In this document: positions 1 to 64,000 of the stretch, in pieces
Layout of the letters: each line of letters opens with the position of its first letter
How positions within the stretch are numbered: the stretch's first letter is position 1
Source of the DNA: Escherichia coli
Lineage (GTDB): Bacteria > Pseudomonadota > Gammaproteobacteria > Enterobacterales > Enterobacteriaceae
Assembly: GCF_003334815.1 (NCBI RefSeq)
Contig: NZ_QOWO01000004.1
DNA: 64,000 nt
Reading direction: 5' to 3' (one strand)
Notes under the pieces: generated by a model
Told to the model about the DNA's origin: nothing
Seen by the model: the letters and a program-made list of their open reading frames with translations, nothing else
The model's database searches: none
Made by a program: the position numbers and the translations under genes

Positions 1-1686
<1,686 letters not shown>

Positions 1687-1736
1687 TATTCCCCTCTCCA
1701 GTTAATTATTGAGAATAATTATTACTTCACCTGATA

Positions 1737-1767
1737 AGCTGCGGATATCACATTCCTAACCGCAGCT
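1737..1767 (+). terminator. Possible stem-loop terminator after yeiS
   Basis: 8-bp stem agctgcgg/ccgcagct with 15-nt loop followed by a moderately T-rich tract; weak. Confidence 0.3.
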
Positions 1768-1879
1768 ATTTGTGAATCTTTTCACAGTTTAAATTCCCCC
1801 GCACGCTTAGCCTTAATATCAGTACATTATTATTTACTAAACGCTCGCCTTAATTACCTATAGCATTAAGGAAGATCAC

Positions 1880-3118
1880 ATGCCGCAACAAAATTATCTG
1901 GATGAACTCACTCCGGCTTTTACGTCTTTACTGGCGATTAAAGAAGCCTCTCGCTGTTTATTATGTCACGACGCTCCCTGTAGTCAGGCTTGCCCGGCAC
2001 AGACCGATCCGGGGAAATTTATTCGCTCAATCTACTTTCGTAATTTTAAAGGCGCTGCCGAGACAATTCGCGAAAATAATGCCCTCGGTGCCGTTTGTGC
2101 CAGAGTGTGCCCGACGGAGAAATTATGCCAAAGCGGTTGTACCCGTGCCGGTGTTGATGCTCCCATTGATATCGGCCGCTTACAGCGTTTTGTTACTGAT
2201 TTTGAACAACAAACCGGAATGGAAATTTATCAGCCCGGTACTAAAACGCTCGGCAAAGTCGCGATTATTGGCGCAGGTCCTGCCGGATTGCAGGCCAGTG
2301 TGACACTGACAAACCAGGGTTATGACGTCACGATTTATGAGAAAGAAGCGCACCCCGGTGGCTGGTTGCGTAACGGTATTCCGCAATTCCGGTTACCGCA
2401 ATCAGTGCTGGATGCAGAGATCGCCCGTATTGAAAAAATGGGCGTGACCATTAAGTGCAACAACGAAGTCGGTAACACACTCACCCTTGAGCAGCTGAAA
2501 GCAGAAAACCGCGCGGTACTGGTCACCGTGGGGTTATCAAGCGGTTCCGGGCTACCGCTGTTTGAGCATAGTGACGTTGAGATTGCCGTCGACTTCTTGC
2601 AACGTGCACGACAGGCGCAAGGCGATATCAGCATTCCACAAAGCGCATTAATTATCGGCGGCGGTGATGTCGCGATGGACGTAGCCAGCACGCTGAAAGT
2701 TCTCGGCTGTCAGGCGGTAACTTGCGTAGCGCGTGAAGAGTTAGATGAGTTTCCGGCAAGCGAAAAAGAGTTTACCAGCGCCCGGGTGCTGGGCGTTTCG
2801 ATCATCGATGGATTCACGCCAGTAGCCGTGGAAGGCAATAAAGTCACGTTTAAGCATGTACGGTTATCGGGCGAACTGACGATGGCGGCAGATAAAATTA
2901 TTCTCGCCGTCGGTCAGCATGCCAGACTAGATGCCTTTGCGGAGTTAGAGCCGCAGCGTAACACCATCAAAACACAAAATTACCAGACCCGCGACCCGCA
3001 AGTCTTTGCTGCTGGCGATATTGTTGAGGGTGACAAAACCGTGGTCTATGCCGTGAAAACCGGGAAAGAAGCCGCCGAGGCGATTCATCACTATTTAGAG
3101 GGAGCTTGCTCATGTTAA
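1880..3118 (+). CDS. preT: NAD-dependent dihydropyrimidine dehydrogenase subunit PreT
   Basis: 412-aa ORF; N-terminal Cys cluster and GAGPAG dinucleotide-binding motif; overlaps preA start. Confidence 0.92.
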
Positions 3119-4347
3119 CGAAAGATCTTTCGATTACTTTTTGCGGCGTGAAGTTTCCCAACCCGTTCTGCCTCTCTTCTTCGCCGGTAGGCAACTGCTA
3201 TGAGATGTGTGCCAAAGCCTACGACACAGGTTGGGGCGGTGTGGTGTTTAAAACGATCGGCTTTTTTATCGCCAACGAAGTCTCGCCGCGTTTTGATCAT
3301 CTGGTGAAAGAAGATACCGGTTTTATCGGCTTCAAAAATATGGAGCAGATTGCTGAACATCCGTTGGAAGAGAATCTGGCCGCCCTGCGTCGGCTGAAGG
3401 AAGATTACCCGGACAAAGTATTGATCGCTTCGATCATGGGGGAAAATGAGCAGCAATGGGAGGAGCTGGCGCGCCTGGTGCAAGAAGCTGGCGCGGATAT
3501 GATCGAGTGTAACTTCTCCTGTCCGCAAATGACTTCTCATGCGATGGGTAGCGATGTCGGGCAAAGCCCGGAGCTGGTAGAAAAATATTGTCGGGCAGTG
3601 AAACGGGGTTCCACGCTGCCAATGCTGGCGAAGATGACGCCGAATATCGGTGATATGTGCGAAGTGGCGCTGGCGGCGAAGCGCGGCGGCGCAGATGGCA
3701 TTGCGGCGATTAACACCGTTAAATCCATCACCAATATCGATCTTAATCAGAAAATCGGTATGCCGATCGTTAACGGAAAATCGAGTATTTCCGGATATTC
3801 CGGTAAAGCGGTAAAACCGATCGCCCTGCGCTTCATTCAGCAAATGCGCACCCATCCAGAACTGCGCGATTTCCCAATCAGCGGTATCGGCGGCATTGAA
3901 ACCTGGGAGGATGCGGCTGAGTTTTTATTGCTCGGCGCAGCAACGTTACAGGTGACCACCGGCATCATGCAGTACGGGTATCGGATAGTGGAAGATATGG
4001 CAAGCGGGTTGTCGCATTATCTCGCCGATCAGGGATTTGATTCGCTGCAGGAGATGGTAGGTCTGGCGAATAACAATATTGTCCCGGCGGAAGATTTAGA
4101 CCGCAGTTATATTGTCTATCCCCGTATCAATCTTGATAAATGTGTTGGCTGTGGACGCTGTTATATTTCCTGTTACGACGGCGGTCACCAGGCGATGGAA
4201 TGGAGCGAGAAAACCCGCACACCGCATTGTAATACCGAGAAATGTGTGGGTTGTCTGCTTTGTGGTCACGTCTGCCCGGTGGGTTGTATTGAGCTCGGGG
4301 AAGTGAAGTTTAAGAAAGGCGAGAAAGAACACCCGGTAACGTTGTAA
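3112..4347 (+). CDS. preA: Dihydropyrimidine dehydrogenase subunit PreA (TIM-barrel plus two 4Fe-4S ferredoxin motifs)
   Basis: ORF 3106..4347; internal Met at 3112 gives 411 aa; C-terminal [11 protein letters not shown] and [12 protein letters not shown] motifs seen. Confidence 0.92.
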
Positions 4348-4354
4348 AACCAGA

Positions 4355-4535
4355 GACGCATCCGGCATTTGGTTCCTGTCGCCGGATGCGGCTTGAACGC
4401 CTTATCCGGCCTACAAAACCATACAAATCAGTATGTTGAGCTTATTGTAGGCCGGATAAAACGCGCCAGCGTTGCATCCGGCATTTGGCTCCTGTTGCCG
4501 GATGCGGCGTGAACGCCTTATCCGGCCTACAAAAC
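4355..4535. repeat. BIME cluster: three REP units in alternating orientation
   Basis: gccggatgcggcttgaacgccttatccggcctac (4381-4414), inverted copy (4446-4484), and gccggatgcggcgtgaacgccttatccggcctac (4497-4530). Confidence 0.8.
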
Positions 4536-4589
4536 CACACAGATCATGATGTTATGTGCGTTTATGACCGAATGCGGACCACATTCACA

Positions 4590-5600
4590 TCATTTCTTAC
4601 GCGCGTATTTCAGTGAATCCAGCGCTACGGCGAAGATAATAATCGCCCCTTTGATGATGTACTGCCAGTATGGGTTTACGCCGATATACGTCAGGCCATA
4701 GTTGATGACGGTAAAAATAATTACCCCGGTCACCACGCCAATCACCGTCCCCACACCGCCGCTGAACGATACACCGCCTACCACGCACGCCGCGATAGCA
4801 TCCAGCTCATACATAAAGCCGAGGTTGTTGGTGGCAGAGCCGATACGTCCGGCTTCTAACATCCCGCCAAAGGCATAGAACACGCCAGACAACGCGTAGA
4901 TCATCAGCAGGTTCAGGCCGACGTTGACACCAGATACTTTTGCCGCTTCCGGGTTACCGCCAATGGCAAAAATGTTCTTACCGAAGCGGGTTTTGTTCCA
5001 CAACACCCAGACGAACGCCACCGCAATCAACGCGTAGAAGGTGATGTAAGAGAGACGGAAACGCCCCAGCGCGACAAAGCCCTGAGCAAAGGTAGAGAAG
5101 CCACTGTCAAAACCAGAAATTGGCGACGCCCCGACAAAGTCGTAATAGAGCGAGTTGATGCCATAGACGATGATCATCGTGCCGAGCGTGGTAATGAACG
5201 GCGTCACGTTGAGATAAGCGATAATCAGACCGTTGATCAAACCGATCACCGCACCAATGGCACAGACAATCAGAATAACCAGCGCAATCGGCATCGTCGC
5301 CATTTCCGGGAACACTTTGTTGGCGTTATCCATGGACTGCAATAATGTCGCAGCCACCACTGCCGCCAGCCCTACCTGACGACCAGCAGAAAGATCGGTC
5401 CCCTGGGTGACAATTAACCCTGCCACACCGAGCGCGATAATAATACGCACCGATGACTGGGTGAGAATATTACTTAAGTTCAACAGACTTAAAAATGTTG
5501 GGTCCTGGAAAATAATAATCGCCAGCAAAACTAAAAGAACGACGTAAATACCGCCCTCTTTCAGGTAAGTAAGAAAACTTTTCTTATTTAACGCACTCAT
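4590..5600 (-). CDS. mglC: Galactose/methyl-galactoside ABC transporter permease
   Basis: 336-aa polytopic membrane ORF; matches MglC length; directly downstream of mglA on the same strand. Confidence 0.95.
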   Translation of the reverse strand: MSALNKKSFLTYLKEGGIYVVLLVLLAIIIFQDPTFLSLLNLSNILTQSSVRIIIALGVAGLIVTQGTDLSAGRQVGLAAVVAATLLQSMDNANKVFPEMATMPIALVILIVCAIGAVIGLINGLIIAYLNVTPFITTLGTMIIVYGINSLYYDFVGASPISGFDSGFSTFAQGFVALGRFRLSYITFYALIAVAFVWVLWNKTRFGKNIFAIGGNPEAAKVSGVNVGLNLLMIYALSGVFYAFGGMLEAGRIGSATNNLGFMYELDAIAACVVGGVSFSGGVGTVIGVVTGVIIFTVINYGLTYIGVNPYWQYIIKGAIIIFAVALDSLKYARKK

Positions 5601-5615
5601 GGGAAGCCCCTAATC

Positions 5616-7136
5616 TTAAAGGTGCAAAGACGCAAGACGCAGAATTTCGTTTTGCGTTGTTGTTTTTGTATCGACAATTCCGGAAACGAGACCATTGCTC
5701 ATGACCAGAATACGGTCTGTTATCCCTAACAACTCAGGCATTTCAGAGGAGATAATAATAATCCCCTTGCCTTTCTTCGCCAGTTCGGCAATTAACTGAT
5801 AAATTTCAAACTTCGCCCCGACATCAATACCGCGCGTCGGTTCATCGAGCATTAATATTTCTGGTTGCGTTAGTAGCCAGCGACCAATAATCACCTTTTG
5901 CTGATTACCACCGGAGAGCGAACCAATTTGCGTCCGATGACCCGGCGTTTTTACCCGCATCGAATCAATCACCCACTGGGTATCGCTTTTCATCCGCGAG
6001 TTATCCAGTAAACCAACTTTATTTTTGTAGTTGCGAATATTGGAAATTAACGAGTTAAAACCAATATCCAGATAGGCATAAATTCCCGTTGAGCGGCGCT
6101 CCTCAGTTACCAGTGCAAATCCATGGTTTATGGCTTCGTTGGCATTATGGTTATTGATCTGTTTGCCGTGCAACGTTATGGTGCCAGCCGATTTCTCGCG
6201 AATACCAAATAACGTCTCAACAATATCGGTACGTTTCGCCCCCACCAGACCGGCAATACCGAGGATCTCCCCTTTATGCAGATCAAACGAGACATCGCGA
6301 ATCGACGGCTGGCGCAGTGACGTCAGGTTACGTACCTCGAGGATGACTTCGCCCGGTTTGTTTTCTTTGTCAGGGAAACGCTGGTTAAGAGAACGCCCAA
6401 CCATCATGGCGATGATCTTGTCCATCGTCAGTCCTGCCAGCGGTTCGGTGGCGATCCACTGACCGTCGCGCAATACGGTAACTTCATCACATAACTGGAA
6501 GATTTCTTCCATTTTATGCGAGATATAAACAATACCGCAGCCGCGCTCTTTTAATTTACGAATAATAGTGAACAGATGATTGACCTCTTTTTCGGTTAAC
6601 GAAGAAGTCGGTTCATCCATAATCACAATTTTCGCGTTATAGGAAAACGCTTTGGCGATTTCGATCATCTGCATTTGCGAAACGGATAATGTGCCGACGC
6701 GCGCACGCGGATCGATATCAATATCCAGTTCGTCAAAAATCGCTTTGGTTTCGCGGTACATTTTGTCCTGATCGACAAACATGCCTTTGGTGGGATATCG
6801 CCCCAGCCACATGTTATCCATCACCGAACGTTGTAATACCAGGTTTAACTCCTGGTGTACCATCGAAATACCATTTTCCAGGGCTTCTTTTGCAGAATGG
6901 AAATCGATCTCTTTACCCTGGAATAAAATGGTGCCGGAGTCTTTTTGATAAATACCAAACAGGCATTTTAATAATGTCGATTTTCCTGCACCGTTTTCCC
7001 CCATTAATGCATGGATAGAATGTGGCCGGACTTTTAAATTAACGTTATCAAGTGCCTTAACACCAGGAAAGGACTTGTTGATACCGCTCATTTCCAACAA
7101 GTATTCCCCGGAGGACGGAGTCGTTGAGCTGACCAT
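5616..7136 (-). CDS. mglA: Galactose/methyl-galactoside ABC transporter ATP-binding protein (tandem ABC domains)
   Basis: 506-aa ORF with Walker [10 protein letters not shown] and signature LSGGNQQKV; two ABC domains. Confidence 0.95.
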
Positions 7137-7196
7137 ATAATTTTACCTTGTTGGCCATACAATAAGGGCGCAGTAATAGACTGCGCCCAATCAGTC

Positions 7197-8195
7197 TTAT
7201 TTCTTGCTGAATTCAGCCAGGTTGTCTTTATCTACGCCAACATAAGGTACGCGGACCACTTTGTTGTCGATTTTCCAGTTGGTGCCATCAGCCGCACCTT
7301 TACCATCGGCCAGGTTTTTCGCCAGATCAAAGGTCGCTTTCGCCTGGTTGTTAGCATCGTTCAGTACGGTGCCCGCCAGTGCACCGGATTTCACCAGCGC
7401 CAGCGCTTCTGGCAGCGCATCGACGCCAAACACCGGAATGCTGGACTTGTTGTGTGCTTTCAGCGCTTCAACCGCGCCCATTGCCATCGCATCGTTGTTG
7501 GCGATAACCACTTCGATTTTGTTGGCGTTCGGGCCAGACAGCCAGGCGTCCATCTTATCTTTCGCCTGAGCGGTGTCCCACATTGCGGTATCTAACTGTA
7601 ACTGTTCAGTTTTGATGCCTTTATCGTTCAATTCTTTAATCACGTAAGTGGTACGTGCTTCTGCATCCGGATGGCCCGGTTCACCTTTCAGCAGTACGAA
7701 CTGAATCTGACCGTCTTTGTTCAGATCCCAACCCTGATTCGCCGCCCAGTGTTTAGCAATCAAATCGCCTTGAATAATGCCGGACTCTTTGGAGTCAGTG
7801 CCAACGTAGTAGGCTTTGTCGTAGCTATCCAGCGCCTTACGAGACGGTTCTTTGTTGAAGAAAACCACCGGCACGTTTTGCCCACGCGCTTTCTCAATCA
7901 CCGTACCCGCAGCTGCCGGGTCAACCAGGTTGATTGCCAGTGCCTTCACCCCTTTCGCCAGCAATACGTCGATCTGATCGTTCTGCTTGGACTGGTCATT
8001 CTGAGAATCATTCATCAGCAGCTGAACATCTGGCGCGGCTTTCGCATCTTGCTCAATAGCCTTGCGCACTACAGACATAAAGTTATCGTCGTACTTATAG
8101 ATTGTTACACCAATGCGAGTATCAGCAGCGTGTGCAGCGGCACCGAATAACATGCTGGCCATCACAGCAGACAGGGTTAACACCTTCTTATTCAT
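7197..8195 (-). CDS. mglB: Periplasmic D-galactose/D-glucose-binding protein
   Basis: 332-aa ORF with signal peptide ending AHA-AD; matches MglB. Confidence 0.95.
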
Positions 8196-8446
8196 GGTAT
8201 CTCCGGTTTTTCTTATGCAGGGTAGTGCTTGAGATAAATGCTCGGCGGGGCAGTAGAGTTAATGAAGTGTTACTGAACGCCGAAGCTCACTTTTTAAAAT
8301 TCGTTCTTCCATGCCCGGTAACGCTCCAGAAAACGGCTTTAATTGTTGTTATGACGCTGTTACCTCGGCAAAAGTGATTATTCACTGTTACATACGGGTT
8401 ACAACGTTAAAACGGTGCAATCATAGCTATCACATTGTTAAGATAC

Positions 8447-8462
8447 TGTGAAATCACTCACA
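8447..8462 (-). promoter_or_regulatory. CRP binding site in mglB promoter
   Basis: tgtgaaatcactcaca fits TGTGA-N6-TCACA exactly; lies upstream of mglB. Confidence 0.6.
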
Positions 8463-8465
8463 GAT

Positions 8466-8479
8466 TGAAAGCGGTTACA
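8466..8479 (-). promoter_or_regulatory. GalR/GalS-type operator adjacent to the mgl CRP site
   Basis: tgaaagcggttaca fits TGnAAnCGnTTnCA; 4 bp from the CRP site; overlaps the galS stop codon. Confidence 0.5.
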
Positions 8480-9515
8480 TCGCCTGATTTGTTGAGTTAG
8501 TGATCGCCGCCGCATTCTGGCGTGTTGCGACAGAATGGCGACGCACTAACGTCGGCATAAAACAGTGGCTGGCACGAGGATCAATATTGCCTGCTGCCCC
8601 CTGCAAGGCCAGTTCGGTGGCTAATTTCGCCATTGAAGCAATGGGATAACGCACGGTCGTTAATTGCGGGTCGGTGTAACGGGCGATGGGAATATCATCG
8701 AAACCGATGATTGAGAGATGTAACGGAATCGCAATGCCATTATCTTTTAATGCTGTCAGTGCGCCAGCGGCCATATTGTCGTTATAAGCAAATACAGCGG
8801 TAAGTTGTAGATTGCGCCCCAGCAGTTCAACCATCGCCGCCTCACCGCCCGGCATGTCCGGCGTACCAGCGCCAATCCAGCTTTCCGGCGGAATAATATC
8901 CTGCTCTTTCAACGCACTCATCCAGCCTGCTTTACGCATGGCGTCATCTTCAATGCCGTGGCTGGAAGAAAGATAACCAATACGTTGATGACCGTTATTC
9001 AGCAACATGCGCGTCGCCATTCGGGCACCGCTGAGATTATCCAGGCAAACGCAACGATGGGCGTACCCCGGCACAACGCGGTTGATTAACACCATACCGG
9101 GAATGTTATCCATAAATTGCGCCAGTTCATCGTCACTCAATGCTTTTGAGTGAACAATCAACGCATTACAACGCTGGCGAATTAACACCTCAATGGCGTG
9201 ACGCTCTTTTTCCGCTTCATGATAGCTATTGCCGATTAGCACGTATTTCTGATGCTGCTGAGCGACCAGATCCACCGCTTTTACCAGCGCGCCGAAAAAC
9301 GCATCAGAAACGTCCATCACCACCACGCCAATGGTGTCGCTAACCTGAGTTGCCAGCGCCTGGGCATTGGCGTTTGGCCGATAATCCAGCTCACTCACGG
9401 CTTTCATTACTGCTTCACGCGTGTCGGCACTGACCAGCGTGCTGTTATTGAGCACCCGGGAAACCGTTGCCACAGAGACGCCAGCCTGACGCGCTACATC
9501 ACGAATGGTGATCAT
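8475..9515 (-). CDS. galS: LacI-family repressor GalS (mgl/gal isorepressor)
   Basis: ORF 8475..9521; Met at 9515 gives 346 aa; N-terminal [26 protein letters not shown]. Confidence 0.92.
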
Positions 9516-9591
9516 ATTCACTACCTGTTATGAGATTGCAGTAAATGACTGCTTGCTGGCGGCTATTTTGTCAGCACTGAATACAGGACTT

Positions 9592-9607
9592 CGTGAATCG
9601 AGTCACA
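9592..9607 (-). promoter_or_regulatory. CRP-like site in galS promoter
   Basis: cgtgaatcgagtcaca approximates TGTGA-N6-TCACA, about 80 bp upstream of galS start. Confidence 0.4.
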
Positions 9608-9611
9608 GCAA

Positions 9612-9625
9612 TGGAAACGGTTACA
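9612..9625 (-). promoter_or_regulatory. GalR/GalS-type operator in galS promoter
   Basis: tggaaacggttaca fits TGnAAnCGnTTnCA; same operator-next-to-CRP arrangement as the mgl promoter. Confidence 0.45.
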
Positions 9626-9656
9626 GCCGTTTTGTTAACGAATGTGATCCAGATCG

Positions 9657-10814
9657 TTATCTTGATGTTTTAGATATTGCCGGTCCGGCAGCACGCAAAG
9701 TTAACTGACGCCAGAGCCATTCCACCGGCCCCTGGCGGAAGTAACGCAGCCAGATAACAGAGAAGAGGATATTCGCCAGCCATACCGGAATAACAAACGC
9801 CAGCAGCTCCAGGCGGTCAAAATGCATAAACAAACCGAGGTGGTAAAAAAGCGTGGTACAAATCAGCGTTTGCAATAGATAGTTGGTCAGCGCCATCCGT
9901 CCGACGCAGGCGATCGCAAGCACCAGCTTAAAGCGGCTCAATTGCGGCCAGAAGCCATAAAACAGCGACGCATAGCCAATCGCCTGAAACGGCGCACTCA
10001 GTTCCCGCGGCATTTGAAGTAAGAAGGCACACCAGCGATACGCCCAGTCCAGCTGCCATTGCAGGGCGATGGCAGGAAGGTTAATGGTCACCCCAATCGC
10101 CACCAGCACAAAACCAGTACGACGATAGTGACGTAAGCTGAACTGCCCTTTCAGCCAGCCGCTGCGCATCAGCGCCGCACCAATGAGCATCATCCCTGCC
10201 AGTTGCCAGCCATACTGTGCGCCCAGTGCCAGTAAACTGTTGCCAACACCATCGGCACGATAACTGATCGCTTCAACGCCGCCGTGAAGCTTCCAGTATT
10301 TTTCATACAAAATAGCCGATGCATCCGGCGTCCAGGCGCGGCTGGTCTGGCTGTCGGAAATCAGCCCCAATAACAGCAAAACGCCAAGCCCCACCAGATA
10401 AAGCATGACGCCTGTATTAAACAGGCTTTTTACCGATGGCGCATCGCGCACCAGCCGCCAGCAGATTAAGCCCACCAGCCCGTAAGCCAGCAAAATATCG
10501 CCGTCCCAGAACAATAAACCGTGAATAAAGCCCAACAAGACTAACAGCGTTAACCGCGACTGGATCCAGCGTCTGCCACGGGGCAGCAACATTTGCAGGC
10601 CCGCACCAAACAGTAGCGCAAAAAGCGTGAGGAATTTCACCTGGCCGATGAGATCAAGAAATGCCCAAGTCCATGCATCCCGCGGCGTAATAGCACCGTA
10701 CCAGGCGGGATTGAGATAAGCCGCCTTTGGTAGCCCAAAGGCGCTGATGTTTAATAGCAGGATCCCCAGAATGGCGACGCCGCGAACAAAATCGAGCGTG
10801 ACGTTGCGCTCCAT
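9657..10814 (-). CDS. yeiB: DUF418-family inner-membrane protein
   Basis: 385-aa polytopic membrane ORF, 17 bp downstream of folE on the same strand. Confidence 0.9.
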   Translation of the reverse strand: MERNVTLDFVRGVAILGILLLNISAFGLPKAAYLNPAWYGAITPRDAWTWAFLDLIGQVKFLTLFALLFGAGLQMLLPRGRRWIQSRLTLLVLLGFIHGLLFWDGDILLAYGLVGLICWRLVRDAPSVKSLFNTGVMLYLVGLGVLLLLGLISDSQTSRAWTPDASAILYEKYWKLHGGVEAISYRADGVGNSLLALGAQYGWQLAGMMLIGAALMRSGWLKGQFSLRHYRRTGFVLVAIGVTINLPAIALQWQLDWAYRWCAFLLQMPRELSAPFQAIGYASLFYGFWPQLSRFKLVLAIACVGRMALTNYLLQTLICTTLFYHLGLFMHFDRLELLAFVIPVWLANILFSVIWLRYFRQGPVEWLWRQLTLRAAGPAISKTSR

Positions 10815-10830
10815 GGTTCCTGCCTTTTAA

Positions 10831-11499
10831 TCAGTTGTGATGACGCACAGCGCGCAGAAACTCGTGGCGCGTATTCTGACTGGATTTGAACAATCCACCA
10901 AGAGAGGTCGTTGTCGTGGCACTGGTTGCATCGCGGATGCCACGCGCCTTCACGCAGTAATGCACCGCGTCGATCGAGACAGCCACGTTATTGGTGCCCA
11001 GCAGCGTTTGTAGCGCAATAAGAATTTGCTGCGTCAGACGTTCCTGCACCTGCGGACGCTGGGCAAAGAACTGCACAATGCGGTTAATTTTTGACAGACC
11101 GATCACCGAATCTTTCGGGATATAGGCCACCGTCGCTTTGCCATCGATGGTAACAAAATGGTGTTCACAGGTGCTGGTCAGAGTGATATCGCGCACGGTG
11201 ACCATTTCATCGACCTTCATTTTGTTTTCAATGAGGGTGATTTTCGGGAAATTGGCGTAATCCAGACCGGAGAAAATTTCATCGACATACATTTTAGCGA
11301 TGCGATGCGGCGTTTCCATCAAACTGTCATCAGCCAGGTCGAGATTCAGCAGCTGCATGATTTCGGTCATATGACCAGCAATAAGGCTTTTGCGCGTTTC
11401 GTTATCCATTTCATGCACGGGCGGGCGCAGCGGTGTTTCCAGTCCTCGCGCAACTAACGCTTCATGAACCAGGGCCGCTTCTTTACTGAGTGATGGCAT
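10831..11499 (-). CDS. folE: GTP cyclohydrolase I
   Basis: 222-aa ORF recognised as FolE; length matches. Confidence 0.95.
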
Positions 11500-11723
11500 T
11501 TATGATTTCTCCTGCAGGTGTGACGCCTCCGCCCTGCGTGGGGGCAAAGTTATTAAGCTGATTTACAGCCTGATTATTGTGCGTGAGGCGGCGCACATAA
11601 TCCAGTATTCACAGCGATAATTATTGTAATTGCCGCTGCCTTTCATCAGCAGATGTTAAAACATCGTTATGCAAATACGGAAGTGAAAGTTACTCACAGC
11701 ACATTGAATAAACGGTATGATGA

Positions 11724-12593
<870 letters not shown>

Positions 12594-12599
12594 AAGTCC

Positions 12600-12615
12600 G
12601 CCCGGTTCGCCGGGC
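12600..12615. terminator. Short hairpin between convergent yeiG and cirA
   Basis: gcccgg-ttcg-ccgggc (6-bp stem, UUCG-type loop); no clean T-tract on either side. Confidence 0.3.
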
Positions 12616-12624
12616 ATCTTCTCA

Positions 12625-14616
12625 TCAGAAGCGATAATCCACTGCCATAAAGTAACGACGTCCGTCTTCGTTATAGCTGTAGTCGTCACGACTGAGATCC
12701 TTGTCGCCAAGGTTCAGCACGCCTGCGCGCAGTTTGACGTCTTTAGTCACCTGCCAGGCCGCGCCGGTATTCCAGATGGTATAACCGCCCGGTGTTTTAG
12801 CCGTCGCGCTGTCGGCGCGTTTCTGCCCGGTATAGTGCCCAGAAACATAGAATGACCAGTCTTCCAGCGCCAGCGGTTTCCAGTCCAGCGTACCGTTAGC
12901 AGTATGGAACGGCAGATCGGATAGCGGTTTGTTTTCGCCGTTGCTGACATCACGACCATCGTTGTAGGTGTAGTTGATCGACAGTTTCCATTCATCGTTG
13001 AACGGAATTTTCAGTTCGGTTTCCACGCCCTGAATACGAGCTTTGTTAACGTTGTAGTAGCTAAATACCGGTATGCGCCGTCCGTTAGCGCCCGTCTCAA
13101 AACCAACAAAGTTTTGGTAGCCCGGTGCAGCGTTGACGTCAGACGTACGGCTGATGCTGATACGATCTTTCACATCGTTACGGAAAACGGTAACGCTGGA
13201 TTCAACCCCTTCCAGCCAGCCTTCTTCACCCATGTAGTAAAGCCCCAGCTCCCAACTTTCGCTGGTTTCTGGTTTCAGATCCGGGCTACCCACAATCTTA
13301 CATGCGCCACGGCAGGAATTGCTCGTCCAGTCAGGGCTAAGTTGCAACAGAGAAGGTGCTTTAAATGCCGTCGCCCAGCCCCCTTTCACCGTTACGGTGT
13401 CGGTGGCGTTATAAACCAGGTAGGCACGCGGACTCCAGTGTTCACCGTAGGTTTCGTGATCGTCCATACGCACGCCGGTCGTCAGCGCCAGCGGCTCGAA
13501 GATCCGCCATTCATCTTCCACAAACAGCGCGTACTGGCTGGCAGACGTTTTGGAGCTGGTTCCCCCGGTCAGGTTCACCGCATCGCTAAGTTTGTCGTGA
13601 CGCCATTCACCGCCAACCGTGAGAAACTGATTAATCGCCGTCAGCGGCAACGTGTATTTGCCGTCGACCGTATTGCTTTCGGAAGTTATCGGGCTGCTGT
13701 TGCCAGGGTTTTTGTTCTCGACTTTCTCACCGTAGTATTTCAGTTCGCTGGTGCCGTAATCCCAACGCCCATTATGGCTGACGGAGTAGTTCTGGCGTTC
13801 CAGGCGGTTTTTGTCCAGCGAGTCGGAATCACGATCCTGACGGTCGAAACCGTATCCGGCAGTAAAATCGTGATTTTGATTCGGTGTCCAGGCAAATTCG
13901 ACATTGCCGTCGCGGCTGGAGAATCCTTCAATACGCGGCGTTTCTCCGGTATCGGTGGTCGTTGAGTTTTGCGGGTCATCCTTTTCACGTTTTGCCAGGC
14001 TGCCGTAAGCTTTCATTCCCAGCACACCATCAATTAATGGTCCACTGGTAAAGAACTGACCGTTATAGGTGTCACCGCGATCGCGATGTTCCTGAATGGT
14101 GGTATCGACGGTAACGGTACCCGACCATTTCTGACCGATTTTTTTGGTGATGATATTCACTACACCGCCGAGCGCATCGGAACCGTACAGCGACGACATC
14201 GGGCCACGGACCACTTCAATACGTTCGATGGAATCGACCGGGATCCAGTTCAGATCGAAATCATTGTGGCGGAAGACGGCATTGCGGGAGTTCACGCGTT
14301 TACCGTCGACGAGAATCAGGGTATAGCTGCTGTCCAGACCACGAATACTAACGCCCTTACGGTTATCCCCTTCGTTCGTCAGTTGTACGCCAGGCACTTC
14401 TTTGAGGACATCCTTCAGATTCTGTACCGGTTTTCGCTGCAGGTCTTCCTGGGTAATGACGCTGATACTGGCAGGTGCATCTTTAAGATTTTGTTCCACG
14501 GAAGATGCAGTGACAACCATCGTTTCGCCATCATCATCGACCGCTAACACAGGCCATGCACAAGAAATAGCGGACAAACACAGCCCGACCCGTACGAAAG
14601 GGTTCAACCTAAACAT
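12625..14616 (-). CDS. cirA: TonB-dependent catecholate siderophore / colicin Ia-Ib receptor
   Basis: 663-aa ORF with signal peptide, TonB-box-like ETMVVTA and C-terminal aromatic (YRF). Confidence 0.95.
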
Positions 14617-25275: not shown

Positions 25276-26214
25276 TTAACCCGCGAGACGCTGATATTCT
25301 TTGGCAATTTCGCTCGCCAGAATGGCGTTGTTGAACACCAGCTGGATGTTGGATTTCAGGCTGTCACCGCCGGTCAGTTCAGCAACGCGCGCCAGCAGGA
25401 ATGGCGTACTTTCTTTACCAATGACTCCCTGAGCTTCAGCTTCAGCTACCGCCTGATCGATCGCCGCATTGATAGTGTGTTCCGGCATAGCAAACTGTTC
25501 CGGGATCGGGTTCGCTACCACGAGGCCACCGTTCAGACCGCTTTGCCATTTCACCGCCATTGCACGGGCAATTTCGCTGGCGCTGTCGAGACGAATGCTG
25601 ACGTCAAACGGGCTGGTGCGGCAGAAAAACGCAGGCAGCGCTTTAGTCTGATAGCCAATTAACGGCACACCGAAGGTTTCTAAATACTCAGTGGTTAATC
25701 CTAAATCGAGAATAGATTTCGCCCCGGCACAAACAACGGTGACATTAGTATTTGCCAGTTCTTGCAAATCGGCAGAAATATCGAAGGTATGTTCCGCCCC
25801 GCGATGCACACCACCAATTCCCCCGGTGGCAAATACTTTAATTCCGGCAAGCGCCGCAATAATCATCGTTGAAGCCACAGTGGTTGCGCCATTTTTTCCG
25901 GCGGCAACAACAAAAGGTAAATCGCGACGACTAACTTTGGTCACGTTATGCCCTTCACGACCCAGTAATTCAATTTCTTCTTTGCTTAACCCCACTTTCA
26001 TCACGCCGCCAATAATGGCGATCGTGGCAGGTACAGCGCCCTGTTTACGAATAGTTTCTTCAACTTCAATTGCGGTCTGGGCATTTTGTGGGAACGGCAT
26101 CCCGTGAGAAATAATGGTCGATTCCAGCGCCACAACCGGTTTTTTGTTTTTTAAAGCGTCCTGCACTTCCGGGGAAATTTGTAATAATTCAGGGGAAATT
26201 TTTAATTCAGACAT
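25276..26214 (-). CDS. psuG: Pseudouridine-5'-phosphate glycosidase
   Basis: 312-aa ORF recognised as PsuG; overlaps psuK stop by 13 bp. Confidence 0.92.
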   Translation of the reverse strand: MSELKISPELLQISPEVQDALKNKKPVVALESTIISHGMPFPQNAQTAIEVEETIRKQGAVPATIAIIGGVMKVGLSKEEIELLGREGHNVTKVSRRDLPFVVAAGKNGATTVASTMIIAALAGIKVFATGGIGGVHRGAEHTFDISADLQELANTNVTVVCAGAKSILDLGLTTEYLETFGVPLIGYQTKALPAFFCRTSPFDVSIRLDSASEIARAMAVKWQSGLNGGLVVANPIPEQFAMPEHTINAAIDQAVAEAEAQGVIGKESTPFLLARVAELTGGDSLKSNIQLVFNNAILASEIAKEYQRLAG

Positions 26215-27143
26215 TCTGCGTTCTCCACTAACGATATAACGTTGGCAATCGATAAATCGGGGTTATTGGTGTATTCACAGGAGAGCGCCATTGACGAACA
26301 TCCCTGTGCGAAACGAACAGATTCGGCAAACGGCATTCCGTCTACCCAACACGAAGCAAGTCCCGCCATCATGGCATCGCCCGCTCCGGTAACATTAATA
26401 ACATTGGTTTTGATCGGCGCAGACCAGCCACTTTCACCGCTGATATCGCTGTAATAAACGCCGTCGCCGCCCATGCTCAATACCAGTCGGTTCAGGCCAT
26501 GTTGATGGAACCAGGCAGCAACTTTTGCCACATCTTCACGCCCTGACAGCGCAATCCCACTCAGGGTTTCCGCTTCAAGGCGGTTTGGCTTGAGAGTGTG
26601 GATCTGATTTAGACGGTCGCGCACTTTGACACATTTCCATGCCGAAACCGGATCGACAAATACGGGTACGTTGGCGGCATTATCCAGAATCCATGCCAGT
26701 GCCTCTTCACTGATATTACAGTCCGCGACAATGACCTTTGCCCTCTGAATAAATTCACCGTGCTGTGCGAGATATTCAGCTGTAATAGCGTTGCTAATAT
26801 TCATGTCATTTATAGCAACCAGCATTTCACCGGTATTATCGAGTAATGATAAATAACTCGACGTATTTTCTCCCGGCACAATCAGGCATTTATCGACATA
26901 AACGCCAGATTGATTGGTTTGCGTTAGCAGCGATTGACCATAAAAATCACTGCCTACGGCGCTCAGTAGCCAGGCTTTGTTACCCAGCAACGCCAGGTTT
27001 TGTGCAATATTGCGCCCTACTCCACCAGGCGTAAATTTTATTTTACCTGGATTTGAATCCGCATAATTTAATGATTCATGTGAATATCCGGCGACATCAA
27101 TATTCGCCGAACCTATAATTACGACATAATCCTTTTCGCGCAT
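26202..27143 (-). CDS. psuK: Pseudouridine kinase (pfkB family)
   Basis: 313-aa ORF with ribokinase-family motifs (GGVGRN, GAGDA). Confidence 0.9.
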   Translation of the reverse strand: MREKDYVVIIGSANIDVAGYSHESLNYADSNPGKIKFTPGGVGRNIAQNLALLGNKAWLLSAVGSDFYGQSLLTQTNQSGVYVDKCLIVPGENTSSYLSLLDNTGEMLVAINDMNISNAITAEYLAQHGEFIQRAKVIVADCNISEEALAWILDNAANVPVFVDPVSAWKCVKVRDRLNQIHTLKPNRLEAETLSGIALSGREDVAKVAAWFHQHGLNRLVLSMGGDGVYYSDISGESGWSAPIKTNVINVTGAGDAMMAGLASCWVDGMPFAESVRFAQGCSSMALSCEYTNNPDLSIANVISLVENAECLN

Positions 27144-27382
27144 AGCACGTCCTCTGGTAAAAAATTACCAACCCTGTCAATCCACAAGAATATAGATACT
27201 GCAAAGACGGTTTAAACATGTGTTCATATTTAAACATGTGCTCATAGTATGCATGTTTTACGTAAAGTAAATTACCGCCAGAGAGGCAAAATGGGCAGAT
27301 TTGAGCAGGCTCACAAAATGCGATTAAATGCCTGAATTACAAAAGCGAGGAATTTGTGACGGGATGCACAGAACAGAACAAT

Positions 27383-27408
27383 AAAAAAGGGCAGAAAATA
27401 ATCTGCCC
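27383..27408 (-). terminator. Rho-independent terminator downstream of fruA
   Basis: gggcagaaaataatctgccc hairpin; on the minus strand it is followed by a T6 tract. Confidence 0.6.
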
Positions 27409-27565
27409 TTGAGGAAATAACCTGAGTGTTTGATGAACGTTTGAAGTTTCTACTGAAAAATAAAACCATTTAAATTCATAAAATTACATTCACAAACCGG
27501 TCATTCTCTTTGCGCTCATCAAATGTTACAGGACAGGAAATTTCTGCCCTGTAACACACCTTTTA

Positions 27566-29257
27566 TTACGCTGCTTTCGCTACTGCGTCCACTTCCGGAC
27601 GTTTCAGGAAGGCATAGGCCAAACCCGCCACCAGCGTACCGGCAATAATTGCTACCAGGTAACCCAATACCGGCGTAATAGCGCCAGGGATCAGCAGAAC
27701 AAACAGACCACCGTGCGGTGCCATCAGTTTCGCACCAATCGCCATTGAGATTGCGCCAGTCAGCGCCCCACCCACGATACAGCACGGCAGCACACGCATC
27801 GGATCACGAGCAGCAAACGGAATTGCACCTTCCGAAATGAAGCACAGTCCCAATACCAGAGCGGCTTTGCCACCTTCCTGCTGCGCTTTGTCGAATTTGC
27901 GACGCGCCACCATTGTTGCCAGACCCATTGCCAGCGGTGGCACCATACCTGCCGCCATAATCGCCGCCATCGGGCCATAGGTTTGAGTACTCAGCAGACC
28001 CACACCGAATGCGTACGCTGCTTTGTTTACCGGACCGCCCATGTCAGTACACATCATGCCACCGAGGATCGCCCCCAGCAGAACCGCATTCGCAGTCCCC
28101 ATGGTCTGCAGCCAGTGAGTCAGCCCTTCGAGAATGCCAGCAACTGGTTTACCGATCAGGTAGATCATCGCCAGACCGACCACCAGACTGGAAATTAGCG
28201 GAATGATCAGGATCGGTTTCAGCGCCTCCATACTCTGTGGCAGTTTCAATTGCGTACTGATTAACTTCGCAATGTAACCAGCCAGGAAGCCCGCAATAAT
28301 ACCACCAATGAAGCCAGAACCGGTGCTGACCGCCAGCATACCGCCAATCAGACCCGGAGTGAGGCCCGGACGATCGGCAATGGAAAAGGCAATATAACCT
28401 GCCAGTACCGGCACCATCAGCGCAAAGGCTGAACCACCACCAATCTGCATCAGCGCCGCAGCCAACGTACCCGGCTCTTTAAACGCTTCGATACCAAAAG
28501 CAAAAGAAAGCGCGATACACAGACCACCTGCAACGACCATCGGCAGCATGTAAGAAACGCCCGTCAGCAAGTGACGGTATGCGCCTGCACTCTCTTTCTT
28601 ACTTTCAGTGGTCGCCGTTTGAGCTTTGCCCGCCGGTTCATACGGCGTTGCTTCAGCAACCGCTTTATCCAGTTCCTGCGCGGTTTTCTTCAGCGCCAGA
28701 CCGGTAGAGGTACGATACATCGGTTTACCAGCAAATTTCGCCAGATCCACTTCGATATCTGCCGCCACAATCACCAGATCCGCTGCTGCGACTTCTTCGG
28801 GAGTGATTGCATTACCCGCGCCAACAGAACCACGGGTTTCAACTTTCACCCACCAGCCACGTTTTTTCGCTTCGGTTTCAATGGCTTCAGCCGCCATAAA
28901 GGTGTGTGCTACGCCAGTCGGGCAAGCAGTCACCGCAACTACGCGTTTCGGACCGCTGGCGGCAACTGGTGCTGTCGCAGCGACCGGCGCAGTGTAAGGT
29001 TTCGCATGGCCTTTGGCTTCACTCAGGAACAGCTCAGGGTGCGCAACTGCCCGGGAAATATCGCCCAGCCAGACATTTTTACCGTTCAGCGCGCTGTCGT
29101 TCGGGATGGAATCACCGAGAACAATCGCCATTTCAGCGTCGTTCGGATTGTCGATGATTTCCAGTTTTGCTTTTCGCGCCGCCGCGCCCAGCAGGGTCTT
29201 CGCCATATAGGCGCGTGCCTGACCGAGATTAGCGTCAATAATCAGCAGCGTTTTCAT
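27566..29257 (-). CDS. fruA: PTS fructose-specific EIIB'BC component
   Basis: 563-aa ORF recognised as FruA; last gene of fruBKA. Confidence 0.95.
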   Translation of the reverse strand: MKTLLIIDANLGQARAYMAKTLLGAAARKAKLEIIDNPNDAEMAIVLGDSIPNDSALNGKNVWLGDISRAVAHPELFLSEAKGHAKPYTAPVAATAPVAASGPKRVVAVTACPTGVAHTFMAAEAIETEAKKRGWWVKVETRGSVGAGNAITPEEVAAADLVIVAADIEVDLAKFAGKPMYRTSTGLALKKTAQELDKAVAEATPYEPAGKAQTATTESKKESAGAYRHLLTGVSYMLPMVVAGGLCIALSFAFGIEAFKEPGTLAAALMQIGGGSAFALMVPVLAGYIAFSIADRPGLTPGLIGGMLAVSTGSGFIGGIIAGFLAGYIAKLISTQLKLPQSMEALKPILIIPLISSLVVGLAMIYLIGKPVAGILEGLTHWLQTMGTANAVLLGAILGGMMCTDMGGPVNKAAYAFGVGLLSTQTYGPMAAIMAAGMVPPLAMGLATMVARRKFDKAQQEGGKAALVLGLCFISEGAIPFAARDPMRVLPCCIVGGALTGAISMAIGAKLMAPHGGLFVLLIPGAITPVLGYLVAIIAGTLVAGLAYAFLKRPEVDAVAKAA

Positions 29258-29273
29258 TATGCCTCTCCTGCTG

Positions 29274-30212
29274 TCAGTTAAAAGGTTGTAAGTCGACGCG
29301 CGCCATCATTGCGGCCAACTGCGGACGATCGGTAATACCCACATTGCTTTGACTTACCGCCAGGGCTGCAACAGCTGTCGCCAGACGCAGTGTGTGTTCA
29401 CTGGATTCACGCATCAGCAAGCCATAAATCAGGCCACCAACCATAGAATCCCCTGCGCCAACGGTGCTTACGACATCGACTGACGGTGGTTTGGCGATCC
29501 ATTCGCCGGAGGCATTAACCCAAAGCGCGCCTTCGGCACCCAGTGAAATAACAACATGCGCGATGCCTTGTTCACGTAGCGCATGTGCAGCTTCAATCAC
29601 ATCTTTCATTTCAGGCAGTTTACGGCCTGCCCAGATTTCCAGCTCGCGGCGGTTAGGTTTCACCAGCCACGGTGCCGCTTTCAAACCTGCTACTAACGCT
29701 TCACGGCTACTATCAAAGATAATGCAAGGACACTGACTACGCAGGCGAGTCATCCAGTCGGTGAACGCTTCCGGGCTGACGCCTGACGGTAAGCTTCCGC
29801 TGACACAGACCATATCGAACTGACCGAGCCAGCTCAGAGAATCAGTCACAAAGCGTTCCCAGTCGGCGGGGGTGACTTCAAAACCCGAGAAGTTGAAGTC
29901 GGTCACTTCGCCGTCTTTTTCCGTCAGCTTAACGTTAATTCGGGTGCGCCCCTGTACAACCTGGAAACGGTTGGCAATGCCCAGCTCGCTGAACAGTTGC
30001 TGAAAACCATCCTGATTGTCTTTACCCAGGAAGCCGCCAACGGTGACATCAATTCCCAGGTCTTTTAATACTTTGGCCACGTTGATGCCTTTACCCGCCG
30101 CATGCAGACCGGTGGTTTTCACCAGGTTCACTTCGCCGCGTTCAATTTCCGGGCAGAAACCAACAAGGTCATAAGCCGGATTAAGGGTGATAGTAGCAAC
30201 ACGTCTGCTCAT
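29274..30212 (-). CDS. fruK: 1-phosphofructokinase
   Basis: 312-aa pfkB-family ORF; stop overlaps fruB boundary. Confidence 0.95.
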   Translation of the reverse strand: MSRRVATITLNPAYDLVGFCPEIERGEVNLVKTTGLHAAGKGINVAKVLKDLGIDVTVGGFLGKDNQDGFQQLFSELGIANRFQVVQGRTRINVKLTEKDGEVTDFNFSGFEVTPADWERFVTDSLSWLGQFDMVCVSGSLPSGVSPEAFTDWMTRLRSQCPCIIFDSSREALVAGLKAAPWLVKPNRRELEIWAGRKLPEMKDVIEAAHALREQGIAHVVISLGAEGALWVNASGEWIAKPPSVDVVSTVGAGDSMVGGLIYGLLMRESSEHTLRLATAVAALAVSQSNVGITDRPQLAAMMARVDLQPFN

Positions 30213-31342
30213 TATGCGCCCTCCCCAAGACCAGCAGCGATAGCGTCGCCGATTGCTTTCAGCGCCTGTTCAGCATCTGCACCCTGGGCGGTAAAGCGTA
30301 GGCGATGACCTTTCTTAACGCCAAGTGCCACAACTTTCATCAGACTACGTCCGTTTGCCGGTTTGCCTGTACCATCAAGGTTTGTCACGGTAATATCACT
30401 GTTAAATTGTTTAATGGTATTGACCAGCATGGTACCTGGACGAGCATGCAGGCCGTGTTCATTGCGCACCACAAACTCCGCGCTTAACACGTCGTCGGTC
30501 GGCGCATCATCGCTGGTCAGCAGCGCCAGCAACGTTGCCGCATCCGCTTTCAGCAAGCGGTCAGCTTTATTGTCGAGCAATAAATCAGCGAGACGCTTAA
30601 GAACCGCGATGGGCTGATCGTCATTCATCGCCACACTCACCAGCATGGCTGCCGTTTCGCCGTCCACATCAAAAGCATTTGCCGCACGGCTTACCGCAAT
30701 CGCGCTACGCAGATTGCCTTCGGCGCTATCGCTCAGCCAGATACCCTGTCCGAGATTCAGCGGTTGTTCATTGATGGCTTTGGTGACGAAAGTGGCGTCA
30801 ACTGCCCCCGCCTCTTTCAGACGCGCAGCGTTCAGCGCCTGAAGAGTCAGCAGATCGCTGGCGACGATATCCAGTGTCAGCATTTCGTTGTCGAGCTTCA
30901 GCTGCTCACTCTGCTTTTCGCCCATCAGTAATGCGCGAAGTTCTTCTGCTGTTGTTGCTGACTTCAGTTGTTCAGCAACGGAATCATCGCTCAGTACGTG
31001 GGTCAGCTGGCGTAGCAGGCCCAGATGTTCATCCGAGCTGGCAGCAATACCGATTGCCACGTACGCTACCTGACCGTCACCCCAGGTGACGCCTTCCGGG
31101 AACTGAAATACCTGAACGCCGGTTTTCAGCACCTGATCGCGGGTGTCGGTAGTGCCGTGTGGAATAGCAATACCATTGCCGAGGAACGTTGAGGTTTGCT
31201 GTTCGCGCGCCAGCATGCCATTGACGTAGCCTTCTGCTACATTACCGGCCTGCACCAGCGCCGCAGCGACCTGGCGAATCGCCTCTTCTTTGTCTCCGGC
31301 CTTTTCGCCCGGATGGATGTCCTGTACGGATAACTGGAACAT
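30212..31342 (-). CDS. fruB: PTS fructose-specific EIIA/FPr multiphosphoryl transfer protein
   Basis: 376-aa ORF with C-terminal HPr-like domain (NEHGLHARP); first gene of fruBKA. Confidence 0.95.
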
Positions 31343-31356
31343 AGTTCTCCTCTCTT

Positions 31357-31377
31357 GCTGAATTGAAACGATTCAGC
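31357..31377 (-). promoter_or_regulatory. Cra (FruR) operator in fruB leader
   Basis: Palindrome gctgaattgaaacgattcagc resembling the Cra consensus GCTGAAnCGnTTCAGC, 15 bp upstream of fruB start. Confidence 0.6.
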
Positions 31378-31428
31378 CTCTATGAGAAAAAAAGCGCCAA
31401 CCTGGCTTAGGGTTAAAGACAAGATCGC

Positions 31429-31442
31429 GCTGAAACGTTTCA
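31429..31442 (-). promoter_or_regulatory. Cra (FruR) operator in fruB promoter
   Basis: gctgaaacgtttca matches the canonical Cra half-palindrome. Confidence 0.65.
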
Positions 31443-31709
31443 AGAAAGCATAATACTTCTGTTTCAGCACGCAAGGAAAGCCGTAAAGTTATGAGCAAAA
31501 GTTTGATGTGCTGCACAATTTTTTGCCATTTTTCCTAATTGCTGATGGGAAAATCCGTTATCAGCAATTTCATTTCAGCAGCGTCAGCAGCCAATCAGCA
31601 ACAGTGAAATGGCATTTTGACTATTCGTGGCGCTTTTGATTTCGCTGTCTGTTTATTTTCTGACAAGCAGCGTAAACTCCGCGTCTTCCTCTTCCAGTGA
31701 TCGACCAGC

Positions 31710-32891
31710 ATGCATAACTCCCCCGCAGTCTCCAGCGCGAAATCGTTTGACCTGACCTCGACGGCGTTTTTAATCGTTGCCTTTCTCACCGGTATTGCGG
31801 GCGCTCTGCAAACCCCGACACTCAGTATTTTTCTTACCGATGAAGTACATGCCCGTCCGGCGATGGTGGGATTCTTCTTTACCGGCAGCGCTGTCATTGG
31901 GATTCTGGTAAGTCAGTTTCTCGCCGGGCGCTCTGATAAGCGCGGCGATCGCAAATCGCTGATTGTCTTTTGCTGCCTGTTAGGCGTGCTGGCCTGCACC
32001 CTTTTTGCCTGGAATCGCAACTACTTTGTTTTGCTATTCGTTGGCGTCTTTCTTAGCAGCTTTGGCTCGACCGCTAACCCGCAAATGTTTGCCCTTGCCC
32101 GTGAACATGCCGACAAAACCGGACGTGAGGCGGTGATGTTCAGCTCTTTTTTACGCGCTCAGGTTTCACTGGCATGGGTCATTGGCCCACCGCTGGCTTA
32201 TGCCTTAGCGATGGGTTTCAGCTTTACGGTAATGTATCTGAGCGCAGCGGTAGCGTTTATTGTTTGCGGTGTGATGGTGTGGCTGTTTTTACCGTCGATG
32301 CAAAAAGAGCTTCCGCTGGCGACCGGCACGATCGAAGCGCCGCGCCGTAACCGTCGCGATACGCTGCTGCTGTTTGTCATTTGTACATTGATGTGGGGCT
32401 CGAACAGCCTGTACATCATCAACATGCCGCTATTTATTATCAACGAACTGCATCTTCCCGAGAAACTGGCCGGTGTGATGATGGGGACCGCCGCCGGGCT
32501 GGAAATCCCGACGATGTTGATTGCCGGATATTTCGCCAAACGTCTGGGTAAGCGTTTCTTAATGCGCGTTGCTGCCGTGGGTGGCGTCTGTTTTTACGCA
32601 GGAATGCTGATGGCGCATTCACCTGTCATTCTGTTGGGCTTGCAGCTGCTAAATGCTATTTTTATTGGCATTCTGGGCGGCATCGGGATGCTCTATTTTC
32701 AGGATCTGATGCCCGGTCAGGCGGGTTCAGCCACCACGCTCTATACCAACACTTCGCGCGTGGGCTGGATCATCGCAGGATCAGTGGCGGGCATCGTCGC
32801 CGAGATCTGGAATTATCACGCTGTGTTCTGGTTTGCGATGGTGATGATTATCGCCACTCTGTTTTGCTTACTGCGGATTAAAGATGTTTAA
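31710..32891 (+). CDS. setB: Sugar efflux transporter B (MFS)
   Basis: 393-aa 12-TM ORF, divergent from fruB. Confidence 0.9.
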
Positions 32892-33142
32892 GGCGCGGTC
32901 AGCATTTCCAGATCGATAAGCCAGGTCATGGCCTGCTGACGCGAGTTACCGCACATTTCAGCGCTGGCTTGTAAGCCTGCACAGACTTTCGGTCGCAGTG
33001 GCGAGGTGAAAATTTTACAGCGTTGCTGTTCATCAAGCTGAATGCAGGGCGTATTGGCGGGCTTGCCATCTGGCATACCGGGAATAGGGCTGGAAATTGA
33101 AGGGGCAGTGCAACACGCCCCGCAACCCGGACGGCATTCCAT
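32888..33142 (-). CDS. yeiW: Cysteine-rich UPF0153 small protein
   Basis: ORF 32888..33274 (128 aa); annotated-length 84-aa product starts at the internal Met ([11 protein letters not shown]...); start uncertain. Confidence 0.7.
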
Positions 33143-33296
33143 ACGTTGTTCTCTTAAGGTTAACCACCGGATTGATGAGCGCGCACAGTACCACCTTTTT
33201 TGCACCAGCAAAAGTGCGAATACCACTTGCCCGAAAGGCCCGTCGCGAGTACTTTGTCGCGATATTTTTGACATTTTCGACTACAGGAATTTTTCG

Positions 33297-33869
33297 ATGC
33301 CAAGAGCGAACGAAATTAAAAAAGGTATGGTACTGAATTACAACGGCAAACTGCTGCTGGTTAAGGATATTGATATTCAGTCGCCCACTGCCCGCGGTGC
33401 CGCTACGCTGTACAAAATGCGTTTTTCTGATGTCCGTACCGGGCTGAAAGTAGAAGAGCGTTTCAAAGGTGATGATATCGTTGACACCGTGACGCTGACC
33501 CGCCGTTACGTTGACTTCTCCTATGTCGATGGCAACGAATATGTCTTTATGGATAAAGAAGACTATACCCCGTATACCTTCACCAAAGATCAGATTGAAG
33601 AAGAGTTGCTGTTTATGCCAGAGGGCGGCATGCCGGACATGCAGGTGCTGACCTGGGACGGTCAACTGCTGGCGCTTGAGCTGCCGCAGACCGTTGATCT
33701 GGAAATCGTTGAAACCGCACCAGGCATCAAAGGGGCATCTGCCAGCGCCCGTAACAAACCGGCGACATTGAGCACTGGTCTGGTGATTCAGGTACCAGAA
33801 TACTTAAGCCCGGGCGAAAAAATTCGTATCCATATCGAAGAACGCCGTTATATGGGGCGTGCTGACTAA
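33297..33869 (+). CDS. yeiP: Elongation factor P-like protein
   Basis: ORF 33042..33869; Met at 33297 gives 190 aa ([10 protein letters not shown]...) matching the EF-P-like protein. Confidence 0.9.
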
Positions 33870-33887
33870 CTTCAGCCGCATGCAGAA

Positions 33888-33915
33888 AAGGGATAGCTCA
33901 GGCTGTCCCTTTTTT
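33888..33915 (+). terminator. Rho-independent terminator after yeiP
   Basis: aagggatagc-tcag-gctgtccctt hairpin followed by a T6 tract. Confidence 0.55.
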
Positions 33916-34091
33916 AATTTATTATACCAATCTTCTATTTTGCGCTTCCTGAACACCTTACGCCCTCAATTTTCACTCGTTGATTGATCGCCCTCACACT
34001 TCATCGCATTAACAATCCAGACCAATTTCAATTGCTGTCATATAACTTTACACTGTCGTTGTTAATTAATCGTTACTAAGACGTGACTCCT

Positions 34092-35558
34092 ATGAATACA
34101 ATCGCCTCCGTTACGCTCCCGCATCATGTACACGCTCCACGCTATGATCGCCAGCAGTTGCAATCACGTATCGTTCATTTTGGCTTTGGAGCCTTTCACC
34201 GCGCTCATCAGGCGTTACTGACCGATCGTGTGCTGAATGCCCAGGGCGGCGACTGGGGGATCTGTGAAATCAGCTTGTTCACCGGTGATCAACTGATGAG
34301 CCAGCTCCGCGCACAGAACCATTTATATACCGTGCTGGAGAAAGGTGCGGACGGCAATCAGGTGATAATTGTCGGTGCCGTTCACGAATGCCTTAATGCA
34401 AAACTGGATTCCTTAGCGGCAATTATTGAGAAATTTTGCGAGCCACAGGTGGCAATTGTTTCCCTGACGATTACCGAAAAAGGCTATTGTATTGACCCGG
34501 CCACCGGTGCACTCGACACCAGTAATCCGCGGATTATTCACGATCTACAAACCCCTGAAGAACCTCACTCCGCACCGGGTATTCTCGTCGAAGCACTGAA
34601 ACGCCGCCGTGAGCGCGGCCTTACACCGTTTACCGTGCTCTCCTGCGACAATATTCCCGACAATGGTCATGTGGTGAAAAACGCGGTGCTGGGAATGGCA
34701 GAAAAACGTTCGCCAGAACTCGCCGGGTGGATAAAAGAGCACGTCAGTTTTCCGGGAACCATGGTCGACCGCATTGTTCCGGCTGCAACCGACGAATCAC
34801 TGGTGGAAATCAGCCAGCATCTGGGGGTGAATGATCCCTGCGCGATTAGCTGCGAACCGTTTATCCAGTGGGTGGTGGAAGATAACTTCGTCGCTGGGCG
34901 TCCTGCCTGGGAAGTCGCAGGTGTACAAATGGTGAATGATGTCCTGCCATGGGAAGAGATGAAACTGCGGATGCTTAATGGCAGCCACTCTTTTCTCGCT
35001 TATCTGGGTTACCTCTCAGGATTCGCCCATATCAGTGATTGCATGCAGGATCGCGCATTTCGCCATGCCGCCAGAACATTAATGCTGGATGAGCAAGCGC
35101 CGACACTGCAAATTAAAGATGTCGATTTAACACAATATGCGGATAAGTTAATTGCACGTTTTGCTAATCCGGCGCTGAAACATAAGACCTGGCAAATCGC
35201 GATGGATGGCAGCCAGAAATTACCGCAACGCATGCTGGCAGGTATTCGCATACATCAGGGGCGCGAAACGGACTGGTCGTTGCTGGCATTAGGCGTTGCA
35301 GGCTGGATGCGTTACGTCAGCGGCGTTGATGATGCCGGAAATGCCATTGATGTTCGCGATCCGCTTAGCGATAAAATTCGCGAACTTGTTGCGGGCAGCA
35401 GCAGTGAACAACGCGTAACCGCCCTGCTTTCCCTGCGTGAAGTTTTCGGTGATGATCTGCCAGATAACCCGCATTTTGTGCAGGCCATCGAACAAGCCTG
35501 GCAACAAATCGTACAATTCGGCGCACATCAGGCGCTATTAAACACCCTCAAAATTTAA
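34092..35558 (+). CDS. yeiQ: Mannitol-dehydrogenase-family oxidoreductase
   Basis: ORF 34083..35558; Met at 34092 gives 488 aa; long-chain mannitol/fructuronate dehydrogenase-like. Confidence 0.9.
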   Translation: MNTIASVTLPHHVHAPRYDRQQLQSRIVHFGFGAFHRAHQALLTDRVLNAQGGDWGICEISLFTGDQLMSQLRAQNHLYTVLEKGADGNQVIIVGAVHECLNAKLDSLAAIIEKFCEPQVAIVSLTITEKGYCIDPATGALDTSNPRIIHDLQTPEEPHSAPGILVEALKRRRERGLTPFTVLSCDNIPDNGHVVKNAVLGMAEKRSPELAGWIKEHVSFPGTMVDRIVPAATDESLVEISQHLGVNDPCAISCEPFIQWVVEDNFVAGRPAWEVAGVQMVNDVLPWEEMKLRMLNGSHSFLAYLGYLSGFAHISDCMQDRAFRHAARTLMLDEQAPTLQIKDVDLTQYADKLIARFANPALKHKTWQIAMDGSQKLPQRMLAGIRIHQGRETDWSLLALGVAGWMRYVSGVDDAGNAIDVRDPLSDKIRELVAGSSSEQRVTALLSLREVFGDDLPDNPHFVQAIEQAWQQIVQFGAHQALLNTLKI

Positions 35559-35675
35559 CGATTTCTGCGGTTAAAGCGGATGAAGCTCACCTTCGTCCGC
35601 TCTCCCCTTCTCTTTTCTGCCTTTTTTAGCCAGGATTAACGCTCAGTTAACTTACCAGAGTATTGCGGAGCCGTT

Positions 35676-64000: not shown

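Follow-up and report, generated by a model that had tools for sequence, protein, structure and literature searches.

The control regions of mglBAC and galS, each carrying a CRP site beside an operator for GalS and GalR, are almost certainly the known regulatory regions whose arrangement has been described since the early 1990s. The window, that is, the whole stretch of 64 kb that was analysed, is the mglBAC-galS-yeiB region of E. coli K-12 with 100% identity to MG1655. Since mglB, galS and yeiB are all encoded on the - strand, each operator lies upstream of its own CRP site (Table 1). A sequence-only reading of this DNA had placed a CRP site and an operator at both promoters, and the coordinates that it gave for these four sites are exact. 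The arrangement that it described is correct but already known: the published mgl and galS control regions (Hogg et al. 1991; Weickert and Adhya 1993; EcoCyc/RegulonDB mglBp, galSp) are the same object, and later literature sets their sites at coordinates identical to those given here. To this picture are added the 18 and 19 bp spacings across genera, the lineage limits of a stop codon overlap and of an internal operator, and a distal CRP site at galS. The positions, conservation and spacing of the sites come from the present analysis, and GalR occupancy, operator mutations and CRP dependence from the literature.

Table 1. Coordinates in the window of the genes and regulatory elements of the mglB and galS promoters.
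Feature	Position	Strand	Remarks
mglB CDS	7197..8195	-	First gene of mglBAC
mglB -10 hexamer (predicted)	8420..8425	-	TATGAT; 21 bp downstream of the CRP core; conserved
mglBAC promoter CRP site	8447..8462	-	Perfect TGTGA-N6-TCACA; + strand TGTGAAATCACTCACA; gene strand TGTGAGTGATTTCACA
mgl operator (GalS/GalR)	8465..8480	-	16-mer ATGTAACCGCTTTCAA on gene strand; exact pattern match
galS stop codon	8475..8477	-	TAA; inside mgl operator half-site TGTAA
galS CDS	8475..9515	-	346 aa; ATG at 9515
galS internal operator (OI)	9458..9473	-	Gene strand GTGGCAACGGTTTCCC; ~ +92.5; in helix-turn-helix codons (SVATVSR)
galS core promoter	9557..9573	-	Extended -10 TGaCAAAAT at 9573-9565; TGnCAnAAT conserved
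galS proximal CRP site	9592..9607	-	Gene strand TGTGACTCGATTCACG; + strand CGTGAATCGAGTCACA; one core mismatch
galS external operator	9611..9626	-	Gene strand CTGTAACCGTTTCCAT; exact pattern match; centre -61.5
galS distal CRP site	9640..9661	-	+ strand GAATGTGATCCAGATCGTTATC; centre 9650.5, ~ -93.5

The two promoters may be considered in terms of a shared module with small differences in geometry. The mgl operator reads TGAAAGCGGTTACA on the + strand (8466-8479), which fits the pattern TGnAAnCGnTTnCA, and the corresponding galS operator reads TGGAAACGGTTACA (9612-9625). When compared to the hyphenated 16-bp GalR/GalS dyad GTGNAANCGNTTNCAC, each 16-mer fits 10 of the 12 specified positions. 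Positions 3, 5, 9 and 15 of the operator are genetically critical (Qian 2016, PMC5110547, citing Adhya and Miller 1979), and G3, A5, G9 and A15 are intact in both operators in either orientation. The expected CRP core of TGTGA-N6-TCACA holds at all 10 positions for mgl and at 9 of 10 for the galS proximal site. The operator and the CRP core are separated by 3 bp at mgl and 4 bp at galS, or 18 bp versus 19 bp from centre to centre. The 22-bp mgl CRP site (8444-8465) shares a single base pair, 8465, with its 16-bp operator, and the 22-bp galS site (9589-9610) abuts its operator with zero overlap. The claim of a common architecture was thus right as to the CRP/operator pair in both promoters; the spacing differs, however, and the galS promoter is more elaborate.

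Weight-matrix scans for GalR and CRP recovered these sites from the whole window. A GalR matrix was built from 16 ChIP-chip sites, which span 14.6 to 22.5 bits, with the mglB and galS sites excluded from training. On both strands, the galS operator ranked first (22.2 bits) and the mgl operator second (17.2 bits). With a core-only CRP matrix, from whose training both sites were left out, the mgl site ranked first and the galS proximal site third. The full CRP matrix, which derives from high-affinity in vitro sites and includes the flanks, gave 6.7 and 8.1 bits for the mgl and galS proximal sites, respectively, and rank 44 of ~64,000 for mgl, with the low scores attributable to unfavourable flank and spacer bases. 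The best match to this full-length matrix, at 23653-23672, is one of its own training sites and its rank is meaningless. Only these two sites in the 64 kb match the operator pattern exactly, against 0.13 matches expected. CRP cores with at most one mismatch number 6 in the window against 1.94 expected. An operator with a CRP core 17-20 bp away was found twice in the window and in 0 of 400 Markov-simulated windows.

All 81 enterobacterial genomes compared, from many genera, retain both CRP-operator pairs, with the spacing fixed at 18 bp for mgl and 19 bp for galS. The G mismatch of the galS proximal core (TGTGA-N6-TCACG) is itself present in all 81, and variation in the operators is limited to the N positions of the consensus and the outer flanks. 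Within E. coli, 5426 complete genomes were compared over a 44-bp mgl stretch and a 79-bp galS stretch. Identity of at least 99% was found in 5399 of them for mgl, where at 44 bp it amounts to a perfect match, and in 5059 for galS. A reading of the motifs as chance matches without regulatory function is exceedingly improbable. While operator patterns with one mismatch are not above chance in the window (3 found, 3.21 expected), the number of exact matches, the absence of the composite from the simulations and the conservation at fixed spacing, together with the ChIP-chip and genetic data described below, already refute it.

The mgl operator was also read as overlapping the galS stop codon, and TAA is indeed found inside it at 8477-8475 on the - strand. 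This overlap occurs only in Escherichia and one other enterobacterial isolate, in which GalS is 346 aa in length. In other genera GalS has 340 or 341 aa and the operator 16-mer starts 11-15 bp past the first base of the stop codon. Thus, the overlap is due to an extension of GalS by 5–6 codons.

Published data place factors and mutations at the same positions. GalR ChIP-chip identified a peak at 2240625 with the inferred site TTGAAAGCGGTTACA for mgl and a peak at 2241771 with the inferred site ATGGAAACGGTTACA for galS (Qian et al. 2016, PMC5110547), which map to 8465-8479 and 9611-9625 of the window, respectively. Mutations at 2,238,647 and 2,238,648 in the mgl operator arise recurrently in glucose-limited chemostats and lead to semi-constitutive mglBAC expression; they correspond to the CG at the centre of the operator, 8472 and 8473. 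A third chemostat mutation, 2,238,630, was placed in the CRP activator site by its authors and corresponds to 8455, within the mgl CRP core. For the galS operator, unlike the mgl operator, no derepressing mutations were found in the literature. A confirmed CRP site is given for mglBp in the literature, and the known CRP site is visible at galSp in a 2026 Reg-Seq preprint. The activity of the galS promoter climbs with cAMP (Kaplan et al. 2008), and cAMP-CRP controls every gal-regulon promoter except PgalR. Inhibition of CRP-mediated activation by GalR binding has been shown for PgalP.

The galS transcription start is at -42 relative to the ATG (Kinnersley 2009, Table 3), an A at 9557 of the window, which sets the proximal CRP site at -42.5 and the external operator at -61.5. 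Documented GalR peaks, mutations and the galS start all coincide with the sites proposed from sequence rather than falling elsewhere in the intergenic regions. Together with the conservation, they agree with the control of both units by GalS/GalR and CRP that the sequence-only reading had put forward.

For mglB, no documented start was found in the accessible literature. From the conserved TATGAT we infer a start 7 nt past the hexamer, at the G of 8413, which would give a leader of 218 nt. The sole statement found on the extent of the mglB 5' UTR is 'about 250 bp'. Because the start is deduced from the -10 hexamer, the placement of the CRP centre at ~ -41.5 and of the operator centre at ~ -59.5 is deduced with it. 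A search of 8100-9750 against Rfam returned zero matches, and the folding of a 224-nt mglB leader was no better than that of shuffled sequences (z = -1.7). A conserved block in the leader (~8370-8392) bears a weak likeness to an operator in some genera, at 9 of 12 positions; in K-12, no 15-mer of 8366-8391 reaches 3 bits and the block was set aside.

With these positions, mglBAC and galS would both be class II type CRP-dependent promoters. A cAMP-CRP dimer bound to the 16-bp core, 21 bp upstream of the -10 hexamer, would replace a usable -35 element and recruit RNA polymerase; the interval is 21 bp at galS as it is at mgl, and a consensus scan identified no sigma-70 promoter with a -35 element at either position. 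A dimer of a LacI-family repressor would occupy the 16-bp dyad operator at ~ -60, abutting the upstream edge of the CRP site. At mgl, GalS is the main repressor, with GalR binding as well. In the absence of galactose, the bound repressor would cancel activation by CRP, most likely by occupying the DNA upstream of CRP where the C-terminal domain of the polymerase alpha subunit must dock, and at mgl, where one base pair is shared, it may crowd CRP as well. D-galactose frees the repressor from the operator, giving an AND logic in which transcription requires both high cAMP and galactose. Since the same module is present at galS, GalS would be autoregulated as well as CRP-activated.

Two forms of this mechanism were considered. 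In the form that is modestly favoured, repressor and CRP are bound together and the repressor beside CRP blocks the alpha C-terminal domain or traps polymerase in an inactive state, as for GalR at the external operator of galE P1. The galS sites abut without overlap and their 19-bp spacing is that of galE P1, and the strict spacing in all 81 genomes suggests a stereospecific arrangement over simple occlusion; however, the mgl spacing is 1 bp shorter and base 8465 is common to both sites. That shared base pair is one of the points behind a second form, possible but somewhat doubtful, in which repressor and CRP compete for overlapping DNA and the activator is displaced. The mglB sites for repressor and activator given in EcoCyc have been noted to overlap in part, and mutual interference was offered as one way to explain the monotonic response of mglB to cAMP (both Kaplan et al. 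2008). Against displacement of the activator, the mgl 22-mer and 16-mer overlap by a single base at the edge of each and the galS sites do not overlap at all, and at galE P1, which has the same geometry, repressor and CRP are generally described as binding together.

The closest known system is galETKM P1, where the operator, the CRP site and the -10 follow in the same order and the repressors and the dyad are shared. Weickert and Adhya are said to have likened the operator and CRP arrangement of galS to those of the gal and mgl promoters in the abstract of their 1993 report. An E. coli galE locus served as a control. Its P1 reading reproduces the published operator positions of -60.5 and +53.5, and the spacing between the external operator and the CRP site is 19 bp, the galS value. 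The galETKM P1 CRP site is at -41.5, and its left half is poor (TTTAT), in contrast to the near-perfect cores of mgl and galS. There are further differences. The galE gene has two overlapping promoters and its full repression requires an operator-operator loop with HU; mgl has one strong operator that is 1 bp nearer to CRP. An internal operator is present in both galE and Escherichia galS, within the coding sequence in the case of galS, but it lies ~153-154 bp from the external operator at galS and 114 bp from it at galE, and the one in galS is restricted to Escherichia.

This internal operator raises the question of whether galS is repressed by a DNA loop between the external and internal sites, as in the gal repressosome, instead of by a single dimer. 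With 15.9 bits on the GalR matrix, the internal site ranks third in the window, and it has been listed among the operators within the ChIP-chip peak of galS (Qian 2016, PMC5110547). The resolution of ChIP-chip is, however, too coarse to separate two sites ~153-154 bp apart. Conservation argues against the loop as well. The site reaches at least 12 bits in only 6 of the 81 genomes, all six of them Escherichia, and is lacking in the other 75; the orthologous 15-mer has a median of 0.2 bits, and one E. coli of the set is without the critical G at position 3. The peptide SVATVSR is constant throughout the set, so the resemblance to an operator rests on synonymous positions; Citrobacter, for instance, has the codons GTC GCG ACC in place of GTG GCA ACG. 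For its part, the mgl promoter has no second operator in 7197-8464 that exceeds 8 bits on the GalR matrix. The galS gene has reportedly been credited with external and internal operators since the work of Weickert and Adhya in 1993, which speaks for the loop. The combination that distinguishes the gal repressosome, a second downstream operator that is conserved and in phase, is found neither at mgl nor at galS, and repression of galS by looping is considered improbable. A site named O(mglB) (Qian 2016, PMC5110547), at 7379-7394, scored just 4.8 bits on the GalR matrix and was not retained.

The galS promoter provides some contrast to mgl in having a second, distal CRP site that the sequence-only reading had not included. 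Its centre is 51 bp upstream of the proximal centre. It matches 15 of the 22 consensus positions, which ranks second in the window, and scores 13.5 bits on the CRP matrix (rank 4). The site is present at exactly 51 bp in all 81 genomes, varying almost only in its outer flank and at the two bases in the middle of the spacer, and it overlaps the yeiB stop codon at 9657-9659. In the accessible part of a 2026 Footprint-seq preprint, it is tabulated as a novel CRP site with an in vitro Kd of 7.5 nM; that part of the table of novel sites lists the distal galS site alone and is hence silent on the proximal site. The conserved sequence on the upstream side of the galS operator was also considered as a Fur-box-like sequence, a yeiB terminator hairpin or Dam GATC pairs; these readings were dropped, as it is listed as an in vitro CRP site.

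The Reg-Seq preprint reported an activator footprint at galSp at ~ -95 with no factor assigned. This activator is probably CRP at the distal site. It is likely, on this basis, that galS is a conserved tandem-CRP promoter with its operator (-61.5) between two CRP dimers (-93.5 and -42.5), the distal one bound at 9640-9661. In such a promoter, the yeiB stop codon contained in the weak half of the distal site would keep that half from changing. The arrangement resembles that of class III tandem CRP promoters, with sites near -41.5 and -90 to -93 compared to -42.5 and -93.5 at galS; it differs in having a repressor operator between the CRP sites and a weak distal half, TCGTT, that carries the yeiB stop. 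The Reg-Seq and Footprint-seq preprints are separate, and neither names the galS result of the other. At the equivalent position of mgl (-93.5, centre 8506.5), the candidate TGCGGCGGCGATCACT scored 4.6 bits, which places it at rank 86, and agreed with the consensus at 11 of 22 positions. Its left half varies like ordinary codon third positions, and it was rejected as unsupported.

As a check on annotation, the sequence-only reading placed two textbook modules at the correct base pairs. What the comparison across genera contributes is a division of the features by age. The ancestral features are the CRP-operator pair of each promoter, with its spacing of 18 bp (mgl) or 19 bp (galS), and the distal CRP site of galS. 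Those that arose recently and by accident in Escherichia are the overlap of the mgl operator with the stop codon of galS and the operator inside galS. This division may be of use in modelling the gal network or in transferring it to other enterobacteria. The distal site also offers CRP as a candidate identity for the activator footprint seen at galSp in a large-scale study. If galS is indeed a tandem-CRP promoter, the isorepressor gene would be more sensitive to cAMP than its target, and a single repressor dimer could interrupt two activators.

Between 8150 and 9700 the window is 100% identical to MG1655 (E. coli K-12), and a search of 5426 complete E. coli genomes found this stretch in every one. 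Adding 2,232,153 to a window coordinate gives the U00096.3 coordinate; those of U00096.2 are 1,978 lower. The sequence-only reading placed a CRP site and an adjoining operator at the promoters of the mglBAC galactose transporter operon and of the galactose isorepressor gene galS, and the positions of all four motifs proved exact on a sequence check. The operator lies upstream of the CRP site in both promoters because the genes are on the minus strand. In the 64 kb, the only two exact matches to the operator pattern are at these sites (0.13 expected), and CRP cores with no more than one mismatch number six, against 1.94 expected. Two composites of an operator and a CRP core 17–20 bp away are present in the window, against none in 400 simulated windows.

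Genes and regulatory features of the mgl-galS region (window coordinates)
Feature	Position	Strand	Sequence	Basis or remark
mglC	4590-5600	-		RefSeq annotation and ORF list agree
mglA	5616-7136	-		RefSeq annotation and ORF list agree
mglB	7197-8195	-		RefSeq annotation and ORF list agree
mgl -10 hexamer	8425-8420	-	TATGAT	sequence and conservation
mgl CRP core	8447-8462		TGTGAAATCACTCACA	sequence read
mgl operator	8466-8479 (full 16-mer 8465-8480)		TGAAAGCGGTTACA	sequence read
galS	8475-9515	-		RefSeq annotation and ORF list agree
galS extended -10	9573-9565	-	TGaCAAAAT	sequence and conservation
galS CRP core (proximal)	9592-9607		CGTGAATCGAGTCACA	sequence read; one mismatch
galS operator	9612-9625 (full 16-mer 9611-9626)		TGGAAACGGTTACA	sequence read
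Distal galS CRP-type site	9640-9661		GAATGTGATCCAGATCGTTATC	centre 51 bp upstream of proximal site, ~-93.5
yeiB	9657-10814	-		RefSeq annotation and ORF list agree

GalR ChIP-chip peaks at 2240625 (mglB) and 2241771 (galS) have the inferred sites TTGAAAGCGGTTACA and ATGGAAACGGTTACA (Qian et al. 2016, PMC5110547), which map to 8465-8479 and 9611-9625, respectively. A recurrent chemostat mutation of the mgl operator at 2,238,647 and its neighbour at 2,238,648 (Kinnersley et al. 2009, 2021) map to 8472 and 8473, which form the CG at the centre of the mgl dyad. Base 8472 is position 9 of the gene-strand mgl 16-mer, one of the genetically critical operator positions (Qian 2016, citing Adhya and Miller 1979). 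A further chemostat mutation, placed by its authors in the CRP activator site (2,238,630), maps to 8455, within 8447-8462. In a Reg-Seq preprint (10.1101/2025.05.13.653802), the mglBp CRP site is taken as confirmed and the known CRP site is visible at galSp. The documented positions thus coincide with those read from the sequence and do not fall elsewhere.

Matrix scans were run as the sequence-only reading had suggested. A GalR matrix was derived from 16 ChIP-chip-derived sites (Qian et al. 2016), excluding those of mglB and galS, and its top three matches on both strands of the window were the galS operator (22.2 bits), the mgl operator (17.2 bits) and a site within galS at 9459-9473 (15.9 bits). 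A CRP matrix was derived from 34 in vitro sites of a Footprint-seq preprint, with no proximal mgl or galS site among them. In the window, its ten core positions alone rank the mgl site first and the galS site third. When flanks and spacer are added, the ranks fall to 44 (mgl) and 28 (galS) of ~64,000 since unfavourable bases adjoin both cores; the best full-length match is a training member and its rank is therefore meaningless.

A GalS search produced 80 loci from species-representative genomes (81–99% protein identity) in genera that include Escherichia, Citrobacter, Salmonella, Enterobacter, Klebsiella, Raoultella, Kosakonia, Kluyvera, Trabulsiella, Franconibacter and Atlantibacter. Together with K-12, all 81 genomes have xTGTAAxCGxTTxCAx and TGTGA-N6-TCACG exactly 19 bp apart, centre to centre, at galS, and ATGTAACCGxTTxCAA and a perfect TGTGA-N6-TCACA exactly 18 bp apart at mgl. 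Column conservation is lower between and around the sites and still high at the -10 regions. Among the 5426 complete E. coli genomes, 5399 carry a 44-bp mgl stretch at 99% identity or more (at this length, without mismatch) and 5059 carry a 79-bp galS stretch at 99% or more. The claim of a same architecture holds for a CRP site with the operator upstream in both promoters, but not for the spacing, 18 vs 19 bp. As a control, the external operator and CRP site of the galE promoter in another E. coli genome are 19 bp apart, and counting from the P1 start gives the published operator positions of -60.5 and +53.5. Thus, the spacing at galS is exactly that of galE P1, and the spacing at mgl is tighter by 1 bp. 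The mismatch in the proximal galS CRP site (TCACG, not TCACA) is invariant in 81/81 genomes and is followed by nAG, a pattern suggestive of selection, either for a sub-optimal site or for an overlapping signal.

In both promoters, the end of the CRP core is 21 bp upstream of the conserved -10 hexamer. A consensus -35/-10 promoter was not found at the mgl or galS position, which fits activator dependence. The galS transcription start is at -42 from the ATG (Kinnersley 2009, Table 3), or window 9557, and the proximal CRP site and operator are therefore at -42.5 and -61.5. For mglB, the start is predicted to be the G at 8413, 7 nt past TATGAT, which would put the CRP site at -41.5, the operator at -59.5 and the leader at 218 nt; the published leader is given just as "about 250 bp" (Csiszovszki 2011). 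Several blocks of the predicted leader (8196-8413) are highly conserved across genera, such as ~8366-8392 and 8314-8338; neither an Rfam match nor a significant fold (z = -1.7) was obtained for the leader. The sole sigma-70 consensus match of the leader region, TTGTAA-16-AATAAT (8404-8377), lies within it.

CRP activates mgl and galS, and all gal-regulon promoters are CRP-controlled with the exception of PgalR. The activity of the galS promoter increases with cAMP, and mgl is repressed by GalS, a repression relieved by operator mutations (Kinnersley). Inhibition of CRP-mediated activation by GalR binding, shown for PgalP, amounts to AND logic. The operator would span ~-52 to -69 and adjoin the upstream side of a class II CRP dimer, and a repressor dimer on it would cover the usual docking place of the polymerase alpha C-terminal domain. 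Anti-activation of this kind, with CRP and repressor bound together, is somewhat more likely than a simple exclusion of CRP by the repressor, given that the spacing does not vary by a single base pair across the 81 genomes and that the galS spacing equals that of galE P1. Since the CRP site (22 bp) and the operator (16 bp) of mgl have base 8465 in common, the repressor may additionally interfere with CRP there, a possibility considered earlier by Kaplan 2008. The proposed fit to known GalS/GalR and CRP control is supported by the ChIP-chip sites, mutations, conservation and matrices.

The overlap of the mgl operator with the galS stop codon (8477-8475) was also borne out. Among the 81 genomes, it is limited to those with a 346-aa GalS, namely Escherichia coli-type genomes and one other enterobacterial isolate. 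Every other genus, like two further Escherichia species, has a GalS of 340 or 341 aa, and there the operator 16-mer starts 11–15 bp past the first base of the stop codon. The 346-aa frame is 5–6 codons longer, and its stop is the TAA within the conserved TGTAA half-site, so the overlap is a by-product rather than a design feature.

The internal galS operator (9458-9473), which the sequence-only reading missed, is the third-best GalR match, appears in the Qian 2016 list and lies within the helix-turn-helix codons. The orthologous 15-mer scores a median of 0.2 bits and reaches at least 12 bits in just 6/81 genomes. While the SVATVSR peptide is unchanged, synonymous codons of other genera destroy the site, so the resemblance rests on synonymous positions. 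The internal operator is essentially Escherichia-only.

Other CRP-like sites occur in the window. A perfect core, TGTGAATCTTTTCACA (1771-1786), tied for the best core-only score, is 94–109 bp upstream of the ATG at 1880 of a 412-aa ORF before preA, presumably preT. The cores TTTGAGCAGGCTCACA and TGTGACGGGATGCACA (27298-27317 and 27355-27370) are in a 420-bp gap between minus-strand ORFs 26202-27143 and 27566-29257, upstream of the first. Strong CRP-matrix matches are found at 22989-23008, at the 5' end of ORF 22092-23033 facing a divergent intergenic region, and at 23653-23672 inside ORF 23163-23861, the latter being a Footprint-seq (yeiL) site and hence in the training set. The fourth-best GalR match (13.3 bits), TTGTTATCGTTTGCA at 14791-14806, falls between cirA and ORF 14910-16379, ~175 bp upstream of the former; it matches the site that Qian et al. 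2016 took from chromosome conformation capture and list as 'O (F13)' (2246944-2246959).

The distal galS CRP-type site, also missed by the sequence-only reading, matches 15/22 consensus positions, second best in the window, and scores 13.5 bits (rank 4) with the CRP matrix. It is exactly 51 bp from the proximal site in 81/81 genomes, its weak half overlaps the yeiB stop TAA in all of them, and nearly all variation is in two central spacer bases and the outer flank. Stationary phase, acetate and galactose are expected to be high-cAMP conditions. It is in these that the "unidentified activator" at ~-95 of galSp is strongest in the Reg-Seq preprint (10.1101/2025.05.13.653802), a footprint with which the distal site coincides. 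The identical sequence, centred at 2241803, is a novel CRP site with a Kd of 7.5 nM in the 2026 Footprint-seq preprint (PMC12871828, Table 1); a connection between this site and the footprint was not found stated in the text of either 2026 preprint. The galS promoter thus probably has tandem CRP sites that flank the operator. The architecture is confirmed and its interpretation supported at a locus already known, the closest description being of this very locus; what is added is comparative detail and the probable identity of one unassigned galSp footprint.

Follow-up and report, generated by a model that had tools for sequence, protein, structure and literature searches.

Rho-dependent transcripts, as described by Dar & Sorek (2018), end right after a stem-loop that protects them against PNPase and RNase II, and such an end can lie inside the neighbouring gene. 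For convergent genes, Ju, Li & Liu (2019), as summarised by Wang et al. (2022; bioRxiv 10.1101/2022.10.23.513370), reported overlapping bidirectional terminators that are Rho-independent, and in the same summary the collision of polymerases at a hairpin-induced pause is proposed as the cause. The canonical bidirectional intrinsic terminator, an A-run, a GC stem and a T-run, occupies the same position between convergent genes, and REP/BIME elements have been proposed to act as partial, partly Rho-dependent terminators and as stabilisers of mRNA (Harris et al. 2026; bioRxiv 10.64898/2026.03.23.713779). The kind of 3' end found where yeiG meets cirA in Escherichia coli is already known, and the yeiG end itself already stands in two public tables. 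A literature search found no paper discussing the cirA terminator or the yeiG/cirA junction. What is new at this locus is the cirA end at a hairpin within yeiG codons, a 64-nt overlap of the two RNAs, the turnover of the junction hairpin across genera, and compensatory changes.

The window analysed is a stretch of 64,000 nucleotides of E. coli DNA. Its positions 12560-12660 are identical to K-12 MG1655, and a window coordinate equals the MG1655 coordinate minus 2232153. The two genes and the spacer between them are as follows.

11757-12593, + strand: yeiG coding sequence (S-formylglutathione hydrolase; b2154), stop codon TGA at 12591-93 (ORF list, RefSeq annotation)
12625-14616, - strand: cirA coding sequence (catecholate siderophore receptor; b2155), stop codon TGA at 12627-25 (ORF list, RefSeq annotation, sequence)
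12594-12624, unstranded: spacer of 31 bp between the yeiG and cirA stop codons

The 31 bp between the stops, first pointed out in a sequence-only reading of the window, are borne out by the ORF list, by the sequence and by the MG1655 RefSeq annotation, which has identical genes at identical spacing. The cirA stop is followed directly by a second in-frame TGA (12624-22). The junction was found in 5423 of 5426 complete E. coli genomes and is contiguous in 5333 of them; yeiG is named in 5333 or more E. coli genomes. Tight spacing of this sort is ordinary. Among other convergent pairs in the window, setB and yeiW overlap by 4 bp (32888-32891), yejF and yejG stand 3 bp apart (45737-45739) with a 9-bp hairpin across the yejF stop, and REP-type palindromes occupy the junctions preA/mglC, yeiI/nupX and yeiL/psuT (4348-4589, 20636-20741 and 23862-23931). 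For LB cultures, Adams 2021 (PMC7815308) lists 99 3' ends classed both as 'primary' and as 'antisense'.

Folding places three structures at the junction.

12600-12615, unstranded: spacer hairpin GCCCGG-TTCG-CCGGGC, six G-C pairs and a 4-nt loop; seven pairs on the cirA strand, including a U.G pair
12586-12627, - strand: extended imperfect palindrome, enclosing the spacer hairpin and formed by pairing of UGAUGAGA, from the cirA stop region, with the complement of the sequence at the yeiG stop
12561-12578, unstranded: second hairpin CTGCGC-TTCCAT-GCGCAG in the yeiG codons Leu-Arg-Phe-His-Ala-Gln; on the cirA strand CUGCGC-AUGGAA-GCGCAG

The sequence-only reading had taken the spacer hairpin to be the single structure present. 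This is true within the 31 bp of the spacer, but the second hairpin lies only 21 nt away in yeiG, and the longer palindrome encloses the first. As RNA, the 31-nt spacer has a minimum free energy of -12.7 kcal/mol on the + strand (z = -2.7) and, with the extra U.G pair, of -13.6 kcal/mol on the - strand (z = -3.1); 2 of 200 shuffled sequences folded as well. The longer segment 12557-12627 reaches -28.7 kcal/mol on the - strand (z = -4.1), a value equalled by none of 200 shuffles. The loop does read UUCG on the + strand, as had been remarked, but it does not form the extra-stable cUUCGg tetraloop, since the closing pair is G-C (G-UUCG-C) rather than C-G and the hairpin taken by itself folds with -11.2 kcal/mol on either strand. 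On the cirA strand the loop is CGAA, and in relatives the loop is of 7 nt. A palindrome between convergent genes also recalls the REP/BIME elements; that identity was rejected, as the spacer hairpin is a single-copy structure of 16 nt, the sole hairpin of its kind in the window and by inspection unlike the REP-type palindromes found there. An Rfam scan of 11400-15000 (E <= 1) returned nothing at the spacer, and its only hits were weak sub-threshold matches near the lysP terminator. The latter is a canonical intrinsic terminator at 14867-14890 on the - strand, a 10-bp stem followed by UUUUUCAAUU, just upstream of the cirA promoter region; the TRS data place the lysP 3' end at MG1655 2247011-14.

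Of the two parts of a canonical intrinsic terminator, the spacer hairpin has the GC-rich stem-loop and lacks the U-tract directly after the stem. Its tails are AUCUUCUCA (+) and GGACUUUCAC (-), and neither side carries a T-run or U-tract; nor was a 3' end within a U-tract, some 7-9 nt past the stem, found in either direction. The absence of T-tracts on both sides had been noted from the sequence and is upheld by a consensus terminator scan, which called the hairpin on neither strand, and by the TRS 2023 dataset (PMC10687069), in which the longest U run at the yeiG terminus is 2. A discriminant of the d'Aubenton-Carafa type (d'Aubenton Carafa 1990) gave d = -26 for the spacer hairpin read as + strand RNA and -38/-43 for the - strand; the lysP terminator nearby scored +3.6. 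The spacer hairpin thus fails the discriminant for a canonical intrinsic terminator on both strands, and it differs from a canonical bidirectional terminator in having neither A-run nor T-run.

The 3' ends that have been mapped at the junction, and the zone that they delimit, are these.

12620, + strand: 3' end of yeiG mRNA (...GCCGGGCAUCUU-3'), 5 nt past the spacer hairpin (Adams 2021 Term-seq and TRS 2023)
12557, - strand: 3' end of a cirA-strand RNA (...GCGCAGGUGA-3'; Adams 2021 Term-seq)
12557-12620, unstranded: overlap zone of the convergent RNA 3' ends, 64 nt with both hairpins inside (derived from the mapped ends)

The yeiG end is entered as 'primary' at MG1655 2244773 (+) in Adams 2021 (eLife, PMC7815308, supplementary file 1), with 1086 reads in LB at OD 0.4 and 753 in M63; the coordinate convention of that table (50 nt before the end base, that base, and 10 nt after it) was checked against its thrL entry. 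Independently, the TRS study (Nat Commun 2023, PMC10687069) has a 'Primary' yeiG terminus at 2244773, in a peak covering 2244769-78. The sole nearby end on the cirA strand in Adams 2021 (PMC7815308) is 2244710 (-), with 75,451 reads and on the M63 sheet only; the same Term-seq data list no - strand 3' end at the spacer hairpin and no cirA-strand end in LB. The end at 12557 falls 4 nt past the second hairpin, 37 nt inside the yeiG reading frame and 63 nt beyond the yeiG end. From its strand, its position and the condition in which it appears, we infer that the RNA ending here is the full-length cirA mRNA. The implied 3' UTR of ~68 nt (12624-12557) folds into the second hairpin and an extended imperfect stem that encloses the spacer hairpin. 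cirA is repressed by Fur in iron-rich LB, and this repression would account for a cirA-strand end that appears in M63 only.

It follows from the ends at 12620 (+) and 12557 (-) that the yeiG and cirA-strand RNAs overlap by 64 nt, and from the listing of the cirA-strand end 63 nt past the spacer hairpin that polymerase reads through this hairpin in the cirA direction. The proposal, made from sequence, that one hairpin ends both genes therefore fails, Term-seq placing the yeiG end alone at the spacer hairpin. Clean ends of both transcripts at the hairpin, free of read-through, are likewise not what was found: the cirA-strand RNA passes the hairpin and produces an antisense overlap.

Two further 3' ends on the - strand lie in the vicinity. 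At window position 14652 (MG1655 2246805), 36 nt upstream of the cirA start codon, Adams 2021 Term-seq has an abundant end, with 49,924 reads in M63. It suggests that the cirA leader is terminated prematurely or processed. Folding of the leader region revealed no significant structure; the leader is a known target of RyhB/Hfq control. The other Term-seq end, at 11516 (MG1655 2243669), is 17 nt upstream of the folE start codon and just before the Shine-Dalgarno sequence, with 25,757 reads in LB and 57,177 in M63.

The mapped positions bear on whether the spacer hairpin could be a weak bidirectional intrinsic terminator, one that releases polymerase a few bases past the stem both ways without Rho, perhaps aided by NusA or NusG. 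The stem is stable and GC-rich, the yeiG end is 5 nt past it in two datasets, and the + strand tail AUCUUCUC holds four U among its first 7 nt. Relatives add to the case: at the orthologous junction, true bidirectional terminators of the A-run, stem and T-run kind occur in Mixta (L082), Citrobacter freundii (L061), Atlantibacter (L047/L048) and Kluyvera (L009), and in E. whittamii a TTTTTT run follows the homologous hairpin beside cirA at a distance of 4 nt. Yet in E. coli the U-run is absent, d is strongly negative on both strands, and the consensus scan is silent; the listed end in the cirA direction is 63 nt beyond the hairpin, and a Rho-sensitive region lies downstream on the + strand. We regard this explanation as unlikely, though the position of the yeiG end, 5 nt past the stem, would also fit a hairpin that terminates weakly and an RNA that is then trimmed slightly.

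A second possibility, after Ju 2019 and Wang 2022, is that the hairpin pauses polymerases arriving from both sides, which are then released by head-on and trailing collisions. As in the class so described, to the extent that the summary of Wang et al. (2022) portrays it, the genes are convergent, their 3' ends overlap across the hairpin-encoding segment, and neither direction has a strong intrinsic terminator. The yeiG/cirA junction departs from that portrayal in having two hairpins, one for each RNA end, with a 64-nt overlap, in a yeiG end that is independent of cirA expression, and in the Rho region nearby, the published class being described there as Rho-independent. The independence shows when the media are compared: a cirA-strand end is abundant in M63 and unlisted in LB, and the yeiG end is at one and the same base in the two, so that opposing traffic is not needed to place it. 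Moreover, yeiG reads are low (~750-1100), so collisions should be rare for the polymerases transcribing cirA. Collision as the cause of both ends is in our judgement quite unlikely.

The Rho region just mentioned was reported in another table of the same Term-seq work.

13128, + strand: Rho termination region (bicyclomycin-sensitive), antisense to cirA (Adams 2021 supplementary file 2)

Its entry in Adams 2021 (PMC7815308) is 2245281 (+), with a score of 3.6 and a significance of 4.7e-5, and it falls ~0.5 kb past the spacer hairpin, inside cirA. Since it was computed from 800-nt windows in LB, it is only loosely placed, the source of its RNA is equally loosely defined, and it could reflect an antisense promoter inside cirA instead of read-through from yeiG. 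Folds around the region (13070-13135) showed no significant structure. The enrichment of C over G downstream of the hairpin is weak for the + strand, with a ratio of 1.1-1.3 within the first 150 nt; on the - strand the ratio is 1.7-1.8 at 180-290 nt, which is the 95th percentile of the window (1.75). Rho dependence, or else transcriptional interference, had been suggested from the sequence as a possible consequence of ending both genes through one short GC hairpin. Rho dependence stands as plausible, given the missing U-tract, the failed discriminant and the bicyclomycin-sensitive region on the + strand, but that region is coarse and known from LB only. With these three features, the region being 0.5 kb on, some read-through cleaned up by Rho is a plausible course of events.

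The second hairpin, within the yeiG codons, is no better an intrinsic terminator by the discriminant (d = -51); the consensus scan calls it on the + strand. Its stem is perfect in 25 of 64 species, of which seven, mostly Enterobacter, have CTCCGC...GCGGAG, a compensatory swap of G-C to C-G. Within E. coli, 210 genomes carry TTGCGC...GCGCAA, a C-G to U-A swap at 12561/12578 in which both changes are synonymous and which is again compensatory, and two single-change forms that were tested had no exact match in ~5350 genomes. The two compensatory changes are independent of each other. Covariation across species is marginal: the share of paired cells is 78.1%, compared with 76.2% after shuffling, and 7 of 500 shuffles were as good. 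A perfect internal stem occurs in 22 of 42 species with cirA adjacent and in 3 of 22 without (Fisher P = 0.003, a test that ignores phylogeny). Taken as comparative evidence, these data are suggestive of selection for the pairing and are neutral as to the strand on which it acts.

For the spacer hairpin, chance has to be weighed against conservation. The 64-kb window contains five perfect 6-bp all-GC hairpins, compared with 4.1 +/- 2.6 in first-order Markov simulations, so that the motif is not enriched overall, and the probability of finding one in a given 31-bp slot is ~1e-3. Among seven divergent Escherichia sequences, none of the 16 hairpin columns varies, compared with 9 of the 15 flanking spacer columns (P ~2.5e-4). 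The hairpin occurs at a single place per genome in 5405 genomes, and the 62-nt segment around it is present once per genome, at >=99% identity, in 5140. Conservation of this kind is a stronger argument than the slot probability that the hairpin is not a product of chance, and supports a function for it.

Beyond Escherichia, a scan for CirA with one genome per species yielded 80 loci, and the convergent order of cirA and yeiG persists from Escherichia as far as Erwinia, Pantoea and Mixta. In the 42 species with spacers of 17-131 bp the sequences are unrelated, and 90% have folds with z < -2 (median z -4.8); a stable hairpin or palindrome of unrelated sequence stands at the junction in 38 of 42 other species. 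Plain GC hairpins free of T-runs are found in Escherichia, in Kosakonia and at two further loci (L036, L044), and REP-like pairs in Enterobacter, Leclercia, Pseudocitrobacter and other genera; CCCTCTCCC/GGGAGAGGG palindromes are also among the orthologous structures, besides the bidirectional terminators named above. An automatic sorting of these hairpins by their flanking T-runs was discarded as too crude, since T-runs that pair with A-runs are absorbed into the stem. The retention of a stable fold despite unrelated sequences shows that selection keeps a hairpin at the junction and not one particular hairpin. In one member of the set, Enterobacteriaceae bacterium RIT714 (L015), the spacer contains five tandem copies of GATGACCC beside two GC hairpins. 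Another record, labelled Chryseobacterium sp. 18061 (L033), has an enterobacterial cirA-yeiG locus with CirA 80% and YeiG 86% identical to those of E. coli, and is probably mislabelled or contaminated.

The junction is also the site of a four-gene island of ~4.26 kb, which separates yeiG from cirA in 86 of 5426 E. coli genomes. It replaces a short segment of the K-12-type sequence.

12586-12607, unstranded: 22-nt K-12-type junction segment, comprising the last three yeiG codons, 6 nt, the left hairpin arm and half the loop

The same island is present in Salmonella arizonae, in E. whittamii and in a Citrobacter sp. (island-bearing loci: L087, 1763-6000; L003, 2565-6819; L006, L008 and L035). 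Its genes encode an HTH protein, an L-serine ammonia-lyase, a SerB-like phosphatase and an MFS transporter. In the island form the stop codons of yeiG and of the HTH gene are directly adjacent (0 bp apart), and the cirA side keeps a longer hairpin, ATGCCCGGCG-N7-CGCCGGGCAT. The K-12-type C-terminus of YeiG (..YLLK*), followed by a short spacer with a hairpin of the CCCGGCG type, is common to Kosakonia and others. The junction without the island therefore seems to be the older state, and the island seems to have arrived by insertion or by recombinational import, with the direction of change unproven. The same grounds speak against the idea that the tight spacing is the scar of a deletion.

That the homology between island-bearing and island-free loci breaks within the loop, at 12607/12608, raises the question of whether the spacer hairpin has any function. 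It might be a chance palindrome, since the simulations contain six-base GC hairpins no less often than the window does, or a scar from an event that added or removed the island, whose junction is in the loop. Such a reading is hard to square with 16 invariant bases amid a flank where 9 of 15 vary, with an RNA 3' end mapped at the foot of the hairpin in two datasets, with the stable structure kept in 38 of the 42 other species, and with the longer version of the hairpin retained beside cirA in the island-bearing form. We consider it highly improbable.

The explanation that we hold to be probable, if far from assured, is that the yeiG 3' end is defined and protected by the spacer hairpin, a stem-loop lacking a U-tract, within a zone of bidirectionally leaky termination, with the help of Rho and of exonuclease trimming. 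Neither hairpin would be an efficient intrinsic terminator, and RNA polymerase would mostly pause at them or read through. Release would come further downstream, in untranslated antisense RNA and largely by way of Rho. Exonucleases working 3' to 5' would then trim each RNA to the first stable hairpin that they meet, which for yeiG is the one in the spacer and for cirA the one inside yeiG. Head-on collision of polymerases may strengthen the barrier when both genes are active but would not set the position of the yeiG end. These three steps are favoured because the end of each RNA is at the hairpin that an exonuclease approaching from downstream would encounter first, and both 3' ends lie 4-5 nt past GC stems whose tails hold no U-run.

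Of the described systems, that of Dar & Sorek (2018) is matched in the steady-state ends of yeiG and cirA, 5 and 4 nt after stable stem-loops devoid of a U-tail, in the position of the cirA-strand end in the coding region of its neighbour, and in the Rho-sensitive region downstream on the + strand. The downstream C-over-G signal differs in being weak at yeiG/cirA, and here it is from the mapped end positions that we infer termination, release by Rho and trimming.

A more far-reaching proposal is that the 3' end of cirA mRNA is stabilised by the hairpin in the yeiG codons, which would be maintained by selection on synonymous or near-synonymous sites, and that iron limitation, through strong cirA transcription and the 64-nt antisense overlap, couples yeiG to iron status, either by collision or by RNase III cleavage of the 3'-3' duplex. 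We think this very doubtful; if true, expression of yeiG, and with it the detoxification of formaldehyde and methylglyoxal, would be tied to iron status, which would be of modest interest.

The findings have little significance beyond the locus, where they provide a worked example of how two tightly convergent genes can be ended without a canonical terminator. For annotation, they show that an absent T-run is not an absent 3' end, and that the 3' UTR of cirA, at ~68 nt, reaches into yeiG. Across genera, a hairpin at this junction is retained while its sequence turns over, from plain GC hairpins to canonical bidirectional terminators and REP-like palindromes.

Follow-up and report, generated by a model that had tools for sequence, protein, structure and literature searches.

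The two abutting 18-bp units upstream of psuK in this Escherichia coli DNA are best read as adjacent predicted operators at the psuK promoter, and we infer with reasonable confidence that the two operators serve a repressor of the YeiI type at a promoter that is also under the control of CRP. We analyzed the whole stretch of 64,000 nucleotides (64 kb), hereafter the window, together with psuK loci from other lineages and genera. A preliminary description of this DNA had proposed that the repeat is a pair of operators for a regulator of the pseudouridine operon, and this reading is supported by the footprint of conserved sequence across lineages and by a PWM scan of the window. The psuKGT operon has been a repeated target of adaptation, both in the mouse gut and in long-term stationary phase, and our search of the literature found no description of its regulation.

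The 18-bp pair is a single-copy tandem repeat upstream of psuK

The psuK-psuG-psuT operon occupies 23932..27143 on the minus strand, as judged from its open reading frames and from the RefSeq annotation of the identical sequence. Within it, psuK (26202-27143, minus strand) matches the NCBIfam pseudouridine kinase model with 713.8 bits, while psuG (25276-26214) and psuT (23932-25182), both also on the minus strand, were placed by open reading frame and RefSeq annotation; on the far side of the spacer, fruA ends at 27566. When positions 27100-27600 were compared with MG1655, 500 of 501 bases were identical and the lone difference fell at 27459. The window is E. coli K-12-like.

The repeat consists of tttaaacatgtgttcata at 27211-27228 and tttaaacatgtgctcata at 27229-27246, which abut and, by direct reading, are identical at 17 of 18 positions; the same units are also given as TTTAAACATGTGTTCATA at 27211-27228 and TTTAAACATGTGCTCATA at 27229-27246. 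They lie 68-103 bp upstream of the psuK ATG, and the preliminary description, which had reported a tandem 18-bp repeat with 17 of 18 positions identical at roughly 70-100 bp upstream of psuK, was exact in its coordinates. TRF returned a period of 18, 2.0 copies, 94% matches, and a score of 65 for the repeat, and a separate repeat search recovered the 18-bp pair as direct-repeat family D1. The hexamer ACATGT is present in each unit, at 27216-27221 and 27234-27239.

We found that the 18-bp pair is the sole tandem repeat of period 12-30 in the 64-kb window with no more than one mismatch. Calculated analytically, the chance of a period-18 pair is 64000 x 55 / 4^18, or approximately 5e-5 per window, and chance is no explanation for the pair. 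Further copies of the 18-mer with three or fewer mismatches were not found in the 64-kb window (0 vs 0.22 expected), and a search of positions 26500-28200 against Rfam gave no matches except for a sub-threshold chance one inside fruA. Since a 44-nt query over the repeat matches at a single place in the median E. coli genome, the 18-bp pair is not a dispersed repeat element.

Two predicted operators are conserved at a fixed spacing across genera

We collected PsuK homologues and fetched their loci by 12 contig look-ups, which gave a small taxon sample of 11-13 loci. Eight Enterobacteriaceae lineages are represented, namely K-12-type E. coli, B2/type-strain-type E. coli, Citrobacter koseri, C. 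freundii, Kluyvera, Klebsiella oxytoca, Lelliottia, and Salmonella diarizonae. Read in the direction of psuK, all eight share one layout: TGTGA-N6-TCAtA, 28 nt, TTTACT, 16 nt, TAyyAT, a 14-mer that we call O1, 4 nt, and a second 14-mer that we call O2. In S. diarizonae, the layout is offset by 1-2 nt and O2 is the weakest in the set. Conservation of both repeat units across Enterobacteriaceae, which the preliminary description had left to be checked, is borne out, with both units kept at a fixed spacing in the eight lineages; the 18-bp spacing is also invariant in Yersinia, Serratia, and Photorhabdus. When column identities were computed on the seven gap-free lineages, leaving out S. diarizonae, the mean was 0.98 for the -35, 0.88 for O1, and 0.86 for each of O2, the -10, and the CRP-like site, and it was 0.58-0.68 for the intervening and downstream sequence.

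In the window, O1, the promoter-distal unit, is TGAGCACATGTTTA on the psuK strand (27231..27244, minus strand); it lies inside 27229-27246 and would span approximately -7 to +7 relative to the predicted transcription start. O2, the promoter-proximal unit, is TGAACACATGTTTA (27213..27226, minus strand), lies inside 27211-27228, and would span approximately +12 to +25. Each 14-mer is central within its own 18-bp unit, the two are 18 bp apart from center to center with 4 nt between them, and the first base of O1 is the last T of the predicted -10. The cross-taxon consensus of the 14-mer, TGAACA-YR-TGTTYA on the psuK strand, is a 6-2-6 imperfect palindrome in which the columns A.CA / TG.T are invariant, or nearly so, across taxa and the central dinucleotide is CA, TG, CG, or TA, always pyrimidine-purine. 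In K-12, dyad symmetry holds at 5 of 7 pairs in O2 and at 4 of 7 in O1, which has G for A at position 4.

The preliminary description had also singled out ACATGT as the palindromic core of each unit, and this part of it did not survive the comparison. The real core is CA-YR-TG within the 14-mer, and ACATGT lies 1 bp off the symmetry center. Other lineages have CACATG, CATGTG, CACGTG, or CATATG, with only CA-YR-TG kept, and we therefore rejected ACATGT as the functional center; judged from these aligned sites, it is a K-12 coincidence.

When a PWM built without the K-12 sites was run over the 64-kb window, O2 ranked first (21.3 bits) and O1 second (19.5 bits), with the next match at 11.6 bits. 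The scan returned no further site near nfo-yeiI or elsewhere in the window, and it thus offers no regulon-level corroboration.

Sampled variation within E. coli falls outside both 14-mers

E. coli carries two deeply diverged alleles of the psuK/fruA spacer, a K-12 type in approximately 4215-4233 complete genomes and a B2/type-strain type in 1200, and the type-strain-type allele is also found in APEC O1. When one allele was compared with the other by distant blastn, only query 15-83 aligned, which corresponds to positions 27204-27272 of the window and contains the operators, the -10, and the -35. In the 44-nt core, 936 genomes carry one or two base differences from the window. The natural K-12-type variants that we inspected, at 27209, 27211, 27228, and 27274, all lie outside both 14-mers. 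Precisely one unit is gone from strain EA7, which shows that the array can slip; this strain also carries an IS5 immediately upstream of the CRP-like site.

A slippage-prone array, together with K-12-type units that are near-identical even at non-operator bases, is what would be seen if the repeat were a neutral, recent slippage duplication without function. However, two sites at the same spacing are present in non-K-12 lineages whose O1 and O2 are only ~70% alike (e.g., TGAACACATGTTTT vs TGAACATGTGCTCT), the 44-nt stretch is identical to the window in 3284 genomes, and the sampled variants avoid the 14-mers. Since the pair is conserved across genera, a neutral duplication is contradicted, and we give it next to no credence. 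The near-identity of the K-12-type units is best explained as a lineage-specific overlay on the conserved operator pair, in which O2 appears to have been overwritten by a copy of O1.

The predicted operators overlap a conserved predicted promoter altered by a recurrent adaptive SNP

We predict a promoter, P2, with a -35 hexamer TTTACT at 27266..27271 and a -10 hexamer TACTAT at 27244..27249, both on the minus strand; in seven lineages, the -10 reads TAyyAT and the spacer to the -35 is fixed at 16 nt. From the hexamer positions only, the predicted transcription start lies 7 nt past the -10, at 27237 +/-2 nt on the minus strand. A CRP-like site, TGTGAGCCTGCTCAAA (27300..27315, minus strand), lies 28 nt upstream of the -35, and this distance is invariant in seven lineages. 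The site matches TGTGA-N6-TCACA at 9 of 10 positions, and the form TGTGA-N6-TCAtA is found in eight lineages. Its center would fall at -70.5 or -71.5 for a transcription start 7 or 8 nt after the -10, respectively, the start position being a predicted one. Class I CRP sites have centers at -61.5, -71.5, -82.5, or similar positions, and the predicted center agrees with such spacing within the uncertainty of the predicted start. The P2 hexamers match the consensus at 8 of 12 positions, P2 is missing from our promoter-scan list, and we consider it probably a weak, class I CRP-dependent promoter on the basis of its hexamers and the position of the CRP-like site. Relative to the predicted start, the predicted operators would cover approximately -7 to +25, which is the position of a repressor.

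The psuK/fruA spacer contains a recurrent adaptive SNP that has been reported in several evolution studies. In the gut, A>C at MG1655 position 2257444 arose in many mice, and the same A>C was found in three of four long-term stationary-phase populations, where breseq annotates it as 'intergenic (-126/+297)' with C as the new base. Both distances lead to the same position in the window (27143+126 = 27566-297 = 27269), which is A in the window and in NC_000913.3. On the psuK strand, the SNP is T>G and turns TTTACT into TTGACT, so that the -35 regains its consensus G. Since the recurrent SNP changes the conserved -35, it is independent support for P2 as a working promoter. The authors who described the SNP interpret it as a promoter mutation with effects on psuK expression and growth. 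Operators or promoter hexamers are not described in the accessible texts on the adaptive SNP, and a transcription-start search of the Kim 2012 supplements gave no psuK entry. Our literature search likewise turned up no mapped psuK start and no report on cAMP-CRP-dependent transcription of the operon.

The preliminary description had implied that the sites lie upstream of the promoter, and this geometry has to be revised, as the pair overlaps the conserved predicted -10 and +1. An upstream geometry would apply if the units were activator sites (class I/II) for a more proximal promoter, P1, which a consensus scan proposed on the minus strand with a -35 TTTAAA at 27216-27211 and a -10 TATATT at 27194-27189. 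The scan lists P1 with 9 of 12 matches and places its -35 in the proximal unit, and some activators typically bind direct repeats. However, the scan returned 2 sites vs 1.9 in shuffles, conservation in other lineages extends to TTTACT, 16 nt, TAyyAT but not to the P1 hexamers, and the adaptive SNP improves the upstream -35 instead. In Yersinia, Serratia, and Photorhabdus, moreover, the sites lie between the -10 and the ATG and leave no room for a downstream promoter. We rejected P1 because its hexamers are unconserved and the adaptive SNP points to P2, and we consider an activator pair upstream of it very unlikely.

With P2 in use, most of O1 and all of O2 would be transcribed as part of a psuK leader of ~94 nt, and tandem palindromes can fold; an RNA-level element in this leader, for example an inter-unit hairpin UGUUUA-AAUA-UGAACA, might then control translation or stability. 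Against this, the leader has no Rfam match, and what is conserved is the sequence (A.CA..TG.T) and not pairing with covariation, with the loop and gap varying while the arms stay fixed. A dedicated HTH protein also co-occurs with the sites. We regard an RNA element as highly improbable.

YeiI as a candidate repressor of the psuK operon

The only regulator gene that is common to the sampled neighborhoods encodes a wHTH-PfkB protein of the YeiI type. In the window, yeiI lies at 19547..20635 on the plus strand, and Pfam assigns HTH_24 to residues 1-48 of its product (E = 2.3e-10) and PfkB to residues 58-348. In C. koseri, C. freundii, Kluyvera, K. oxytoca, and Lelliottia, the gene is the direct neighbor of psuT and faces it in convergent orientation. 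In S. diarizonae (one strain), the yeiI-like copy is truncated to 181 aa, and in E. coli, a stretch of 3.3 kb with nupX, rihB, and yeiL separates yeiI from psuT.

The structure of EcPsuK, a dimer, comes with a list of the residues that contact pseudouridine (PMC9247573), and we found that YeiI is identical at 12 of these 13 contacts (N14, D16, S30, G41, V42, N45, Y97, N143, V166, S167, K170, and D256), with M114T as the exception. However, YeiI from six genera, including E. coli, has TxxE for NxxE and GADD for GAGD (anion-hole/catalytic), and its ATP loop is rewritten. A pocket that is kept alongside catalytic motifs that are altered suggests that YeiI is an enzyme-derived sensor. NCBIfam names YeiI only as a 'sugar kinase', recent papers describe it as uncharacterized, and it also stands among hypothetical transcription factors. 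Our literature search for a pseudouridine regulator, PsuR, or YeiI function found none, and it returned no footprint, ChIP, or yeiI-mutant expression results.

Several observations count against a YeiI-type repressor at P2 or fall outside it, among them the modest consensus match of P2, the single pair of PWM sites in the window, and the distance between yeiI and psuT in E. coli. With centers 18 bp apart, dimers on O1 and O2 would not face the same side of the DNA, an unusual arrangement for cooperative binding. In addition, PsuG and PsuK levels under ciprofloxacin are strongly RecA-dependent, which the YeiI model does not account for.

The operators could also serve a regulator other than YeiI, such as YeiL (CRP/FNR-family), a nucleoside/pyrimidine regulator of the DeoR/GlpR type or the TetR/RutR type, or a global factor. 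In both E. coli alleles, psuT is directly followed by yeiL, the junction of the units is loosely GlpR-type or DeoR-type, and a unit agrees with 10 of the 14 specified positions of the RutR box. However, yeiL is not beside the operon in seven of the other genera sampled (Citrobacter, Kluyvera, Klebsiella, Lelliottia, Yersinia, Serratia, and Photorhabdus), where the operators are conserved, and the 6-2-6 palindrome is unlike the 5-N4/N6-5 architecture of CRP/FNR sites. The consensus sequences compared mismatch at 3-10 positions, and a GlpR-type register needs an inter-unit gap, which is not conserved. We consider a regulator other than YeiI unlikely.

Comparing known operator consensus sequences, we found no fit to the units for CytR, LexA, RutR, GlpR, DeoR, PurR, FNR, CRP, NagC, ArcA, TyrR, or the Cheo box. 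Membership in the CytR/CRP regulon was likewise rejected, as CytR sites consist of octamer GTTGCATT / TTGCAA repeats flanked by CRP sites, whereas here the best match to the octamer has two mismatches and lies outside the units, and there is one CRP-like site only. Among the regulators that the preliminary description had put forward, YeiI is the one linked to the operators, while YeiL loses ground, being unlinked outside E. coli. CRP would find its place at the separate conserved CRP-like site at 27300-27315 and not at the repeat, and CytR drops out with no good motif.

HTH-PsuK operons in Yersinia, Serratia, and Photorhabdus carry a similar site pair

In Yersinia, Serratia, Photorhabdus, and Pasteurellaceae, PsuK homologues with ~60% identity carry an N-terminal winged HTH (HTH_24/HTH_11), and the operon there is HTH-PfkB-psuG(-psuT), with HTH-PfkB as the first gene. 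These HTH-PsuK proteins keep NxxE, GAGD, and the ATP loop. Upstream of HTH-PfkB in Yersinia, Serratia, and Photorhabdus, we found TTTACT, 17 nt, TAAAAC, then CAAACnnATGTTTA, AAAA, and CAAACAAGTGyCCA. The two sites are 18 bp apart and end a few bases before the start codon, and in each of the 7-kb loci from these three genera, no other PWM pair has a spacing of 17-19 bp. Since the N-terminal extension is the operator pair itself, the annotated starts in Yersinia and Serratia are probably nine codons too long. Pasteurella testudinis and Paludibacterium have similar tandem sites by eye with weak PWM scores, and these were not counted as evidence.

Over the full length, the Yersinia HTH-PsuK shares 60% identity with PsuK and 51% with YeiI, while PsuK and YeiI are 39% identical to each other. 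This pattern of identities is the one expected if a bifunctional ancestor had been duplicated and the copies had specialized.

Proposed mechanism and evolution

In the mechanism that we propose, a dimeric HTH repressor, YeiI, would sit on O1 and O2 and block the binding or escape of RNA polymerase, with the YeiI dimers occluding the -10 along with the start site and the beginning of the transcribed region. Release of YeiI would come from an inducer, for which pseudouridine or its 5'-phosphate is the most plausible candidate, and CRP would activate the promoter, which has a poor -35. The -126 mutation would strengthen this -35 and lead to higher psuK expression. In Yersiniaceae/Morganellaceae, a single protein, HTH-PsuK, would seemingly act as both enzyme and autoregulator, and in Enterobacteriaceae, a duplication apparently divided the two roles between PsuK as the enzyme and YeiI as the sensor-regulator.

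More broadly, wHTH-PfkB proteins may be one-component regulators of pseudouridine catabolism that derive from an enzyme and form a family not described before, a proposal that we hold to be evenly balanced. Under it, the ancestor, in the form seen in Yersinia, Serratia, Photorhabdus, and Pasteurellaceae, would be a pseudouridine kinase that also represses its own operon through two tandem 14-bp operators. By duplication in Enterobacteriaceae, it would have split into PsuK, which lost the HTH, and the pseudokinase sensor-repressor YeiI, with NxxE altered to TxxE and GAGD to GADD, while the promoter/operator module stayed almost unchanged.

If these proposals are true, the orphan E. coli transcription factor encoded by yeiI gains a function, and the recurrent -126 A>C is explained as a -35 up-mutation (TTTACT to TTGACT), which in turn explains why evolution in the gut and under starvation has repeatedly arrived at one base of the psuK promoter. 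The operator module would also be a candidate pseudouridine-responsive switch and a biosensor for pseudouridine-producing strains, and the family would offer a clean case of subfunctionalization of a bifunctional enzyme-repressor.

Comparison with known systems

The LexA binding site of Bacillus subtilis, the Cheo box, is CGAAC-N4-GTTCG. The 14-mer resembles it in its GAAC-N4-GTTC symmetry but differs from it at 3 of 10 positions in K-12, and the Cheo box belongs to another organism and another protein family; we treated the resemblance as coincidental.

A catabolic promoter that combines CRP with a repressor is ordinary in kind and not surprising. At lac and gal, CRP activation is combined with a dedicated repressor that binds over the -10 and +1, at O1 and at OE/OI, respectively. 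The psuK promoter is similar in its CRP-like site at a fixed distance upstream, its weak core hexamers, and its palindromic predicted operators over the predicted start, and it would also share release by the substrate. Unlike lac and gal, which use distant auxiliary operators and looping, psuK has two abutting 14-bp palindromes 18 bp apart.

Regulators derived from enzymes include the ROK-family proteins NagC and Mlc (a sugar-kinase fold plus HTH), BirA (HTH_11 plus biotin ligase), and NadR. YeiI is predicted to resemble NagC/Mlc, BirA, and NadR in joining an N-terminal HTH to a metabolic-enzyme fold that senses a metabolite of the pathway. We found no characterized HTH-PfkB regulator, and among solved structures, the nearest are those of PsuK and of other kinases that lack an HTH. 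In contrast to NagC/Mlc and BirA, the predicted sensor of YeiI is a PfkB (ribokinase-family) domain and not a ROK or ligase domain. Within this comparison, the HTH-PsuK proteins of Yersinia, Serratia, and Photorhabdus look bifunctional, like BirA, whereas YeiI looks like a sensor only, as in NagC/Mlc.

Predicted core promoter of psuK

The predicted psuK promoter coincides with a site of published adaptation, since window position 27269 is where a recurrent adaptive SNP has been reported both from the mouse gut (MG1655 2257444 A>C) and from long-term stationary phase (breseq -126/+297). We found that this SNP converts the conserved psuK -35 hexamer from TTTACT to TTGACT, and no explanation at the level of the hexamer was found in the accessible published accounts. 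When several clinical E. coli were exposed to ciprofloxacin, PsuG and PsuK ranked with the most strongly lowered proteins in their recA mutants, with log2 values down to -6 (PMC11039860). The psuK promoter has no E. coli LexA box, which leaves the SOS link of PsuG and PsuK (window 25276-27143) unaccounted for by this route.

Natural variation in the fruA-psuK spacer

Within E. coli, the fruA-psuK spacer exists as two deeply diverged alleles (window 27144-27565 versus L007:2546-3000, a comparison locus), and the only part that can be aligned between them is the segment holding the predicted operators and core promoter. Divergence extends to psuK itself, with 88% protein identity between the alleles. 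Among complete genomes, the K-12 type was counted about 4200 times and the B2/type-strain type about 1200 times. The window differs from MG1655 at a single position within 27100-27600, namely 27459 in the fruA-proximal portion of the spacer, where the window carries A and MG1655 and the other aligned E. coli carry G. As a separate observation, E. coli Z1323CEC0015, which has the B2-type allele, retains both predicted operators intact, and the annotation marks its psuK as a pseudogene with a frameshift.

E. coli EA7 (NZ_CP069709.1) carries a single 18-bp unit where the window has the tandem repeat at 27211-27246; this unit loss is a slippage deletion that left a hybrid operator behind. EA7 also has an IS5 insertion just upstream of the CRP-like site, equivalent to window position ~27325.

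Hairpins and inverted repeats

Immediately 5' of the psuK Shine-Dalgarno AGAGGA (27150-27155, minus strand) lies a small minus-strand hairpin, GGTAA-TTTT-TTACC (27156-27169), which is weak (-3.5 kcal/mol) and shows compensatory changes at three of its five pairs across genera (elsewhere GGCAA/TTGCC). Downstream of fruA, an intrinsic-terminator-like hairpin with a T-run (27410-27387, minus strand) and a palindrome with 16-nt arms right after the fruA stop (27524-27556) share the core AGGGCAGAAA/TTTCTGCCCT.

YeiI and HTH-PsuK proteins

In Yersinia and Serratia, the annotated N-terminal extension of HTH-PsuK, MFKNKQVSI, overlies the tandem predicted operators (L015:3001-3027 and L016:3001-3027). 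The Photorhabdus protein and YeiI both begin at the Met that follows the position of this extension, which is probably untranslated.

In one strain of Salmonella diarizonae, the yeiI-like gene beside psuT is cut down to 181 aa (L012:6249-6794), and O2, the psuK-proximal predicted operator, scores 10.2 bits, the most degenerate O2 of the set compared. Across all YeiI orthologs examined (window 19547-20635; L009-L014), TxxE replaces the PfkB NxxE motif and GADD replaces GAGD, while the residues that contact the pseudouridine base are retained. This pattern suggests that YeiI is a pseudokinase-like sensor.

Follow-up and report, generated by a model that had tools for sequence, protein, structure and literature searches.

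The modal length of gene overlaps is 4 nt, and E. coli has 58 convergent overlaps whose length distribution jumps at 4 nt (PMC2174442). The signature of this 4-nt peak in convergent overlaps is a YTAR tetramer: CTAA, TTAA, CTAG, or TTAG (PMC2174442). Another described class is the convergent excludon, of which 165 were reported in MG1655 using ExcludonFinder; the pair setB and yeiW is among them, with transcript overlap in at least 50% of 58 transcriptomes (PMC12288877). At the other end of yeiW, published work has addressed promoter activity. yeiW mRNA was found to be induced 9-fold by vanillin, and the 154-bp spacer between yeiW and yeiP (33296 down to 33143), cloned in front of the g10 ribosome binding site and GFP, gave strong fluorescence and a 4.3-fold induction by vanillin (PMC5291986). 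The literature on YeiW itself consists of this vanillin induction and a presumed metal-binding role, and our literature search on YkgJ/UPF0153 returned nothing mechanistic.

We analysed a 64,000-nucleotide stretch of E. coli DNA (the window), in which the region from 31.7 to 33.9 kb carries fruB-setB-yeiW-yeiP(efpL)-yeiQ in a K-12-like arrangement. A 1-kb query spanning the setB-yeiW overlap and the yeiW start matched 5414 of 5426 complete E. coli genomes at 95-100% identity, with K-12 W3110 identical at 100%. The RefSeq coordinates for setB, yeiW, and yeiP map exactly onto the window positions (Table 1). In RefSeq, yeiW is a 255-bp gene (WP_000389030.1, "YkgJ family cysteine cluster protein") in the short form at the window coordinates, and when we compared this K-12 record with yeiW of the window, the coordinates, the sequence and the neighbours setB and yeiP/efpL were identical, with no difference found. 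The annotated start is an in-frame internal ATG at 33142-33140, which yields 84 aa with eight cysteines. As the original prediction had noted, the frame stays open for 128 codons, 44 beyond the 84-aa product, and it continues to an ATG at 33274-33272; a TAG lies three codons farther upstream. The original prediction was also right that a long form would run antisense over the yeiP promoter and come close to the yeiP start, since only 22 bp (33275-33296) separate ATG 33274 from the yeiP ATG at 33297. A long-form yeiW annotation was absent from every RefSeq record sampled, and no annotated feature was present inside the yeiW-yeiP spacer in the sampled E. coli genomes. In one strain, Res13-Lact-EB12-05 (H1, NZ_CP062908.1), an IS1A element splits yeiP at about window positions 33300-33600, and yeiP is annotated twice around the transposase.

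Table 1. Genes and sequence elements of the setB-yeiW-yeiP region, in window coordinates.
Feature	Coordinates	Strand	Basis
setB CDS, sugar efflux transporter, 393 aa, C-terminus ...IKDV	31710..32891	+	ORF list; RefSeq of identical K-12 record
Palindromic TTAA holding both stop codons, 4-nt tail-to-tail overlap	32888..32891		sequence; 27/35 loci
yeiW CDS, short form, 84 aa + stop, YkgJ/CxxCxxCC cysteine-cluster protein	32888..33142	-	RefSeq, Pfam, homologues, pN/pS
44 open codons in frame with yeiW, very probably a non-coding part of the divergent promoter spacer	33143..33274	-	orthologue stops, pN/pS, spacer length, no family match
Shine-Dalgarno-like AAGAGA, 7 nt before the short ATG	33150..33155	-	-2.9 kcal/mol; AAGAGA/AGAGAG conserved across genera
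Predicted yeiW extended -10, TGgTACTGT	33185..33193	-	block TGnTAnnGTGC nearly invariant in 20 enterobacterial spacers
Putative yeiP (efpL) core promoter, -35 TTGCCC, 17-nt spacer, -10 TACTTT	-35 33227-33232; -10 33250-33255	+	GGCAAG, TAnTTT invariant
Palindrome TCGCGA-N8-TCGCGA bracketing the putative yeiP -10	33243..33262		invariant in spacer alignment
yeiP Shine-Dalgarno AGGA	33285-33288	+	sequence, anti-SD duplex
yeiP/efpL CDS, EF-P-like protein, 190 aa	33297..33869	+	sequence, ORF list, RefSeq

The two ATGs define two candidate products. One reading is that yeiW consists of 84 codons from ATG 33142; the other is a 128-aa YeiW initiated at ATG 33274, made either as the principal form or as a minor isoform specific to the species, whose mRNA would begin within the yeiP 5' region. 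The longer product is favoured by a frame that is open, and an ATG that is present, in essentially all complete E. coli genomes, and it has been chosen by some automated callers. The original prediction had held that the true start could not be decided from sequence. We found instead that the domain boundary, the lengths of homologues, the pattern of substitutions and the conserved AAGAGA all favour ATG 33142. A Pfam search gave a single match, PF03692 (i-Evalue 4e-07), in which model positions 1-72 of 85 aligned with long-form residues 46-104, so that the domain begins at residue 2 of the short form. Residues 1-44 of the extension had no Pfam or NCBIfam match, which counts against the 128-aa form. 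The 128-aa form, searched against 5.8 billion proteins, gave 3477 matches. Among the best 120 of these 3477, nearly all (more than 100) were 84 aa long, in genera from Escherichia to Erwinia, Pantoea, and Tatumella, and the alignments of these 84-aa homologues were confined to the C-terminal 66% of the query. A few longer homologues among the same 120 came from other genera (96, 107, and 112 aa) and had unrelated N-termini. In an alignment of 20 genera, Met1 of the short form and all eight cysteines were invariant.

The frame upstream of the conserved ATG was followed at 80 loci fetched from one-genome-per-species contigs. The original prediction had proposed that stop codons in the upstream 44 codons of orthologues would support the short form, and such stops were found in the nearest relatives: a TGA 16 codons upstream of the short ATG in E. 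albertii, a TAA 15 codons upstream in a cryptic Escherichia locus (L002), and a stop 4 codons upstream in three Citrobacter species, all in frame. Almost all other fetched loci had stops or unrelated sequence upstream of the yeiW ATG. Spacer length pointed the same way. At the 40 loci with a divergent yeiP neighbour the yeiW-yeiP spacer ranged from 121 to 271 nt, and its length differed from 154 by a number that is not a multiple of three in 23 of the 40. The locus L002 (NZ_JAATUR010000027.1) is deposited as "E. coli strain SCPM-O-B-8794" and shares only ~93% identity with the window across 4 kb, which suggests that it probably belongs to a cryptic Escherichia clade. Consistent with this, its stop-bearing spacer haplotype was absent from the 5426 complete E. 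coli genomes.

Substitution patterns separated the two parts of the open frame. Over the 84 codons of the core, pN/pS was 0.03-0.13 (0.03 against L002 and 0.10 against E. albertii), and the differences fell at third codon positions in 10 of 11 cases against L002 and in 16 of 20 against E. albertii. Over the 44-codon extension, pN/pS was 0.96 against L002; against E. albertii, 4 non-synonymous and 0 synonymous changes left the ratio undefined. Within the extension, differences were scattered across the three codon positions, and each of the two comparisons included one nonsense change. The extension thus shows no purifying selection as codons, and in relatives we did not find it as an open and selected frame, given the stops, a pN/pS of about 1 and the shifts in spacer length. 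At the nucleotide level, divergence was 3-4% in the extension versus 17-26% at synonymous sites of the core. Because the extension is more conserved than synonymous sites of the core, it looks like regulatory DNA.

The signals for ribosome binding also differed between the two ATGs. The anti-Shine-Dalgarno duplex was weak at the short ATG (-2.9 kcal/mol), compared with +0.9 kcal/mol at ATG 33274, where we detected no Shine-Dalgarno sequence. A Shine-Dalgarno-like motif preceded the short ATG in 34 of 40 loci. The supplementary data of TetRP and TRAINSPOTTER contained no YeiW initiation-site or N-terminal entry. The choice of ATG 33142 rests on this comparative evidence together with one promoter-reporter experiment, the vanillin reporter described above. 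In that experiment the spacer drives GFP in the direction of yeiW, which places a yeiW-directed promoter within the spacer. The cloned fragment includes only 22 bp upstream of the long ATG, and with the promoter wholly inside the fragment, the transcription start would be expected downstream of the long ATG. A transcript encoding the 128-aa form would instead need to start inside yeiP or within 22 bp of the yeiP ATG. No divergent transcript overlap has been reported for yeiW-yeiP, which is absent from the 16 divergent excludons described in MG1655 (PMC12288877).

We considered whether chance could account for the open upstream frame in E. coli. When the 132 nt of the extension were subjected to mononucleotide shuffling, 8.5% of shuffles were stop-free, and in the 154-bp spacer stops are missing altogether from three of the five remaining frames. 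At least 44 open codons preceded the conserved ATG at 18 of the 80 loci, about 10 of them Enterobacterales, in unrelated sequence. The open frame is therefore no more than chance would give, with an expectation of roughly 9-20%, which counts against the 128-aa form. In 5373 of 5414 E. coli genomes the spacer showed 99% identity or more, and a 55-mer around codon 29 was exact in 5320 of 5413. With so little variation in the spacer, a stop-free frame that arose by accident in the ancestor would persist. The 128-codon frame was intact in every E. coli sensu stricto genome examined, including six fetched variants with single SNPs in the spacer. Among these six variants and the near-invariant spacer, polymorphism within E. 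coli supplied no variant that discriminates coding from non-coding sequence in the extension.

Taken together, we conclude with high confidence that yeiW comprises 84 codons from ATG 33142, that the upstream 44 codons are untranslated control DNA shared with yeiP, and that the tail-to-tail TTAA is inherited; translation from ATG 33274 as a 128-aa protein, whether as main or minor isoform, is very improbable. GenBank and metagenome protein sets include yeiW forms of 128 and 151-155 aa (e.g. P0001-P0006). Longest-ORF calls of 128-153 aa, from metagenomes and from older entries, are artefacts. A separate case is a 127-aa protein (P0007) from a 5.17-Mb NCBI genome, in which a frameshift in yeiW puts out-of-frame sequence, joined to the upstream open frame, in place of the cysteine-cluster N-terminus; this is probably a pseudogene or a sequencing error.

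The 154-bp spacer itself contains recognizable blocks. An alignment of 20 spacers revealed sharply conserved blocks parted by stretches rich in insertions and deletions, and these blocks resemble promoter and Shine-Dalgarno elements rather than conserved codons. On the yeiP side, the blocks were the yeiP start with its Shine-Dalgarno sequence ACAGGA, the TCGCGA palindrome around TAnTTT, and CTTGCC 17 nt upstream of TAnTTT. A sigma-70 consensus scan of 32500-33700 returned no strong site, so promoter elements were assigned from conservation across genera instead. Read in this way, CTTGCC and TAnTTT form a putative -35/-10 pair for yeiP. Published efpL reporters spanned -33/+33, a 66-bp fragment ending at 33296 (PMC11611912). 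This geometry puts the yeiP +1 at 33264, which fits the putative -35/-10 pair, and with +1 at 33264 the long yeiW ATG would face positions +9 to +11 of the yeiP leader and so fall within the stretch that encodes the yeiP 5' UTR. The palindrome could be an operator, or the GC-rich discriminator of a growth-rate-controlled translation-factor promoter. A terminator scan also flagged it, as a T-run follows; folded as RNA, it gave -10.3 kcal/mol (z = -1.8). No RNA family in Rfam matched 32700-33450 at E <= 1.

On the yeiW side, the nearly invariant extended -10 block would place the yeiW transcription start probably near 33176-33180, a position that we infer from conservation. This block also bears on a third possibility for the yeiW start, namely initiation at one of the in-frame non-ATG codons GTG 33226, TTG 33211, or GTG 33205. 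These codons exist and have weak Shine-Dalgarno-like pairing (-2.6 to -3.4 kcal/mol). All of them lie upstream of the conserved extended -10, the sequence around them is interrupted by stops or cannot be aligned as codons in other genera, and homologues begin at the invariant M1. We give a non-ATG start almost no chance.

The model that we favour for this end of the locus is as follows. yeiW would be translated from ATG 33142-33140 as a YkgJ-family protein (Pfam CxxCxxCC) with eight invariant cysteines. The DNA from 33143 to 33274 would remain untranslated, as part of a 154-bp divergent control region common to yeiW and yeiP/efpL. One strand of this spacer would carry the yeiP -35, -10, transcription start and Shine-Dalgarno sequence, and the opposite strand would carry the yeiW promoter, probably with the extended -10 listed in Table 1, and the Shine-Dalgarno-like AAGAGA. 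The frame would be stop-free in E. coli by chance and retained through the near-invariance of the spacer. Of this model, our results show the gene boundaries and the pattern of conservation, and the promoter activity of the spacer is shown by the reporter. The divergent pairing of yeiW with yeiP(efpL) was kept in 40 fetched loci across Enterobacterales (L002-L067). In Serratia and Hafnia, yeiP lies ~1.6 kb from yeiW, and no yeiP occurs within 3 kb of the YeiW homologues of Betaproteobacteria. A functional tie between YeiW and EfpL is conceivable.

The protein encoded by the short frame is small and rich in cysteine. Its cysteines C3, C7, C10, C11, C33, C42, C54, and C64 are the eight that were invariant across the 20 genera. 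The N-terminal cluster ends in CC, and its first spacing is CxxxC instead of CxxC. No NCBIfam HMM matched YeiW at E <= 0.01, and a profile search of the PDB found no solved relative. An AlphaFold2 model was of low confidence, with a mean pLDDT of 48.9.

At its other end, yeiW meets setB tail to tail. On the plus strand, setB ends in AAA GAT GTT TAA with its stop at 32889-32891; on the minus strand, yeiW ends in ACC GCG CCT TAA, with its stop read from 32890 down to 32888. The two stop codons have two bases in common (32889-32890) and the genes overlap by 4 nt, in agreement with the original prediction that a shared TTAA supplies both stops. The 4-nt overlap was present in 27 of the 35 fetched loci in which setB adjoins yeiW, in genera that include Escherichia, Citrobacter, Pseudocitrobacter, Enterobacter, Kluyvera, Superficieibacter, Cedecea, Pseudescherichia, Rahnella, and Serratia. 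Its only variation was TTAA versus CTAA in the yeiW orientation, which corresponds to a setB stop of TAA versus TAG. The other eight loci had gaps of 1-50 nt or a different arrangement or overlap, and both genes were retained. We conclude that the 4-nt overlap is real and conserved, and that the arrangement is common and already described.

A terminator scan, folding and the structure of orthologues revealed no conserved terminator hairpin after either stop at this junction. The junction leaves no room between the genes for a terminator, so both transcripts must continue into the neighbouring gene, in keeping with the listing of the pair as a convergent excludon. We also examined a 53-nt hairpin after the setB stop (32893-32945, plus strand; -24.5 kcal/mol for an 81-nt fold, z = -1.9) as an embedded setB terminator. 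This candidate was rejected, as 22 orthologues gave neither a consensus structure nor covariation. The inverted repeat at 32893-32945 is specific to E. coli, with arms of ~10 nt and a 30-nt loop, and lies within the yeiW coding sequence.

Two explanations could account for the persistence of the overlap. In our preferred reading, setB and yeiW would simply abut tail to tail, with TTAA providing both stops, the commonest form of convergent overlap, inherited across Enterobacterales. The other is that selection maintains the overlap: as an excludon, its convergent transcription would make expression of setB exclude that of yeiW and vice versa, and the overlap would not be a neutral by-product of abutting genes. 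Conservation of the junction across families, the transcript overlap reported in MG1655, and the lack of a conserved terminator hairpin near the junction are all in line with selection. Passive conservation is expected as well, however, since the two genes have only third-codon and stop positions in common and the C-terminus of each protein is under constraint. In addition, the eight loci with gaps or another overlap keep both genes, and 4-nt overlaps have been attributed largely to neutral stop-codon mutation (PMC2174442). We therefore consider a selected excludon unlikely, and favour passive inheritance of the abutting stops; any regulatory effect of the overlap would be an inference.

Some E. 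coli assemblies (L088:1501-1959 and L089:1225-1683) carry TGAA in place of TTAA in the setB orientation, a single substitution that destroys both stops. In these variants the added length is 24 aa for YeiW and 16 aa for SetB, and the two coding sequences overlap in antisense over 124 nt. The 152-aa YeiW proteins in databases are explained by assemblies with this change. The shared-stop junction is thus a tidy example of one substitution that lengthens two proteins together, and it opens no new question. A more adventurous proposal is that E. coli sensu stricto makes a low-level 14-kDa YeiW isoform from antisense yeiP 5' transcripts, and/or that a selected excludon couples SetB sugar efflux to vanillin- or stress-induced YeiW. 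We regard this proposal as very improbable. If it were true, natural TTAA-to-TGAA variants, in which both proteins are lengthened, would be informative alleles.

With these results, we conclude that yeiW is an ordinary locus that is already correctly annotated, with an overlap that is already known. The practical gain is in annotation hygiene: the RefSeq model of an 84-aa YeiW is confirmed, and the longer calls are set aside as artefacts. The 154 bp between yeiW and yeiP are regulatory DNA that is tightly conserved, which bears on studies of efpL expression and on vanillin sensors built on the yeiW promoter.

The locus can be compared with three described classes. The first is that of spurious longest-ORF N-terminal extensions. 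The long form of yeiW resembles these in having an upstream in-frame ATG without a Shine-Dalgarno sequence, conservation or domain content. It was picked by metagenome callers and in an older GenBank record, and we see no real difference between it and other longest-ORF artefacts. The second class is the convergent excludon (PMC12288877), with which setB-yeiW shares the overlapping transcripts reported in MG1655; the functional hallmark of excludons is mutual repression, which for this pair would be a prediction. The third is the 4-nt convergent overlap (Lillo and Krakauer 2007, PMC2174442). setB-yeiW fits the definition of a 4-nt convergent stop-stop overlap, as both stops lie in one tetramer on opposite strands, and like other members of the class it holds them in a single YTAR tetramer. 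Unlike the description of the class as a whole, the setB-yeiW junction is shown here to be old, extending from Escherichia to Rahnella and Serratia with only a switch between TTAA and CTAA.
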